A stretch of DNA of 64,000 nt. Origin: Escherichia coli (GTDB lineage Bacteria > Pseudomonadota > Gammaproteobacteria > Enterobacterales > Enterobacteriaceae). The position numbers were made by a program, and so were the translations under genes. The notes under the pieces are model-generated. The model saw only the letters and a list, made by a program, of their open reading frames with translations, was not told the origin of the DNA and did no database searches. Numbering within the stretch: the stretch's first letter is position 1; every line of letters begins with the position of its first letter. The stretch lies in NCBI RefSeq assembly GCF_024298765.1, contig NZ_CP101210.1. One strand, 5' to 3'. This document shows positions 1 through 64,000 of this stretch, piece by piece.

Positions 1-214
1 GCATTTGGGTGACGTAATCCGCAGGGATACCACCAAATTCTTCCGGCACGCCAAGCATGGAAATACCGTTATCCGCCAGTGCCCGCATAAATTCACGCGG
101 GTATGTCCCGTTTTGATCGCAGGTGCGGAAATACTCTTCCGGAAAGTTAGTCGTAATCAGTTCGCGAATACTGGCCAGCAGCAGTTCTTGTTCTTCAGTT
201 AAAGAAAAATCCAT
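1..214 (-). CDS. ydiO: Acyl-CoA dehydrogenase family protein YdiO, N-terminal 71 codons only; start codon at 212-214, rest runs off the left edge
   Basis: Reverse-strand translation from 214 gives MDFSLTEEQELLLASIRELITTNFPEEYFR..., recognised as YdiO N-terminus; sits directly downstream of ydiF stop as in K-12. Confidence 0.8.
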   Translation of the reverse strand, partial: MDFSLTEEQELLLASIRELITTNFPEEYFRTCDQNGTYPREFMRALADNGISMLGVPEEFGGIPADYVTQM

Positions 215-227
215 CATTATACTCCTG

Positions 228-1823
228 TTAATGAGCCGCTTCAGGCAGGACAAAACCCATCGCCGCATCGATAAATAATCTTTCGTCCATCAGTTTGAGT
301 TCTGGCGAAATCACTGGGGTGAAATCCATTTTGTCGAGAATATCTTTTTGTAAATCGACGCCAGGAGCGATTTCGATTAAATGCAGGCCGTCTTCTTTCA
401 GCGTGAATACGGCGCGCTCAGTGATATAACGAACATCCAGCCCTCGCTCGAGCGCGATTTTTCCGCTAAAAGTAATTTCTGGTAGTTCCCGAATAAATTT
501 CTTCACCCGTCCTTCCTGGACGATATTTAATTTGCCGTCGGTAATTTCTGTTTTTAAACTGCCCGCAGTTAATGTGCCGCAGAAAACGATTTTCTTCGAA
601 GTGGCACTGATATCAATAAATCCACCGGTGCCCATGATTTTACCATTGAATTTATGCACGCCGACGTTACCGTGCTGGTCGACTTCAGCAAAACTCAAAT
701 AACAAACATCCAGACCACCACCGTGATAAAAATCAAACTGGGACGTCATATCCAGAATGGCGCGGGTATTCACGTTCGCGCCAAAGGCGATCCCCTGTGA
801 AGTAATACCGCCAATCGGACCTGTTTCTACCGTCAGAATAAAGTCATCAGCACAACCTTCTTCCCGGGCGACCAGGCCAATGCCGTCAGCAATACCGACG
901 CCGACATTCCCCACTGCGCCTTTGCGCATTTCGAATAATGCACGCCGTGCAACTAATTTACGTTGGTTTAGGGGCAGGCTAAGTTTGGTGCTGTCATCAA
1001 GGGTGAAGTCACCAGAAATAAAGCGGTTAACCGGCGCTCCGCCATACAGTTGGGTTTGATCCGGATCGACCACCACAATATCCACCAGATAACCCGGAAT
1101 ACGGACAGATTTAGGATGCAGCGTGGCTTTCTTAACCATTTTCTGCACCTGCATCATCACAATACCGCCGTTATTGTGCACCGCCTGAGCAATAACCAAT
1201 GCGTCGAGATACATCACCTCATCTTCAAAAGTGGCGTAGCCTTCGCTGTCGCAGGTGGTAGCGCGAATGAAGGCGATATCTGGCGCTATCGCTTTGTAAT
1301 AGAGATATTCTTGGTTATCAAACTCGACCAGTTTAATCAGGTCTTCTTTAGTGACTTCATTCAGTTTGCCGCCTTGCTGGCGTGGATCGACAAATGTTCC
1401 GATGCCAATATCACTAATAATACCAGGCTGGTGGGCTGCGGCGGCGCGTAAGGTTTGTGTAAGTACACCTTGTGGATAGTTATAAGCAATAATTTTATTT
1501 TGTTCTGCGAGATCAGAAATACGCGGCGATTGTCCCCAGTGACCGCATAATGCCCATTTCACCAGGCCTTCTTGCGCCAGCGGACTAATACCACGGTCGG
1601 CGCGATCGCCAAGCCCTGTTGGACTAATAATCGATAAATTACGTGGTGTTTGAGTCTGTTTATATTTATCAGCAAGAGCAGTAATTAACGTGGTGGCTTC
1701 CAGAATACCGCCGCCAGCGCCTAACACACAAAGTGTTGCTTCGTCGGGAATATAATTCACCGCTTCCTGTGCCGACAGGACCGGCACTCGTCCATTAATG
1801 CGAGGTGGTTTTACAGGTTTCAT
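228..1823 (-). CDS. ydiF: Acetate/short-chain acyl-CoA:acetoacetate CoA-transferase (fused alpha/beta subunit)
   Basis: 531-aa ORF, length and sequence recognised as YdiF. Confidence 0.92.
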   Translation of the reverse strand: MKPVKPPRINGRVPVLSAQEAVNYIPDEATLCVLGAGGGILEATTLITALADKYKQTQTPRNLSIISPTGLGDRADRGISPLAQEGLVKWALCGHWGQSPRISDLAEQNKIIAYNYPQGVLTQTLRAAAAHQPGIISDIGIGTFVDPRQQGGKLNEVTKEDLIKLVEFDNQEYLYYKAIAPDIAFIRATTCDSEGYATFEDEVMYLDALVIAQAVHNNGGIVMMQVQKMVKKATLHPKSVRIPGYLVDIVVVDPDQTQLYGGAPVNRFISGDFTLDDSTKLSLPLNQRKLVARRALFEMRKGAVGNVGVGIADGIGLVAREEGCADDFILTVETGPIGGITSQGIAFGANVNTRAILDMTSQFDFYHGGGLDVCYLSFAEVDQHGNVGVHKFNGKIMGTGGFIDISATSKKIVFCGTLTAGSLKTEITDGKLNIVQEGRVKKFIRELPEITFSGKIALERGLDVRYITERAVFTLKEDGLHLIEIAPGVDLQKDILDKMDFTPVISPELKLMDERLFIDAAMGFVLPEAAH

Positions 1824-1968
1824 TGTTAATTCCTGATTCAGGTGTGATTTTCCCTACGCCAGATGGAGAATTAGCGCACAGAGACTCACAAAATATTTTT
1901 ATTAAATACGGTTAAATATATTTTTTTTAGTTCGGCGGGGGAGGATATTCCCGCCGAAATATTATTGC

Positions 1969-2727
1969 TTATGCCTGATGTAAAATAGTTAATACTGTGC
2001 GCAAATCATTTACCGAGATTTGCCCTGGTGCAGAGGCTTTTTTTACCGCACCAAAAGTTGCCGCCGAGCCAAATACTTCACCAGCCAGACGAGAAATTAC
2101 GCCAGTTTTTGCCATCGACATCGTGATGATTGGACGATCGGCATACTGCTCCTGCATCTCCAGGGTCGCGGCAAGCAACGTCAGCACATCGCTGGTACTT
2201 TGCGGCATCAGCGCAATCTTAGGAATATCGGCGTCGAAGGATTGCATTTTGCGCAGACGGGCAATGATTTCTTCGGCTTCCGGCGTTTTATGGAAGTCAT
2301 GGTTGGACATGACAACTTTCACATCATGCGCGTGGGCGTAGGCGACGGTTTCTTTAACCTGATCATCGCCGGTAAATAACTCCAGATCGATCATATCAAC
2401 CAGGCCGCTGTCGATGGCTGCACGATTGAGTGCAATATAAGCCTCGGTGGAAATCGCCTGCTCGCCGCCTTCTTTGGCACTGCGGAAGGTAAACAGCAGC
2501 GGTTTTTCTGGCATGGTTTCACGGAGAATTTTTGCTGCCGCTATGACAGACTCCACATTGGAGAGATCGGCATAGTGGTCCACACGCCATTCCAGAATAT
2601 CAAAGTCCGCTTCACGATAGGCGAGAGCTTCGGATTTCACGCTGGCGATATCTTTCGCCATCAGCGAGACGATGATTTTAGGTGCGCCCGTACCAATGAC
2701 GAGATCTTTTACAGTTACGGTTTTCAT
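1969..2727 (-). CDS. aroD: 3-dehydroquinate dehydratase (type I)
   Basis: 252-aa ORF recognised as AroD. Confidence 0.95.
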
Positions 2728-2757
2728 TTTTTACCCTTTCTGCACGCGGTCAGCCTG

Positions 2758-3624
2758 TCAGGCACCGAACCCCATGACCTGTTTAACATATTCCAGAGGG
2801 AAATCTTTGCCAGTCCATAACGTGAACTGTTCAGCCCCTTGCCACAACAACATGCCGTATCCATCAATCGTTTTGCAACCAGCTTGTTGCGCCTGCTGCA
2901 ATAACTTCGTCATATGCGGGTTATACACGCATTCAGTGACCAGAAGTCCCGGATGTAACAGACTGATATCATTAACCAATGATTCATTCTCAAGGGGTTT
3001 CATGCCCACTTTTGTGCCATTGGTTAAAATGTCGGCGGACGCCAGGGCTTCAGCAAAGGCTTGCTGATCGGCGAGATCGGTAACCGTGACGACACAATCG
3101 GTGTTTTCGTTAACCCGCTGCGCGAAGGCGAGGGCTTTATCGAAGAACTCATCCCGACGGTTAAAGAGTTTAATTTCTTTTAAACCTTCAATTGCCCCCT
3201 GCGCGCCAATTGCCGTTGAGGCACCACCGGCCCCTAATAGCACCATCGTTTTGCCTTTGATATCAAAACCGCTCTCTTTAATGGCGCGAATATGACCCGT
3301 GCCGTCGGTGTTATAGCCACGCAGATAGCCATCATCATTAACGATGGTGTTGATGGCACCCACCAGTTTGGCCGCTGGCGTTAATTCATCAACATATTCA
3401 CACGCCAGTTGTTTGTTCGGCATCGACACACCAGTTCCGCGCATTTTGAGGGCTTTTAATCCTTCAATTGCTCCGGGAAAACTATCGTTATCCACTTCAA
3501 AGGCCATATAGGTAAATGGCAATCCCGCTTTTTCTAAGGCTTTATTCTGCATTTCGGGCGATAAACTGTGGCGGATGGGATAGGCCATCAACCCAATCAA
3601 TTCGTATTTTGCGGTAACATCCAT
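2758..3624 (-). CDS. ydiB: Quinate/shikimate 5-dehydrogenase
   Basis: 288-aa ORF recognised as YdiB (AroE paralogue). Confidence 0.93.
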
Positions 3625-3635
3625 AATTAACTCCT

Positions 3636-4907
3636 TTAACCTCTATGCTTAATTGTGTTTAACCGGGTGCTAAATTTATGCTCGCCAAACCGCACATCAT
3701 TTTCAGGAATAATGAAAACGCGATAATAGCGGATAAAAACAATAATTGCGGTAATCAGGGCCAGCAGCGCGAAAGTAAAATCGAGAGCGATGATATATTG
3801 CAGGCCGATGTTCGACAGATAACCGGTAATCAGCGGAATAACAAAGTTAGCCAGTCCACCCATCATCATATAAATACTGGTGACTTTGGCTTTGCTTTTG
3901 GGGAAAAACTCTGACATGACCGAAACGCCGAGCTGTAAAATGCCGCCAGCTGCTGAGAAACCGATAACAAAGGCTCCGGCATTACACACCAGTGGAGAAG
4001 GGTACAGGTAGATAATGGCTGCTGTTATTGTTGCCAGTGCAGAGTTAAATACATTAGCCCAGATGGGCCGGACCATTTTTTTCAGTAGTGCGGCAAAAAT
4101 AAAGACACAGACCAACGAGCCCATACTGTAATAAGAGATGGTTTTTAATGCTTCAGCTTCTGACATACCAGCAAAAGCCATCGCATATTTGGGCATCCAC
4201 ACCACAATCACATAAAAGGTCGCGAATGCGGCTACACCGAACAGTACCGATGAAACACCTTCCAGCCAGACTAACGGTTTGCTGTTCATTTGCGGTAATT
4301 CATTAGCTACGCTGGCGTCCACCAACTGGCTGGGGAATTTGCTTTTCAACAGCATCAGCGTGATCAGTACAAACAGAATACCCGGAATAATCAGCCCATA
4401 GCCGTACCAGATGTTATTGAGCAACATATAGCTCACCAGCATTGGGTAGAACATTTGCCCGAATGACACCATCGCTTTAACCAGTATGACCGCCGAACCA
4501 GTGGCTTTCGGAAAGCATTCCATGAGCGCGGGGTAGCCACCCGTATCCAGCGCTGAATTAGCGATACCTACGCACACTGCCAGACAGTAGGCGAGAGTTA
4601 AATTCGGGCAAGCAGGAATACCAAAGAAGAATAGCAGATACATTATTACTGCCATTAATATCACCGCCCGACGACCAAACTTATCGGAGATCACACCGAA
4701 GAATAAAATACTGATCAATCGCCCCAAACCGATACCGGAAATTAAATAGGCAATGCCCGCGTTGTCAGTGGAAAACTTTTCTGCCAAAGATGTCATGTTT
4801 TGGGCAAGCGTAATAACACTAATGCCGTGCAGGAAATAGCTGAAGTAAATACAAAGAACAGCCAGGATAAATGGCGTGCTGAAAGCCTTATTTTGAGACA
4901 TTTTCAC
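3636..4907 (-). CDS. ydiN: MFS family transporter; alternative start at 4901
   Basis: 423-aa polytopic hydrophobic ORF recognised as YdiN; two closely spaced Met codons make the start ambiguous. Confidence 0.88.
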
Positions 4908-5127
4908 AGCACCTTGCTGAAAGATAATTTCGTTACCGTACGTATTGTTCTCCGACGGTTTACATAATTACTATACTGAAGATGATTTTCCCTGGGTACA
5001 TGGCATAAAGTTTATGTTTCCAGGAATATTGCATGTCATAGTTTGTTTTTGATCGCGATTTTCCTTAGTTAGCGCAGAAAGAGTTATTTATCCGTAAGAT
5101 CTTGCATGACCTGAAAAGAATATTGCA

Positions 5128-6342
5128 TTACCCACCCGGAGCGACATTTTCCTTTAGCGAGTGATGCCGCGTTTCTTTGCGGCTGCGTAAGCCGATAAAC
5201 AGCGCCAGTAAAAAGCCGATGGCAGCGATGGCGGTATCGAACCACATAATATCGGCAATACTTCTTTGGGACAGATGAGCCGTAATCAACGGAATAGTAA
5301 AGGTCGCAATACTGCCCGCACTGTAATAGATCCCTGTAGCTTTACCTTTAGCGTAGGGGAAACGTTCAGCCATTAATGTCAGGCCAATTTGCACAACACC
5401 TCCAGCAGAGGTAAAACCAATGACAAAAGCAAATATTATCACCACATAAAATGTGGGATGCAGGCAGACGGTAAACAGAGCAATAAATGAGATAAAGGTG
5501 TACAGCATCAGTAATGTTGTTGGGCGAACGGTATTACGAATGAGTGGAGCGGTAATAAATACACAAAGCAGCGAACCCACGGTGTAGATACTGAGTAGTT
5601 TGATCGACATAGTGTATGACATGCCAGCAACAAATTGTCCGTATTGTGCCAGCCACTGGCTAACCAGATAAAACGTTGCCATTGAGATATAGCCATATAG
5701 GGAATAACTGGCTAAATCGATAATTGAACAGCGATGTTCCGTAGAGCTGGTGGTTTTCTTTATGACAGGTAAGCGACGACCCGGATGGGGTGGGAACGTA
5801 CAACGGCATAAAAACAGAGCGTTAATAAACATAATGCCTGCGGCAATCATAAAGGACCAACCGAACCACAGTTCAGCCCACACTAACAGGCTAATTATTA
5901 GCGGTAATAAAAATTGTCCGCTGGAAACAAATGCTTTAATTAAAATATTGGCTGTCCCAGGTGAGCGTGGAAAAGCTTCCATCAAACTGGGATAGGTGCC
6001 TGCATCGAGAAAACTGTTTGCCATTCCCGCCAGAAAGCCAAAAACATAAGCGATAATGATGTTATTGGTGTGCAGGATGCCAAAAAAGAAGGCCATATAG
6101 CAGCACATCCCGAGCATGATAAAAGGGCGGCGACCAAAGCGATCGGATAATAATCCTGCAAAAAGCAAGACACTTAATCGACCAATGCCCAGTGATGAGA
6201 TAACTATCGAGACGCCCGCGGCATTAGTCTGCCAAAGCGTCTCCAGCGAGGCCATATTCAGGCTCATCAAAATGACGCCCATACCATGCACCAGGTAATT
6301 AAAATACAACCCCAGTGCGGTAGGGTAATAGGGATTTTTCAT
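5128..6342 (-). CDS. ydiM: MFS family transporter
   Basis: 404-aa hydrophobic ORF recognised as YdiM. Confidence 0.9.
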   Translation of the reverse strand: MKNPYYPTALGLYFNYLVHGMGVILMSLNMASLETLWQTNAAGVSIVISSLGIGRLSVLLFAGLLSDRFGRRPFIMLGMCCYMAFFFGILHTNNIIIAYVFGFLAGMANSFLDAGTYPSLMEAFPRSPGTANILIKAFVSSGQFLLPLIISLLVWAELWFGWSFMIAAGIMFINALFLCRCTFPPHPGRRLPVIKKTTSSTEHRCSIIDLASYSLYGYISMATFYLVSQWLAQYGQFVAGMSYTMSIKLLSIYTVGSLLCVFITAPLIRNTVRPTTLLMLYTFISFIALFTVCLHPTFYVVIIFAFVIGFTSAGGVVQIGLTLMAERFPYAKGKATGIYYSAGSIATFTIPLITAHLSQRSIADIMWFDTAIAAIGFLLALFIGLRSRKETRHHSLKENVAPGG

Positions 6343-6441
6343 AGGTTCTACTTAGCAAAGGTGCTTTAAAAAGTGTAGCGATGTTGTGTCAGTATCCGTT
6401 CATTATTGTTGTAACAAAGACAATTCCTTTCTGTGGAGAAA

Positions 6442-6798
6442 TTAACAAAGCCGCTCCAGATCGTGTGCATATAATTCAGCGGCTACCGATTGATAGATCT
6501 TCCAGTCAATAAAATTGCCATCAGGGTAGACTTGTTGAAACGCGGTTAAGTCGGGGAAAAAACGCATGGTGTTGTTGCCGATGCGGTTATTTATTTTCTC
6601 TATGATGGCATGAAGATGTTTTTTTCTTTGCTGACGCATAGCCAACAGTTGCTCGACTACACGATCAGGAATGGCGTATTTGCCATTTTCCCATTGACGC
6701 CAGCTTTCACTGTCACCGGTCTGGGCAATCCAGGTCGCGCATTCATCAATAGTCATGGCAAAAATATGGCGGAGTGCCTGGAGTTCATAAGCGTTCAT
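6442..6798 (-). CDS. ydiL: DUF1870 family protein (118 aa); start taken at internal Met MNAYEL
   Basis: ORF 6442-6825; the internal Met gives the 118-aa length I recall for K-12 YdiL. Confidence 0.8.
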   Translation of the reverse strand: MNAYELQALRHIFAMTIDECATWIAQTGDSESWRQWENGKYAIPDRVVEQLLAMRQQRKKHLHAIIEKINNRIGNNTMRFFPDLTAFQQVYPDGNFIDWKIYQSVAAELYAHDLERLC

Positions 6799-6935
6799 CG
6801 TGTAATGGCTGCATGAAATAAACAATAAAATATAAATAACATTATCAGCCTGCTGACGGCTTGAAGAGAGTCACAGTATCTTGTGCAACATTATTGGAAA
6901 GCGTGAGGGGCGAGGTAGCGAAGCGGAAAAATGTT

Positions 6936-7041
6936 AAAAAAAAGCCCATCGTGGGAGATGGGCAAAGACTACACACAGCAATTCGTTGTTTCACTCAGGG
7001 GATTTCCATGCTTATAAATCAATATGTTGATTTATAACCGT
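6936..7041 (-). ncRNA. rprA: RprA small regulatory RNA (Hfq-dependent activator of rpoS translation), including its intrinsic terminator
   Basis: Reverse complement reads ACGGTTATAAATCAACATATTGATTTATAAGCATGGAAATCCCCTGAGTGAAACAACGAATTGCTGTGTGTAGTCTTTGCCCATCTCCCACGATGGGCTTTTTTT, recognised as rprA; lies between ydiK and ydiL as in K-12. Confidence 0.85.
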
Positions 7042-7226
7042 GAGCTAATAGTAGGCATACGGACTTTTTGCGTCGATCAGATTCGTCTCATTAGTTTAAA
7101 AACTGTAAAGAATTTGCGACAGGTACTACCAGCTGAATGGCGGTAAGCAGGAAAATATGGGGAAGAGCAAGCAAATATCAATTAGCAGGGGTTAACAATC
7201 AGGCGGCAGAGCCGCCTGATGAGAAA

Positions 7227-8339
7227 TTACTTATTCGGTTTCTCGATTTCGCCAAGTTCTTCGAGAATTTCTTCCGGTTGGTCCGTCGGCGGCGGGACTT
7301 CTTCCACCCACGCGGCAAACAGACGCCAGGAAACGGCTAACAGAACCGGACCAATAAACAGACCGATCATCCCGAAAGCAATCAAACCACCAATAACGCC
7401 AGAGAGGATCAGGATCAGCGGTAAATCGGCACCCATGCGAATTAACATTGGGCGGATGACGTTATCCAGCGTGCCAACCACACCGCTCCACACTAACAAT
7501 ACCGTTCCCCAGGTGGTATCGCCGGTCCAGTAGAGCCAGATAATCGCCGGAATCAGTACCGGCAATGGGCCAAGCTGGACAAGGCAGGAGAGGATCATTA
7601 ACACCGTGAGCAACGTTGCATAAGGTACGCCGGATACGGCGAGGCCGATACCGCCAAGCACAGCCTGTACTAACGCCGTCACCACCACACCCAGCGCCAC
7701 CGCGCGGATAGCCTGTGCCGCCAGCAGTACGGCGGCATCTCCGCGAACGCCTGCCAGACGGGTTGCAAAATGGCGAATGCCTTGTGCCACCTGTTCACCG
7801 CGCCAGTACAGCAGGGCGCTGAAGAGAAGCATCAGCGCACAATGCACCATAAAGCGCCCGATATGCGCCGCCTGCCCAACGAACCAGGTGGTGGTGGTGC
7901 CAATATAAGGACGGACTTTCGCCATGATCGCCGTCCCCCCCATATCCAGCAAATTGTGCCAGCCTGCATATAGCTTCGCGCCAATCACCGGAATGGTATT
8001 AAGCCACGCCAGATCGGGTAACGTCATGTCACCACTGGAAATGGCTTTAATTAGCGGGCCGCTGCCGTCGACGATACTGTTAACCAGCAAAGCAATAGGG
8101 ATGATAAACACCATCACTAATAACAGCGTCATCACCAGAACGGCGAGAGAGCGGCGACCAAACATGATCTTTTGCAAACGTAACAATACCGGCCAGGTGG
8201 CGATAACCACTGTACCGGCCCATGCAAAGCCGAGAATAAAGGGTTGTACAATCCACAGACATGCCACAATCATGATGGCTAAAAACAGCACCGAAAGCAG
8301 AATTTGTGCGACATCCCTGGGCTGACGAACATTTACCAT
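7227..8339 (-). CDS. ydiK: AI-2E/UPF0118 family inner-membrane transporter
   Basis: 370-aa hydrophobic ORF recognised as YdiK. Confidence 0.9.
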   Translation of the reverse strand: MVNVRQPRDVAQILLSVLFLAIMIVACLWIVQPFILGFAWAGTVVIATWPVLLRLQKIMFGRRSLAVLVMTLLLVMVFIIPIALLVNSIVDGSGPLIKAISSGDMTLPDLAWLNTIPVIGAKLYAGWHNLLDMGGTAIMAKVRPYIGTTTTWFVGQAAHIGRFMVHCALMLLFSALLYWRGEQVAQGIRHFATRLAGVRGDAAVLLAAQAIRAVALGVVVTALVQAVLGGIGLAVSGVPYATLLTVLMILSCLVQLGPLPVLIPAIIWLYWTGDTTWGTVLLVWSGVVGTLDNVIRPMLIRMGADLPLILILSGVIGGLIAFGMIGLFIGPVLLAVSWRLFAAWVEEVPPPTDQPEEILEELGEIEKPNK

Positions 8340-8727
8340 AACTACTTTTCACCTTTTTTGTGCGTCAAATCGTCGACGCGACGTGAACACGCGAAACTCA
8401 CCTGCATAATGATGAGCAATTTCAGCGGTTTTTAACAGGCCGATTCTGCCCTTAATTCTGATGGGCGTGTTAGAAAAAAATGTGGTACAACAACTCAGGC
8501 AACACGCAAACGATTTACTCGTCGTATTTCAAGTTGCATATGCTGCGGCTACGTTCGTTCACCCCAGTTACTTACTGTTGTAAGCTCCTGGAGTTCACTC
8601 GCTTGCCGCCTTCCTGCAACACGAAATCCATAGAGTAAACAAACATCACCTTTCAGTGCGCTATTGCAGCCGCCTGAAAGAACAGTGTATCGACCTACAT
8701 CACAGACCGCAGGAAAGGGTCAATATA

Positions 8728-11700
8728 ATGATTCCACAGATTTCCCAGGCACCCGGCGTCGTTCAACTGGTGCTTAATTTTTTGCAAGAGCTGGAGCAAC
8801 AAGGTTTTACCGGCGATACGGCGACAAGTTATGCCGATCGTCTGACAATGTCGACCGACAACAGTATTTACCAACTTCTCCCCGATGCGGTGGTATTTCC
8901 GCGTTCAACCGCAGATGTGGCGCTTATAGCCCGTCTTGCCGCGCAGGAACGCTATTCATCGCTGATCTTTACCCCCCGCGGCGGCGGCACCGGCACTAAC
9001 GGTCAGGCGCTCAACCAGGGGATTATTGTTGATATGTCCCGCCATATGAACCGCATCATCGAAATTAACCCTGAAGAGGGCTGGGTGCGCGTTGAGGCCG
9101 GGGTGATAAAAGATCAACTCAATCAGTACCTGAAACCGTTCGGCTACTTTTTTGCGCCGGAACTTTCGACCAGCAACCGGGCAACGCTCGGTGGGATGAT
9201 CAATACCGATGCATCCGGTCAGGGATCGCTGGTCTATGGCAAAACGTCAGATCACGTACTTGGCGTACGCGCGGTGTTGTTGGGGGGCGATATTCTCGAT
9301 ACGCAACCTTTACCCGTCGAACTGGCGGAAACGCTGGGTAAATCCAATACCACAATCGGGCGAATTTATAACACGGTTTATCAACGTTGCCGTCAGCAAC
9401 GCCAGTTAATCATCGACAACTTCCCCAAGCTTAACCGCTTTCTTACCGGTTACGATCTGCGTCATGTCTTTAACGATGAGATGACCGAGTTCGACCTGAC
9501 GCGCATTCTGACGGGTTCAGAAGGGACGCTGGCCTTTATTACCGAAGCGCGACTGGATATTACGCGCTTGCCTAAAGTGCGCCGTCTGGTGAACGTCAAA
9601 TATGACTCTTTTGACTCCGCACTGCGTAACGCGCCGTTTATGGTTGAGGCGCGGGCGCTTTCGGTAGAGACGGTGGACTCAAAAGTGCTGAATCTGGCGC
9701 GGGAAGATATTGTCTGGCATTCCGTCAGCGAGTTGATTACCGATGTGCCAGACAAAGAGATGCTCGGGCTGAACATTGTGGAATTTGCTGGTGATGATGA
9801 GACGCTGATTGATGAGCGAGTAAATGCACTCTGTGCGCGGCTGGATGAACTTATCGCCAGTCAGCAAGCAGGTGTGATCGGCTGGCAGGTATGCAGTGAG
9901 CTGGCAGGTGTTGAGCGTATTTATGCGATGCGCAAAAAAGCTGTCGGCCTGCTTGGCAATGCCAAAGGTGCCGCTAAGCCAATTCCGTTTGCTGAGGATA
10001 CCTGCGTACCGCCGGAACATCTGGCCGATTATATTGCTGAATTTCGCGCGCTGCTCGACAGCCACGGCTTAAGCTACGGTATGTTTGGTCACGTCGATGC
10101 AGGTGTCTTGCACGTCCGTCCGGCACTGGATATGTGCGATCCGCAACAAGAGATTTTGATGAAGCAAATCTCTGATGATGTAGTGGCGCTTACCGCGAAA
10201 TACGGTGGTTTGTTGTGGGGCGAACACGGCAAAGGTTTTCGTGCCGAATACAGCCCGGCGTTTTTCGGTGAGGAACTTTTTGCAGAACTGCGTAAAGTGA
10301 AAGCGGCATTTGACCCGCATAACCGACTCAACCCAGGGAAGATTTGCCCGCCAGAAGGTCTCGATGCACCGATGATGAAAGTGGACGCGGTGAAGCGCGG
10401 TACATTCGACCGGCAGATCCCCATTGCGGTACGCCAGCAGTGGCGCGGTGCGATGGAGTGTAACGGTAACGGTTTATGCTTCAACTTTGATGCCCGCAGT
10501 CCGATGTGCCCGTCGATGAAGATTACCCAGAACCGGATTCATTCACCGAAAGGACGCGCAACGCTGGTGCGTGAGTGGCTGCGTTTGTTGGCAGATCGCG
10601 GCGTTGACCCACTCAAACTGGAACAAGAACTGCCTGAATCCGGCGTCAGTTTGCGGACGTTAATTGCCCGCACGCGCAATAGCTGGCATGCGAATAAAGG
10701 CGAATATGACTTCTCACACGAAGTCAAAGAGGCGATGTCGGGCTGTCTGGCCTGTAAAGCGTGTTCGACCCAGTGCCCCATCAAAATTGATGTGCCGGAG
10801 TTTCGCTCTCGTTTTCTGCAGCTCTATCACACCCGTTATTTACGCCCGCTTCGCGACCACCTCGTTGCTACGGTCGAGAGCTACGCACCGCTGATGGCAC
10901 GCGCGCCGAAAACCTTTAACTTCTTCATTAACCAGCCGCTGGTGCGCAAACTCTCGGAAAAACATATCGGCATGGTTGATTTGCCACTGCTGTCAGTCCC
11001 CTCGCTACAACAACAAATGGTGGGGCATCGCTCGGCGAATATGACGCTGGAACAGCTTGAAGCTCTCAATGCAGAGCAGAAAGCGCGCACGGTGTTGGTG
11101 GTGCAAGACCCCTTTACCAGCTATTACGATGCGCAAGTGGTGGCGGATTTTGTCCGTCTGGTCGAAAAATTAGGTTTCCAGCCTGTGCTACTGCCATTTT
11201 CGCCAAATGGCAAAGCCCAGCATATCAAAGGCTTTCTTAATCGTTTTGCGAAGACGGCGAAAAAGACGGCGGATTTCCTCAACCGTGTGGCGAAGCTGGG
11301 GATGCCAATGGTGGGCGTCGATCCGGCGCTGGTACTTTGTTATCGCGATGAATATAAACTGGCTCTGGGCGAGGAGCGTGGCGAGTTTAACGTCTTACTG
11401 GCGAATGAATGGCTGGCAAGCGCACTTGACTCACAGCCAGTGGCTACAGTCAGCGGTGAATCATGGTATTTCTTTGGTCACTGTACCGAAGTTACCGCTT
11501 TGCCGGGCGCGCCAGCACAATGGGCTGCGATATTTGCCCGTTTTGGCGCGAAACTGGAAAATGTCAGCGTGGGGTGCTGCGGCATGGCAGGGACTTACGG
11601 ACATGAAGCGAAAAACCATAAAAATTCGCTCGGGATCTATGAGTTATCCTGGCATCAGGCGATGCAGCGACTGCCGCGTAATCGCTGTCTGGCGACCGGA

Positions 11701-11784
11701 TATTCCTGCCGTAGCCAGGTAAAACGGGTCGAAGGCACGGGGGTACGCCATCCTGTGCAGGCTTTACTGGAGATTATTAAATGA
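8728..11784 (+). CDS. ydiJ: FAD-linked oxidoreductase with C-terminal Fe-S/CCG domain (1018 aa; reported D-2-hydroxyglutarate dehydrogenase)
   Basis: ORF 8656-11784; start moved to Met25 (MIPQISQ...) to give the 1018-aa length I recall for YdiJ. Confidence 0.9.
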   Translation: MIPQISQAPGVVQLVLNFLQELEQQGFTGDTATSYADRLTMSTDNSIYQLLPDAVVFPRSTADVALIARLAAQERYSSLIFTPRGGGTGTNGQALNQGIIVDMSRHMNRIIEINPEEGWVRVEAGVIKDQLNQYLKPFGYFFAPELSTSNRATLGGMINTDASGQGSLVYGKTSDHVLGVRAVLLGGDILDTQPLPVELAETLGKSNTTIGRIYNTVYQRCRQQRQLIIDNFPKLNRFLTGYDLRHVFNDEMTEFDLTRILTGSEGTLAFITEARLDITRLPKVRRLVNVKYDSFDSALRNAPFMVEARALSVETVDSKVLNLAREDIVWHSVSELITDVPDKEMLGLNIVEFAGDDETLIDERVNALCARLDELIASQQAGVIGWQVCSELAGVERIYAMRKKAVGLLGNAKGAAKPIPFAEDTCVPPEHLADYIAEFRALLDSHGLSYGMFGHVDAGVLHVRPALDMCDPQQEILMKQISDDVVALTAKYGGLLWGEHGKGFRAEYSPAFFGEELFAELRKVKAAFDPHNRLNPGKICPPEGLDAPMMKVDAVKRGTFDRQIPIAVRQQWRGAMECNGNGLCFNFDARSPMCPSMKITQNRIHSPKGRATLVREWLRLLADRGVDPLKLEQELPESGVSLRTLIARTRNSWHANKGEYDFSHEVKEAMSGCLACKACSTQCPIKIDVPEFRSRFLQLYHTRYLRPLRDHLVATVESYAPLMARAPKTFNFFINQPLVRKLSEKHIGMVDLPLLSVPSLQQQMVGHRSANMTLEQLEALNAEQKARTVLVVQDPFTSYYDAQVVADFVRLVEKLGFQPVLLPFSPNGKAQHIKGFLNRFAKTAKKTADFLNRVAKLGMPMVGVDPALVLCYRDEYKLALGEERGEFNVLLANEWLASALDSQPVATVSGESWYFFGHCTEVTALPGAPAQWAAIFARFGAKLENVSVGCCGMAGTYGHEAKNHKNSLGIYELSWHQAMQRLPRNRCLATGYSCRSQVKRVEGTGVRHPVQALLEIIK

Positions 11785-12191
11785 TATGGAAACGAAAAAT
11801 CACCCTGGAAGCACTGAATGCCATGGGTGAAGGAAACATGGTGGGGTTGCTGGATATTCGCTTTGAACATATTGGTGATGACACCCTTGAAGCGACAATG
11901 CCAGTAGACTCGCGGACAAAGCAGCCTTTCGGGTTGCTGCATGGAGGGGCATCCGTGGTACTGGCCGAAAGTATCGGTTCCGTTGCCGGTTATTTATGTA
12001 CCGAAGGTGAGCAAAAGGTGGTTGGTCTGGAAATCAATGCTAACCACGTCCGCTCGGCACGAGAAGGGCGGGTGCGCGGCGTATGCAAACCGTTGCATCT
12101 CGGTTCGCGTCACCAGGTCTGGCAGATTGAAATCTTCGATGAGAAAGGGCGTTTGTGCTGTTCGTCACGATTAACGACCGCCATTTTGTGA
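11781..12191 (+). CDS. menI: 1,4-dihydroxy-2-naphthoyl-CoA hydrolase (hotdog-fold thioesterase)
   Basis: 136-aa ORF recognised as MenI/YdiI; ATGA overlap with ydiJ stop. Confidence 0.93.
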   Translation: MIWKRKITLEALNAMGEGNMVGLLDIRFEHIGDDTLEATMPVDSRTKQPFGLLHGGASVVLAESIGSVAGYLCTEGEQKVVGLEINANHVRSAREGRVRGVCKPLHLGSRHQVWQIEIFDEKGRLCCSSRLTTAIL

Positions 12192-12290
12192 CGTTGTCAC
12201 CAGAAAAGTGTGACGCATATTGCTTTTGGTCATTATCTGCACAGTAAACGGTGGTATACTGTGCAGGTCTTGTCTAAAAGCGAGGATGCT

Positions 12291-12479
12291 ATGTCTACTC
12301 AACTTGATCCCACCCAGCTGGCCATTGAATTTTTACGCCGTGACCAGAGCAATCTTTCACCTGCCCAATATCTCAAACGTCTGAAACAACTAGAACTTGA
12401 ATTTGCTGACCTGCTTACTCTCTCTTCTGCTGAATTAAAAGAAGAAATCTACTTTGCCTGGCGTCTGGGCGTGCATTGA
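12291..12479 (+). CDS. ydiH: Uncharacterised small protein YdiH (62 aa)
   Basis: ORF 12210-12479 trimmed to internal Met MSTQLDPTQ... to match the 62-aa length I recall. Confidence 0.7.
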   Translation: MSTQLDPTQLAIEFLRRDQSNLSPAQYLKRLKQLELEFADLLTLSSAELKEEIYFAWRLGVH

Positions 12480-12685
12480 TCCTGACTTAATGCCGCAATT
12501 TTGCCAAATCGACCTGGATTAACCTCCGTCCAGGTTCGATGACCTTCTTAATACTGCTTATCTATCCGCCTGATATTGTTCAAAAATAATACTAATCGCA
12601 GTTTGTGTTAAAACGGCGGGTTAGCTTTATGAGATTATTCTTATCGCCCCTTCAAGAGCTAAGCCACTGAGAGTGCCGGAGATAA

Positions 12686-12750
12686 GCGCCGGATGGGGTA
12701 GAAACCCTTAAGCCTGTGTCGCACAGACTTAAGGGTTTTCTTATTTCTGA
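12686..12750 (+). ncRNA. rydB: Candidate sRNA (position expected for rydB) ending at an intrinsic terminator; boundaries approximate
   Basis: Strong hairpin AAACCCTTAAGCCTGTGTCGCACAGACTTAAGGGTTTT followed by TCTTATTTCT on the + strand, between ydiH and the suf promoter where rydB is mapped in K-12; strand and 5' end not verified. Confidence 0.35.
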
Positions 12751-12967
12751 ACGCTGCACTTTTTTACCTATCTCTTAAATAGTCATTTTCAATACAACTT
12801 TTTCTTTTTCATCACAGCCTTAATGCTCCTTAGATAATAATCATTATCTAACAATGAGATACCTAATTCTTAGCGTGCCTGTTAACCCACACATCAGGGT
12901 CTATGCTTATTAAAAGCAGGAAAAAAGCATGTTTTACGGTAAAGCCCCTGCGTTTGCTGGGTTGAAC

Positions 12968-12983
12968 TGATAATCATTATCAC
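12968..12983. promoter_or_regulatory. Fur box overlapping the sufA promoter -35/-10 region
   Basis: TGATAATCATTATCAC matches the Fur consensus GATAATGATAATCATTATC; about 45 bp upstream of the sufA start; the suf operon is known to be Fur-repressed. Confidence 0.6.
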
Positions 12984-13027
12984 TAACATGCTGTTTTACG
13001 CTGAAAGCGATGAAGTGAGGTAAATCG

Positions 13028-13396
13028 ATGGACATGCATTCAGGAACCTTTAATCCACAGGATTTCGCCTGGCAGGGCTTAACGCTGACACCCGCAGCCG
13101 CTGTCCACATCCGCGAGCTGGTGGCAAAGCAGCCGGGTATGGTCGGCGTGCGCTTAGGCGTGAAGCAAACGGGCTGCGCGGGCTTTGGCTATGTGCTCGA
13201 CAGTGTTAGCGAGCCGGACAAAGACGATCTGCTGTTTGAACACGACGGCGCGAAGCTGTTTGTCCCGCTGCAAGCGATGCCGTTTATTGATGGCACGGAA
13301 GTCGATTTCGTTCGTGAAGGACTTAATCAGATATTCAAATTTCACAACCCTAAAGCCCAGAATGAATGTGGCTGTGGCGAAAGCTTTGGGGTATAG
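13028..13396 (+). CDS. sufA: Fe-S cluster A-type carrier protein SufA
   Basis: 122-aa ORF recognised as SufA, complete with its own stop codon. Confidence 0.95.
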
Positions 13397-13404
13397 GCGG
13401 TACT

Positions 13405-14640
13405 ATGTCTCGTAATACTGAAGCAACTGACGATGTCAAAACCTGGACCGGCGGCCCGCTGAATTATAAAGAAGGATTCTTCACCCAGTTAGCCACCGAT
13501 GAGCTGGCAAAGGGGATAAACGAAGAGGTGGTGCGCGCAATTTCGGCGAAGCGTAATGAGCCGGAGTGGATGCTGGAGTTTCGTCTCAACGCCTATCACG
13601 CATGGCTGGAGATGGAAGAACCGCACTGGTTGAAAGCGCACTACGACAAGCTGAATTATCAGGATTACAGCTACTACTCGGCACCATCGTGCGGTAATTG
13701 TGACGACAACTGCGCGTCTGAACCCGGCGCGGTGCAGCAAACTGGCGCGAACGCCTTTTTAAGTAAAGAGGTGGAGGCGGCGTTTGAGCAGTTGGGCGTT
13801 CCCGTGCGGGAAGGCAAAGAGGTGGCAGTGGATGCCATTTTCGACTCTGTTTCGGTTGCCACTACTTATCGCGAAAAACTGGCGGAGCAGGGAATTATTT
13901 TTTGTTCCTTTGGCGAGGCGATCCACGATCACCCGGAACTGGTGCGTAAATATCTCGGCACCGTGGTGCCGGAGAATGACAACTTCTTTGCCGCACTTAA
14001 TGCGGCGGTAGCCTCTGACGGTACGTTTATTTATGTGCCTAAAGGCGTGCGTTGCCCGATGGAACTTTCCACCTATTTTCGCATTAACGCGGAAAAAACC
14101 GGGCAGTTTGAGCGCACCATTCTGGTGGCCGACGAAGACAGCTATGTCAGCTACATTGAAGGCTGTTCCGCTCCGGTGCGTGACAGCTATCATAATGGCG
14201 AATACCTCATTCATGGCACCAGTGCGCCGGACAGCGTCGGTTTGCGCGTCAGTTCGGGCTGTATTCGCATGAATGCACCGGATATTAAAGCTTTATTCTC
14301 CAGCGTGCGGACGGGAACACCGGTGAAAGTGATCAACGAACCGGTGAAATATTCCGTGGAACCTAACGGGATGCGTTATGTTGAAGTACATCGACCACTA
14401 TCGGCAGAAGAACAGCAGAACGTTCAGACAATGCCGTACACGCTGCCAGCAGGCTTTACGCAATTTAAAGACAATAAGGCTGTAGATCAGAAGTTAGTCG
14501 ATAAAGCGTTGTATCGTCGGGCAGGGTATCCGGTTGCGGTGAGCAGTGGAGCAACTCCCGCAGCCAGCAATGCGCCTTCAGTAGAGTCAGCGCAGAATGG
14601 GGAACCAGAGCAAGGGAATGTGTTACGCGCGACGCAGTAG
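13405..14640 (+). CDS. Chimeric in-frame ORF (411 aa): SufB residues 1-262 fused to the C-terminal 149 residues of L,D-transpeptidase LdtE (YnhG); apparent deletion product, junction near 14190/14191
   Basis: Translation [17 protein letters not shown]...[13 protein letters not shown] is SufB, then [28 protein letters not shown]...NVLRATQ is the YkuD-type catalytic domain and tail of LdtE; lpp follows immediately as it does downstream of ldtE in K-12; no sufC, sufD, sufS or sufE anywhere in the window. Confidence 0.85.
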
Positions 14641-14655
14641 CGGTAAATAGCAGGC

Positions 14656-14686
14656 AAAAAAATGGCGCACAATGTGCGCCATTTTT
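14656..14686. terminator. Bidirectional intrinsic terminator shared by lpp and the convergent upstream ORF
   Basis: AAAAAAATGGCGCACAATGTGCGCCATTTTT: GC-rich hairpin flanked by an A-run and a T-run. Confidence 0.8.
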
Positions 14687-14702
14687 CACTTCACAGGTAC
14701 TA

Positions 14703-14951
<249 letters not shown>

Positions 14952-15193
14952 CTAGATTGAGTTAATCTCCATGTAGCGTTACAAGTATTACACAAAGTTT
15001 TTTATGTTGAGAATATTTTTTTGATGGGAAGGCACTTATTTTTGATCGTTCGCTCAAAGAAGCATCGAACGCTGGGTTTTAGATAAAAAAATTGAGAGAA
15101 AACAGGATGCTTCCATCGGATTCATCTTAGATAAAGTGAGATTATATAGTGAAATCCGATTTGATTTTTTATTGCTTCTGGTTATCGATTAAA

Positions 15194-15218
15194 TAAAAAA
15201 AGCGCCCATCAGGGCGCT
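15194..15218 (-). terminator. pykF intrinsic terminator
   Basis: Hairpin AGCGCCC-ATCA-GGGCGCT preceded on + by an A-run, which is a T-run on the - strand, just past the pykF stop. Confidence 0.7.
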
Positions 15219-15249
15219 TCGATATACAAATTAATTCACAAAAGCAATA

Positions 15250-16662
15250 TTACAGGACGTGAACAGATGCGGTGTTAGTAGTGCCGCTCGGTACCAGTGC
15301 ACCAGAAACCATAACTACGACATCACCTTTGTGTGCCAGACCGCTCTGCAGAGCCAGTTCTTTACCCAGACGGTAGAAGTCATCAGTAGAAGTGATCTCT
15401 TTAACCAGCTGCGGCACAACGCCTTTGCTCAGTACTAACTGGTGAGCTGTTTTTTCGTTGGTGGTCAGTGCCAGGATGGTGGCATCCGGGAAGTATTTAC
15501 GTACTGCGCGAGCAGATTTACCGCCCTGAGTAGCAACCACGATCAGTGGAGCATCCAGTTTTTCAGCAGTTTCAACGGCACCACGGCATACCGCTTCGGT
15601 AATACGCAGTTTACGGTTGTCATTGTTGAACTCGAGACGGCTGTTCATCACGCGGTCTGTACGTTCGCAGATGGTCGCCATGATAGAAACCGCTTCCAGC
15701 GGGTATTTACCTTTTGCGGATTCACCAGACAGCATCACTGCGTCAGTACCGTCGAGGATGGCGTTTGCAACGTCACCGGCTTCTGCGCGAGTCGGGCGTG
15801 GGTTTTTGATCATGGAATCCAGCATCTGGGTCGCAGTGATAACAACTTTACGTGCACGGATACATTTTTCGATCATCATCTTCTGGGCGAAGATAACTTC
15901 TTCTACCGGGATTTCTACACCCAGGTCGCCACGCGCAACCATGATGCCGTCAGAGGCTTCGAGGATTTCGTCGAAGTTGTTGAGGCCTTCCTGGTTTTCG
16001 ATTTTGGAGATGATGTGGATGTTTTCGCCGCCGTGCGCTTTCAGGTGCTCACGGATTTCGATAACGTCAGAACGCTTACGAATAAAGGAAGCAGCAACAA
16101 AGTCTACGCCTTGTTCGCAACCAAAGATCAGGTCCTGTTTGTCTTTTTCAGCCAGTGCTGGCAGGGCAATGGAAACGCCAGGCAGGTTCACACCTTTGTT
16201 TTCGCCCAGGTCGCCGTTGTTCAGCACTTTACAGATAACTTTGTTACCTTCAATAGCGGTAACTTCCATACCGATCAGACCGTCGTCAACCAGTACGGTG
16301 TTGCCAACAGACAGGTCAGTAGTGAAACCTTCATACGTTACCGCAACCATTTCGCTGTTGCCGATAACAGATTTATCAGTAGTGAAAGTAAAGGTCTGAC
16401 CCGCTTTCAGAGAAACGTCGTTACCGCCTTCCAGTTTCATGGTGCGGATTTCCGGACCTTTGGTATCAAGCAGGATAGCGGCGGTTTTACCAGTTTTGCT
16501 CATCACGTTGCGCAGATTCTGAATGCGCTGACCGTGTTCTGCATAGTCACCATGAGAGAAGTTCAGACGCATAACGTTCATGCCAGCGTCCAGCATTTTA
16601 GCTAACATCTCTTCAGATTCGGTTTTCGGTCCGATGGTGCAAACAATTTTGGTCTTTTTCAT
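15250..16662 (-). CDS. pykF: Pyruvate kinase I (470 aa)
   Basis: ORF 15250-16878 trimmed to [40 protein letters not shown]..., recognised as PykF. Confidence 0.95.
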
Positions 16663-17218
16663 GACAGTCTTAGTCTTTAAGTTGAGAAGGATGGGAGAAA
16701 CTTGCTTTCTGGGCGCACTGCCGGAAAGCGAATCCGGTATTACGAAAGTGGTGGTGCCTCGCTCTAAGGATAGGTGACATCGAAAAAGCGTGCAGAGGAA
16801 TGTGTGCTTGTGTCTCAGCCCAACGTGAGTGCCTGTTTTTGAGTCGTTGAGTTCTACAGTCCAAAGTGCTGAAACCATTCAAGAGTCAATTGGCGCGCAT
16901 TATACGCTGAAATTAATCCAAAAGGAAAACAAAAACAGCGTTTCAAAAAATATACAACTTGTTAGACAATAAATTGTTATCAAAGATTTAACGTTCCAGG
17001 GAAAAGGTTACGCAAAAACTTCACTGTTTGCGCAACGTCTGGTGCCGGGGTTGTCAGTGTGAGGATAAGTGAAAGTTCATCCGGTGTATAAATACATCAT
17101 CGCTCAATTGCTACAGTTAAAATAATTTATCACGTTATTTGTCTGATTTTGTTTGATTTTTGTTTAATTGGTTAGATTGATATATGCTGATAGTTGGCAT
17201 GATAAATAGGTATAAAGA

Positions 17219-17428
17219 ATGGGAAACCGGACAAAAGAGGATGAACTGTACCGAGAAATGTGCAGAGTTGTCGGTAAAGTTGTGCTGGAAATGCGCGATC
17301 TGGGGCAGGAACCAAAGCATATTGTTATCGCAGGCGTATTACGTACAGCATTAGCCAATAAACGCATTCAGCGCAGTGAGCTGGAAAAGCAGGCGATGGA
17401 AACAGTCATTAACGCACTGGTAAAATGA
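17219..17428 (+). CDS. fumD: Fumarase D (69 aa)
   Basis: 69-aa ORF recognised as YdhZ/FumD. Confidence 0.85.
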   Translation: MGNRTKEDELYREMCRVVGKVVLEMRDLGQEPKHIVIAGVLRTALANKRIQRSELEKQAMETVINALVK

Positions 17429-17432
17429 CCAT

Positions 17433-17470
17433 TCAGGATGAGGCGGTAAGCTTCATCCTGATATTGTTAG
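17433..17470 (+). terminator. Putative fumD terminator hairpin
   Basis: TCAGGATGA-loop-TCATCCTGA inverted repeat immediately after the fumD stop. Confidence 0.5.
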
Positions 17471-17668
17471 TTCAGTTGCGGTCCAGTTAATCATTCTAAA
17501 TAACAACTGCTGAAATTATACGAATTTCGGTGTATATTTTAATTTATAGCGATAAAGTTATTTTTATTTTCTGCGATGAACTTCACAAATAATTGTCGGT
17601 TAAGTTAAATTTATTTCAAATGATAATAAATATCAGTTCACTTATAATTTCTTGCTTTGTGATTTTAA

Positions 17669-17682
17669 TTGATAACGATCAA
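17669..17682. promoter_or_regulatory. FNR-binding site in the ydhY promoter region
   Basis: TTGATAACGATCAA is a perfect match to the FNR consensus TTGAT-N4-ATCAA, about 200 bp upstream of ydhY in an AT-rich region; the ydhYVWXUT operon is reported to be FNR-activated. Confidence 0.65.
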
Positions 17683-17883
17683 TGTTAAGAGCCCAGAATA
17701 ATCACATTATTTTTTCTCCTAACCATAAAGGATTAGTTTATCAGCGTTAAATCTTTTCTCATACACTATCGGGTTAGGGAAAATATCTGGTGTTGAGGAC
17801 AGCGTCAGCAGCGTATTAGTTGAGTGCCTAATATCAGGCTGCTGAATTGTCAGCACTGTGTTTGCGAAGAGGATGCGAAATAA

Positions 17884-20633
<2,750 letters not shown>

Positions 20634-20636
20634 GGA

Positions 20637-21284
20637 ATGGGTGAGATGAACCATCAGGATGAATTGCCGTTAGCGAAAGTCAGCGAAGTTGATGAGGCGA
20701 AGCGGCAATGGTTGCAGGGGATGCGTCACCCCGTTGATACGGTAACCGAACCAGAACCTGCTGAAATCCTGGCAGAGTTCATTCGTCAGCATTCTGCGGC
20801 TGGGCAGCTGGTGGCGCGCGCCGTGTTTCTCTCGCCGCCCTATTCGGTTGCAGAAGAGGAACTGTCAGTTTTGCTGGAAAACATTAAGCAGAACGGAGAC
20901 CACGCGGATATCGCGTGTATGACGGGAAGCCAGGATGATTACTATTACTCAACGCAGGCCATGAGTGAAAACTACGCGGCGATGTCTTTGCAAGTTGTGG
21001 AGCAGGACATTTGTCGCGCCATTGCACACGCCGTTCGTTTTGAGTGCCAGACGTATCCTCGTCCTTACAAAGTCGCCATGCTGATGCAAGCGCCATATTA
21101 CTTCCAGGAAGCGCAGATCGAAGCCGCGATCGCCGCGATGGATATTGCACCTGAATATGCTGATATACGGCAGGTGGAGTCATCGACGGCGGTGTTGTAC
21201 TTGTTTAGCGAGCGATTTATGACCTATGGCAAGGCGTATGGCTTATGCGAATGGTTCGAGGTAGAGCAGTTTCAGAACCCCTGA
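20637..21284 (+). CDS. ydhW: Uncharacterised protein YdhW
   Basis: 215-aa ORF in the expected position between ydhV and ydhX. Confidence 0.85.
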   Translation: MGEMNHQDELPLAKVSEVDEAKRQWLQGMRHPVDTVTEPEPAEILAEFIRQHSAAGQLVARAVFLSPPYSVAEEELSVLLENIKQNGDHADIACMTGSQDDYYYSTQAMSENYAAMSLQVVEQDICRAIAHAVRFECQTYPRPYKVAMLMQAPYYFQEAQIEAAIAAMDIAPEYADIRQVESSTAVLYLFSERFMTYGKAYGLCEWFEVEQFQNP

Positions 21285-21347
21285 AATTTCAGGGAGATGT
21301 CATGGATAGGGTGGACAGTAGCAGCCACTGCATTAGGGGATAATCAG

Positions 21348-22016
21348 ATGTCCTTCACTCGACGCAAATTTGTTCTGGGGATGGGAACAGTAATCTTTTT
21401 TACTGGTTCTGCGTCTTCTCTGTTAGCGAACACGATGCAAGAAAAGAAAGTTCGGTATGCCATGATTCATGACGAGTCACGGTGCAATGGCTGTAATATT
21501 TGCGCCCGCGCATGCCGTAAAACTAACCACGTCCCCGCTCAGGGAAGCCGTTTATCGATAGCACACATTCCAGTCACCGATAACGACAACGAAACGCAGT
21601 ATCACTTTTTTCGCCAGTCATGCCAGCACTGTGAAGATGCTCCTTGCATCGACGTTTGCCCGACAGGGGCGTCGTGGCGTGATGAGCAGGGGATCGTGCG
21701 GGTAGAAAAATCGCAGTGCATCGGCTGCAGTTATTGCATTGGCGCTTGTCCTTACCAGGTTCGCTACCTTAACCCTGTCACTAAAGTGGCAGATAAATGT
21801 GATTTCTGCGCTGAGTCCCGACTGGCAAAAGGCTTTCCGCCCATTTGCGTCAGCGCCTGTCCGGAACACGCATTGATCTTTGGTCGCGAAGATAGCCCAG
21901 AAATTCAGGCGTGGTTGCAGGAAAATAAATACTATCAATATCAGCTACCTGGTGCCGGGAAACCGCACCTGTATCGCCGGTTCGGTCAACATTTGATTAA
22001 AAAGGAAAATGTATGA
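21348..22016 (+). CDS. ydhX: Tat-signal 4Fe-4S ferredoxin-type protein (222 aa)
   Basis: ORF 21297-22016 trimmed to MSFTRRKFVLGMG... (twin-arginine motif) with multiple Cys clusters. Confidence 0.88.
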   Translation: MSFTRRKFVLGMGTVIFFTGSASSLLANTMQEKKVRYAMIHDESRCNGCNICARACRKTNHVPAQGSRLSIAHIPVTDNDNETQYHFFRQSCQHCEDAPCIDVCPTGASWRDEQGIVRVEKSQCIGCSYCIGACPYQVRYLNPVTKVADKCDFCAESRLAKGFPPICVSACPEHALIFGREDSPEIQAWLQENKYYQYQLPGAGKPHLYRRFGQHLIKKENV

Positions 22017-22798
22017 ACCCGTCGCAACATGCTGAACAGTTTCAGAGCCAGTTGGCGAACTATGTGCCACTGTTCACTCCCCAATTTTGGCCGGTGTGGT
22101 TGATCATTGCCGGACTATTGCTGGTAGGGATGTGGTTGGTGCTGGGGCTGCATGCCTTGCTTCGTGCTCGTGGCGTGAAGAAATCAGCCAACGACCATGG
22201 TGAGAAGGTTTATCTTTACAGCAAAGCGGTCAGATTATGGCACTGGTCGAATGCGTTACTCTTTGTATTGTTGCTGGCAAGTGGGCTGATAAATCACTTT
22301 GCGCTGGTGGGCGCAACTACGGTTAAAAGTCTGGTTGCGGTGCATGAAGTTTGCGGATTTTTGTTACTGGCATGCTGGCTCGGCTTTGTTCTGATCAATG
22401 CCGTTGGGGGTAATGGTCACCACTATCGCATTCGTCGTCAGGGGTGGCTGGAGCGAGCGGCAAAACAAACGCGATTCTATTTGTTTGGCATTATGCAGGG
22501 GGAAGAACATCCTTTCCCGGCAACAACCCAGTCTAAATTTAATCCCTTACAGCAGGTTGCCTATGTTGGTGTCATGTATGGATTGCTGCCGTTGTTACTA
22601 TTGACGGGGCTGCTGTGTCTCTATCCGCAAGCCGTGGGAGATGTGTTTCCTGGCGTAAGATACTGGTTATTGCAGGCGCATTTTGCTCTGGCATTTATAA
22701 GCCTCTTTTTTATCTTCGGTCATCTTTATCTTTGCACCACGGGGCGTACGCCACACGAAACCTTTAAAAGCATGGTCGATGGCTATCACCGGCACTAA
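22013..22798 (+). CDS. ydhU: Membrane cytochrome b-type subunit (PhsC/NrfD-like)
   Basis: 261-aa hydrophobic ORF recognised as YdhU; overlaps ydhX stop. Confidence 0.88.
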   Translation: MNPSQHAEQFQSQLANYVPLFTPQFWPVWLIIAGLLLVGMWLVLGLHALLRARGVKKSANDHGEKVYLYSKAVRLWHWSNALLFVLLLASGLINHFALVGATTVKSLVAVHEVCGFLLLACWLGFVLINAVGGNGHHYRIRRQGWLERAAKQTRFYLFGIMQGEEHPFPATTQSKFNPLQQVAYVGVMYGLLPLLLLTGLLCLYPQAVGDVFPGVRYWLLQAHFALAFISLFFIFGHLYLCTTGRTPHETFKSMVDGYHRH

Positions 22799-22801
22799 CG
22801 A

Positions 22802-23614
22802 ATGATCATTACACGAGCAGACCTGCGAGAATGGCGTATCGGAGCGGTGATGTATCGCTGGTTTCTGCGCCATTTCCCACGCGGCGGTAGTTATGCCGAT
22901 ATTCATCATGCACTGATTGAGGAAGGATATACGGACTGGGCGGAGAGTCTGGTTGAGTATGCGTGGAAAAAATGGCTGGCGGATGAAAACTTCGCGCATC
23001 AGGAAGTTTCTTCTATGCAAAAACTGGCCACAGATCCCGGAGAGAGAGCATTTTGCAGTCAGTTTGCCCGCAGCGACGATCATGCTCGCATCGGCTGTTG
23101 TGAGGATAATGCCAGAATCGCAACCGCTGGGTATGCCGCGCAAATTGCCAGTATGGGTTATAGCGTGCGGATTGGAAGTGTCGGCTTTAACAGTCACATT
23201 GGCAGCTCCGGTGAACGCGCACGGGTTGCTGTAACCGGTAATTCTTCGCGGATAAGCAGCGCTGGAGATAGCAGTCGGATTGCGAATACCGGAATGCGAG
23301 TACGCGTTTGTACATTGGGTGAACGATGTCATGTCGCCAGTAATGGTGACCTGGTGCAAATCGCCAGCTTTGGCGCAAACGCCAGAATTGCCAACAGCGG
23401 CGACAATGTACACATCATTGCCAGCGGTGAAGATTCAACAATAGTGAGCACGGGCGTGGTCGACTCAATTATTCTCGGGCCAGGGGGAAGCGCCGCACTG
23501 GCATATCATGACGGCGAAAGAGTTCGCTTCGCCGTCGCCATTGAAGGTGAAAACAATATTCGAGCCGGAGTCCGCTATCGCCTTAATGAACAGCATCAGT
23601 TTGTTGAGTGCTGA
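22802..23614 (+). CDS. ydhT: Uncharacterised protein YdhT with internal degenerate repeats
   Basis: 270-aa ORF; last gene of the ydhYVWXUT cluster. Confidence 0.85.
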   Translation: MIITRADLREWRIGAVMYRWFLRHFPRGGSYADIHHALIEEGYTDWAESLVEYAWKKWLADENFAHQEVSSMQKLATDPGERAFCSQFARSDDHARIGCCEDNARIATAGYAAQIASMGYSVRIGSVGFNSHIGSSGERARVAVTGNSSRISSAGDSSRIANTGMRVRVCTLGERCHVASNGDLVQIASFGANARIANSGDNVHIIASGEDSTIVSTGVVDSIILGPGGSAALAYHDGERVRFAVAIEGENNIRAGVRYRLNEQHQFVEC

Positions 23615-23619
23615 TAGCT

Positions 23620-25230
23620 TTACATTTGATTAAACGAAAGACGCCGACGAGCACGGGATGCAGGCTTTACGACCGCCTGAGCTATCGCCTCACCAATTTC
23701 TGCACATGCCGTAAGTCCCTGTACGAATGGCTGGTCGTGCATCAACCAGGGCAACGCGCCGAACGCTACGCGCCCACGAATTTCTTCGGGTTGCTGTAGC
23801 GTATAATCTTCGCCAACATCAGGGATTTCATCCCCTGTTTTCTGTAATTGTTCGCGTAGTCCAGGGAAAGGAATATCTTTCACTTTAAGCGGACGCTGCC
23901 CACGGGCATCAATAAAAACGTCAAACGAGTAGCTATTGTCTTCCGTTTTCAGGACGGTGCGCGACTCATTAATTTCCATTTCGTAGTCTTCACCGAGGGC
24001 GAGAATATGAATGATTCCCGCTTCACGTAAGGCCAGTAGTCGACGAATAGACTCTGAAGGGATTGCCGCATAATTATCGATGAAAACCCGGGCAAGGCCT
24101 TTACTGAACCGTTTATGGTCGTGTTCATTCAGATGAGGAACAATTTCCTGTACGGCTTCATGCAGGCGCAGAATGACATAACGCCAGGGAACAGTATGTT
24201 TTTCTCGTTTATTGCGTTCGACTTCCTGGAGATTTTTTTCTGCCCAGTCGAATGGGTCGCGTTGTTTGCGCTCGGCAAACCAGGCTTGAGCAAAGGAATC
24301 GACATTCAGGCTTTCTAAGGCTATGCGTTGGCTCCAGTCTGGATCAGCAAATTTGATTTCCTCTACTATCAATCTAAATACCCGATCCAAAAGGCCCACT
24401 TCGCCTTTTTGAATCTCAGCATTTAATGCTTGATCGGTGACGATGTGTAAGGGCTCGTAGGGAATAGGGCAATAGAAATCGGCTTCGGGTAAAATACCCG
24501 TACGCGACATCAACGTAATATTTAGCTTTTCACTTGCGTTATCGCGGTGAAAAACGACGTGTTGTTTATCATCTTCAATGAACGAACCATGCTGAATAGC
24601 CACTGCCATTGCCGCATCCAGTCCGCTCAAGGATGTTCCCATAATACCCACGTTACACGCATCGACCTTTGCTTCCATCAGGCCTGACCACGGGCTGGGA
24701 AAATACGTTCGGGTTGCTTCTTCTTCATCAGGCCAGACGTGACCCGTGGCGATCACCGCTAAATCAAACGTCTCGCTGGGTAAATCCTGATTTGTAGCGA
24801 GCATGACGCCAGCATTTGTAATTTGCAGATCGGTAACCTGGCATGATTCATAAACAGCCACTGCAAATTTTTGCTGTCGTGCCTGGTCTACTAATCGTAA
24901 AAATTGATCGCGGAAATATTCGCCCAGCAGAATTCGCGGTAAAAACTGACGATCGTGCAAGGTTTCTTTTTTAACGCCATAACGCTGGAGATGGCTGGCT
25001 TCTTGCTTTTGTAGCCATTCGAGATACGTACAATAAATCGGCGGTATTTCAATACTGGCAATATTTGCCAGCATCATTTTTGAGTTTTCCTCATCACTGT
25101 ATGGCATCCCGACACCGGCTTCATCAGCCTGCTCGAAGATAGAAATAGAAAGTGGAGTTTGTTGCTGTAGAAGCGAGAATAAGGTGTAGATCCCCGTAGG
25201 CCCGGCACCCACAATAGCAATTTTTTTCAT
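23620..25230 (-). CDS. ydhS: FAD/NAD(P)-binding domain protein
   Basis: 536-aa ORF with N-terminal GxGxxG dinucleotide-binding motif (IVGAGPTG), recognised as YdhS. Confidence 0.88.
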   Translation of the reverse strand: MKKIAIVGAGPTGIYTLFSLLQQQTPLSISIFEQADEAGVGMPYSDEENSKMMLANIASIEIPPIYCTYLEWLQKQEASHLQRYGVKKETLHDRQFLPRILLGEYFRDQFLRLVDQARQQKFAVAVYESCQVTDLQITNAGVMLATNQDLPSETFDLAVIATGHVWPDEEEATRTYFPSPWSGLMEAKVDACNVGIMGTSLSGLDAAMAVAIQHGSFIEDDKQHVVFHRDNASEKLNITLMSRTGILPEADFYCPIPYEPLHIVTDQALNAEIQKGEVGLLDRVFRLIVEEIKFADPDWSQRIALESLNVDSFAQAWFAERKQRDPFDWAEKNLQEVERNKREKHTVPWRYVILRLHEAVQEIVPHLNEHDHKRFSKGLARVFIDNYAAIPSESIRRLLALREAGIIHILALGEDYEMEINESRTVLKTEDNSYSFDVFIDARGQRPLKVKDIPFPGLREQLQKTGDEIPDVGEDYTLQQPEEIRGRVAFGALPWLMHDQPFVQGLTACAEIGEAIAQAVVKPASRARRRLSFNQM

Positions 25231-25355
25231 TGTTACTTACCTGTACGCATTCTTTCGAATTTAGTGTTATCAGATAAGTTTGGTTGAGATTTTTAGAATT
25301 TGAGAAATTTCAGACAGGGATGAAAAGGGCGCTAACCGCCCTTGATTAAATTCTG

Positions 25356-25661
25356 TCAGGCGAGTTTTGCCTGATTGATTTGACTAAGTGGCTCATTGAC
25401 ATCGAAAACTTTGGCGACAACTTCCTCAACGCCGAGATTTTTCAGTCGGGCAGTATGTTTTTCCAGATAGGCAAGGGCGCTTTTTTCATCAGTAAAAAGG
25501 TAGATCCCACCGGCTTCGTGGTTCTTTTCACTTTCTGTCCATACCTTCCACAGAAAACCAGGTTCCTGATTAATCGACTCAGCAAGCGGTTCAAGCTGCT
25601 CAACCATTGCGTCGCCAAATGGGCCATTAAAAGCAAAATGAAGTTGTAACAAAGTTGCCAT
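25356..25661 (-). CDS. ydhR: Putative monooxygenase-like small protein YdhR
   Basis: 101-aa ORF recognised as YdhR. Confidence 0.88.
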
Positions 25662-25768
25662 AGCGATTCTCCTTCTGATAACGCATACGAAGACAGTGTA
25701 AATCTTTTAACGTATTGGATACAGAGAAGAAACAGAGGGAAAAAGGAGAAGACCAGATTAAGAAAATC

Positions 25769-25845
25769 TGGTGCGTCCGAGTGGACTCGAACCACCGACC
25801 CCCACCATGTCAAGGTGGTGCTCTAACCAACTGAGCTACGGACGC
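25769..25845 (-). tRNA. valW: tRNA-Val (anticodon GAC)
   Basis: Reverse complement GCGTCCGTAGCTCAGTTGGTTAGAGCACCACCTTGACATGGTGGGGGTCGGTGGTTCGAGTCCACTCGGACGCACCA has the cloverleaf hallmarks (GTTCGAGTC T-loop, encoded CCA); the valV/valW assignment follows map order. Confidence 0.9.
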
Positions 25846-25849
25846 AGGA

Positions 25850-25926
25850 TGGTGCGTTCAATTGGACTCGAACCAACGACCCCCACCATGTCAAGGTGGT
25901 GCTCTAACCAACTGAGCTATGAACGC
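25850..25926 (-). tRNA. valV: tRNA-Val (anticodon GAC), tandem copy 4 nt from the first
   Basis: Reverse complement GCGTTCATAGCTCAGTTGGTTAGAGCACCACCTTGACATGGTGGGGGTCGTTGGTTCGAGTCCAATTGAACGCACCA. Confidence 0.9.
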
Positions 25927-26233
25927 AACGTTGTAGGTGACAACGGGACGAATATTAGCGGCAGAGTGGGAAGGTGGCAAGAGGCAAAACGTAATTTTCT
26001 GCGCTATTTCGACCGTTTGCAGAGCTTTTAAGCAAATTGGCTATATTTTGTTGATTTGCAAGGGCGATTTTTATTCAGGATCGCATTTACATCAGATACA
26101 ACCCAATAATCCGTGTATCAGAGTTTAAACAGAGTTGTTTGCCACCATCTCAAAATCTGTCGTGGATAAATCCTCCGTAGCCTTTACACTTAGGTAGCAA
26201 TAAAGGCACACAGATGCAGCAAAGGAATAAATC

Positions 26234-27490
26234 ATGGGATCTGATGCGAAAAACTTGATGAGCGACGGGAACGTGCAAATTGTTAAGACCGGCGAGGTCA
26301 TTGGCGCGACGCAACTTACTGAAGGTGAGTTAATTGTTGAAGCTGGCGGAAGAGCCGAAAATACCGTGGTCACGGGGGCTGGCTGGTTGAAAGTGGCAAC
26401 CGGTGGGATCGCCAAATGCACACAGTACGGCAACAATGGCACGCTATCGGTCAGCGACGGTGCCATTGCCACAGATATTGTTCAGTCCGAGGGAGGCGCA
26501 ATTAGTCTCTCTACGCTCGCTACGGTTAATGGCCGCCATCCCGAAGGTGAATTCAGCGTTGATAAAGGTTATGCCTGCGGTTTGTTGCTGGAAAATGGCG
26601 GTAACCTGCGTGTACTGGAAGGACATCGCGCGGAAAAAATTATTCTCGATCAAGAGGGTGGCCTGTTGGTCAATGGGACAACCTCAGCGGTCGTGGTAGA
26701 TGAAGGTGGTGAATTGTTGGTGTATCCAGGTGGGGAAGCCAGCAATTGTGAGATTAATCAGGGCGGCGTTTTTATGCTGGCGGGGAAAGCCAATGATACG
26801 TTGCTTGCTGGTGGCACCATGAATAATCTCGGTGGTGAAGACTCTGACACTATTGTTGAGAATGGAGCCATCTATCGTCTGGGTACGGATGGTCTTCAGC
26901 TCTACAGTTCCGGTAAGACGCAAAACCTGTCCGTTAATGTGGGGGGGCGGGCTGAAGTGCATGCCGGTACGCTGGAAAATGCGGTAATACAAGGTGGGAC
27001 AGTGATCCTGTTGTCACCCACCAGCGCGGACGAAAATTTTGTAGTAGAGGAAGATCGCGCACCGGTTGAACTGACCGGTAGTGTTGCATTACTGGACGGC
27101 GCTTCAATGATTATTGGCTATGGCGCAGATCTGCAACAATCAACGATTACTGTACAGCAGGGCGGTGTGTTGATTCTCGACGGCAGTACGGTAAAAGGTG
27201 ACAGTGTCACTTTCAGTGTTGGTAACATCAATCTCAATGGCGGAAAACTGTGGCTGATCACTGATGCGGCAACGCAGGTGCATCTGAAAGTGAAACGCCT
27301 GCGTGGAGAGGGAGCCATTTGCCTGCAAACCAGTGCGAAAGAAATTTCACCTGACTTCATCAATGTGAAAGGGGAAGTTACTGGTGATATACACGTTGAG
27401 ATAACAGATGCCAGTCGGCAAACTCTGTGTAACGCACTGAAACTACAGCCAGACGAAGACGGGATTGGCGCAACGCTCCAGCCTGCGTAA
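26234..27490 (+). CDS. ydhQ: Autotransporter-adhesin-like passenger-domain protein
   Basis: 418-aa Gly/Thr/Asn-rich ORF recognised as YdhQ. Confidence 0.88.
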   Translation: MGSDAKNLMSDGNVQIVKTGEVIGATQLTEGELIVEAGGRAENTVVTGAGWLKVATGGIAKCTQYGNNGTLSVSDGAIATDIVQSEGGAISLSTLATVNGRHPEGEFSVDKGYACGLLLENGGNLRVLEGHRAEKIILDQEGGLLVNGTTSAVVVDEGGELLVYPGGEASNCEINQGGVFMLAGKANDTLLAGGTMNNLGGEDSDTIVENGAIYRLGTDGLQLYSSGKTQNLSVNVGGRAEVHAGTLENAVIQGGTVILLSPTSADENFVVEEDRAPVELTGSVALLDGASMIIGYGADLQQSTITVQQGGVLILDGSTVKGDSVTFSVGNINLNGGKLWLITDAATQVHLKVKRLRGEGAICLQTSAKEISPDFINVKGEVTGDIHVEITDASRQTLCNALKLQPDEDGIGATLQPA

Positions 27491-27530
27491 AAACACAGGC
27501 GCAACCCGTGAAGGTTGCGCCTTGTCTTTA

Positions 27531-28925
<1,395 letters not shown>

Positions 28926-29118
28926 TTATATGAGAGACTAAAAAGCCGCCTGAATGGGCAGCAAAAAGAAGAAGCAGGGGAAATTCAGTCTATTGTAGCG
29001 AGGATTTATTAATTCTCCAGTGAAAAAATAGTCATTCTTACCCCTTCACTGGTAAGGGCGTTTGCCACCTGCTATTGTGCTGAACAGAATGTCTTAACTG
29101 ATTTCAGGAGTTGTAAGT

Positions 29119-29760
29119 ATGTTTACGGGGATTGTACAGGGCACCGCAAAACTGGTGTCGATTGACGAGAAACCAAATTTTCGTACGCATGTGGTGGAGT
29201 TACCCGACCACATGCTGGAGGGCCTGGAAACCGGTGCGTCCGTGGCGCATAACGGTTGCTGCCTGACCGTGACGGAAATTAACGGCAACCATGTCAGTTT
29301 TGACCTGATGAAAGAAACGTTACGCATTACCAATCTTGGCGATTTAAAAGTGGGGGATTGGGTAAACGTTGAGCGTGCGGCGAAATTCAGTGATGAAATT
29401 GGCGGACACTTAATGTCAGGTCATATTATGACCACCGCTGAAGTGGCGAAAATATTAACCTCGGAAAATAATCGCCAGATCTGGTTTAAAGTCCAGGATA
29501 GTCAGTTGATGAAATATATTCTGTACAAAGGATTTATTGGCATCGACGGTATTAGCCTGACCGTCGGCGAAGTCACGCCAACGCGTTTTTGCGTCCATTT
29601 AATTCCGGAAACCCTGGAACGCACGACTCTTGGGAAGAAAAAACTCGGCGCACGCGTCAACATTGAAATTGATCCACAAACTCAGGCAGTGGTAGATACC
29701 GTAGAACGTGTGCTGGCAGCACGAGAAAATGCCATGAATCAACCAGGTACAGAAGCCTGA
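29119..29760 (+). CDS. ribC: Riboflavin synthase (alpha chain)
   Basis: 213-aa [19 protein letters not shown]... recognised as riboflavin synthase (ribC, also called ribE). Confidence 0.93.
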
Positions 29761-29766
29761 TCTGAA

Positions 29767-29788
29767 ATCGCCCCCGGAGAGGGGGCGA
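29767..29788. terminator. GC-rich hairpin between convergent ribC and cfa (putative terminator)
   Basis: ATCGCCCCC-GGAGAG-GGGGCGAT inverted repeat. Confidence 0.45.
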
Positions 29789-29799
29789 TAGAATAGCCT

Positions 29800-30948
29800 T
29801 TAGCGAGCGACTCGAAGGCCGTTTTCAACACCGCGTGAGAACACCACCTGCCAGAGCTGAATATCACGGGCGCGGAAAGCACCTGCACAGGCATTCAGAT
29901 AATAGGTAAACATCCGTTTAAAGCGTTCACTGTAGTTATCCGCAATTTCTGGCCATGCGGCGAGGAATCGTTCATACCACGCCATCAACGTAGTATCGTA
30001 ATCAGCACCGAAGTTATGCCAGTCTTCCATCACAAAGTGGGGTTCGCTGGACTGAGCAATCTGGCGTACAGAGGGCAGGCAACCGTTCGGAAAAATATAT
30101 TTATTAATCCAGGGATCAACATTCAGATCGGTTTTTTTCGAACCGATAGTATGGAGCAGGAATATGCCTTCCGGTTTCAAATTACGATCCACCACCGCAA
30201 AATAGGTATCGTAATTTTTCGGTCCGACGTGCTCGAACATCCCCACAGAAACAATACGATCAAACTGGTCGTTCAGGTCACGATAATCTTGCAGCAAAAT
30301 GGTGACATCCAGGCCTTCACAGCGTTCCTGAGCCATTTTTTGCTGTTCGGCAGAAATGGTGACGCCAACCACGCTTACGTCATAATTAGATGCCATGTAG
30401 TGCGCCAGTCCGCCCCAGCCGCAGCCAATATCCAGTACGCGCATCCCTGGTTTTAACTGCAATTTTTCACAAATCATTTTGAGCTTCGCCTGCTGGGCAG
30501 ATTCCAGATTATCGGCATCTTTCCAGTAAGCGCAGGAATATTGCATGAAGGGATCAAGCATGCGGCTGAACAAGTCATTACCCAAATCGTAATGCTCTTT
30601 GCCGACTATCCAGGCACGTTTTTTACTCTGCAGATTGAAGAGACGAGCGCCGGCAATACGCAGCGTGTCTTTGAAATGATGGGGGAGTTGGTTCTCGAGA
30701 CCTGCGCGTAAGACTTTGCTAAAAAACATATCCAGTCGGTCACATTCCCACCAGCCATCCATATAACTTTCGCCTAACCCCAACGATCCTTCCTGCAGAA
30801 CGCGTTTAAAAAAATCGGGGTTTTTCACACGAATATCCGCCGGGGCAGAACCGTTAATGGCTATACCGGCACGGCTAAGTAATTCGTTGGCGATACGGTA
30901 CCAGTTGTCATCCGGTACACTGACTTCTTCTATACACGATGAACTCAT
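29800..30948 (-). CDS. cfa: Cyclopropane-fatty-acyl-phospholipid synthase
   Basis: 382-aa ORF with SAM-methyltransferase motif (VLDIGCGWGG), recognised as Cfa. Confidence 0.95.
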   Translation of the reverse strand: MSSSCIEEVSVPDDNWYRIANELLSRAGIAINGSAPADIRVKNPDFFKRVLQEGSLGLGESYMDGWWECDRLDMFFSKVLRAGLENQLPHHFKDTLRIAGARLFNLQSKKRAWIVGKEHYDLGNDLFSRMLDPFMQYSCAYWKDADNLESAQQAKLKMICEKLQLKPGMRVLDIGCGWGGLAHYMASNYDVSVVGVTISAEQQKMAQERCEGLDVTILLQDYRDLNDQFDRIVSVGMFEHVGPKNYDTYFAVVDRNLKPEGIFLLHTIGSKKTDLNVDPWINKYIFPNGCLPSVRQIAQSSEPHFVMEDWHNFGADYDTTLMAWYERFLAAWPEIADNYSERFKRMFTYYLNACAGAFRARDIQLWQVVFSRGVENGLRVAR

Positions 30949-31238
30949 AGTTTCTCCATCACTGGTCGGTGATCAGAACCTTAAAACAGCGTAGACGCTT
31001 TTTGGGCTTTGTGAGAAATCTCGCAGAAAAAACCGCGAGTCTATAATCCGACGTAGAACAGAGGGAAAGGAGGAACCCTTGCCGAAATGACCATCCATAG
31101 TGAGTCGGGAACGATCCTGTCCCCGTAAAAACATAATATTTATCGTAGCTTTAACAACTCGAAATTAGTATAGGCCGCTAATTTCAATCATACAACAAAA
31201 TTTTGTTAGCAGCCTAAGTATAAGTATATCGATATAGA

Positions 31239-32450
31239 TCAGTGTGATTCGCTATGAGCGACTTCGGCATTGCCATGATTCTGGCAGTCAACTTCTTCAC
31301 AACGTTGCATCATGTAACCCAGAGCAACCAGCACTACTGTTGATAACATCACGCTGGTGGTGGTGAGCAATGGCGTGCTGATACTGATCAGCCAGGAAAC
31401 TACCAGACTTGCGAGGAAGCACAGACCCAGTTGTAGAGTGTTCTGCAACGCTGCGGCGCGACCGGTTGCATGTGGGAAGGGACGCAGCGCCTGGGCGACA
31501 ACAATCGGGTAGATCGCGCCATTGGCAATCGCCATCACACAGAATGGGATCAGGATTTCGACTAGCGACACATGGCTAATGAAGCCCGCAGCCCAGGTCG
31601 CAATGACGCTGACAGCAAACAGTACCAGCAACCACGGTAATAACTGCTTGCCTTGCCATTTCTGCAGTGCGGCGCGACAGCCATAACCACCAATCAGAAA
31701 CGCGATAGTTTGCGGGACATAACTTAAACCAATAACTGCCGGGCTGTAGCCCATTTCACTAAGGATGAACGGTGAGCCGGTCAGCCATGCAAAAAAACTG
31801 GCTGAACAGGCCGCATATATCAGCACGTTGCCGCGATAGGTTTTAGAACGTAGCAGGTCGGTAAAGGTCAGACCATCCTGACTATTGTTACGGGCCTTCG
31901 TCGTGGGTTTGAGCCAGAAAATAGGCAGAATCAGCACCACGGTAATGGCAAACAGGGTGGCGAAAATCGCCTGCCAGGAAAAATGGACCAGCAGCCAGCT
32001 TCCTAACAGAGGAGCCAGTGCCGGAGATAGACCCACCAGCGGCATGATGGTCGCAAAAATACGGTTAACTTTCTGTGAAGGATAATAATCCGTCACTAAC
32101 GCTTGCCAGATAACTGCCGCGGCGCAGACACCCACAGCCTGTACAAAACGCAATACCAGCAGCGTAGCGGCGTTTTCTACCCACAGCATCCCCAGACTAC
32201 CTAACGCAAAAATTGTCAGGCCGATTAATAATACCGGTTTACGACCATAACGGTCGGAGAGCGGCCCCCACAGAAGCTGGGCTGCGGCAAAACCGGCAAG
32301 GAACAGACTAAGGCTGGCACTGACAGCAGACGCAGGCGTTTGCAGGTCGGCCTGTATGGCGGCGAAAGCAGGCAGATACATATCGGTTGCCAGAAAACCG
32401 AGTACGCTCAAACCCGCCAGCCAGACTAAAAATCTTTTCCCAGGTTGCAT
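31239..32450 (-). CDS. punC: MFS transporter (purine nucleoside transporter PunC/YdhC)
   Basis: 403-aa hydrophobic ORF recognised as YdhC. Confidence 0.9.
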
Positions 32451-32562
32451 GTATATTCTCTAAATCTCTCAATTAAACACCGCCGCAAAGTGTAGGGAGT
32501 GAAATTAGTGTTGTGAAACGGTAATATTTGATGACTGGTTTCAAAAATTTTGCAGGCAGACT

Positions 32563-33495
32563 ATGTGGTCAGAATATTCACTCGAGGTTGTTGATGCGGT
32601 AGCGCGTAATGGTAGTTTTAGCGCTGCGGCACAGGAGTTGCATCGCGTTCCTTCTGCGGTCAGCTATACCGTGCGTCAGCTGGAAGAGTGGCTGGCGGTG
32701 CCGCTGTTTGAACGACGTCACCGTGATGTGGAACTGACCGCTGCCGGGGCGTGGTTTCTCAAAGAAGGGCGCTCTGTTGTCAAAAAAATGCAGATCACCC
32801 GGCAGCAATGTCAGCAGATAGCGAACGGCTGGCGCGGTCAGTTAGCTATCGCAGTGGATAATATTGTCAGGCCAGAACGTACACGGCAGATGATCGTTGA
32901 TTTTTATCGCCATTTTGATGATGTCGAACTTCTTGTCTTTCAGGAAGTGTTCAACGGTGTCTGGGATGCGCTTTCCGACGGGCGCGTGGAACTGGCGATT
33001 GGCGCAACACGCGCGATTCCGGTAGGCGGTCGTTATGCCTTCCGCGATATGGGGATGCTAAGCTGGAGTTGCGTTGTTGCCAGCCACCACCCGCTGGCGT
33101 TGATGGATGGCCCGTTCAGCGATGATACGTTGCGCAACTGGCCGTCGTTGGTGCGCGAAGACACCTCGCGAACGCTACCTAAACGTATTACCTGGTTGCT
33201 GGATAACCAAAAAAGACTTGTCGTGCCTGACTGGGAATCATCGGCAACCTGTATCTCGGCAGGATTATGCATAGGGATGGTGCCAACACATTTCGCCAAA
33301 CCGTGGCTTAATGAGGGGAAGTGGGTAGCACTAGAACTGGAAAACCCCTTCCCGGATTCGGCATGTTGTCTGACATGGCAGCAAAATGATATGTCGCCTG
33401 CGTTAACCTGGTTGCTTGAGTATCTCGGCGATAGTGAGACGCTGAATAAGGAGTGGCTGCGGGAGCCGGAAGAGACTCCCGCAACAGGTGATTAA
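32563..33495 (+). CDS. punR: LysR-family transcriptional regulator (PunR/YdhB)
   Basis: 310-aa ORF with N-terminal HTH, divergent from punC. Confidence 0.9.
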
Positions 33496-34517
33496 CGACG
33501 ATAGTCGCGGAACGGGCCGTCAGCCACGGAGCGGCGTTCAATCAACCGCGGATGCACTTCAATGGACTGCGGTTCTTCACGTTTGTTGACGATACGATCC
33601 AACAGCATGTTGAACGCTGTTTCGCCCAGCGAATCTTTTGGCTGATGGATCGTGGTCAGCGCCGGCGTAAAATAGCGGGCGTTGCGCACGTTATCATAAC
33701 CGATCAGCGAAACATCCTGCGGGACGCGCAGACCCATTTCATCAGCAGCACAAAGTGCGCCCATTGCCATGATATCGCCACCACAGAAGACGGCAGTAGG
33801 GCGATGCGGCTGCGACAGGATTTGCTGCATGGCGCGATAACCGGATTCAGGTTCAAAGTCACCCTGCACAATCCAGCTTTCCGGCACTTTGATCATCGCT
33901 TCTTCCATCGCCTTCATAAAACCGGCAAGGCGGCCTGCGCCGGTGTTACGTTCCAGCGGGCCAGGGATAACGCCGATTTCGCGATGACCGCGTTCAATCA
34001 GATAACGCCCGGCCATGTAGCCGCCTTCGAATGCGTTATCAATGACCGCATCGGTGAAGTCAGCTTTTGCTTCACCCCAGTCCATCACCACCATTGGGAT
34101 ATGGCGATACTCTTCCAGCATCGCCAGCAACGGCTCTGGGTACTCAGAACACATCACCAGCAGACCATCGACGCGTTTTTGCGCCATCATCGACAGATAA
34201 GCCCGCTGTTTCTCAAGATTGTTCCACGCATTGCCCAGAATCAGGGTGTAACCTTTCTGGAAGCAATTTTTTTCAACCGCTTCAATGATCTCGGCAAAAT
34301 AGGCCGCTTCGCTGCTGGTCGCCAGCAAACCGATAGACTTGGTGTGGTTAACCTTCAGGCTACGCGCCACCGCGCTAGGGGAGTAGTGTAATTCTTTAAT
34401 CGCTGCCCACACGGCGTTGCGCGTTTCTTCAGCGACGAAACGTGTTTTGTTGATCACGTGTGACACAGTTGTAGTGGAAACGTTTGCTCGTTTCGCTACA
34501 TCTTTTATTGTTGCCAT
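33492..34517 (-). CDS. purR: Purine repressor PurR (LacI family)
   Basis: 341-aa [39 protein letters not shown]... recognised as PurR. Confidence 0.96.
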
Positions 34518-34561
34518 TCCATTTCACTCCAGACCCTAACTTCAGCTCCTGCAAAATCGCA

Positions 34562-34577
34562 AGGTAAACGTTTGCCT
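34562..34577. promoter_or_regulatory. PurR-box-like palindrome upstream of purR
   Basis: AGGTAAACGTTTGCCT resembles the PurR operator consensus ACGCAAACGTTTGCGT; purR is known to be autoregulated, but the exact operator positions are not verified here. Confidence 0.45.
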
Positions 34578-34815
34578 TTACACACCTTACGCACAACAAA
34601 AGTGTTGCGGTACGCCGGAAAAACGACACGGAGCGTCAGGAAGGGGTCAATGGCCAGTACGCAAATAGTGTAAGCGTGGAATTTTGGCCGATCTTGACGA
34701 AAAGGGGAAGTGGTAAAAACACTTATCATTATAAATGACGGGAGATTTTTTCATCACAGTGTGTAAAAATGCGTAATATCACTTTTTGTGTGGTAATAAA
34801 AAAGGAGAAAACTTG

Positions 34816-34905
34816 ATGAGCACCGACCTTAAATTTTCACTGGTAACAACGATTATCGTCCTCGGTTTGATCGTGGCCGTGGGTTTGACAGCCGCGCTGC
34901 ACTGA
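34816..34905 (+). CDS. ynhF: Small hydrophobic protein YnhF (29 aa)
   Basis: ATG preceded by AAAGGAGAAAACTTG (Shine-Dalgarno); encodes MSTDLKFSLVTTIIVLGLIVAVGLTAALH; below the 60-aa cutoff of the ORF track. Confidence 0.75.
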   Translation: MSTDLKFSLVTTIIVLGLIVAVGLTAALH

Positions 34906-35070
34906 TTTCCTCTCGAGGGAGCGCGTTCTCCCTCGCATCTCCTTCCTGTTTGTTAGCAAAATGGCAAAAGTGTTTTCTCTTTTTGTTATTTTCATTTTTT
35001 TGTGATTGCTGTCATGCTTTCGCCACTTTAATGAATATCGCGTAATGACGCGAAGAGGTGGAGATAAGGC

Positions 35071-36240
35071 ATGAAAATTAACTATCCGTTGCTGGCGCTG
35101 GCGATTGGCGCGTTTGGTATCGGGACAACGGAGTTCTCGCCAATGGGCTTATTGCCCGTCATTGCGCGCGGTGTGGATGTCTCGATTCCCGCTGCCGGAA
35201 TGTTAATCAGTGCCTATGCAGTTGGCGTAATGGTTGGCGCGCCGCTGATGACGCTTCTACTTTCTCATCGTGCTCGCCGCAGTGCGTTGATTTTCCTGAT
35301 GGCGATTTTCACGCTCGGCAACGTACTTTCCGCCATCGCGCCGGATTATATGACGCTGATGCTTTCACGCATTTTGACCAGCCTGAATCACGGAGCATTT
35401 TTTGGTTTGGGTTCAGTTGTGGCCGCAAGCGTGGTGCCAAAACATAAACAGGCCAGCGCAGTTGCCACTATGTTTATGGGGTTAACCCTGGCAAATATCG
35501 GTGGCGTTCCGGCAGCGACCTGGTTGGGCGAAACCATCGGCTGGCGGATGTCATTTCTGGCAACGGCGGGGCTGGGCGTGATTTCAATGGTAAGTCTGTT
35601 CTTCTCATTACCTAAAGGTGGCGCAGGGGCGCGACCTGAAGTGAAAAAAGAGCTGGCGGTATTAATGCGTCCGCAGGTGCTGTCTGCATTGCTGACGACG
35701 GTACTGGGAGCTGGTGCAATGTTTACCCTCTACACCTATATCTCTCCGGTACTGCAAAGTATTACCCACGCAACGCCGGTGTTCGTTACGGCAATGCTGG
35801 TGCTGATTGGTGTCGGATTCTCTATCGGTAACTATCTCGGCGGCAAACTGGCAGATCGTTCAGTTAACGGCACGTTGAAAGGCTTTTTGTTGCTGCTGAT
35901 GGTGATTATGCTAGCAATCCCGTTCCTGGCCCGCAATGAGTTCGGCGCAGCTATTAGCATGGTGGTGTGGGGAGCTGCAACCTTTGCGGTCGTACCGCCG
36001 TTACAGATGCGCGTGATGCGTGTCGCCAGTGAAGCGCCTGGTCTGTCTTCATCAGTCAATATTGGTGCCTTTAATCTTGGAAATGCGCTGGGAGCTGCTG
36101 CTGGTGGTGCGGTAATTTCCGCTGGGCTGGGATACAGCTTTGTGCCGGTGATGGGGGCGATTGTCGCGGGACTGGCATTATTGCTGGTGTTTATGTCAGC
36201 CAGAAAACAACCTGAGGCAGTTTGCGTTGCCAACAGCTAA
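35071..36240 (+). CDS. ydhP: MFS transporter
   Basis: 389-aa hydrophobic ORF recognised as YdhP. Confidence 0.9.
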   Translation: MKINYPLLALAIGAFGIGTTEFSPMGLLPVIARGVDVSIPAAGMLISAYAVGVMVGAPLMTLLLSHRARRSALIFLMAIFTLGNVLSAIAPDYMTLMLSRILTSLNHGAFFGLGSVVAASVVPKHKQASAVATMFMGLTLANIGGVPAATWLGETIGWRMSFLATAGLGVISMVSLFFSLPKGGAGARPEVKKELAVLMRPQVLSALLTTVLGAGAMFTLYTYISPVLQSITHATPVFVTAMLVLIGVGFSIGNYLGGKLADRSVNGTLKGFLLLLMVIMLAIPFLARNEFGAAISMVVWGAATFAVVPPLQMRVMRVASEAPGLSSSVNIGAFNLGNALGAAAGGAVISAGLGYSFVPVMGAIVAGLALLLVFMSARKQPEAVCVANS

Positions 36241-36243
36241 TTA

Positions 36244-36276
36244 CACAAAAACGCAGAAGGATAACCTTCTGCGTTA
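36244..36276 (-). terminator. sodB intrinsic terminator
   Basis: AACGCAGAAGG-ATAA-CCTTCTGCGTT hairpin with a T-run on the - strand. Confidence 0.65.
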
Positions 36277-36302
36277 CAGTTGCTGGCAACGTGCGATTTA
36301 TC

Positions 36303-36340
36303 TTGCCGGATGCGGTGTTAACGCTTCATCCGAGTTGGCA
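36303..36340. repeat. REP-like palindromic element (degenerate)
   Basis: TGCCGGATGCGGTGTTAACGCTTCATCCG resembles the REP consensus GCCGGATGCGGCGTGAACGCCTTATCCGGCCTAC. Confidence 0.35.
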
Positions 36341-36385
36341 TGGTAAGCGAAGTGCATCAGGCAATGTTGCATTTGCCATCAGTTA

Positions 36386-36967
36386 TTATGCAGCGAGATT
36401 TTTCGCTACGAATTCCCAGTTCACCAGCGCCCAGAAGTGCTCCAGATAGCCAGGACGTGCATTGCGATAGTCGATGTAATAAGCGTGTTCCCAGACATCA
36501 ACGGTCAGCAGCGGAGTCGCATCGGTGGTCAGCGGAGTACCCGCGTTAGAGGTTGAAACGATAGCCAGTTTGCCATCGCTGTTTTTCACCAGCCAGGTCC
36601 AGCCAGAACCAAAGTTTTTGATTGCTGCATCAGTAAACTGTGCTTTGAAATCGGCAAAGCTGCCAAAAGATGCGGCGATAGCTTCAGCGACTTTTCCAGT
36701 CGGTTCGCCACCCGCGTTCGGTGCCAGGCAGTTCCAGTAGAAAGTATGGTTCCAGACCTGAGCTGCGTTGTTGAATACGCCACCTTCAGAGCTGCGAATA
36801 ATCTCTTCCAGTGATTTACCTTCAAACGCGGTACCTTTAATCAGGTTGTTCAGGTTAGTGACATAAGTCTGATGATGCTTGCCATAGTGATACTCGATGG
36901 TTTCCGCAGAAATGTGCGGTGCCAGAGCATCTTTAGCATATGGTAGTGCAGGTAATTCGAATGACAT
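36386..36967 (-). CDS. sodB: Fe-superoxide dismutase
   Basis: 193-aa [35 protein letters not shown]... recognised as SodB. Confidence 0.97.
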
Positions 36968-37094
36968 TGCTACTCTCCTTTATTATTAATTTGCATACGT
37001 ACAATAGCCTTATTGTGCGTATGGATAGGGTAGCAAATTAAAAGGTGAGACAAAAGATGAACTTACCCTGTTGCCGTAACAACAGGGTAAAGTT

Positions 37095-37922
37095 TTAGCG
37101 AAGTGTTTTTGGGGTCATTACCCGACGAGCGCCAACATAGTGGCGCTGCCAGTAGTCTTCACTGAGAGAAGTGATTTGAATTTCTTGGCCCGTGCGCGGT
37201 GACTGAATAAATTTGCCGTTGCCGACATACACGCCGACATGATCGGCTGTACCGCGTCCCTGAGTACGGAAGAAGACCAGGTCGCCGTTTTTCAGTTCAC
37301 TACGTTCGATAGGTGCTGCATCACGCAGGTGATACATTTCATTCGCCGTACGCGGAATACGAATTTTCACCAAATCTTTATAAGCGTAATAAACCAGGCC
37401 GCTGCAATCAAAACCGGTACGCGGTGAGCTGCCGCCCCAACGATATGGCTTACCAATTTGTTGCATCAGTTTATTCATTGCCACTTTCGTGGCTTTTTGC
37501 ACCTTCGCTTTGTGCGCGTCGGCAAGGGTTCCTGACGCGGCATTTTTGACTTTCACACAATGCGATTTATAGCCCTTACGTTTGGTACACTTTTCGGTAA
37601 AGTTGGCTGAGGCCGTTTTATTGACGGCATGTTTGCTGCGAGTTTTGGCGTTTTTAGAAGCGGTAATGGAAGATTTTTTAACGGAAGAAGCGGTTTTGCT
37701 TTTGGTCGTACTTTTACTGGCGGCTTTTTTCGCTGTTTTCTGGCTGGCTTTCTGGGTCTTTTTGGTGGTTGCCGTGCTTTTCTTTTTATCTGCTTTTTTG
37801 GTGATATGAGTAGTAGCAGAACTCTCCCTGGCTTGCTTTGAAGCATGGGCCATAGGCGTTAAAGGCAGGGTGGTAAAAAGTAAAGCACAGAGCGTGATCG
37901 AAATTAGGTTTATCCGCGCCAC
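37095..37922 (-). CDS. mepH: NlpC/P60-family peptidoglycan endopeptidase MepH; start uncertain
   Basis: 275-aa ORF with Lys/Thr/Ser-rich linker and C-terminal NlpC/P60 domain (DCSGLV...H), recognised as YdhO/MepH. Confidence 0.88.
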   Translation of the reverse strand: MARINLISITLCALLFTTLPLTPMAHASKQARESSATTHITKKADKKKSTATTKKTQKASQKTAKKAASKSTTKSKTASSVKKSSITASKNAKTRSKHAVNKTASANFTEKCTKRKGYKSHCVKVKNAASGTLADAHKAKVQKATKVAMNKLMQQIGKPYRWGGSSPRTGFDCSGLVYYAYKDLVKIRIPRTANEMYHLRDAAPIERSELKNGDLVFFRTQGRGTADHVGVYVGNGKFIQSPRTGQEIQITSLSEDYWQRHYVGARRVMTPKTLR

Positions 37923-38256
37923 TGAGCGTCCCTCTGTTAAGGCAGGTCTATCATGCCTGCGTCTGATTTACAAAACTTGATGATTCTAATGCATAGAAGA
38001 AGAGAAAGTTAATAGCTTTTATTGTTAAAAAATACGTTTCGTTGGCGAGCGCAAAAAAATGCAGCAGTGAAAGCTAAAAATGGTTATAAATACGCCAGTT
38101 TGCCGTGCGTCAGGGAAGAAACGAATATTTGAAATGCAACAAATAGAGCAAAGGGATAAAATAGCAAAAGCGTGATGAAAATGTTATTTTCCGATGCCGC
38201 ACTGACCCGCTACAATGTCAGATTACTGCCGTAAAGAAGTTTGAGGAAGCAAGACA

Positions 38257-38604
38257 ATGAGCACCACTATCGAAAAAATCCAACGCCAGATTGCTGAAAA
38301 CCCGATCCTGCTGTACATGAAAGGTTCACCGAAACTGCCGAGCTGCGGTTTCTCTGCCCAGGCAGTCCAGGCGCTTGCCGCATGTGGCGAACGTTTTGCC
38401 TATGTTGATATCCTGCAGAATCCGGACATTCGTGCGGAACTGCCGAAATATGCTAACTGGCCGACCTTCCCGCAACTGTGGGTTGACGGCGAGCTGGTCG
38501 GCGGTTGTGATATCGTGATCGAAATGTATCAGCGTGGCGAACTGCAGCAGCTGATCAAAGAAACTGCCGCTAAATACAAGTCTGAAGAGCCGGACGCTGA
38601 ATAA
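38257..38604 (+). CDS. grxD: Monothiol glutaredoxin Grx4
   Basis: 115-aa ORF with CGFS active site, recognised as GrxD. Confidence 0.95.
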   Translation: MSTTIEKIQRQIAENPILLYMKGSPKLPSCGFSAQAVQALAACGERFAYVDILQNPDIRAELPKYANWPTFPQLWVDGELVGGCDIVIEMYQRGELQQLIKETAAKYKSEEPDAE

Positions 38605-38617
38605 TCCGTCCTGCAAT

Positions 38618-38655
38618 ACTGACGGATGCGAACGGGCATCCGTCAGTCCTTTCTC
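38618..38655 (+). terminator. grxD terminator hairpin
   Basis: CTGACGGATGC-GAACGG-GCATCCGTCAG followed by a T-rich tract. Confidence 0.6.
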
Positions 38656-41600
38656 TATCCCCAATCCAGCCCTTGTGGCGAACTTGAAAATCCCGCCTCA
38701 CGCAGCAGCGTAAACATCGGCGTTTGCCGGACCGGTAGGTCATTCACTTCTGTTAGCGTAAAGCGCAGCCGTGGTTCGCGACGCAGTGCGGTAGTCAGCG
38801 CGTGGAAAATCTCTGGGGCGAGTAATTCCTCTTTTTCCTGCCAGACCAGCATTTTTTTGCCACCTTGCGCCAGATAGAGTAACAATTTGCCGCCAGAAAC
38901 GACCACCAGCGCACCCGCCCGACGCGTTGGTATCAGCGTTGCCGGATGTGCAGGCCAGGGCAGAAGATTTCCCCATGCATTAGCCGGATCGTTGGCAGAG
39001 AGCGCCACTGGTGTATAGTGGCGCGTTTGCGTGGCTTGTGTCGCCAGATCGCGCAATCGGTCAATAGTCAGACGTTCAGCGAATTGCGCGCCACCCAGAC
39101 CTTCTACAAAACGACCTCGCATAATTCGCCCGGAGTCTTCCATACTTCGACAAAGCGTTTGCATCGATGGAAACCCGCCAGGGATATTTTCGGCTATCAC
39201 CGCCTGACGACTGATGATGCCGTAGCGGTCGAGCATATTTTCCGCCAGCGCCAGCATCCTTTCGGTATCGTTTAGTGGCTCCACCTGCAATAACGACCAG
39301 CGTCCAGCAAGCTTTGGTGTGTTGTAAGATACCAGCGGCGAGACGGGTTGCGCATAGACAGGACGTCCACGACGAGCCCGGTGACTGCGGCGAGTTGAGG
39401 TGCGTGTGTTGGTACTGCTGCGGGTGAGGGCGCGTAACGGTGCCCAAATGTCGCTGGTGATGACGCCTTGCCAGACCAGCGCCCATAACGCCTCTTGCAT
39501 GGCTGAGGGATCAACCGATTCGCCGATTTTATCGCGTATCCGTTGGCTGATTTGTTGTGCAAACCAGGCTCCTCCGTCAGCCAGAACCGTGACTATCGCT
39601 TGCTGCAGCGCCGAACGATTCGCCTGATTCGCTTCGGCGGGAGTGAACGATTCTGCGGCATATTCCTGTAGATGCAGTGCCACCAGACCGTCATCTTCAC
39701 CCAGCTTTTTTTGCCCCGACCAGATAACCGCACCGGTTGCCAGTAATTCATCGAGCATTTCTGGCGAATAGTCGCGTACGCGGGCAGGCAGGATCTGGCT
39801 TTCCCAGAGTGAGGCGGGTAAACCGACTCCGGCAAGCTGTTCGATCACCTGCATGACGCCATCCACGCCCTCATAAACGCCTGGCGATGTTGAGGCAAAG
39901 AGTGCCGGGCTACCATCGGTGGCGGGTAATACGCCCTGACGTTCCAGCAGCAATCGCGCATAGGTCGTGGCCGCAACGGGACGCGTCGCTTCTCTGGCGG
40001 CTTGCAGCGAGCGCAAACGCAGACGACGAAATACTTCATCGCTCACCCAGATGTCTTGTTGCAGATTCATCACCAGCCCCTGTTCGCGCAGTTGCTGAAG
40101 TTGCTCTTCGACAATGGCAATACCGAGACTAAACTCATGAGCCAGTTGTTCAGACGTGACCAGAGCATGAGCCCGGAGATAGCGCAGAAAGAGGTCGCGA
40201 AGCGGGTAACTGACTCGGTGCAAATAAATCTCTGGCAGTGACTCTGGTAGTCGTACGCCGAGGGCATCGCGCAGCCTGGCGGCATCATCCATACAGGCAA
40301 GACGCTCCTGCCCGCTAATCATCGTCGGGAAGATTCGTTTTACTGCAAGAAGATTTTCCAGATACGACGCAATCTCTTCACTGCTGCCTGTATGCCGTTG
40401 CGCCAGGTCTTCAACGGTCATTGGCCCCAGTTCGTGCAGCAGGTCGAACAATCCTTCTTCACCTTTCGCTCTTCTGCCAGGAGCCAGTCGTTGCAACTCT
40501 TCTTCCACCTGGCGAATGACCTGCGGGTCGAGTAATTCCCCCGGATCGACCTGTCCGAGTAGATTGCGCAGTAACTCGCTGTCCAGCGACAGTACGGATG
40601 CCCGGCGCTCTGCCAGCGGGGCGTCGCTCTGGTACATAAATTCCGCGACATAGCCGAACAATAAACTGGCGGCGAAAGGCGAAGGCGTAGTGGTCGTTAC
40701 ATCGGATATTTGAATTTCGCCACCGTTCAGGCGACGCATCAAACGTTCCAGCGCGGGAAGATCATAAACATCTTGCAGACATTCGCGTAGGGTTTCGAGA
40801 ATGACCGGAAAATCTGGATATCCCTGAGCGATTTCCAGCAACTGACTGGCGCGCAGCCGTTGTTGCCAGAGCGGGGGGCGATGGCCCGGCGTGCGGCCCG
40901 GCATTAATAATGCCCGCGCGGCGCATTCGCGAAAACGGGCGGCGAAAAGTGCCGAGCTGCCTACCGCCTCGCGGACAATTTGCAGCAACTTTTCTGGTTC
41001 AAACAAAAAAATCGCGGCATCGGGCAATTTACCATCGGTGTCAGGAATGCGCGCAACAATGCCGTCATCACTGGCAACCACAGACGCGTCAGCGCCCCAT
41101 AGTGCATGTATTCGCCCGGCAATCGCCAGCGCCCAGGGTTCATGCACCCGTCTTCCATAGGGAGAGTGCAAAATAATACGCCAGTCACCAATTTCATCAC
41201 GGCACCGTTCGAGGACAAGATGACGACTACCTGGAACGATGCCCGTCGCGTTGCGCTGCTCGTCAATCAACCCCTGAATATTGGCGATCGTATTTTCTTC
41301 TGCCAACCACGGGGGAATAGTCCCGGAAAAGAACGCGCCATCCGCCAGTAAATGGAGAAAATCGCCGATCATCTCGCCTAATTCTGCCGGACGTCCGTTA
41401 CCTTCACCACGCCAGAAGGGGAGCCGGGCAGAACGACCCGGAGCAGGAGTCACAATCACCTGATCGCGGGTGATTTGCTGGATCCGCCATGAGGTAGCGC
41501 CGAGAGTGATAATGTCGTTCACCCGCGACTCATATACCATCTCCTCATCCAGTTCACCCACCCGCCGCGAACCGGCCTGTTCTTCACCTTCGGGTAATAA

Positions 41601-43271
41601 CACGCTATACATGCCACGATCCGGAATGGTGCCGCCGCTGGTAACCGCCAACAATTGAGCGCCAGGTCGGGCGGTCAATATCCCGGTCTCCCGGTTCCAG
41701 ACCAGTTTGGGGCGAAAAGCAGAAAAATCGCCAGAGGGATAGCGCCCGGAAAGCATATCCAGCGTGGCGTCAAAAACACGTCTTGGCAGATCTTTCCACG
41801 GTGCGGCACGGCGTACGCGGGAGTACCATTCGTCTACCTGTAATGCATCCATCGCCGCGGCGGCAACGGTTTGCTGCGCAAGGACGTCGAGTGGATTATG
41901 CGGCGGTGTCAGGTTTTCCAGCCTGCCTGCGAACATACACTCTACAATGACTGCGGAATCGACTAAGTCACGCCTGGTTCGGGGGAAAAAAAGCCCTTTA
42001 GATACACCGCCAACCTGATGTCCGGCGCGACCAATGCGTTGTAACCCACTGGCAACAGAAAGCGGCGTTGCCACCTGAATCACCAGATCCACCGCGCCCA
42101 TATCAATCCCCAGTTCGAGACTGGAGGTTGCGACCACACAGCGTAATTCACCCGATTTCAACGCCTGTTCGGTGATTGCTCGTTGTTCTTTAGAGACGGA
42201 GCCGTGGTGTGAGCGGGCAATAAAAATGTCGCTACTTTGTACACGGTTAGAGGTTGCGCCGGAGGTCGACTCGAAATGGGCCGCATCAACGGCGATAGAT
42301 GGGGAACGCTGTAAGCGTGCGGCGTAAAGCTCATTTAATCGTGTCGTCAGTTTTTCCGCCAGCCCGCGTGAATTAGTAAAGACAATGGTCGAGCGATGGC
42401 GCAAAACTTCATCAAGGATACCCGTTTCAATATATGGCCAGATGGAGCCTTCCCGGCCGGCATGGCTGTCTTCGCCGGTGCCGCTGGCGACCGATGAGAC
42501 ATCATCCATATTGGCGACCGGTACGACAATCCGTATCTGCGGATGGCGCATTGCGGGCGGGTTGACTACCGTAACCGGGCGATCGCCACCAAGAAATGCT
42601 GCCACATCGCTGGCTGAACGCACAGTGGCAGAAAGGCCAATTCGCTGTGCTGAGGTGTGGAGCAGCGTATCGAGCCGCTCCATACTTAACGCCAGATGCG
42701 CACCACGTTTACTGCCCGCTACCGCGTGGACTTCATCAATAATTACCGTTTCGACGCCGCGTAGCGTTTCGCGCGCGCGGGAGGTCAGCATCAGATAGAG
42801 TGATTCGGGTGTGGTGATCAGAATATCCGGCGGATTACGGGTGAGTTTGCTGCGTTCCTGTGCAGGCGTATCGCCAGTACGGATCCCCACGCGAAGATTG
42901 ACTTCCGTTTCGCCGCGCCGCCGCCGTTCATCGGCAATACCCTGTAACGGGATCTGCAAGTTGCGCTGAACGTCGGTGCCCAGAGCTTTGAACGGTGAAA
43001 TATAGAGGATGCGTGAGGTTTTACGCTTATGCGCCTCGCGGGTATCTTCGCCGCCTTCGCGGAAGAGCTGATCGAGGGCGTAGAGAAATGCTGCCAGCGT
43101 TTTCCCGGAGCCAGTCGGTGCAATCACCAGCGCATGTTCGCCTCGCGCCGCCACATGCCAGGTTTGCGACTGGACAGCGGTCGGCTGTTTAAAGGCGCGA
43201 AGAAACCAGTCGCGGGTCGCCGGTGAAAACACGTCCGGCAGGGGCGATGAAGGGTTTAGATTATCTGCCAT
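38655..43271 (-). CDS. lhr: ATP-dependent DNA helicase Lhr (superfamily 2)
   Basis: 1538-aa ORF with Walker A (APTGSGKT) and DEVH helicase motifs, recognised as Lhr. Confidence 0.95.
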   Translation of the reverse strand: MADNLNPSSPLPDVFSPATRDWFLRAFKQPTAVQSQTWHVAARGEHALVIAPTGSGKTLAAFLYALDQLFREGGEDTREAHKRKTSRILYISPFKALGTDVQRNLQIPLQGIADERRRRGETEVNLRVGIRTGDTPAQERSKLTRNPPDILITTPESLYLMLTSRARETLRGVETVIIDEVHAVAGSKRGAHLALSMERLDTLLHTSAQRIGLSATVRSASDVAAFLGGDRPVTVVNPPAMRHPQIRIVVPVANMDDVSSVASGTGEDSHAGREGSIWPYIETGILDEVLRHRSTIVFTNSRGLAEKLTTRLNELYAARLQRSPSIAVDAAHFESTSGATSNRVQSSDIFIARSHHGSVSKEQRAITEQALKSGELRCVVATSSLELGIDMGAVDLVIQVATPLSVASGLQRIGRAGHQVGGVSKGLFFPRTRRDLVDSAVIVECMFAGRLENLTPPHNPLDVLAQQTVAAAAMDALQVDEWYSRVRRAAPWKDLPRRVFDATLDMLSGRYPSGDFSAFRPKLVWNRETGILTARPGAQLLAVTSGGTIPDRGMYSVLLPEGEEQAGSRRVGELDEEMVYESRVNDIITLGATSWRIQQITRDQVIVTPAPGRSARLPFWRGEGNGRPAELGEMIGDFLHLLADGAFFSGTIPPWLAEENTIANIQGLIDEQRNATGIVPGSRHLVLERCRDEIGDWRIILHSPYGRRVHEPWALAIAGRIHALWGADASVVASDDGIVARIPDTDGKLPDAAIFLFEPEKLLQIVREAVGSSALFAARFRECAARALLMPGRTPGHRPPLWQQRLRASQLLEIAQGYPDFPVILETLRECLQDVYDLPALERLMRRLNGGEIQISDVTTTTPSPFAASLLFGYVAEFMYQSDAPLAERRASVLSLDSELLRNLLGQVDPGELLDPQVIRQVEEELQRLAPGRRAKGEEGLFDLLHELGPMTVEDLAQRHTGSSEEIASYLENLLAVKRIFPTMISGQERLACMDDAARLRDALGVRLPESLPEIYLHRVSYPLRDLFLRYLRAHALVTSEQLAHEFSLGIAIVEEQLQQLREQGLVMNLQQDIWVSDEVFRRLRLRSLQAAREATRPVAATTYARLLLERQGVLPATDGSPALFASTSPGVYEGVDGVMQVIEQLAGVGLPASLWESQILPARVRDYSPEMLDELLATGAVIWSGQKKLGEDDGLVALHLQEYAAESFTPAEANQANRSALQQAIVTVLADGGAWFAQQISQRIRDKIGESVDPSAMQEALWALVWQGVITSDIWAPLRALTRSSTNTRTSTRRSHRARRGRPVYAQPVSPLVSYNTPKLAGRWSLLQVEPLNDTERMLALAENMLDRYGIISRQAVIAENIPGGFPSMQTLCRSMEDSGRIMRGRFVEGLGGAQFAERLTIDRLRDLATQATQTRHYTPVALSANDPANAWGNLLPWPAHPATLIPTRRAGALVVVSGGKLLLYLAQGGKKMLVWQEKEELLAPEIFHALTTALRREPRLRFTLTEVNDLPVRQTPMFTLLREAGFSSSPQGLDWG

Positions 43272-43363
43272 TAACGCTATTCCCCGTGAATATCATGCAT
43301 GATGCGTGGAATAGCCTCACTATAGATGCCTGAATCATTGCATGTCATCAGGCATCGACTCGA

Positions 43364-44011
43364 TTACACCTCTTCGGCGGCAGGTAGCGGCCAGCCTCCC
43401 AGACGTTTCCAGCGGTTGACGATTTCACAAAACAGCACAGCAGTGCGTTCGGTGTCGTACAGCGCGGAGTGCGCCTGGGTGCTGTCGAAGTCCATGCCAG
43501 CGGTCTGGCAAGCCTTTGACAATACGGTTTGTCCGAGTGCCAGCCCGGCCAGTGCAGCAGTGTCAAAAGTGGCGAAAGGGTGGAACGGGTTACGTTTCAG
43601 TGAGGCGCGTTCTGCGGCGGCCATCATAAAGTTGTGATCGAAATTGGCGTTGTGCGCCACCATAATGGCGCGGTTACAGCCGCTCGCTTTAATGCCTTTA
43701 CGTACAACTTTAAAAATTTCGTGCAGCGCCTCGTATTCGCTGACCGCGCCGCGATCGGGATCGTTCGGGTCAATGCCGTTGAAGGCGAGGGCCTCTGGCT
43801 GCAAATTTGCGCCGACAAATGGTTCGACGTGGAAATGTAATGTGGTGTCCGGCATCAGCCAGCCTTGTTCATCCATTTTCAGGGTGATGGCGGCAATCTC
43901 AAGCAGCGCATCGGTTTTGGCGTTAAATCCGGCTGTTTCAACATCGATCACAACAGGATAAAAACCACGAAAACGGTCGCACAGACCGGTAAGTTGAGCG
44001 TTATCGGACAT
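43364..44011 (-). CDS. rnt: Ribonuclease T (DEDDh 3'-5' exoribonuclease)
   Basis: 215-aa ORF recognised as RNase T. Confidence 0.95.
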
Positions 44012-44113
44012 CTGATTCTCTTAATACGGATAAATTGCAGCGCGCATTATGACAAATATTACTTGTCGATGCAGTAAAGATGCGGGCGCGATGAGTTCAC
44101 GCCCGGCAGGAGA

Positions 44114-44521
44114 TTAGTTGCCCAGACCGCGACCGGCGTCTTTCTCTTCGATTAACTCAATTTTGTAACCGTCCGGATCTTCCACAAACGCGATAACCGT
44201 AGTACCGCCTTTTACCGGACCCGCTTCACGGGTCACGTTACCCCCGTTTTGACGGATTTTTTCGCACGCTTCAGCGGCGTTATCTACGCTAAGCGCGATG
44301 TGACCATAAGCAGTGCCGAGTTCGTATTTATCCACGCCCCAGTTGTAGGTCAGTTCAATCACCGCTTCTTCGGTTTCCGGACCGTAGCCAACAAACGCCA
44401 GTGAGTATTTGTATTCCGGGTTTTCGCTGGTACGCAGCAGTTTCATGCCCAGCACTTTGGTATAAAAATCGATGGAGCGTTGCAGATCGCCAACGCGCAG
44501 CATGGTATGAAGAAGACGCAT
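44114..44521 (-). CDS. gloA: Glyoxalase I (lactoylglutathione lyase)
   Basis: 135-aa [33 protein letters not shown]... recognised as GloA. Confidence 0.96.
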
Positions 44522-44601
44522 CTTTTTATCCTCAAAATGGCTAACAGATTCAAAATGTTGTTTTAGTATAGCGGCGGCTTTGCGCCGCTCGCAATGTTGG
44601 A

Positions 44602-45699
44602 TTACAGCGTCGGGTAATCAGTGTAGCCTTCCGCGCCGCCACCGTAAAAACTTTCGGCACGCTGTGGGTTAAGCTCAGCTTTGCGTTGCAAGCGGGCGAC
44701 CAGATCCGGGTTCGCAATCCAGTCACGACCAAATGCCACCGCATCAATTAACCCTTTGCCGATCAGCGTTTCGGCTTTTTCTACCGTGTATGCACCTGCG
44801 CCGATAATCGGACCGTGGAAACGGGCGCGTACTTTTTCGCGGAACGCATCAGTATACGGTTCACCCCCCGCCCAATCTGGTTCTGACATATGCAGATAAG
44901 CAATGCCGCGTTTACCCAGTTGTTCTATCAGATACAGTGCATCGGCTTCTTCATTCGGGCCGTTATCTGTGTTCTGGAAAGTACCGATTGGCGAAACGCG
45001 AATGCCAATGCGATCGGCACCCCATTCTTCAATCCCGGCATCGACCACTTTCAGCACCAGACGTGCGCGATTTTCCACGCTGCCGCCGTACTGATCGGTA
45101 CGATGGTTTGAAGAAGGAGAAAGGAACTGATGCAGCAAATAACCATGAGCAGAGTGGAGCTCTACCAGATCAAAACCGGCTTCACGCGCGTTAGCAATGG
45201 CCTGACGGAAATCATTGACGATACCCGGAATCTCTTCCAGTTCAAGCGCACGCGGCATGGATGTTTCAACACGGATCGCCTGACCATTTTCATCGCGCAG
45301 AGAAGTACGTGTTCCCGCGCTAAGTGCGGAAGGCGCTACCGGTGCCTGACCGCCAGGTTGCAGGCTGGCGTGAGAAATGCGTCCGGTGTGCCACAGCTGT
45401 ACGGCCATATGACCATTTTCAGCATGAACGCCAGCGGTAATTTTTTTCCATGCGGCAATTTGTTCCGGACTATGGATGCCAGGTGCACCAGCATACCCTT
45501 TTGCCTGGGCAGAAATTTGCGTGGCTTCGCTAATAATCAAACCGGCACTGGCACGTTGGCGATAGTATTCCGCCATCAACGGGGTAGGGATGTCACCCGG
45601 TTCAATACTGCGCAGACGCGTCAGCGGTGCCATAAAAATACGGTTTGCCGCCGTGATCGCGCCCACTTTCAGTGGGGAATACAGTTTTTCAGATGACAT
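44602..45699 (-). CDS. nemA: N-ethylmaleimide reductase (Old Yellow Enzyme family)
   Basis: 365-aa ORF recognised as NemA. Confidence 0.95.
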
Positions 45700-45735
45700 A
45701 AAGGCTCCCGGTCGTCTGGTGATAAAAAATGCCTG

Positions 45736-46335
45736 CTAAACGGCAGGCGTCGCAATAATGGTTTTTACATGTGCCAGCGCGTTTTCCAGTGGCTCGGAAT
45801 TGCGCGAAATTTTGGCCTGCAGATTCGCACCCAGCCATAGTGCGTAAAGCACTTGTGCCTGTTGCAGCGGTTCGCCACAAAAGGTTAAACAATGGCTATC
45901 ACGGCCATTTTCCAGCGCCTGCGAGAGCAGGGCGATCACGCCGCGAGCGCCTTTATCCATCGCGCTACGCATATCTTCTGACAGATCGCACACTTCGGCA
46001 GAGAGTTTTACTGTCAGGCAACCACTGATGGTTCCATGTTGGCAAAACTGGTTCAGTGTTTGCTGGTAATAAGCCAGTATGCGGTCGCGGTAGTTACCTT
46101 CGCCGGATTGCAGCAACTCAGTCAGTCGCTGGTGATATGTGGCGTAATGGCGCTCAAGCATGGCAACGCCAAACGCTTCTTTAGAGCGAAAGTAGTGATA
46201 GAAGGACCCTTTCGGCACTTCAGCGGTTTTTAGTAATTCGCTTAGCCCCATCCCGGTGAACCCACGTTGCAGGCAAAGTTGCTCGCCCGTCGCCAGGAGA
46301 TGTTCGCGAGTATCATGTTCGGTGTGTTTGTTCAT
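45736..46335 (-). CDS. nemR: TetR-family electrophile-sensing repressor NemR
   Basis: 199-aa ORF recognised as NemR; upstream of nemA-gloA. Confidence 0.93.
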   Translation of the reverse strand: MNKHTEHDTREHLLATGEQLCLQRGFTGMGLSELLKTAEVPKGSFYHYFRSKEAFGVAMLERHYATYHQRLTELLQSGEGNYRDRILAYYQQTLNQFCQHGTISGCLTVKLSAEVCDLSEDMRSAMDKGARGVIALLSQALENGRDSHCLTFCGEPLQQAQVLYALWLGANLQAKISRNSEPLENALAHVKTIIATPAV

Positions 46336-46437
46336 GCGTTGGAGTGTAGTAGACCAGTCGGTCTAGCGCAAGCAAAGTTGCTACTTTGGGCATTAACAGC
46401 TTCAATAATGGTAATAATCTTATTTGAGGAGGGCGAA

Positions 46438-46677
46438 GTGGCGGAGCAATTAGAGTTCTTTCCCGTCCAGAGCCCGTGCCGGGGAATTTGCCAGTCTGAC
46501 GAACGCGGGTTTTGTCGCGGCTGTTTTCGTAGTCGGGATGAGCGTTTTAACTGGAATAAAATGAGCGATGGCGAAAAACAAGAGGTACTGCGCCTTTGTC
46601 GGCAGCGGTTAATGCGCAAATTACGTGCAAATAAGCCAGCGTCATCAGACGAACCGGAGCAACCATCACTCTTTTGA
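46438..46677 (+). CDS. ydhL: DUF1289 Cys-rich small protein YdhL (79 aa, GTG start)
   Basis: ORF 46267-46677 would overlap the divergent nemR start; a GTG at 46438 gives (M)AEQLEFFPVQSPCRGICQSDERGFCRGC..., the 79-aa form I recall. Confidence 0.65.
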   Translation: MAEQLEFFPVQSPCRGICQSDERGFCRGCFRSRDERFNWNKMSDGEKQEVLRLCRQRLMRKLRANKPASSDEPEQPSLF

Positions 46678-46725
46678 GCCTAATCTTGCGTATACTCCTC
46701 TCATATCTGATAAGAGGAAGCGATT

Positions 46726-47622
46726 ATGGTTCAGCGTATTACTATTGCGCCGCAAGGCCCGGAGTTTTCCCGTTTTGTGATGGGCTACTGGCGATTGATG
46801 GACTGGAATATGTCCGCCCGCCAGCTGGTCAGTTTTATTGAAGAGCATCTGGATCTCGGAGTGACCACCGTGGACCATGCTGATATTTATGGTGGCTATC
46901 AGTGCGAAGCGGCGTTTGGCGAGGCGTTGAAACTGGCACCTCACCTGCGTGAACGGATGGAAATCGTCAGTAAATGCGGTATCGCGACGACCGCGCGTGA
47001 AGAAAACGTCATTGGCCATTACATTACTGACCGCGATCACATCATTAAGAGCGCCGAACAGTCGCTAATTAATCTCGCGACCGATCATCTGGATCTGCTG
47101 TTAATCCACCGACCAGACCCGTTAATGGATGCCGATGAAGTGGCGGACGCGTTTAAACATCTGCATCAGAGCGGCAAAGTGCGTCATTTTGGCGTATCGA
47201 ACTTTACGCCTGCGCAATTTGCGCTTTTGCAATCACGCCTGCCGTTTACCCTTGCCACTAATCAGGTGGAAATATCCCCGGTACATCAGCCGTTACTGCT
47301 GGATGGCACGCTCGACCAACTGCAACAACTGCGTGTTCGTCCGATGGCGTGGTCCTGCCTTGGTGGTGGTCGTCTGTTTAATGATGATTATTTCCAGCCG
47401 CTGCGTGATGAACTGGCTGTGGTGGCAGAGGAGTTAAACGCGGGCTCGATTGAACAGGTGGTTTACGCCTGGGTATTACGTTTACCGTCGCAGCCGCTGC
47501 CAATTATCGGCTCAGGTAAAATTGAGCGCGTACGGGCAGCTGTCGAAGCAGAAACACTGAAAATGACCCGTCAACAATGGTTTCGTATCCGTAAAGCGGC
47601 ACTAGGTTACGACGTACCGTAA
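46726..47622 (+). CDS. ydhF: Aldo-keto reductase family oxidoreductase
   Basis: 298-aa ORF recognised as YdhF. Confidence 0.92.
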   Translation: MVQRITIAPQGPEFSRFVMGYWRLMDWNMSARQLVSFIEEHLDLGVTTVDHADIYGGYQCEAAFGEALKLAPHLRERMEIVSKCGIATTAREENVIGHYITDRDHIIKSAEQSLINLATDHLDLLLIHRPDPLMDADEVADAFKHLHQSGKVRHFGVSNFTPAQFALLQSRLPFTLATNQVEISPVHQPLLLDGTLDQLQQLRVRPMAWSCLGGGRLFNDDYFQPLRDELAVVAEELNAGSIEQVVYAWVLRLPSQPLPIIGSGKIERVRAAVEAETLKMTRQQWFRIRKAALGYDVP

Positions 47623-47702
47623 GCACTTTTAGGAATAGCCGCCGTTCAAAAATGTGTCACTGGTTTACACTTATTCAGGAATGCACAATGAACGGAGGTC
47701 CT

Positions 47703-48224
47703 ATGAAACGTTTTAGTCTGGCCATTCTGGCGCTGGTTGTTGCGACCGGCGCACAAGCTGCCAGTGAAAAAGTCGAGATGAACCTCGTCACGTCGCAAGG
47801 GGTTGGGCAGTCAATTGGTAGCGTCACCATTACTGAAACCGATAAAGGTCTGGAGTTTTCGCCCGATCTGAAAGCATTACCTCCCGGTGAACATGGCTTC
47901 CATATTCATGCCAAAGGAAGCTGCCAGCCAGCCACCAAAGATGGCAAAGCCAGCGCCGCAGAATCCGCAGGCGGGCATCTTGATCCACAAAATACCGGTA
48001 AACATGAAGGGCCAGAAGGTGCCGGGCATTTAGGCGATCTGCCTGCACTGGTAGTCAATAATGACGGCAAGGCGACCGATGCCGTCATCGCGCCTCGTCT
48101 GAAATCACTGGATGAAGTCAAAGACAAAGCGCTGATGGTCCACGTTGGCGGCGATAATATGTCCGATCAACCCAAACCGCTGGGCGGTGGCGGTGAACGC
48201 TATGCCTGTGGTGTAATTAAGTAA
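47703..48224 (+). CDS. sodC: Periplasmic Cu,Zn-superoxide dismutase (173 aa)
   Basis: ORF 47652-48224 trimmed to MKRFSLAILALVVATGAQA (signal peptide); His-rich metal-binding motifs. Confidence 0.93.
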   Translation: MKRFSLAILALVVATGAQAASEKVEMNLVTSQGVGQSIGSVTITETDKGLEFSPDLKALPPGEHGFHIHAKGSCQPATKDGKASAAESAGGHLDPQNTGKHEGPEGAGHLGDLPALVVNNDGKATDAVIAPRLKSLDEVKDKALMVHVGGDNMSDQPKPLGGGGERYACGVIK

Positions 48225-50237
48225 TTAAGAAGCCAGCGTACCTTGCGGCGGTGCTTGCTCAAGTTGCGAAAGCGAGCAGTACAGCCGCCAGACAATTGCC
48301 GCCAGTTCTCGGGCGGCAGGTTGATGATGACGGGCAAGGCAGTCGCAAATTCGCTGTAATTCTTCAAGTGTGGCCGCCAGTGATTTTTGCTGAACGCCAC
48401 GCTCACTCATCACTCCCCGCAACAGTGAAATACAGTTATCCCGTACTCGCGATAACGGATCGGAACGCGATTCCCAGTCGCGCAATTGCCAGACAACATG
48501 AGAACAGTTCAGCAACACTACACCCCAGCGTAATAACCAACGGCGAGCCAGCGCATCCTGGCTGTTACTCAACTGACTGACGTGATGATAAGTGAGCGAT
48601 TCAAATTCGCTTTCACTCAGTGTTGGATGGCGGCTTAGTTGATCGACAAAATCCCGGCGCAGCGCGCGAATATGGCGGCGGCTTTTACGAGCATCCGATC
48701 CTGGACGCAGAATGGCGAACGCTAACCACGCCAACGCGACGCCAACAATTTTTGCCAGATTATCGTTAAGAAAATCAGCAAAATCATACACCGGGGGATT
48801 AGTGACAGCGATAAACGAACCCATAAAAACAATCAGTTGCCCCCACAGTGCGGCAAATTTGGGCATCTGCAATTTAAGAAGCTGCATTGTCGCCAGCAGT
48901 GGAAAGAGAAACAGTAAAAATTGCCACAGATCGCTAATCTGCACCATCAGGCCAAATTTGACCACAAAGCTGAATAGCGAAAGTAACACCAGCGTGCGCA
49001 TCAGCAGTGACAACGACTTAAACGGTGCCGCGACGGCGGAGTAGAGTACGCAGCTAATTGCTGCCAGCGTTAAAGCATTGGCACCGGCATCCCATTGCGA
49101 AGCAATACTCCATGCGCCAATCATCATCAACGTACAAAATGTACGCAGCCCGCTCCACATAGCTTCGGCGTTATCGGTATGACGAGCCAGGCCGGATGTC
49201 CGTGGGAGTCTGGCACGATCATCTACACCGCTTTGCAGACGATGTAATTCCTGACTACTTTGCAGATAAAGGCGGCAAAAATAACGTAGTCGCTGCCAGA
49301 AGGCGACGTGCCGGTAGTCGGCGACGTTGGTCGGGCGTAGCGGGGAGATAATACGTGCGACGGTGTAAACATCTGTTTGCGAACTGGCGAGCGCCGTCAG
49401 CAGCTGTTCGAGAATTTCTCGCGTGGCATCTGGCGGTGAGGGCCAGTTGAGCAACATACGTCGCAGGCTGGAGATGACACTGGTCATACGTAATTGCTGG
49501 TGGAGTAGCGCATTAAGACGCGCGTTTTGCTGGCGAAAACGATAGTGGCTCCAGAAAGCCTGGATACGCAGCAAATTCATGGTCAGTATCTGCCCAATCA
49601 CCCCTTCATGTGCTGCACGAATGGCATCGGTTGTTTCAGGCCGCCAGAGTAAACTGGCATGTTCCAGTAATCGGGCGTGCATGTTTTTCAATGCGGTTAA
49701 AAGGGCTGTAGCATCGGAACTGCTCGGCAGGATCATCATCATCATGCCGCCGCACAAAATACCGACTATCACCTCGCAAACACGCGCCTGAGCGATATCC
49801 CACAGCTGGCTGGCCTCAGTAATATTAACCATCGGAAAGGCGATGATGGCAGCCGTGTAGCCCGCCAGTTGAAATGCATACGCGACGTTATTCGTGAAGT
49901 GCGCACAGGCCCAGGTACAAAAGCCAAGCCACGCCGACATGCTCAATAGAAAAAACCACGGCTCATTGAGCGTATGTCCGGCAAGAAGCAGTGCCGCAAT
50001 GGCTCCGAGCAAACTGCCAGCGATGCGTCCGAGGCTTTTGCTGATGACACCGCCAACGGTGGGAAAGCTAACCACCGCAGCCGAGGTCATCGCCCAATAG
50101 GGCTCATCAAGATTCAAATAATAGGCAACCGTCAGCGCCAGACACATGGCAATGGTATTGCGTAACGCATAACGCCATTGCGCCAGCGTGGCCCTGAACC
50201 AGGGCAAATTGCGCAAGGACCATGACGATGCGTTCAT
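48225..50237 (-). CDS. ydhK: Fusaric-acid-resistance/AaeB-like inner-membrane efflux protein
   Basis: 670-aa ORF recognised as YdhK. Confidence 0.9.
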
Positions 50238-51094
50238 TATTGACCTACGGCAATGCTACAGGTGGTGCCCGACACCAGCGTGACATCGCCTGGGACTTTA
50301 TCCAGCGTAAAGCGGACGGGAACGCGTTGGGCGAGGCGAACCCAGGGGACGTTAGGTTTCACATCCGGAATAAGGCTTGAGTCACTTTCAACGCTCTGAT
50401 CATAAATCGCCCGACCGATACTGGACGCGTGACCCTGTAACGTTTTGTTATCACTATAGAGGGTAATTTGTGCTGGTGCACCTTCGCGGATATGGCGCAA
50501 TTTGGTTTCTTCAAAATAACCAATGACGTAAAACGAGTGGCTGTCAACAAGGGCAAACAGCGGTTTCCCGGTGTCAGCGTAGTCGCCGATGCGGGTAGTG
50601 AGATTAGTCACCCATCCACTCACCGGGGCGCGAATTTCCGTTTGCGCCAGTTGCCATTGTGCCTGTTTTAGCGTCGCCTGTGCGGCATCAACGCTGGCCT
50701 GCATCGCTTTAACATTGAGGTTAGCGGTATCGAGTTCTTCGGCAGAAATAAAATTTTGTGAGAGATGACGACGACGATTCGCTTCGTTATTGGCTTTTGC
50801 GAGGTCAGATTGCGCTTTCGCCAGCTGAGCCTGTGCGTTCAGCTCGGCGATCTGAAAGGGCGTTTTATCGATCGTGAGCAGAAGATCCCCCGCGTTAACC
50901 AGCTGGTTGTCTTTTATATTCAGCTCAACAATACGTCCCGACACCTGTGGGGTGATAGAAACCTGTTCTGCGCGTATTTTCCCGTCGCGTGTCCACGGAG
51001 ATTGCATGTAAAAATTCCACAGCCACCATCCGGCAAGAACCGCAACTACCGCTACAATGATTGTTGAGAAATACTTAATTGTTTTAATTGACAT
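50237..51094 (-). CDS. ydhJ: HlyD-family membrane fusion protein (285 aa)
   Basis: ORF 50237-51136 trimmed to [19 protein letters not shown]...; overlaps ydhK start by 1 nt. Confidence 0.88.
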
Positions 51095-51096
51095 AG

Positions 51097-51333
51097 TTAC
51101 CACGCAATCAGTATTGCCAGAGCAAGGCAAACGCAAATCGCAAACAGCGATAAATCCATTAACAAGGGATGCCAGATGTCACCGGCGTAGATCCAGCCTC
51201 GAAGCAGGCGGTGTATGACAAGCCAGATGACGAATCCAAATGCGAAGGCTTTGAAAAACGGAGGAAAGTAGACGGACGCACCGAACACCAGATCTTGTAA
51301 GGGCAATCCTGTTGCATTGAGCATAAACTTCAC
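51097..51333 (-). CDS. ydhI: DUF1656 small membrane protein
   Basis: 78-aa hydrophobic ORF heading the ydhIJK cluster. Confidence 0.85.
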
Positions 51334-51527
51334 AAAGTAGATTCCTTTACGACAGAATATATTGCGTTAGATTAATAAATATTCTTTAAGTGCGAAAAAT
51401 TTACGCGCAATTTCTGAAAAATATGTCTGACGGTAACCAAATGCAGCAATACATTTGTTTTAGCAATACAATTGCTGCACACTATTCTAAAAGCCGCATA
51501 ATATCTTAGCAAGCTAATTATAAGGAG

Positions 51528-51968
51528 ATGAAATTGGAATCGCCACTAGGTTCTGATCTGGCACGGTTGGTGCGCATATGGCGTGCTCTGATAGACCATC
51601 GCCTGAAACCGCTGGAGTTAACACAAACCCATTGGGTTACGTTACACAATATCCATCAGTTACCTCCAGACCAGTCGCAAATTCAACTGGCAAAAGCGAT
51701 TGGCATCGAGCAGCCATCACTGGTCCGTACGCTGGACCAACTGGAAGAAAAAGGGTTAATTTCGCGTCAAACTTGTGCCAGCGATCGTCGGGCTAAACGT
51801 ATTAAACTGACGGAAAAGGCAGAGCCGCTGATCAGCGAAATGGAAGCTGTTATTAACAAAACCCGCGCGGAAATTTTACATGGCATCTCCGCAGAGGAAC
51901 TGGAACAACTGATTAAGCTCATCGCAAAACTTGAGCATAATATCATTGAGTTACAGGCCAAAGGGTGA
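51528..51968 (+). CDS. slyA: MarR-family transcriptional regulator SlyA; annotated start may be the TTG at 51534
   Basis: 146-aa [48 protein letters not shown]...; the K-12 form I recall is 144 aa. Confidence 0.93.
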
Positions 51969-51980
51969 AATGAAGGGGGC

Positions 51981-52004
51981 GTGTGGTCAGTAACCTGACC
52001 ACAC
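51981..52004. terminator. Hairpin between convergent slyA and slyB (putative bidirectional terminator)
   Basis: GTGTGGTCAG-TAAC-CTGACCACAC inverted repeat. Confidence 0.5.
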
Positions 52005-52014
52005 GCAAACTTAT

Positions 52015-52482
52015 TTAGCGCGGGGAAACGGTCACCTGACTGCCATTGCTGGCCAGTACGACACGTTGGCCTGGAGAGAAATGAGTGTTCCCTTGTTTCT
52101 GTACCACCATGATGGTGTTGCCATCATCTTTACGAATTTCCAGCTCGACACCCTGCGTTTTGTTCATTGCACTCTGTACGCCCTGACCGGCTACACCACC
52201 TGCAACAGCCCCTGCTGCAGTAGCCAGAGAACGCCCGGTTCCGCCACCAATAGTATTTCCCAGGAAACCACCAAGTACAGCACCGCCAATTGCGCCGATA
52301 ACGTTGGAATCATCACCGCCCTGAATCTGTACCTGACGTACATTAACGATGGTGCCATAGCTGACATTCTGTACTTGTTTCGCTTCAGAAGCGGTATAAA
52401 CATCCCCTGACAGGGTGTCGTTATTAACACAACCGACAAGAGACAGACCTACCATTGAAACAACCAATACGCGTTTAATCAT
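52015..52482 (-). CDS. slyB: Outer-membrane lipoprotein SlyB (Gly-rich)
   Basis: 155-aa ORF with lipobox (LVGC) and glycine-zipper region. Confidence 0.93.
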   Translation of the reverse strand: MIKRVLVVSMVGLSLVGCVNNDTLSGDVYTASEAKQVQNVSYGTIVNVRQVQIQGGDDSNVIGAIGGAVLGGFLGNTIGGGTGRSLATAAGAVAGGVAGQGVQSAMNKTQGVELEIRKDDGNTIMVVQKQGNTHFSPGQRVVLASNGSQVTVSPR

Positions 52483-52755
52483 TGAAAAATCTCCTGTTCA
52501 CCATGAAACGCCACGCAAGCATCCCTCATGGTCAAAGTATATGGCATATGTGAATCCATGGTTACATGTTCTACCAAATATGAGCAAATCATAATGAAAG
52601 TAGGATCAACCAATTATAAACAAAATATTCATGATGATTATTGATTTGAAGATAATGTTTTACTACCAACGGTAAAAATTGGTCATTCCGCATGGTATTC
52701 ACGAAAAGTTTATGTTTGAGTGGTGCGCAAACGTCAGATTGAAAAAGGATGAACT

Positions 52756-53865
52756 ATGAAATCGGGCCGCTTTATTGGCGTTATGTCAGGCACCAGCCTT
52801 GATGGTGTTGATGTTGTGTTGGCGACAATTGATGAACACCGGGTCGCACAGCTGGCAAGTTTGAGCTGGCCGATCCCGGTGTCTCTGAAACAGGCTGTAC
52901 TGGATATTTGCCAGGGCCAGCAGCTTACACTTTCGCAGTTTGGACAGCTTGATACTCAACTCGGGCGACTTTTTGCTGATGCGGTCAATGCCTTGCTTAA
53001 GGAACAAAACCTGCAGGCGAGAGATATCGTTGCGATCGGCTGTCACGGTCAAACCGTCTGGCATGAACCGACGGGCGTGGCACCACACACTTTACAGATT
53101 GGCGATAACAATCAAATTGTGGCGCGCACCGGAATTACGGTTGTCGGTGATTTTCGCCGTCGCGATATTGCCTTGGGAGGACAAGGTGCACCGCTGGTAC
53201 CTGCGTTCCATCATGCGCTGCTGGCTCACCCAACCGAGCGACGAATGGTGCTCAATATTGGCGGCATCGCCAATCTGTCACTGCTCATTCCTGGCCAGCC
53301 GGTTGGGGGCTACGATACCGGTCCTGGTAACATGCTGATGGATGCCTGGATCTGGCGTCAGGCCGGTAAACCTTACGATAAAGATGCCGAGTGGGCACGG
53401 GCGGGTAAAGTTATTCTCCCACTGCTGCAAAATATGCTCAGCGACCCATATTTCTCGCAACCCGCACCGAAAAGCACCGGACGCGAATACTTTAACTACG
53501 GCTGGCTGGAGCGCCATTTGCGCCATTTTCCGGGGGTTGATCCCCGTGATGTGCAGGCCACACTGGCAGAACTCACCGCCGTGACCATTTCTGAACAAGT
53601 TTTGTTGAGCGGTGGCTGCGAACGATTGATGGTATGTGGTGGAGGTGGTCGTAATCCGCTACTCATGGCGCGTCTGGCGGCATTACTGCCAGGCACAGAA
53701 GTCACCACCACCGATGCCGTTGGCATTAGTGGCGATGACATGGAAGCATTGGCGTTCGCCTGGCTTGCCTGGCGAACGCTGGCGGGATTACCAGGAAATC
53801 TGCCTTCCGTCACTGGCGCAAGCCAGGAGACGGTACTGGGGGCTATTTTCCCCGCTAACCCGTGA
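52756..53865 (+). CDS. anmK: Anhydro-N-acetylmuramic acid kinase
   Basis: 369-aa ORF recognised as AnmK. Confidence 0.93.
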
Positions 53866-53962
53866 TATCAGAGTTAACTGAATTTTTCTTACCGCGTCTG
53901 CCGTTACACTTGGAACGTTAGGGAGGGCGTATTGCCCTCCAGACCAGGAAAGTCTTCGGGAT

Positions 53963-54292
53963 ATGTCTATGAAAAAACTGTTACTGATCTGTTTGCCGGT
54001 CCTTCTCACCGGCTGTAGCGCGTTCAATCAACTGTTTGAGCGCATGCAAACCGATACGCTGGAATACCAGTGTGATGAAAAACCGTTGACGGTCAAACTG
54101 AATAATCCGCGCCAGGAAGTCAGTTTTGTTTACGATAATCAACTACTGCATCTCAAACAGGGCATTTCAGCCTCTGGCGCGCGTTACACTGACGGAATCT
54201 ATGTTTTCTGGTCGAAAGGCGATGAAGCGACTGTCTATAAACGCGACCGCATCGTCTTGAATAACTGTCAGTTACAAAATCCACAGCGTTGA
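53963..54292 (+). CDS. mliC: Membrane-bound lysozyme inhibitor of C-type lysozyme
   Basis: 109-aa ORF with lipobox (LLTGC), recognised as MliC. Confidence 0.9.
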
Positions 54293-54350
54293 GATTTTTC
54301 CAGGGGCGGCGCACAATAGCGTCACCCACTGACAATCCGTAAAGAAAACC

Positions 54351-55007
54351 ATGTCTGATAACGACGAATTGCAGCAAATCGCGCATCTGCGCCGTGAATA
54401 CACCAAAGGCGGGTTACGCCGCCGCGATCTTCCTGCCGAGCCATTAACCCTTTTTGAACGCTGGCTCTCTCAGGCTTGTGACGCCAAACTGGCGGACCCT
54501 ACCGCGATGGTGGTCGCTACCGTGGATGAACATGGTCAGCCTTATCAGCGCATCGTTTTACTCAAACATTACGACGAAAAAGGCATGGTGTTTTACACCA
54601 ACCTCGGCAGCCGTAAAGCACATCAAATCGAAAATAATCCGCGCGTTAGCCTGCTGTTCCCGTGGCATACCCTTGAGCGCCAGGTGATGGTGATCGGTAA
54701 AGCGGAACGACTTTCGACTCTCGAAGTGATGAAATATTTTCATAGTCGCCCACGTGATAGCCAGATTGGTGCATGGGTTTCGAAGCAGTCCAGTCGCATT
54801 TCTGCCCGCGGTATCCTTGAAAGTAAATTCCTGGAGCTGAAGCAGAAGTTTCAACAGGGCGAAGTGCCATTGCCGAGCTTTTGGGGCGGTTTTCGCGTCA
54901 GCCTTGAACAGATTGAGTTCTGGCAGGGCGGTGAGCATCGCCTGCATGACCGCTTTTTGTACCAGCGTGAAAATGATGCGTGGAAGATTGATCGTCTTGC
55001 ACCCTGA
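54351..55007 (+). CDS. pdxH: Pyridoxine/pyridoxamine 5'-phosphate oxidase
   Basis: 218-aa ORF recognised as PdxH. Confidence 0.95.
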
Positions 55008-55135
55008 AAAGATGCAAAAATCTTGCTTTAATCGCTGGTACTCCTGATTCTGGCACTTTATTCTATGTCTCTTTCGCATCTGGCGAAAAGTCGTGTACCG
55101 GCAAAGGTGCAGTCGTTATATACATGGAGATTTTG

Positions 55136-56410
55136 ATGGCAAGCAGTAACTTGATTAAACAATTGCAAGAGCGGGGGCTGGTAGCCCAGGTGACGGACGA
55201 GGAAGCGTTAGCAGAGCGACTGGCGCAAGGCCCGATCGCGCTCTATTGCGGCTTCGATCCTACCGCTGACAGCTTGCATTTGGGGCATCTTGTTCCATTG
55301 TTATGCCTGAAACGCTTCCAGCAGGCGGGCCACAAGCCGGTTGCGCTGGTAGGCGGCGCGACGGGTCTGATTGGCGACCCGAGCTTCAAAGCTGCTGAGC
55401 GTAAGCTGAACACCGAAGAAACTGTTCAGGAGTGGGTGGACAAAATCCGCAAGCAGGTTGCCCCGTTCCTCGATTTCGACTGTGGAGAAAACTCTGCTAT
55501 CGCGGCGAACAACTATGACTGGTTCGGCAATATGAATGTGCTGACCTTCCTGCGCGATATTGGCAAACACTTCTCTGTTAACCAGATGATCAACAAAGAA
55601 GCGGTTAAGCAGCGTCTCAACCGTGAAGATCAGGGGATTTCGTTCACTGAGTTTTCCTACAACCTGTTGCAGGGTTATGACTTCGCCTGTCTGAACAAAC
55701 AGTACGGTGTGGTGCTGCAAATTGGTGGTTCTGACCAGTGGGGTAACATCACTTCTGGTATCGACCTGACCCGTCGTCTGCATCAGAATCAGGTGTTTGG
55801 CCTGACCGTTCCGCTGATCACCAAAGCAGACGGCACCAAATTTGGTAAAACTGAAGGCGGCGCAGTCTGGTTGGATCCGAAGAAAACCAGCCCGTACAAA
55901 TTCTACCAGTTCTGGATCAACACTGCGGATGCCGACGTTTACCGCTTCCTGAAGTTCTTCACCTTCATGAGCATTGAAGAGATCAACGCCCTGGAAGAAG
56001 AAGATAAAAACAGCGGTAAAGCACCGCGCGCCCAGTATGTGCTTGCAGAACAGGTGACACGTCTGGTGCATGGTGAAGAAGGTTTGCAGGCGGCAAAACG
56101 TATTACCGAATGCCTGTTCAGCGGTTCCTTGAGTGCGCTGAGTGAAGCGGACTTCGAACAGCTGGCGCAGGACGGCGTACCGATGGTTGAGATGGAGAAG
56201 GGCGCAGACCTGATGCAGGCGCTGGTCGATTCTGAACTGCAACCTTCCCGTGGTCAGGCGCGTAAAACTATCGCCTCCAATGCCATCACCATTAACGGTG
56301 AAAAACAGTCCGATCCTGAATACTTCTTTAAAGAAGAAGATCGTCTGTTTGGTCGTTTTACCTTATTGCGTCGCGGCAAAAAGAATTACTGTCTGATTTG
56401 CTGGAAATAA
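55136..56410 (+). CDS. tyrS: Tyrosine--tRNA ligase (424 aa)
   Basis: ORF 55124-56410 trimmed to [18 protein letters not shown]...; HIGH motif (HLGH) and KMSKS-like KFGKT. Confidence 0.96.
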
Positions 56411-56425
56411 TGCATTAAGTGGAAA

Positions 56426-56458
56426 GGGGGAGTGAGAAATCACTCCCCCTGGTTTTTA
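56426..56458 (+). terminator. tyrS intrinsic terminator
   Basis: GGGGGAGTGA-GAAA-TCACTCCCCC followed by TGGTTTTTA. Confidence 0.75.
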
Positions 56459-56468
56459 TACAGGGAAC

Positions 56469-57332
56469 ATGATGAAAAATATTCTCGCTATCCAGTCTCA
56501 CGTTGTTTATGGTCATGCGGGTAACAGTGCGGCAGAGTTTCCGATGCGCCGCCTGGGCGCGAACGTCTGGCCGCTGAACACCGTTCAATTTTCTAATCAC
56601 ACTCAATACGGCAAATGGACTGGCTGCGTGATGCCGCCCAGCCATTTAACCGAAATTGTGCAAGGCATTGCCGCCATTGATAAATTACACACCTGTGATG
56701 CCGTATTAAGTGGCTATCTGGGTTCGGCGGAGCAGGGTGAACATATTCTCGGTATCGTTCGTCAGGTGAAAGCAGCGAATCCGCAGGCGAAATATTTTTG
56801 CGATCCGGTAATGGGTCATCCGGAAAAAGGCTGTATCGTTGCACCGGGTGTCGCAGAGTTTCATGTGCGGCACGGTTTGCCTGCCAGCGATATCATTGCG
56901 CCGAATCTGGTTGAGCTGGAAATACTCTGTGAGCATGCGGTAAATAACGTCGAAGAAGCGGTTCTGGCAGCGCGTGAACTCATTGCGCAAGGGCCACAAA
57001 TTGTGTTGGTTAAACACCTGGCGCGGGCTGGCTACAGCCGTGACCGTTTTGAAATGCTGCTGGTTACCGCCGATGAAGCCTGGCATATCAGCCGTCCGCT
57101 GGTGGATTTTGGTATGCGCCAGCCGGTAGGTGTTGGTGATGTGACGAGCGGTTTACTGCTGGTGAAACTGCTTCAGGGGGCAACGCTGCAGGAGGCTCTG
57201 GAACATGTGACCGCTGCAGTATACGAAATCATGGTGACCACCAAAGCAATGCAGGAATATGAGCTGCAAGTGGTTGCTGCTCAGGATCGTATTGCCAAAC
57301 CAGAACATTATTTCAGCGCAACAAAGCTCTGA
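56469..57332 (+). CDS. pdxY: Pyridoxal kinase 2 (PdxY)
   Basis: 287-aa ORF recognised as PdxY. Confidence 0.95.
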
Positions 57333-57375
57333 AATATCTCATTTCGGCCCACAACGACCTGTGGGCCGATGGCTA

Positions 57376-57981
57376 TTACTTTAAGCCTTCCGCTGACAGC
57401 GCGTCTTGTACTTCCGGACGTTCAGCCATACGTTGCATAAATGCCGCAATGTGCTCTAACCCTTCCAGATTCAGTTTCACCGCGTATGCCCAGCGCAGAA
57501 CCGTAAACAGATAGGCATCAGCAATTGTAAATCGTTGCCCGCAGATCCAGTGCTCATCCTTCAGTGCCTCGTTCACATATTGCAGCTTCTTCTCCAGCTG
57601 CGCGCGAACTGTCGATTTGTACTCTTCCGGTGTATCAGGGCGAAACAGAGGTGTGAAACCTTTATGCAGCTCGGTGGCGATGTAATTCAGCCATTCGATG
57701 GTTTTATAGCGGGAAATACTGTTTACCGGTGCCAGCAACTGGCGGTCGGGGACGCTGTCGGCAAGATACTGCATAATCGCTACGCCTTCCGTCAGCAAAG
57801 TACCATCGTCCAGCAGCAATGCAGGTACCTGTCCCTTAGGGTTAACGGCAAAGTAATCGTCACCGTTTTCGAGACGTTTTTTCATTAAATCCACACTGAC
57901 GAGCGTAAAATCCTTTCCGCTCTCACGCAGGGTGATATGGGAAGCGAGAGAGCAGGCACCCGGTTTGTAGAACAATTTCAT
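57376..57981 (-). CDS. gstA: Glutathione S-transferase
   Basis: 201-aa ORF recognised as GstA. Confidence 0.95.
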
Positions 57982-58031
57982 CGGTAACTCCTTTTGTCTG
58001 TGGTTTAAAGTATGGTAGTGCGTTGCTGAAC

Positions 58032-58065
58032 AAAAAAAAAGCCGCTAACGAAAAGTTAGCGGCTT
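58032..58065 (-). terminator. dtpA intrinsic terminator
   Basis: AAGCCGCTAAC-GAAAA-GTTAGCGGCTT hairpin with a 9-nt A-run on + (T-run on the - strand). Confidence 0.7.
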
Positions 58066-58086
58066 GTAAAAGAGTTTCCCTGAATT

Positions 58087-59589
58087 TTACGCTACAGCAG
58101 CTTTCGCCGCTTTGTCTGCAGCGTCATCCTGCGTCATGCGGTGCAGTTTCGGCGCGGTCAGCAGCATCAGTACTGCAATAACGGCAGTAGCGACACCAAT
58201 CTGCAAGAATACGCGACCATAGACTTCCAGTGACATCAGCGGATCGGTAACGTTATCCGGCACAGCCATCATACCCGCAACATAACCACCAATCAGGTTT
58301 GCACCGGCAGTGGTCAGGAACCAGCTACCCATAATGAAGCCCATCAGACGCTGCGGAACGAGTTGTGCGACCATTGCCAGACCCAGACCAGAGATCATCA
58401 GTTCCCCGATACTCTGCAGGCCATAGCTCGCGACCAGCCAGCTTACAGACACGATACCAGCGTCAGACGCGAATTTCGCACCCAGCGGCAGAATCAGGAA
58501 CGCACCAGAACACATCACCATGCCGATTGCAAACTTGGTTGGCATCGGCAGGGTATCGCCCATCTTGTTATAGATAGCGGCCAGAATCGGACTACCGATG
58601 ATGATCCAGAACGGGTTCAGTGCCTGATACTGCTCAGGTTCTACGGCCAGACCCAGAATGGAGTGCTCAACGTTACGAATCGCAAAGAAGTTCAGTGACG
58701 TTGGCATCTGGCTGTACAGCACGAAGAAGATGATTGCTTCGAGCATCAGGATGAAGGCAACGATCATTTTACGACGCGCAGCACCTTTCATCGCGAAAGC
58801 TTCTTTACCGAAGATAACCACAATACCGAAGGCAACAACGCCCAGCGCCATACGCGCAACTTCCTGATTGTGCAGCAGCCAGGTGGCGATAGCGATCAGT
58901 GCCACAACACCAATAATGGTCAGCAGCAGGTTACGGTAGTTGATAGGCTCGAAGTCTGGTTTTGAACCGTACTGTTTAACCCAGCGTTGGCAGAAGGCGA
59001 AGTTAACGATAGTGATCAGCAGGCCTACAACGCTCAACGCAAACGCAACACTCCAGCCGTATTTCGCGGCCAGCCACGGCGTAGCAATCATAGAGAAGAA
59101 AGAGCCGATGTTGACGGACATGTAGTACATGGTGAATGCACCGTCCAGACGCGGGTCGTTTTTCTCATAGCATGTAGAAAGCAGAGAAGACGGGTTAGCT
59201 TTAAACAGGCCGTTACCGACCGCAATAGCCGCCATACCCATATAAACGATACCGGCGTCGTGACCAGACCAGGCAACCAGAGCATAACCAATCGCCAGCA
59301 CAATAGCGCCGAGCATAATTACGCGTTTAGTACCCAGTACCTTGTCACCTAACCAGCCGCCGATAGCGACCAGACCATAAACCAGGGCACTAAAGGAAGA
59401 GAAAAGGGTGATTGAATCCGCTTCAGACATACCCAGTTGTTTAACCAGGTAAACAGCCATAATTCCTTGTAGGCCGTAATAACCAAAACGTTCCCATAAC
59501 TCAATCGAGAAGATGAGATAGAACGCCTTCGGTTGTTTGAAAGCGTTCAAACTGACGCTTTCAGTTGGTTTTTGGTTTGCAGTGGACAC
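58087..59589 (-). CDS. dtpA: Proton-dependent di/tripeptide permease (POT family)
   Basis: 500-aa hydrophobic ORF recognised as DtpA/TppB. Confidence 0.95.
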
Positions 59590-60199
59590 TTTTACCTCTT
59601 TTTTTACATCCCATATTAACGGGGGTGCTTTCTCGCGTTATGCCTAAAAAACATACGCGCAATTGTTATAGTGGGAGGGGAAACGGCAGGTAATGTTCAC
59701 TATCTTGCACTTTCAGACAAGTCCTTTGTAATAATCTGTTACATATAACTGAGGCGGGGAATTCAACCATTCCGGGAAATGTTATCCAGCGTTAAATTTT
59801 TCAAAAAACGTAACGGCAGATTTTTTCACTACCCTGAGAGGGGGATGATGGCTTAACGGCGATATGTTCTGCTATTTAGCGTTTTTCCTAGTGAGATAGT
59901 CCAGTTTCTGAAAAATAGCCAGTGTAATGTTTTGTAGGTCAATATTTGTTGCGTGTGTAAATTTAAATGATTTTAACCTAGTTCTTGCAATGTTTTTACA
60001 TTGCCACAGCATCGTGATTTTGATCACGAATGAATAGAAAATTTCGCTATTAAAAAAACAATTAACCTGCATTTTTGGTTATCCGCAAACGGATTACCTG
60101 ATGATAACGCTAAGCAATGGCATCATTGACGTTAAAAAGATGTTTTAAAAGAGGATAAAGAAAGGTTATCAATGGGGTAATCGGTGTTACCCCTTATCA

Positions 60200-60835
60200 T
60201 TAGATGTCAACTTTCTCTTTGTATTCACAAAGATCTTCAATAATACAAGAGCCACAGCGGGGCTTGCGGGCAATGCAGGTATAACGCCCGTGCAGGATCA
60301 ACCAATGGTGGCAGTCGACTTTAAACTCTGCCGGAACCACTTTCAGTAGCTTTTCTTCTACCTGTTCGACGTTTTTCCCCGGCGCAAATTGAGTACGATT
60401 ACAAACGCGGAAAATGTGCGTATCGACAGCAATAGTCGGCCAGCCGAATGCAGTGTTTAATACGACGTTGGCTGTTTTACGACCTACGCCAGGCAGGGCT
60501 TCAAGCGCAGCACGATCTTCCGGAACCTCGCCATTATGTTGTTCCAGTAAGATACGGCAGGTTTTGATGATATTTTCTGCTTTGCTGTTATAAAGCCCAA
60601 TGGTTTTGATATAGGTTTTCACCCCTTCGACGCCCAGTTCAAGCATCGCTGGAGGTGTATTAGCCACCGGGTAGAGTTTCGCCGTCGCCTTATTAACACT
60701 GACATCGGTCGCCTGAGCGGAAAGCAGTACGGCAATCAGCAATTCAAAAGGTGAACTGAAATTAAGCTCAGTGGTGGGATGAGGATTGTTCTCACGCAGG
60801 CGAGTGAGGATCTCCAGACGTTTTGCTTTGTTCAT
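60200..60835 (-). CDS. nth: Endonuclease III (DNA glycosylase/AP lyase)
   Basis: 211-aa ORF with HhH motif and C-terminal 4Fe-4S Cys cluster. Confidence 0.96.
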   Translation of the reverse strand: MNKAKRLEILTRLRENNPHPTTELNFSSPFELLIAVLLSAQATDVSVNKATAKLYPVANTPPAMLELGVEGVKTYIKTIGLYNSKAENIIKTCRILLEQHNGEVPEDRAALEALPGVGRKTANVVLNTAFGWPTIAVDTHIFRVCNRTQFAPGKNVEQVEEKLLKVVPAEFKVDCHHWLILHGRYTCIARKPRCGSCIIEDLCEYKEKVDI

Positions 60836-61530
60836 CAGACATTCCCTGTTTCACCGTTTGGCAATGCACGTTCGGCAGCTGCTTCAGTACGGCGCTTTTT
60901 CATTCTTTCATCAATCAGGTATTTCCCTGCCAGCATCAGTCCCAGGCCAATAAATGCACCTGGTGGCAGCATCGCCAGCAGGAAAGGGGAGTCGGTGTGG
61001 AAAATCTCCACGCGTAATACTTTTGCCCAGCTACCTAACAGCGCATCTGCACCGTCAAACAACGTGCCATTGCCTATTATTTCGCGTAGTGAACCCAGCA
61101 CGAACATGGCGCAGGTTGCGCCCATACCAATTGAAAAGCCGTCCAGTGCCGAAAGCGCCGGACCTTTTTTGGCGGCGAAGGCTTCAGCGCGGCCCACAAC
61201 GATACAGTTAGTGACAATCAGCGGAATAAAAATCCCTAATGATTGATACAGGCCAAAGGCGTAGGCGTTGATCAGCATCTGTACAGCGCTGACCACCGAG
61301 GCGATGATCATCACGTAAATGGGAATGCGGATCTCGGCTGGCGTCCAGTGACGCAGCGTCGAAATGGTCAAGTTGGTCAGCGTCAGTACCAGCGTAGTCG
61401 CAAGTCCTAAACCCAGGGCGTTGGTGGCAGTGGACGTGACCGCCAGTAGCGGACAAAGGCCGAGCAACTGGACCAGCGCAGAGTTGTTTTTCCACAACCC
61501 CTGAACAATAACGTCTTTAATTTCGCTCAC
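60835..61530 (-). CDS. rsxE: Rsx (Rnf-type) electron transport complex subunit E
   Basis: 231-aa membrane ORF recognised as RsxE. Confidence 0.93.
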
Positions 61531-61533
61531 GCT

Positions 61534-62154
61534 TTATTCTCCACAGGCAGGAAGTTGAGAAAGTTGTGCCGGTAACGTCTGAGCGTACAATCCGGCGCGT
61601 TTTACCGCATTTACCACCGCGCGCGGAGTAATCGTCGCGCCGGTGAACTGGTCGAAATCACCACCATCTTTCTTCACCGCCCAGTGCACATCATCCGCAC
61701 CACTGATTTTTTTACCCGCAAAATGGGTGATCCAGTCAGAAAGGCGCAGTTCGATTTTATCGCCAAGCCCTGGCGTTTCGTGGTGCTCTGTCACGCGCGT
61801 GCCTAGTACCGTGCCGTTAAAATCGGCTCCCACCAGCAGCTGAATCGCACCAGAATAGCCATCTGGCGCGGTTGTTTCCAGAACGGCGGCTACCGGTTTG
61901 TCATCCTGTTTGGCGATGTAAACCCGATGCTCACCTTTACCTAACTCTGGCGCAGTGACCAGATAGCAACTCTGTGCCAGCGCATTGTTATAGCGTTCGG
62001 CTGGCAGCACTTGATCAAATAACGCCTTTTGTTGCAGACTGGCCTGTTCAGCAATTGTCGTTTTGGTCATCTGGTTGATGGCCGCAGTTAACCCTGTAGA
62101 ACCCGCTGCAAATAGTGCCAGTGTAATGCCGTGTTTTCGGATAGTTTTCAGCAT
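61534..62154 (-). CDS. rsxG: Rsx electron transport complex subunit G
   Basis: 206-aa ORF recognised as RsxG. Confidence 0.93.
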
Positions 62155-62157
62155 GGT

Positions 62158-63216
62158 TTACCCTTTGCGATGGCCGTAGACGCGCGGACGCGTGTAGTAA
62201 TCGATCAGAGGAACCGTGATGTTCGCCAGCAGGACGGCAAAAGCCACGCCGTCAGGATAGCCGCCGAAACTGCGGATCAACCAGACTAATAAGCCCGCCA
62301 GCGCGCCGAAAATAAGACGACCACGATTGGTCGTAGAAGCGGTAACCGGGTCAGTCAAAATAAAGAATGCGCCGAGCATGGTCGCTCCAGACAGCAGATG
62401 AATTTGCGGTGCTGCCAGTGTTTCTGGTGAGAACAACCAGCCCAACGTTGCGCATAACGCCAGCGTTACTAAGAAGCTGAGGGGAATATGCCAGCGAATC
62501 GCTTTCTGCCATAGCAACCACACGCCGCCAGCCAGCCAGGCGAGATTTACCCATTGCCAACCAGCGCCCGCCAGAATACCGCTGTAGATCGGATATTGCA
62601 TAATCTGTTCAACCGAATGACCGGCACGAACAGAGGTTTTAAATGTATCCAGCGGTGTCGCCTGACTAATGCCATCAATACCTAAGCGTAGTGTGTTCAT
62701 ATCACCACCACTGGCGGTATGTCCGCTGAAAATAACCTGTATGGCGTCGATAAAACCAGGGATGTTGACCGCAATTCCATGTGGCGGTAACCAGCTGGTC
62801 ATCTGCACCGGGAAGGAGATCAGTAAGACCACATAACCAATCATTGCCGGATTAAACGGGTTTTGCCCCAGACCGCCATACAACTGTTTAGCGATGATCA
62901 CCGCAAACACCGTACCCAGCACGACCATCCACCATGGCGCGAGGGGGGGAATACTTACCGCCAGCAATAAGCCTGTCAGCAATGCTGAGTTATCTTTCAA
63001 CGTTGCGGCTACCGACTGCTTGCGTAGTTTGAGTACGAGAGCTTCGGCTAACAGAGCACTGACCGACGCCAACAGGATCTGAACGAGAGTACCCCAACCA
63101 AAAAACCACAGTTGCGCTGCGATTCCTGGCACGGCTGCGAGCAACACCAACAGCATAATGCGCGATGTCTGGCGCTGGTTATGGGTATAAGGGGAGCTAG
63201 CTATTCTGAATACCAT
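62158..63216 (-). CDS. rsxD: Rsx electron transport complex subunit D
   Basis: 352-aa membrane ORF recognised as RsxD. Confidence 0.93.
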
Positions 63217-64000
63217 TTAGTCCTCGTTTACAACCTTTTGCTGGGCGGCTTTTTTGGCCTGAACGCGGGCAATAGCCGCGGCAACTGCCGCTTTGCGCGG
63301 ATCAACCTGTTCTTCTGGTTCTGCGTTAGCCTGTTGCTGTTCCAGCTTGCGTGCTTTGGCGCGTGCAATAGCCGCTTCGACGGCGACTTTGCGCGGATCA
63401 ACCTGTTCTTCTGGTACCGCATTAGCCTGTTGCTGTTCCAGCTTGCGTGCTTTGGCACGGGCAATAGCAGCTTCGACGGCAGCTTTGCGCGGATCGACCT
63501 GTTCTTCTGGTTCCGCATTAGCCTGTTGCTGTTCCAGCTTGCGTGCTTTGGCGCGGGCAATAGCGGCTTCGACGGCAGCTTTGCGCGGATCGACCTGTTC
63601 TTCTGGTTCCGCATTAGCCTGTTGCTGTTCCAGCTTGCGTGCTTTGGCACGGGCAATAGCGGCTTCGACGGCGGCTTTGCGCGGATCGACCTGTTGTTCT
63701 GGCTCGGCATTAGCCTGTTGCTGCTCCAGCTTGCGCGCTTTGGCTCGGGCAATAGCGGCTTCGACGGCGGCTTTGCGCGGGTCAACCTGTTCTTCTGGCT
63801 CCGCATTAGCCTGTTGCTGCTCCAGCTTGCGCGCTTTGGCGCGGGCGATAGCGGCTTCGACTGCGGTTTTACGTGGATCAGCAACGGTTGCTGCGTCGTT
63901 AGTTTGCTGCAGTTCTGCCTGTTTCGCTCTGGCTTGCGCTTTACGGGCTTCACGTGCTGCAATAATTGCACTGTTATCCGGGCGTTCGCCCGCTTTAATC
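63217..64000 (-). CDS. rsxC: Rsx electron transport complex subunit C, C-terminal portion; start lies beyond the right edge
   Basis: Reverse-strand frame ending ...[10 protein letters not shown]-stop at 63217-63219 directly upstream of rsxD; contains repeated ...[31 protein letters not shown]... units. The ORF-track entry 63228-63971 is in a different frame and is not the gene. Confidence 0.85.
63240..63900. repeat. 96-bp in-frame tandem repeat (32-aa units, about 6.5 copies) inside rsxC
   Basis: Motif TTAGCCTGTTGCTG recurs at about 63326, 63422, 63518, 63614, 63710 and 63806, exactly 96 bp apart, with a few substitutions per unit. Confidence 0.85.

What the first reader, a model, noticed from the sequence alone, without database searches (positions are those of the whole stretch)
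43272..43363. Two adjacent hairpins with related palindromic loops between rnt and lhr
The 92-nt spacer between the rnt stop and the lhr start contains two inverted repeats: GCTATTCC…GGAATAGC (43276-43315) and GATGCCTGA…TCAGGCATC (43325-43356). The loop of the first holds a perfect 12-bp palindrome ATCATGCATGAT, and the loop of the second holds the related ATCATTGCATG. The arrangement is compatible with an RNA processing or attenuation structure in an rnt-lhr co-transcript, or with a dimeric regulator site in front of lhr.
Basis: seen in the sequence. Interest (0 to 1): 0.25.

Follow-up and report, generated by a model that had tools for sequence, protein, structure and literature searches.

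The report
Promoter and hairpins between rnt and lhr
The 92-base gap between the E. coli genes rnt and lhr holds two real, conserved RNA hairpins wrapped around a separate promoter for lhr, which is an ordinary compact control region and not a new kind of element.

Summary
Both inverted repeats and both loop sequences are at the stated coordinates. Two such repeats together never appeared in 5000 shuffles of the spacer. The window is E. coli, with rnt and lhr on the minus strand.

It lies inside the rnt-side hairpin. Published Cappable-seq data for E. coli O157:H7 place an lhr start site 41 nt upstream of the ATG. That is exactly 7 nt after this -10 box and inside the 5' arm of the lhr-side hairpin.

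The rnt-side hairpin follows the rnt stop codon in every lineage with rnt-lhr synteny, with compensatory and G.U changes. It has no U-tract, and one term-seq study lists no 3' end there. The lhr-side hairpin buries the Shine-Dalgarno-like GGGGAA. Its predicted stability is -13 kcal/mol in read-through RNA and -4.8 in promoter-derived RNA.

The spacer evolves 4 to 20 times more slowly than neighbouring fourfold-degenerate sites. The 12-bp loop palindrome is not conserved: the K-12 allele, in 42% of genomes, breaks it.

Verdict: an ordinary, previously undescribed regulatory junction of low interest.

The parts
43364..43366 (-). rnt stop codon (TAA). The rnt-side hairpin starts 7 nt downstream of it.
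43325..43356 (-). H1, the rnt-proximal hairpin: GAUGCCUGA, a 14-nt loop, UCAGGCAUC. 9 bp, predicted -13.2 kcal/mol, no U-tract.
   Evidence: Three compensatory pairs across 8 orthologues, 89.7% of cells paired; 1 of 500 shuffles reaches the observed covariation score. Also predicted by RNAalifold.
43343..43348 (-). -35 hexamer ATGACA of the lhr-proximal promoter. It overlaps the last base of the H1 5' arm and the start of the H1 loop.
   Evidence: 10 of 12 matches to consensus, 18-nt spacer.
43319..43324 (-). -10 hexamer TATAGT. It directly abuts the H1 3' arm.
   Evidence: TATCAT sits at the same position in the diverged orthologue L084.
43312..43312 (-). Transcription start site of lhr (an A), 41 nt upstream of the ATG and 7 nt after the -10 hexamer. 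It lies inside the 5' arm of H2.
   Evidence: Cappable-seq of E. coli O157:H7 EDL933, PMC10469882 Table S5. The window spacer is 100% identical to O157:H7 spacers.
43276..43315 (-). H2, the lhr-proximal leader hairpin: GCUAUUCC(ACG), loop, (CG)GGGAAUAGC. Predicted -13.0 kcal/mol in read-through RNA and -4.8 in RNA that starts at the TSS.
   Evidence: One pair shows A-U, G.U and G-C across lineages; this is not statistically distinct (172 of 500 shuffles).
43280..43285 (-). Shine-Dalgarno-like GGGGAA inside the 3' arm of H2. The sequence is invariant in all Escherichia-type spacers.
   Evidence: Predicted P(unpaired) is near 0 for the paired bases in read-through RNA.
43292..43303 (.). 12-bp palindrome ATCATGCATGAT in the H2 loop (+10 to +21 of the lhr transcript). 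It is polymorphic and probably incidental.
   Evidence: The K-12 allele ATCCTGCATGAT is carried by 2279 of 5425 genomes; the window allele by 1872. E. albertii has ATCATGTATGAT.
43269..43271 (-). lhr start codon
   Evidence: The N-terminus is conserved across orthologues.

Best explanation
The rnt-lhr spacer is a compact regulatory junction with three overlapping parts.

(1) H1 is an RNA stem-loop that forms in the 3' untranslated end of the rnt message, 7 nt after the stop codon. It has no U-tract and does not terminate efficiently, so RNA polymerase coming from the rnt promoter reads through into lhr. Its most likely role is to act as a 3'-end barrier or stabiliser for the rnt part of the message, or as a pause. 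This role is inferred.

(2) A sigma-70 promoter, ATGACA-18-TATAGT, is embedded in the H1 loop and 3' flank. It starts an lhr-only transcript 41 nt upstream of the ATG. The promoter match and the TSS in O157:H7 are shown.

(3) H2 pairs an upstream UAUUCC segment with the Shine-Dalgarno-like GGGGAAUAG and damps lhr translation. The TSS lies inside the H2 5' arm, so promoter-derived RNA keeps only 5 of the 8 core pairs. This may make lhr easier to translate from its own promoter than from rnt read-through RNA. This step is inferred from folding only.

The palindromic loop sequences are by-products.
For: - Both inverted repeats exist and together exceed chance: 0 of 5000 shuffles have both.
- The promoter-like site matches 10 of 12 consensus positions and is the best in 1.5 kb.
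- Cappable-seq lists an lhr TSS at -41 in EDL933. This is exactly 7 nt after TATAGT. The window spacer is identical to O157:H7 spacers.
- RegulonDB gives the K-12 lhr TSS 734 nt upstream (a distance that falls at the rnt start), and a paper citing Reuven 1995 states the genes are co-transcribed. Read-through RNA therefore also exists.
- Term-seq tables list 3' ends at the gloA and grxD terminators but none in the spacer. The scan finds no terminator-like site in the spacer.
- The MFE fold places a hairpin directly after the rnt stop in all ten spacers folded.
- Across the eight aligned orthologues (E. coli, E. albertii, a 93% clade, a 77% lineage, four Citrobacter amalonaticus/farmeri-type spacers), H1 has 3 compensatory pairs and sense-strand wobbles (U.G, G.U).
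- In all Escherichia and Citrobacter leaders, the purine-rich segment before the ATG is predicted to pair with an upstream UUCC-type segment.
- The spacer diverges 1-5% within Escherichia, against 12-39% at fourfold sites of the flanking rnt and lhr.
- Species without lhr have a canonical terminator right after rnt instead.
Against: - The TSS comes from one dataset in one strain. I could not retrieve a K-12 TSS table, and the growth conditions under which the TSS fires were cut from the stored file.
- The promoter scan finds no site at its threshold in the 77% lineage, E. fergusonii or Citrobacter, so the strong promoter is restricted to the E. coli/E. albertii clade.
- H2 covariation rests on a single pair and is not significant. 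Its arm conservation could reflect the Shine-Dalgarno-like sequence and the initial transcribed sequence alone.
- The whole-region fold has z = -1.04.
- The GGGGAA lies 9-10 nt from the ATG, a long spacing for a Shine-Dalgarno sequence.
- The function of H1 is inferred. No 3' end at its base was reported, which argues against a strong exonuclease-barrier role under those growth conditions.
Confidence: 0.6

Rival explanations
1. DNA-level operator. The inverted repeat GATGCCTGA-N14-TCAGGCATC spans the -35 hexamer and the promoter spacer. The palindrome ATCATGCATGAT at +10 to +21 would be a second site. Both would bind a dimeric repressor or activator of the lhr promoter.
For: The repeat sits exactly over the promoter core. 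The Citrobacter-type spacers carry a LexA-box-like operator in front of lhr, so protein control of lhr exists in relatives. The whole spacer, loops included, is strongly conserved within Escherichia.
Against: The arms change by compensatory substitutions (G-C to A-T, T-A to G-C) and by wobbles that pair only as sense-strand RNA. An operator would be expected to keep its half-sites. The half-site centres are 23 bp apart, which is unusual for a helix-turn-helix dimer. In Citrobacter the same hairpin sits next to the rnt stop and 25-30 nt away from the LexA-like box. The 12-bp palindrome is broken by the K-12 allele, carried by 42% of E. coli genomes, and is broken in E. albertii. No LexA-type CTGT-N8-NCAG site lies in the E. 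coli spacer.
Confidence: 0.1
2. H1 is a decayed REP-like palindromic unit, a remnant of a mobile repeat, kept by chance and without a function of its own. The rest of the spacer is simply the promoter and leader.
For: The Citrobacter versions (GCCTGATAA-loop-TTATCAGGC) and the E. coli GCCTGATG...TCAGGC ends resemble the ends of the E. coli REP consensus as I recall it (the consensus is from memory). REPs typically lie just after stop codons.
Against: The spacer is single-copy in every E. coli genome. GCCTGA-N8-30-TCAGGC occurs once in the 64-kb window. The stricter GCCTGAT-N4-30-ATCAGGC pattern occurs only in rnt-lhr spacers among the 102 fetched loci. There is no flanking CTAC/GTAG. MG1655 annotation lists no repeat feature there. 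The stem is maintained by compensatory change, and the spacer is under strong purifying selection.
Confidence: 0.1
3. The hairpins form a terminator or attenuator that stops most rnt transcription before lhr, or an RNase processing site that separates the two messages.
For: A stable hairpin sits directly after a stop codon. In Citrobacter a C-rich, G-poor tract follows it and could load Rho. Species without lhr have a true terminator at this position.
Against: No U-tract follows either stem, and the terminator scan finds nothing in the spacer on either strand. Term-seq tables for two growth phases list no 3' end between 1728279 and the end of lhr on that strand. Co-transcription is reported. 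The mini-ORFs that could act as leader peptides are not conserved.
Confidence: 0.08
4. Loop-loop (kissing) interaction. The H1 loop pairs with the H2 loop in read-through RNA and locks the lhr ribosome-binding region into a compact pseudoknot.
For: The loops can form a 10-bp duplex with one bulge in E. coli (-10.5 kcal/mol, p about 0.01 against shuffled loops). In the 77% lineage the loops have entirely different sequences yet can form a 10-pair duplex (one of them G.U) with one bulge (-9.6 kcal/mol, p about 0.06). The two E. albertii loop substitutions that fall within the proposed duplex lie in the bulge or create a G.U.
Against: This was a post-hoc test. E. fergusonii gives p about 0.18. 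The pairing registers differ between lineages. Common E. coli alleles break pairs: A64C in the allele carried by 42% of genomes, and G23A/C24T in strain F3_13_1_3. The H1-loop positions involved also lie in the sequence-tolerant promoter spacer.
Confidence: 0.08

Closest known systems
Internal (intra-operon) sigma-70 promoters that give a distal gene its own transcript
   Same: Near-consensus -35 and -10 hexamers with an 18-nt spacer in an intercistronic gap. An experimentally mapped TSS lies 7 nt after the -10 hexamer. The downstream gene is also reached by read-through from the upstream promoter.
   Different: The promoter core is nested inside the loop and 3' flank of a conserved RNA hairpin belonging to the upstream message. 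The TSS falls inside the 5' arm of the next hairpin.
Intercistronic or 3'-UTR stem-loops without a U-tract that protect upstream mRNA from 3' exonucleases (for example the REP hairpins between malE and malF)
   Same: A stable hairpin lies a few nucleotides after a stop codon. It has no U-tract, sits inside a co-transcribed unit, and its structure is kept by compensatory change.
   Different: It is single-copy and not a member of the dispersed REP family. No stabilised 3' end has been reported at its base. The stabilising role is inferred, not shown.
Shine-Dalgarno-sequestering leader hairpins (translational repression by an anti-SD-like upstream segment)
   Same: A pyrimidine-rich UAUUCC segment pairs with the purine-rich GGGGAAUAG just before the start codon. 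The same theme is predicted in Citrobacter leaders.
   Different: No ligand, temperature or protein trigger is known. Covariation support is weak. The proposed switch is the choice of transcription start (full hairpin versus truncated hairpin), which has not been tested.
LexA (SOS) boxes in front of DNA-repair genes
   Same: The orthologous Citrobacter amalonaticus/farmeri spacers carry TACTGTATATTTGACCAGTAT (CTGT-N8-CCAG) upstream of lhr. It lies between the rnt-side hairpin and the lhr leader.
   Different: The E. coli spacer has no such box. Its CTG...CAG repeat is spaced N16, not N10.

Membership tests
Intrinsic (Rho-independent) terminator | G+C-rich stem-loop followed directly by a run of U | tested here: not met
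   The scan reports no terminator-like site in 43272-43363 on either strand. H1 is followed by UAUAGUGAGG and H2 by GUUAAUGG.
Intrinsic (Rho-independent) terminator | RNA 3' ends map at the base of the hairpin | tested here: not met
   The term-seq tables of Adams et al. list + strand 3' ends at 1728279 (gloA). The next listed entry is the minus-strand grxD 3' end at 1733706/7, so nothing falls in 1728995-1729086. This is one dataset with thresholds.
Sigma-70 promoter | -35 and -10 hexamers close to TTGACA/TATAAT, separated by 16-18 nt | tested here: met
   ATGACA-18-TATAGT matches 10 of 12 positions. Three sites were found in 1.5 kb against 1.0 expected, and this is the best one.
Sigma-70 promoter | Primary (triphosphate) 5' end about 7 nt downstream of the -10 hexamer | tested here: met
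   Cappable-seq gives a gene-associated TSS for lhr 41 nt upstream of the start codon in EDL933. This is window 43312, 7 nt after TATAGT. The spacer is identical to O157:H7.
REP / BIME palindromic units | Many dispersed copies per genome | tested here: not met
   One place per genome in 5425 E. coli genomes. One match in the 64-kb window. Among 102 loci, matches occur only in rnt-lhr spacers.
REP / BIME palindromic units | Conserved GTAG/CTAC tetranucleotide flanking an imperfect palindrome of about 35 nt | tested here: not met
   The H1 flanks are GAGTC and TATAG. The stem ends GCCTGA/TCAGGC resemble REP ends only partly; the consensus is from memory.
Palindromic operator of a dimeric transcription factor | Half-site sequence conserved among orthologous promoters | tested here: not met
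   The 12-bp palindrome is broken by the K-12 allele (2279 of 5425 genomes) and in E. albertii, and is absent in L084 and E. fergusonii. The H1 arms covary.
LexA box (SOS regulon) | CTGT-N8-ACAG-like 16-mer overlapping the promoter | tested here: not met
   None of the 12 CTGT-N9-CAG matches in the window lies in the spacer. The box is present in five Citrobacter-type rnt-lhr spacer loci (L086, L092, L093, L099, L100; L099 has the same spacer sequence as L092).
Shine-Dalgarno-sequestering leader hairpin | Ribosome-binding purine tract base-paired in the predicted structure | tested here: met
   The paired bases of GGGGAAUAGC have P(unpaired) of 0.00-0.03 in read-through RNA. The hairpin is -13.0 kcal/mol, or -4.8 from the TSS. 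The same theme appears in all Escherichia and Citrobacter leaders.
Shine-Dalgarno-sequestering leader hairpin | Pairing maintained by covariation | tested here: inconclusive
   One pair shows A-U, G.U and G-C. 172 of 500 shuffles reach the observed score. RNAalifold gives a covariation term of +0.28.
Conserved structured RNA element (H1) | Pairing maintained by covariation across orthologues | tested here: met
   3 of 9 pairs have changes on both sides and 89.7% of cells are paired. 1 of 500 shuffles reaches the covariation score; slid controls give 22-41% paired. RNAalifold predicts the stem independently. Only about 5 independent lineages are sampled.
Any curated Rfam family | Covariance-model match | tested here: not met
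   Only two chance-level snoRNA hits (E = 3.7 and 8.8) in 42500-44500, neither on the hairpins.
Leader-peptide attenuator | Conserved short ORF plus alternative terminator and antiterminator | tested here: not met
   The mini-ORFs MPDDMQ* and MHDIHGE* are read directly from the sequence. The second loses its ATG in K-12, and both are absent in L084 and E. fergusonii. There is no terminator.

The most novel reading that the evidence does not exclude
The junction works as a transcript-origin switch. RNA that reads through from rnt carries the full H2 hairpin, possibly locked further by an H1-loop/H2-loop kissing duplex that is re-created with different sequences in a diverged lineage. Lhr is therefore barely translated from that RNA. 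RNA from the embedded promoter starts inside the H2 5' arm and has an open ribosome-binding site. The hairpin that ends the rnt message would then also physically contain the promoter that bypasses it.
Probability: 0.12. Interest if true: 0.45.

Novelty: new member of a known kind. Interest (0 to 1): 0.2.

Why it matters
Lhr is a large DNA-repair helicase, and its regulation in E. coli is essentially undescribed. It has been treated as a passenger of the rnt operon.

This analysis shows that lhr has its own promoter, supported by a published TSS that nobody appears to have discussed. It also has a leader that hides its ribosome-binding site, and the spacer is far more conserved than neighbouring fourfold-degenerate sites. 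Together these give concrete handles for asking when Lhr is made.

Relatives in Citrobacter carry a LexA-like box at the same junction. This hints that damage control of lhr exists in the family and was replaced in Escherichia.

None of the components is new in kind, so the value lies in annotation and hypotheses, not in a new concept.

Tried and rejected
- **Rfam.** A permissive scan of 2 kb returned nothing relevant.
- **Terminator.** No site in the spacer and no 3' ends.
- **Dispersed repeat or REP.** The spacer is single-copy everywhere. A REP-like pattern search in the window found only two unrelated weak matches.
- **TSS and 3'-end tables.** Supplements of PMC4782308, PMC10301672, PMC6131387, PMC11092163 and PMC7132871 were truncated, absent or lacked lhr. 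Thomason 2015 and Reuven 1995 are not held.
- **Literature.** Searches for rnt-lhr regulation found no description of the spacer.
- **L084-like genomes.** A search among E. coli genomes found none.
- **Metagenome scan.** A spacer-independent lhr coding pattern gave only 8 loci and 2 useful new spacers.
- **Promoters in orthologues.** The scans found no site at threshold.
- **Mini-ORFs as leader peptides.** Rejected because they are not conserved.
- **Fur or LexA box by eye in the E. coli spacer.** Poor match; the LexA pattern is absent.
- **MAFFT on the whole spacer.** It misaligned the E. fergusonii 5' arm, so each hairpin was aligned separately.

Full report
**1. What is there**

The window is E. 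coli: 99.9% identical over 1.2 kb to strain 104, with rnt and lhr annotated under the match. On the minus strand, rnt occupies 43364-44011 and lhr 38655-43271, leaving a 92-nt spacer at 43272-43363.

- Arms 43276-43286 and 43305-43315: 11 nt, 91% complementary, with a perfect 8-bp core.
- Arms 43325-43333 and 43348-43356: 9 nt, 100% complementary.

The loop strings ATCATGCATGAT (43292-43303) and ATCATTGCATG (43334-43344) are also present.

In 5000 dinucleotide-preserving shuffles of the spacer, a perfect inverted repeat of 9 bp or more occurred in 1.5%. A 9-bp repeat plus a separate 8-bp repeat never occurred. The folding energy of the whole region is unremarkable, however (z = -1.04).

In transcript order I call the hairpin after the rnt stop H1 (window 43356-43325) and the one before the lhr ATG H2 (43315-43276).

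**2.

A consensus scan finds ATGACA-18-TATAGT on the minus strand at 43348-43319, matching 10 of 12 positions. It is the best hit in 1.5 kb. The -35 hexamer begins at the last base of the H1 5' arm. The promoter spacer is the H1 loop and 3' arm. The -10 hexamer directly abuts the H1 3' arm.

Table S5 of a Cappable-seq study of E. coli O157:H7 EDL933 (PMC10469882) lists a gene-associated TSS for lhr 41 nt upstream of the start codon. The RegulonDB value for K-12 is 734 nt, a distance that falls at the start of rnt.

Forty-one nucleotides upstream is spacer position 52, window 43312. It is an A exactly 7 nt after TATAGT. The window spacer is 100% identical to O157:H7 spacers. The match of predicted and measured start is independent experimental support for an lhr-proximal promoter.

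The TSS falls inside the 5' arm of H2 (GGCU-A(+1)-UUCC).

**3. No terminator, no 3' end**

Neither hairpin is followed by a U-tract, and the terminator scan reports nothing in the spacer. In MG1655 the spacer is NC_000913.3 1728995-1729086.

The term-seq tables of Adams et al. list a + strand 3' end at 1728279, the gloA terminator. This corresponds to the terminator-like site at window 44105-44083. The next entry in the tables is the minus-strand grxD 3' end at 1733706/7. Nothing falls in the spacer in either growth phase.

A review-type statement that cites Reuven 1995 says rnt and lhr are co-transcribed. Read-through RNA and a promoter-derived RNA therefore both exist.

**4. Comparative evidence**

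A genome scan with Rnt returned 80 species. Only E. coli and E. albertii had lhr next to rnt. In nearly all other Enterobacteriaceae the rnt stop is followed at once by a canonical bidirectional terminator, AAAAAAAGCGACC..GGTCGCTTTTTT, and then by a convergent open reading frame that I take to be grxD.

A search with Lhr and retrieval of the encoding contigs showed rnt-lhr-grxD synteny in several further lineages:
- Escherichia sp. E4694.
- A clade with 93% Lhr identity.
- An unnamed lineage with 77% Lhr identity (L084).
- E. fergusonii (73%).
- The Citrobacter amalonaticus/farmeri group (73-74%).

Phytobacter-type Lhr lies at a different locus.

*H1.* The MFE fold places a hairpin immediately after the rnt stop in all ten spacers folded. 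On an 8-sequence alignment, 89.7% of cells pair. Three of nine pairs show changes on both sides (G-C to A-U, A-U to U-A or U.G, U-A to G-C). Only 1 of 500 shuffles reaches the observed covariation score, and slid controls pair 22-41%. RNAalifold finds the stem on its own.

The Citrobacter stems contain wobbles (U.G; further G.U pairs in the lineage-specific inner stems, read from the sequences and the folds). These pair only on the sense strand. This points to an RNA structure in the rnt-lhr message and not to a DNA operator. About five independent lineages are sampled, so the support is real but modest.

*H2.* The arms CU(A/G)UUCC and GGAA(U/C)AG are almost invariant. One pair runs A-U (E. 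coli), G.U (L084), G-C (E. fergusonii). That single event is not statistically distinct (172 of 500 shuffles; RNAalifold covariation term +0.28).

In Escherichia and Citrobacter leaders alike, the purine-rich segment before the ATG is predicted to pair with an upstream UUCC-type segment. Sequestration of the ribosome-binding region is therefore a recurring theme.

*Purifying selection.* Window against E. albertii:
- Spacer: 5 of 92 differences (5.4%).
- Fourfold sites of rnt: 22.9%.
- Fourfold sites of the first 500 codons of lhr: 38.5%.

Against two other Escherichia lineages the spacer differs at 1.1% and 3.3%, compared with 12-30% at fourfold sites. The whole spacer is under constraint.

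*The palindrome.* ATCATGCATGAT is not conserved.

| Lineage | Sequence or status | E. coli genomes |
|---|---|---|
| Window allele | ATCATGCATGAT | 1872 of 5425 |
| K-12 allele | ATCCTGCATGAT | 2279 of 5425 |
| E. albertii | ATCATGTATGAT | not applicable |
| L084, E. fergusonii | unrelated loop sequences | not applicable |

Sampled E. coli alleles change mostly loop positions. The two stem changes seen are a terminal G-C to A.C in H1 and a C-G to U.G in H2.

*The promoter.* The strong promoter is restricted to the E. coli/E. albertii clade. L084 keeps TATCAT at the -10 position but has a poor -35. The scan finds no site at threshold in L084, E. fergusonii or Citrobacter.

The Citrobacter-type spacers instead carry a conserved LexA-box-like TACTGTATATTTGACCAGTAT between the rnt hairpin and the lhr leader. 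No such box is in the E. coli spacer.

**5. How it most likely works**

Shown:
- Two non-random stems.
- A near-consensus promoter with a mapped TSS.
- No terminator features.
- H1 structure conserved by compensatory change.
- A strongly constrained spacer.

Inferred:
- H1 is the structured 3' end of the rnt message. It takes the place of the canonical terminator found in species without lhr, allows read-through, and may protect or pause.
- H2 hides the Shine-Dalgarno-like GGGGAA, whose paired bases have P(unpaired) near 0. Its predicted stability is -13.0 kcal/mol in read-through RNA. It drops to -4.8 kcal/mol in RNA that begins at the TSS, because three of the eight core pairs are lost. lhr may therefore be translated better from its own promoter than from rnt read-through RNA.

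I put 0.6 on this composite picture. The promoter itself is about 0.85. The specific roles of H1 and H2 are about 0.35-0.5 each.

**6. Rivals**

- **Operator for a dimeric regulator.** This fits the position over the promoter. It is contradicted by the covarying arms, the sense-strand wobbles, the 23-bp half-site spacing, the separation of H1 from the LexA-like box in Citrobacter, and the polymorphic palindrome.
- **REP remnant.** This fits the GCCTGA/TCAGGC ends, but the element is single-copy and lacks the flanking tetranucleotide.
- **Terminator, attenuator or processing site.** This is contradicted, and by the non-conserved mini-ORFs.
- **Loop-loop kissing duplex.** E. coli gives -10.5 kcal/mol (p about 0.01). 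L084 gives -9.6 (p about 0.06) with unrelated loop sequences. E. fergusonii gives p about 0.18. The test was post hoc and the registers differ between lineages. Common E. coli alleles break pairs. I keep it as the most novel reading that is not excluded, at roughly 0.1.

**7. Comparison with known systems and novelty**

All the parts are standard: an internal promoter, a stem-loop after a stop codon without a U-tract, and a leader hairpin that sequesters the ribosome-binding site. No Rfam family matches, and no held paper describes this spacer.

The nesting is unusual: the promoter lies inside one hairpin and the TSS inside the next. It is still a new member of known kinds, not a new kind.

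Interest is low (0.2). The value is a better annotation of lhr regulation and a few cheap, testable predictions.

Noticed in passing
window 38655-43271 (lhr); L001 2883-3111: 1042 of 5425 complete E. coli genomes match less than 80% of the 1.2-kb rnt-lhr query. In those inspected, an internal lhr deletion leaves only the first 111 nt and last 126 nt, annotated as 'endonuclease' and 'helicase' pseudogene fragments. The rnt-lhr spacer is intact in these genomes.
   Followed up: partly
L004-L044 and others, first 60 nt after the rnt stop: Most Enterobacteriaceae lack lhr. There rnt is followed at once by a conserved bidirectional terminator, AAAAAAAGCGACC..GGTCGCTTTTTT, and then by a convergent open reading frame that I take to be grxD. 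Among these 80 genome loci, lhr next to rnt occurs only in E. coli and E. albertii. Separate Lhr-based look-ups added other Escherichia lineages, the Citrobacter amalonaticus/farmeri group and one unnamed lineage.
   Followed up: partly
L086 2409-2424; L092 1407-1422; L093 619-634; L100 359-374; L099 5619-5634: Citrobacter amalonaticus/farmeri-type rnt-lhr spacers (142-146 nt) contain a conserved LexA-box-like sequence, TACTGTATATTTGACCAGTAT. It is preceded by a C-rich tract after the rnt hairpin. This suggests SOS control of lhr in that lineage. The E. coli spacer has no such box.
   Followed up: partly
window 38655-44011 compared with L002, L003, L088: lhr is much more divergent than rnt within Escherichia. 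Fourfold-site differences are 0.26-0.39 for lhr and 0.12-0.23 for rnt, with Lhr protein identity only 92-95% over the first 500 residues. E. fergusonii Lhr is only 73% identical to E. coli Lhr despite the same synteny. This hints at recombination or replacement of lhr alleles.
   Followed up: no
L091 1283-1500; L095, L101, L102 upstream of lhr: Phytobacter-type Lhr (73% identical) lies at a different locus, between a 155-aa gene and a LysR-family gene. It keeps a leader with ACTATTC(T/C)GG ... ACAGGGAGCAGG that resembles the Citrobacter lhr leader. Part of the leader seems to travel with lhr.
   Followed up: no
window 44083-44105 (-) and window about 38605-38640: The gloA terminator hairpin coincides with a published term-seq 3' end at 1728279. 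A grxD terminator hairpin (ACTGACGGATGC..GCATCCGTCAGT) abuts the lhr stop codon and coincides with strong 3' ends at 1733706/7. It differs from the terminator used in species without lhr.
   Followed up: partly
window about 38870 (NC_000913.3 1733486, minus strand): The Adams et al. supplementary file 2 lists a significant antisense 3' end inside the 3' part of lhr, opposite to lhr transcription.
   Followed up: no
window 36296-36332: A decayed REP-like palindrome (GCCGGATGCGGTG..ACGCTTCATCCG), found while looking for REP copies to compare with H1.
   Followed up: no

Follow-up and report, generated by a model that had tools for sequence, protein, structure and literature searches.

The slyA gene of Escherichia coli is most probably translated from a TTG codon that lies 6 nt downstream of an unused in-frame ATG

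Overall, our analysis assigns the translation start of slyA in the window (the whole stretch of E. coli DNA analysed here, 64,000 nucleotides in length) to the TTG at 51534, which gives a protein of 144 aa beginning with MESPLGS, and assigns the in-frame ATG at 51528 to the spacer that follows the Shine-Dalgarno sequence; we put the probability of this reading at about 95%. That slyA starts at TTG is established knowledge, which RefSeq and UniProt-based tables already follow. What we add here is an order-wide view, in which a non-AUG start of slyA is shown to be kept across the Enterobacterales with the exception of one Cedecea species.

The slyA locus and its two candidate start codons

The features that the argument needs are given below, named according to the preferred reading.

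51367-51378, + strand: second candidate SlyA site TTAGATTAATAA (PMC5797941, "161 bp upstream of slyA")
51506-51517, + strand: SlyA autoregulatory operator TTAGCAAGCTAA, which contains the in-frame TAG 51507-51509 (PMC5797941, "22 bp upstream of slyA")
51520-51545, + strand: 26-nt block TATAAGGAGATGAAATTGGAATCGCCA, made up of the Shine-Dalgarno sequence, the spacer, the start codon and codons 2-4 (column counts in 79 Enterobacteriaceae species)
51521-51527, + strand: Shine-Dalgarno sequence TAAGGAG, with seven contiguous Watson-Crick pairs to the 16S rRNA 3' end
51528-51530, + strand: unused in-frame ATG, part of the 6-nt spacer ATGAAA at 51528-51533 (aligned spacing of -1; absent in nine of nine distant genera)
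51534-51536, + strand: TTG initiation codon, read as fMet (aligned spacing of 5, conservation and literature)
51534-51968, + strand: slyA coding sequence as translated, with TTG start, 144 codons and TGA at 51966-51968 (RefSeq coding sequence, NF002926 and a published N-terminal peptide)
51979-52006, + strand: terminator-like hairpin with a GC-rich 12-bp stem, between the convergent slyA and slyB (consensus scan)

The block at 51520-51545 reads ATAAGGAG ATG AAA TTG GAA TCG CCA, and the wider start region of the window reads TTAGCAAGCTAATTATAAGGAG ATG AAA TTG GAA TCG CCA CTA GGT. The ATG (51528-51530), the AAA (51531-51533) and the TTG (51534-51536) are all in frame with the slyA ORF, which comprises 146 codons from the ATG (51528-51968 including the stop) and 144 codons from the TTG, and ends with the TGA at 51966-51968. 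The nearest in-frame stop on the 5' side of both candidates is the TAG at 51507-51509, and between it and the conserved protein body the only ATG, GTG or TTG codons are ATG 51528 and TTG 51534; since the TAG closes the frame, these two are the sole start candidates. An earlier note on this DNA had read the ORF as beginning with ATG AAA TTG GAA TCG and offering two starts, which is borne out by direct reading of 51528-51536, and had given the K-12 protein as 144 aa from the TTG, in agreement with the 435-nt coding sequence of K-12 C3026 in RefSeq, which maps to 51534-51968. A pair of in-frame start candidates lying 6 nt apart is statistically unremarkable; which of them is used is the real question.

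On the profile matches, the ORF is identified as slyA, which belongs to the MarR family. It scores 277.6 bits against the SlyA equivalog model NCBIfam NF002926 (cut-off 120), and positions 1-143 of the 144 in that profile align to residues 3-145 of the 146-aa ORF, so that the model start coincides with the TTG. The MarR winged helix-turn-helix is matched by PF01047 at residues 31-89 with 61.5 bits (cut-off 24.6), and PF12802 and PF13463 match the ORF likewise. In the RefSeq annotation of the neighbourhood, ydhKJI (the ydhIJK operon) is divergent upstream, slyB is convergent downstream and anmK is also near. Among the nine loci examined outside Enterobacteriaceae, slyB (PF05433) lies downstream of slyA in seven and ydhI (DUF1656) upstream of it in two (L083 and L085); ydhI is also found upstream in a Cedecea locus (L091).

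The existing annotation points in two directions. The RefSeq annotation (PGAP) gives slyA as a 435-nt coding sequence at 51534-51968, starting at the TTG, in both K-12 C3026 and strain 104, and the 651-nt slyA region of the window (51330-51980) is 100% identical to that of E. coli strain 104. Meanwhile, 146-aa forms beginning with MKLESPLGS persist in NCBI nr for Salmonella (P0014, with 1556 member sequences) and Klebsiella pneumoniae (P0070, with 1006), and further ones for Enterobacter hormaechei (P0067) and Citrobacter (P0015). The database annotation of the slyA start is thus still inconsistent, despite an identical initiation region in those orthologues. Some gene callers also give over-extended slyA ORFs of 181-230 aa. 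One such call, the metagenomic P0002 (181 aa, ENA), reads through the position of the in-frame TAG 51507-51509 inside the SlyA operator, which implies that a Lys codon stands in place of the TAG in a variant operator, or that the sequencing is in error.

Structural and regulatory work provides further reference points for the N-terminus. The constructs of the Salmonella SlyA structures 3Q5F and 3QPT consist of a tag followed by MESPLGS, that of 3DEU of a tag followed by LESPLGS, and that of the Yersinia RovA structure 4AIH begins with MESTLGS. The two distances given in PMC5797941 for the SlyA sites, 22 and 161 bp, fit TTG 51534 only, with the operator centred at 51511.5.

Shine-Dalgarno spacing and conservation across the Enterobacterales

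The Shine-Dalgarno sequence TAAGGAG has a calculated duplex energy of -9.3 kcal/mol, which ranks with the strongest values for the 41 starts scored within the 40 kb around it. All 80 Enterobacteriaceae species carry this sequence unchanged, and it is conserved in nine distant genera, with an AAGGAG core and seven to eight contiguous pairs. We define the aligned spacing as the number of bases between the position that matches the last G of the consensus UAAGGAGG and the start codon. With this definition, the TTG has an aligned spacing of 5, which belongs to the modal class and lies within the range of about 4-9 nt expected for Shine-Dalgarno-led initiation, and the ATG one of -1, its A sitting at the very position that matches the last G of GGAGG. 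In other words, ATG 51528 immediately adjoins the Shine-Dalgarno sequence with zero spacer, and has no workable distance to it. As controls we use 29 neighbouring RefSeq-annotated genes with a Shine-Dalgarno run of at least four pairs, 24 of which show a spacing of 4-7 and none a spacing of -1; this control is slightly circular, as gene finders use Shine-Dalgarno models, and it agrees with what is established about E. coli ribosome binding sites.

The mechanism that we propose follows from this geometry. Pairing of TAAGGAG with the 3' end of 16S rRNA would bring the TTG, about 5 nt downstream, into the P site, and the initiator tRNA would there decode TTG 51534 as fMet. Lying within or against the Shine-Dalgarno:anti-Shine-Dalgarno helix, the ATG would be out of reach of the P site as long as the Shine-Dalgarno sequence is engaged, presumably by steric exclusion; it would therefore act as spacer and not as start codon. 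The weak UUG start is itself conserved and holds the level of SlyA low, with selection probably acting on the weakness of the start.

Conservation was examined in two sets of genomes. The scan of close relatives, with one genome per species, covers the best 80 of 438, all of them Enterobacteriaceae with 85-99% protein identity. TAAGGAG ATG AAA TTG is invariant in 79 of these 80 species, with one Cedecea (L046) as the exception; since the ATG and the TTG are both invariant in the 79, this set cannot tell the two codons apart. The distant set consists of nine genera outside Enterobacteriaceae that were fetched singly, a sample that leaves aside Erwiniaceae and, from Pectobacteriaceae, Pectobacterium and Dickeya. 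Their slyA start regions (loci L083-L090 and L092, with the start at position 401) are as follows.

Yersinia: AAAAGGAGG GGCAA TTG
Serratia: TAAGGAGG GGTAA GTG
Hafnia: TAAGGAG AATAAA TTG
Photorhabdus: TAAGGAGG GACAA TTG
Edwardsiella: TAAGGAG ATTAAA TTG
Sodalis: TAAGGAG AGAGAA TTG
Moellerella: TAAGGAGG GAAAA TTG
Ca. Palibaumannia: TAAGGAG AAAAAA TTG
Gibbsiella: AAAGGAGG AAAA GTG

All nine share a Shine-Dalgarno sequence, a spacer of 4-6 nt, a TTG (seven genera) or GTG (Serratia and Gibbsiella) and then GAA or GAG followed by TCN. An ATG two codons upstream, at -6, is absent in all nine of these genera, and in Serratia an in-frame TAA directly precedes the GTG start. The spacer sequence varies freely outside Enterobacteriaceae. 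Because nine of nine distant genera keep the TTG or GTG and lack the upstream ATG, the downstream codon is, judging from these alignments, the ancestral start conserved across the order, and the ATG is seen only within Enterobacteriaceae. On the whole, a non-AUG start (TTG or GTG) is found in 89 of 90 genomes from across the order, the exception being one Cedecea with ATG at this place. This pattern suggests long-term selection for weak initiation of slyA/rovA, and it agrees with the idea, already in print, that SlyA is deliberately held down by weak initiation.

The exception itself is instructive. In Cedecea sulfonylureivorans (L046, 996-1003) a deletion of one nucleotide (T) has turned AAATTG into AAATG, giving TAAGGAGATGAAATGGAATCG, with the result that the upstream ATG is out of frame and an in-frame ATG now stands at the TTG position with an aligned spacing of 4. 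The work of McVicker 2011 would predict a higher level of SlyA in that species. Other Cedecea (L091, 401-430; P0112 and P0114) carry a two-codon insertion near the N-terminus, reading ESPSPLGS versus ESPLGS, and the P0112 and P0114 forms have been annotated from either start, which gives 146 or 148 aa.

Published experiments and comparison with known systems

Salmonella slyA has TTG as its initiation codon according to the title of Kawakami et al. 1999 (PMID 10385201) and to papers citing it, among them PMC3173223, which names Kawakami 1999 as its source for the UUG start. The Salmonella result carries directly over to the window, because the two share an identical initiation region between -28 and +17. 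In E. coli K-12, an AUG in place of the UUG gives more than 5-fold higher SlyA on Western blots and increases fimB expression (McVicker 2011, PMC3173223).

More direct evidence is available from the TRAINSPOTTER study of E. coli K-12 (PMC13245402). Row 352 of its Table S1 lists b1642 slyA with TTG as an annotated initiation site and a proteoform length of 144, and the same row reports an N-terminal peptide from the TTG together with support from Ribo-RET, INRI-seq (INRI) and REPARATION. A Met at the position where TTG encodes Leu has no other possible origin than initiation at that TTG. Table S1 runs in locus-tag order, with b1650 following slyA; among the rows listed, slyA has this one N-terminus only, and the MK-extended slyA peptide occurs nowhere in the supplementary files examined. 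This peptide was searchable, because Arg-C specificity was set and the database covered six frames with NTG starts. A rare proteoform is still compatible with its absence from a single proteomics data set. The same study confirms ten TTG starts among 688 annotated sites and reports 118 alternative initiation sites. A literature search that combined slyA with ribosome profiling or non-canonical starts gave no result that names slyA.

The earlier note had presented the start as an unsettled ambiguity, and this framing is out of date: the analysis of Shine-Dalgarno spacing it proposed has now been run here, the N-terminal proteomics it proposed already exists for K-12, and both favour the TTG.

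Compared with known systems, the window slyA is the E. coli counterpart of the Salmonella slyA case, and the problem noted for K. pneumoniae kvrA is the same one. In Salmonella enterica, two subspecies share the operator, TAAGGAG and ATG AAA TTG GAA TCG CCA CTA GGT with the window, and the protein is 90-92% identical to the window SlyA, so the same ATG/TTG question receives the same TTG answer; the difference lies in the promoter sequences further upstream (PMC6401476). The slyA orthologue kvrA of Klebsiella pneumoniae shares the TAAGGAG ATG AAA TTG arrangement (Klebsiella loci L047, L049, L051 and L054), but its annotation still starts from the AUG (146 aa, P0070); PMC11347178 sets out the AUG/UUG problem for kvrA as well, and its authors state that an experimental determination of the start is still to come. 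Yersinia rovA and the other distant orthologues in Enterobacterales share the Shine-Dalgarno sequence, the 4-6 nt spacer, the TTG or GTG and the GAA/GAG TCN that follows, but differ in their varying spacers and in having no upstream in-frame ATG, and hence no ambiguity; published Y. pestis rovA primers begin with TTGGAATCG. Finally, E. coli genes with a UUG start such as rpsT (PMC13245402, Table S1) resemble slyA in reading a near-cognate start as fMet, in being led by a Shine-Dalgarno sequence and in a low or regulated initiation, whereas slyA adds an unused in-frame AUG 6 nt upstream, hard against the Shine-Dalgarno sequence. slyA belongs to a small class of Shine-Dalgarno-led, UUG-initiated E. 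coli genes and is nothing new in kind.

The right N-terminus (MESPLGS, 144 aa) matters for expression constructs, for antibody and mass-spectrometry targets, and for binding-site coordinates counted from the start. Beyond annotation hygiene the question is of little weight, and that the weak UUG limits the amount of SlyA, and hence fimB expression, has already been published (PMC3173223).

The invariant block around the unused ATG

Across 79 Enterobacteriaceae species not one base of 51520-51545 (-14 to +11 relative to the TTG) varies, and the adjoining operator region (-28 to -15) shows invariance in at least 77 of them. In the same genes, the majority base has a mean fraction of 0.65 at the fourfold-degenerate sites of the coding sequence; of 37 such sites just 2 are invariant, and these lie in codons 3-4 inside the block. 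Within E. coli, the exact core is kept in at least 5406 of the 5423 genomes carrying slyA. Since the spacer is far more conserved than the synonymous sites, it is, as the column counts indicate, under purifying selection, and this as part of a larger block and not as a codon; taken by itself, the conservation pattern of the ATG and the spacer would also fit a functional codon. The constraint on the block could possibly reflect tuning of the weak UUG initiation region, an extension of the Shine-Dalgarno helix through the UGA of AUGA, or a regulator or small RNA whose footprint reaches over from the neighbouring SlyA operator.

An ATG conserved for a non-coding reason would be compatible with the TTG start, and we regard this as a tentative explanation that is somewhat unlikely to hold. 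It would involve either pairing with 16S rRNA (UAAGGAG-A-UGA against 3'-AUUCCUC-C-ACU-5') or the footprint of a regulator or small RNA. In its favour, the duplex predicted with a 13-nt anti-Shine-Dalgarno sequence runs on through the UGA of AUGA and reaches -11.4 kcal/mol as compared with -9.3, a gain of 2.1 kcal/mol, and the invariant block is continuous with the near-invariant SlyA operator. These energies are in-silico values, however, and the families with AATAAA, AGAGAA and AAAAAA spacers manage without such pairing. According to the duplex model, the unused AUG may lie inside an extended Shine-Dalgarno:anti-Shine-Dalgarno helix. At 51528-51531, the UGA of AUGA is complementary to 16S rRNA just 5' of the anti-Shine-Dalgarno core.

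A further proposal would take the AUG against the Shine-Dalgarno sequence as a selected element, acting by extension of the pairing, as a decoy competing with the UUG, or through a rare, condition-specific MK-SlyA, with the block as the footprint of this control; we consider it improbable. If true, such an element would tune the level of SlyA, an H-NS counter-silencer.

A dual start, in which the TTG yields most of the protein as the 144-aa form and the ATG a minor share with an MK extension, perhaps independent of the Shine-Dalgarno sequence under particular conditions, appears very improbable to us. E. coli commonly has alternative starts close to one another, as the 118 sites of PMC13245402 show, purifying selection acts on the ATG and the sequence around it within Enterobacteriaceae, and the kvrA start of K. 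pneumoniae is called open by the authors of PMC11347178. Against this, a single N-terminus is listed for slyA in a study that was built to separate closely spaced starts (PMC13245402), the conserved unit is a block of 26 nt and not the ATG alone, so that it does not point to the codon, and the extension is dispensable in ten lineages, with the upstream start in frame only within Enterobacteriaceae. That ATG 51528 is the true or main start, with SlyA as a 146-aa protein beginning with MKLESPLGS, is hardly credible, although the codon is canonical, gives the longest ORF, is invariant in 79 of 80 Enterobacteriaceae species and underlies many public 146-aa records (P0014 in Salmonella, P0070 in Klebsiella, P0067 in Enterobacter), for it has a nil spacer to the Shine-Dalgarno sequence, is missing in all orthologues examined outside Enterobacteriaceae (with an in-frame stop there in Serratia), is out of frame in L046, and is contradicted both by the N-terminal peptide with Met for the TTG-encoded Leu (PMC13245402) and by the more than 5-fold rise on changing UUG to AUG, which shows that the TTG position limits initiation (PMC3173223).

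Translation from TTG 51534 thus stands as the preferred reading. Structure in the mRNA was also considered as a means of masking one of the starts and was rejected, as the 100 nt at 51484-51583 fold no better than shuffled sequences (z = +1.05). Likewise rejected is a predicted 9-bp hairpin at the UUG (51533-51541 with 51549-51557), in which one to three pairs are broken in nine of nine distant genera with no compensating changes; in Enterobacteriaceae it is kept only through the invariance of the sequence.

A few observations concern the locus more generally. The slyA region is found in 5423 of 5426 complete E. coli genomes and is absent from three, and one of the 5427 slyA matches in this collection belongs to a record that bears a plasmid label. 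The match in strain WCHEC020032 (H30) falls into two places, beginning at query base 131, which points to an insertion between ydhI and slyA. In the E. coli variant P0001, of 162 aa, a stretch of 18 residues within the winged-helix DNA-binding region is duplicated in tandem, which probably inactivates SlyA. Downstream of the gene, the hairpin at 51979-52006 is terminator-like on the + strand and may work in both directions.

Follow-up and report, generated by a model that had tools for sequence, protein, structure and literature searches.

RsxC is the NADH-side subunit of the Rsx/Rnf membrane redox complex of Escherichia coli, and Rsx and RseC have an established role in the reduction of SoxR, reportedly described by Koo et al. 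in 2003. The gene is also the site of a marker used in strain typing. A seven-locus MLVA panel for Shigella and E. coli, which comprises ms06, ms07, ms09, ms11, ms21, ms23 and ms32, is attributed to Gorgé et al. in two studies (PMC4644529; PMC8215070). In both, ms11 has a repeat of 96 bp and an offset of 286 bp. The same primers, GAAACAGGCCCAGGCTACAC (forward) and CTGGCGCTGGTTATGGGTAT (reverse), appear in a paper on poultry, in which the pair, ECMLV2, is given as 'ms11 (rsxC)' (PMC4644529; PMC8215070; PMC11773471). Published ms11 alleles of E. coli run from 4.5 to 7 (PMC4644529; PMC8215070). In the typing literature this locus serves purely as a size marker, and the peptide that it encodes is not discussed.

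Other MLVA loci also lie in frame within genes, among them CVN004 in tolA and CVN001/ms07 in ftsK (PMC11773471). These likewise affect low-complexity, envelope-associated proteins rich in Ala, Lys, Glu and Gln, in which variation in length is tolerated, but their units, as listed in that paper, are far shorter (15–39 bp) than 96 bp. In Erwinia amylovora, RsxC contains a 40-aa repeat, present in 0–5 copies, which the authors of that study put forward as a VNTR marker (PMC10587187). RnfC of Azotobacter vinelandii ends in a long C-terminal helix, the function of which is not understood according to a review of these complexes (PMC12174285).

The DNA considered here, referred to as the window, is a stretch of 64,000 nucleotides of E. 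coli that ends within rsxC. Judged by its sequence, the 96-bp array in this gene is the published MLVA locus ms11, already known and used in strain typing. A literature search on MLVA, Escherichia coli and rnfC returned nothing; the link emerged through searches on the rsxC tandem repeat and on ms11. The best explanation of the evidence as a whole is, very probably, a 96-bp minisatellite, identical with ms11, that lies in frame in the 3′-terminal part of rsxC; its old and constrained units, which change in number by whole copies, make up a C-terminal tail. What is added to the published description of ms11 is modest: the allele in the window has six units, the tract is a tail, and the peptide is old, constrained and found in at least five orders.

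The array and its gene

The 3′ part of rsxC occupies positions 63217–64000 on the minus strand, and consists of the last 261 codons and the stop codon (63217–63219), as identified by translation, by the match to NZ_CP029164.1 and by the family model NF003454. The gene continues past the end of the window. In a DNA search the 901 bases from 63100 to 64000 matched E. coli strain 104 (chromosome NZ_CP029164.1), an isolate from chicken in China, with 100% identity; in that genome the matching CDS is annotated rsxC and measures 2319 bp (772 aa). RsxC of strain 104 scored 871.5 bits against NCBIfam NF003454 (cutoff 345) and 596 bits in a second NCBIfam/TIGR test (NF003454, TIGR01945; cutoff 246), and the gene had been correctly named in the first-pass annotation. 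The Pfam domains of the protein, RnfC_N, Complex1_51K (FMN-binding), SLBB and two 4Fe-4S domains, all lie inside residues 14–450.

The operon order annotated in NZ_CP029164.1 is rsxABCDGE followed by nth, and the window has the corresponding ORFs for rsxD (62158–63216), rsxG (61534–62154), rsxE (60835–61530) and nth (60200–60835), all on the minus strand. The ATG of rsxD follows directly on the stop codon of rsxC, TAA abutting ATG at 63214–63219, and rsxE and nth overlap by one base at 60835; these tight junctions would be consistent with translational coupling. A promoter scan of 62900–64000 found none, and in a terminator scan of the same interval the coding strand had no terminator-like site; nothing here thus points to a regulatory function of the DNA. 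A 'NusA-dependent rsxC termination signal' serves in one study as the model of a weak intrinsic terminator (PMC13192885). It is probably sited elsewhere in or near rsxC, outside 62900–64000.

Tandem Repeats Finder reported a single array of 617 bp at 63264–63880 (minus strand in the sense of the gene), with a period of 96, 6.4 copies, 92% matches, 0% indels and a score of 989. In an independent seed-and-extend repeat search the copies were in register at a spacing of exactly 96 nt. Translation of the minus strand over 63217–63999 gives six 32-aa units, a diverged terminal unit of 28 aa, and then TAA; together the units are residues 553–772 of RsxC in strain 104. About 6.5 near-identical, in-frame 96-bp units at 63240–63900 had been claimed from inspection of the letters, and this description stands. 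The periodicity is present, the 32-aa peptide that was quoted matches the translation exactly, the copy number agrees with both counts, and the coordinates are essentially right, being about 20 nt generous at each end.

In codon register, and reading along the minus strand, unit 1 lies at 63784–63879 (RsxC residues 553–584), unit 2, an …EPEQQV variant, at 63688–63783, unit 3 at 63592–63687, unit 4 at 63496–63591, unit 5, an …NAVPEEQV variant, at 63400–63495, and unit 6, a DPRKVAVE… variant, at 63304–63399. The terminal unit, at 63220–63303 on the same strand, holds a seventh core motif at the C-terminus of RsxC and scored 51.7 bits with the unit profile. There are four single residue substitutions in total among the six full units, and pairwise nucleotide differences among the units of the window range from 2 to 13 positions. 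When units were assigned to DNA types, allowing ≤2 mismatches, the array of strain 104 read A-B-C-C-D-E. Unit 4 is the near-identical twin of unit 3, from which it is 2 nt apart, and the pair marks the most recent duplication in this allele.

With respect to ms11, the reverse primer CTGGCGCTGGTTATGGGTAT has an exact site at 63169–63188 on the plus strand, inside rsxD. The forward primer GAAACAGGCCCAGGCTACAC is exact in strain 104 (position 3912 of locus L001), which is equivalent to position 64011 of the window, so placed that 10 nt separate it from the last base at 64000. The in-silico amplicon of the window allele is 862 bp, or 286 + 6 × 96. Flanking primers, 96-bp unit and 286-bp offset are shared with ms11, as is copy-number polymorphism (4–7 units in 59 genomes); gene, unit and flanks are all alike, with no structural difference.

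The repeat also generates an ORF of 247 aa with a GTG start at 63228–63971 on the minus strand, 2 nt off the frame of rsxC. A long open frame with a start codon might be taken for a genuine overlapping gene, an idea to which we assign almost no probability. The frame is open because a 96-nt unit without a stop in that frame was copied six times, and 15 of the 19 columns that vary between units fall at codon position 3 of rsxC. Database proteins that contain this frame are frameshift chimeras of RsxC. The earlier description of the ORF as spurious was thus correct.

Draft assemblies fare poorly at this locus. A search with three units and the terminal unit returned mostly entries of 68–90 aa named 'RsxC, partial', hundreds of them, some of which represent hundreds of sequences. 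One such fragment lay at a contig end in all four of the places examined, one of them on an E. coli contig of 450 kb. The first-pass annotation had warned that short-read assemblies collapse such regions; the difficulty is real, but the usual failure is a break in the contig rather than a collapse. In practice, short-read assemblies of E. coli break here, variant callers misbehave and annotation pipelines flag pseudogenes. Seven database proteins with RsxC units are chimeric or frame-switched. Some of them are fused to segments that resemble IS1 transposase, DmsC or TRCF, and others of the seven switch into the alternative stop-free frame of the repeat. These entries are probably assembly or sequencing errors, and one is possibly an IS1 insertion.

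Against this background the six-unit array could itself be suspected of being an artefact, expanded or collapsed in assembly. At 617 bp it exceeds the length of short reads, draft assemblies end inside it, fragments that are frame-switched or chimeric have entered the databases, and one genome discussed below may represent a collapse. In the present case such an error is highly improbable: a finished chromosome has the identical sequence, the 772-aa length recurs in independent complete genomes (O157:H7, O145 and others), the reading frame is intact, and the units differ at enough positions that each can be uniquely placed.

Unit number in E. coli and how it changes

Complete E. coli genomes have 4, 5, 6 or 7 full units, corresponding to RsxC proteins of 708/709, 740/742, 772 and 806 aa, which confirms the expectation that copy number varies between strains. 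Genes of 2127/2130 bp with four units occur in EC24, 22AH104, ECE228, K56-43-un and CUVET18-565, and genes of 2223/2229 bp with five units in K-12 MG1655, WCHEC4533, RM9513, AR_0077 and SSGw1. The six-unit gene of 2319 bp is found in strain 104 and O157:H7 F8798, and the seven-unit gene of 2421 bp in an O25b:H4 strain and AR_0086. All 12 of the intact alleles that were decomposed remain in frame, with occasional one-codon insertions (QQQQ). The corresponding in-silico ms11 amplicons of 670/673, 766, 862 and 964 bp represent 4, 5, 6 and 7 repeats, following 286 + n × 96 with +3 or +6 in some, and the range of 4–7 units agrees with the published alleles of 4.5–7.

Allele frequencies were obtained with a query consisting of two repeat-free flanks of 400 bp only, the span from flank to flank being read as allele length. 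The records, 59–60 taken at even ranking steps from about 5,424–5,426 complete genomes, are a sample and not a census. In 59 genomes, four units were present in 7 (12%), five in 40 (68%), six in 5 (8.5%) and seven in 7 (12%), which corresponds to a Simpson D of 0.51 for unit number. An earlier estimate agreed, at about 18/58/10/10% for 4/5/6/7 units. It was derived from alignment classes in a DNA search with the array itself as query; owing to self-similarity that search gave 36,941 'places' and its classes were read from alignment end-points, hence the flank-only search. The six-unit allele of the window is therefore a minority state, which it shares with O157:H7 and O145 strains. In one record, NZ_CP157132.1 (strain UTAK-18), the span was 1345 bp, equal to five units and one extra base, which might reflect either a frameshift or an error of sequencing, within the array or beside it.

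Changes by whole units can be seen when alleles are written as strings of DNA types. K-12 (F-C-G-H-I) and EC24 (F-G-H-I) show a clean difference of one unit. SSGw1 has two adjacent pairs of twin units, compared with one adjacent pair, units 3 and 4, in strain 104. Gain and loss would take place by unequal homologous recombination or replication slippage between units, a route read from these end products. The most extreme case is CFSAN004176 (NZ_CP014583.1), which has a single in-frame hybrid unit at 2560–2900 of locus L003, with a junction inside the core that fuses the first and last units. It has lost 480 bp relative to K-12, and its in-silico ms11 amplicon is exactly 286 bp. PGAP calls the rsxC of this genome incomplete and the adjoining rsxD frameshifted. 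This may be either a natural, near-tailless deletion allele or an assembly collapse.

Since the unit is 32 codons long, the reading frame is kept in every whole-unit change, and because it is always kept an on/off contingency switch is ruled out. A phase-variation locus with high-frequency switching of RsxC might otherwise be imagined for a coding tandem repeat of variable copy number, and an in-frame rsxC deletion has been recorded among the variants of laboratory-evolved E. coli (PMC7696260). With a unit of 96 nt, divisible by 3, no frame shift occurs, and unrelated isolates can have identical RsxC proteins. AR_0086 and an O25b:H4 strain both have WP_000915728.1, and WP_001538789.1 is shared by a human isolate from Greece and a dog isolate from Thailand. 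The units are moreover anciently diverged (dS 0.27–0.62). All of this points to slow change and makes frequent switching extremely improbable. The earlier characterization of the repeat as prone to slippage and recombination holds insofar as whole-unit gain and loss are visible; a fast, neutral slippage tract is at odds with the constrained peptide and with alleles common to unrelated isolates.

Age, constraint and predicted structure of the tail

The concentration of unit variation at third codon positions, noted above, is matched by estimates of substitution rates. When units within a single array were compared, every one of twelve alleles gave a dS of 0.27–0.62 and a dN/dS of 0.03–0.08 (Nei-Gojobori), values that rest on 32-codon units and non-independent pairs. 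For the 440 catalytic codons of these genes, compared among strains, dS was 0.076 and dN/dS 0.039. Unit dS thus far exceeds strain dS, which makes the units much older than the splits among E. coli strains. By the same measure the unit peptide is under purifying selection and as constrained as the catalytic part of the enzyme.

The Pfam domains of RsxC stop near residue 450, and the solved Rnf complexes (8AHX, 7ZC6 and 9ERI) align to the E. coli protein only up to about residue 498. The elongated C-terminal helix of A. vinelandii RnfC in 8AHX also follows the 4Fe-4S domain and aligns with RsxC residues ~441–498. That protein is without tandem units and ends at residue 496; no resolved structure extends as far as the E. 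coli array. The six units and the terminal one form a non-catalytic tail of ~220 residues beyond the FMN and 4Fe-4S domains. When the 332-residue tail was searched against Pfam at E ≤ 10, no family was found, the only hit being a chance match to HlyD_3 (E = 0.52), and the unit profile had no match among PDB sequences at E ≤ 10. The literature found on the RnfC/RsxC tail gives no function, the only remark being that on the A. vinelandii helix.

AlphaFold2 was run on residues 441–772 as a single sequence and gave a pTM of 0.24, at which only the secondary structure is informative. In each unit it placed a helix of 24 residues (PRK…QQAN) and a loop of 8 (AEPEEQVD). The helices, H114–137, H146–169 and onward, are separated by gaps of 8 residues; the mean pLDDT was 73, with helices at about 70–80. 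The start of the helix is basic and the hinge acidic, with a net charge of zero per unit. On this model the unit is an alanine-rich, basic helix of ~24 residues joined to an 8-residue hinge, AEPEEQVD, that is acidic and flanked by proline.

The first-pass annotation had called the tract a linker. This term is not retained, as the array sits at the C-terminus with only the stop codon after it; it is a tail, with no domain beyond. A disordered inter-domain linker was considered and rejected on this ground, and also because of the predicted 24-residue helices and the dN/dS of 0.03–0.08.

The core motif in other Gammaproteobacteria

When a 32-position profile of the unit was compared with 1.84 billion representative proteins, 215 matches were obtained at E ≤ 0.001. 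The long matches are proteins of 641–971 aa with 3–13 matched stretches each. Nine of the ten mid-length and long matches that were scanned carry FMN-binding, SLBB and/or 4Fe-4S domains, and the tenth is a frame-scrambled fragment. The RnfC_N domain was found in only the two full-length matches among those scanned; the seven truncated ones would be RnfC proteins on the basis of domain type and order.

A core, DP(R/K)KAA(V/I)(E/A)AAIAR(A/V)(K/Q)A(R/K)K, occurs in whole proteins and fragments from Salmonella, Klebsiella, Cronobacter, Pluralibacter, Dickeya, Erwinia, Haemophilus and Aeromonas. It is also present in named profile matches from Vibrio vulnificus, Celerinatantimonas, Pseudoalteromonas, Aeromonas caviae and Motilimonas. 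As judged from these alignments, the 18-aa core is common to the RsxC/RnfC tails of at least five gammaproteobacterial orders. It looks specific to these tails, with a copy number that is variable wherever it is present. From one core to the next the spacer measures anywhere from about 13 to >60 residues, and its composition varies by lineage. The repeat of E. amylovora fits this pattern: protein, C-terminal position and core are the same, E. coli having R for K at one position, but the unit is 40 aa instead of 32 and has an Ala/Pro/Gln-rich spacer, AAQAAPAAADKAAPVQQPAAEQ, that differs from the one in E. coli.

Clusters at 90% identity include RsxC proteins of 773, 782, 825 and 1013 aa from Erwinia sp. 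and of 820, 840, 874 and 890 aa from Pseudoalteromonas sp. This spread of lengths within single clusters indicates that variation in tail copies is general and not confined to E. coli.

These comparisons bear on the supposition that the tail is a neutral, disordered spacer, a slippage-prone filler whose copy number drifts freely. Such a view accommodates the tolerance of 4–7 units and the genome with a single hybrid unit, the lack of any Pfam family or solved structure for the tail, and the spacers between cores, which differ wholly in length and composition among genera. It is nevertheless unlikely. The units have a dN/dS close to that of the catalytic part, at 0.03–0.08 versus 0.039, despite 27–62% synonymous difference; the 18-aa core is almost invariant over several gammaproteobacterial orders; and AlphaFold2 predicts regular helices, not coil. 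An old and constrained peptide, with a core found across at least five orders and spacers free to change, suggests that the tail has a function not yet described. E. coli tolerates 4–7 units, and possibly 1, so the dosage of units cannot be critical.

As to what the units of this constrained tail might do, they would act as a tether or docking module, flexible and multivalent, at the cytoplasmic side of the complex, and copy number would set the valency. More specifically, the core DP(R/K)KAA(V/I)xAAIARAKA(R/K)K might be a selected multivalent docking helix that has been re-amplified independently in each lineage with different spacers, a tentative proposal in which we place rather low confidence. 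The partner may be a redox partner, another Rsx subunit or the membrane surface. If the proposal were true, VNTR copy number would tune valency and so the output of Rsx, for example the speed at which SoxR is re-reduced. No description of a docking helix with this motif was found in Pfam, solved structures or the literature.

A further, weakly core-like segment lies at residues 490–509 of RsxC in strain 104, just past the end of the window; its score with the unit profile was only 5 bits. RsxC proteins of Vibrio and others have a similar single segment at the same place. The segment may be the ancestral copy behind the arrays.
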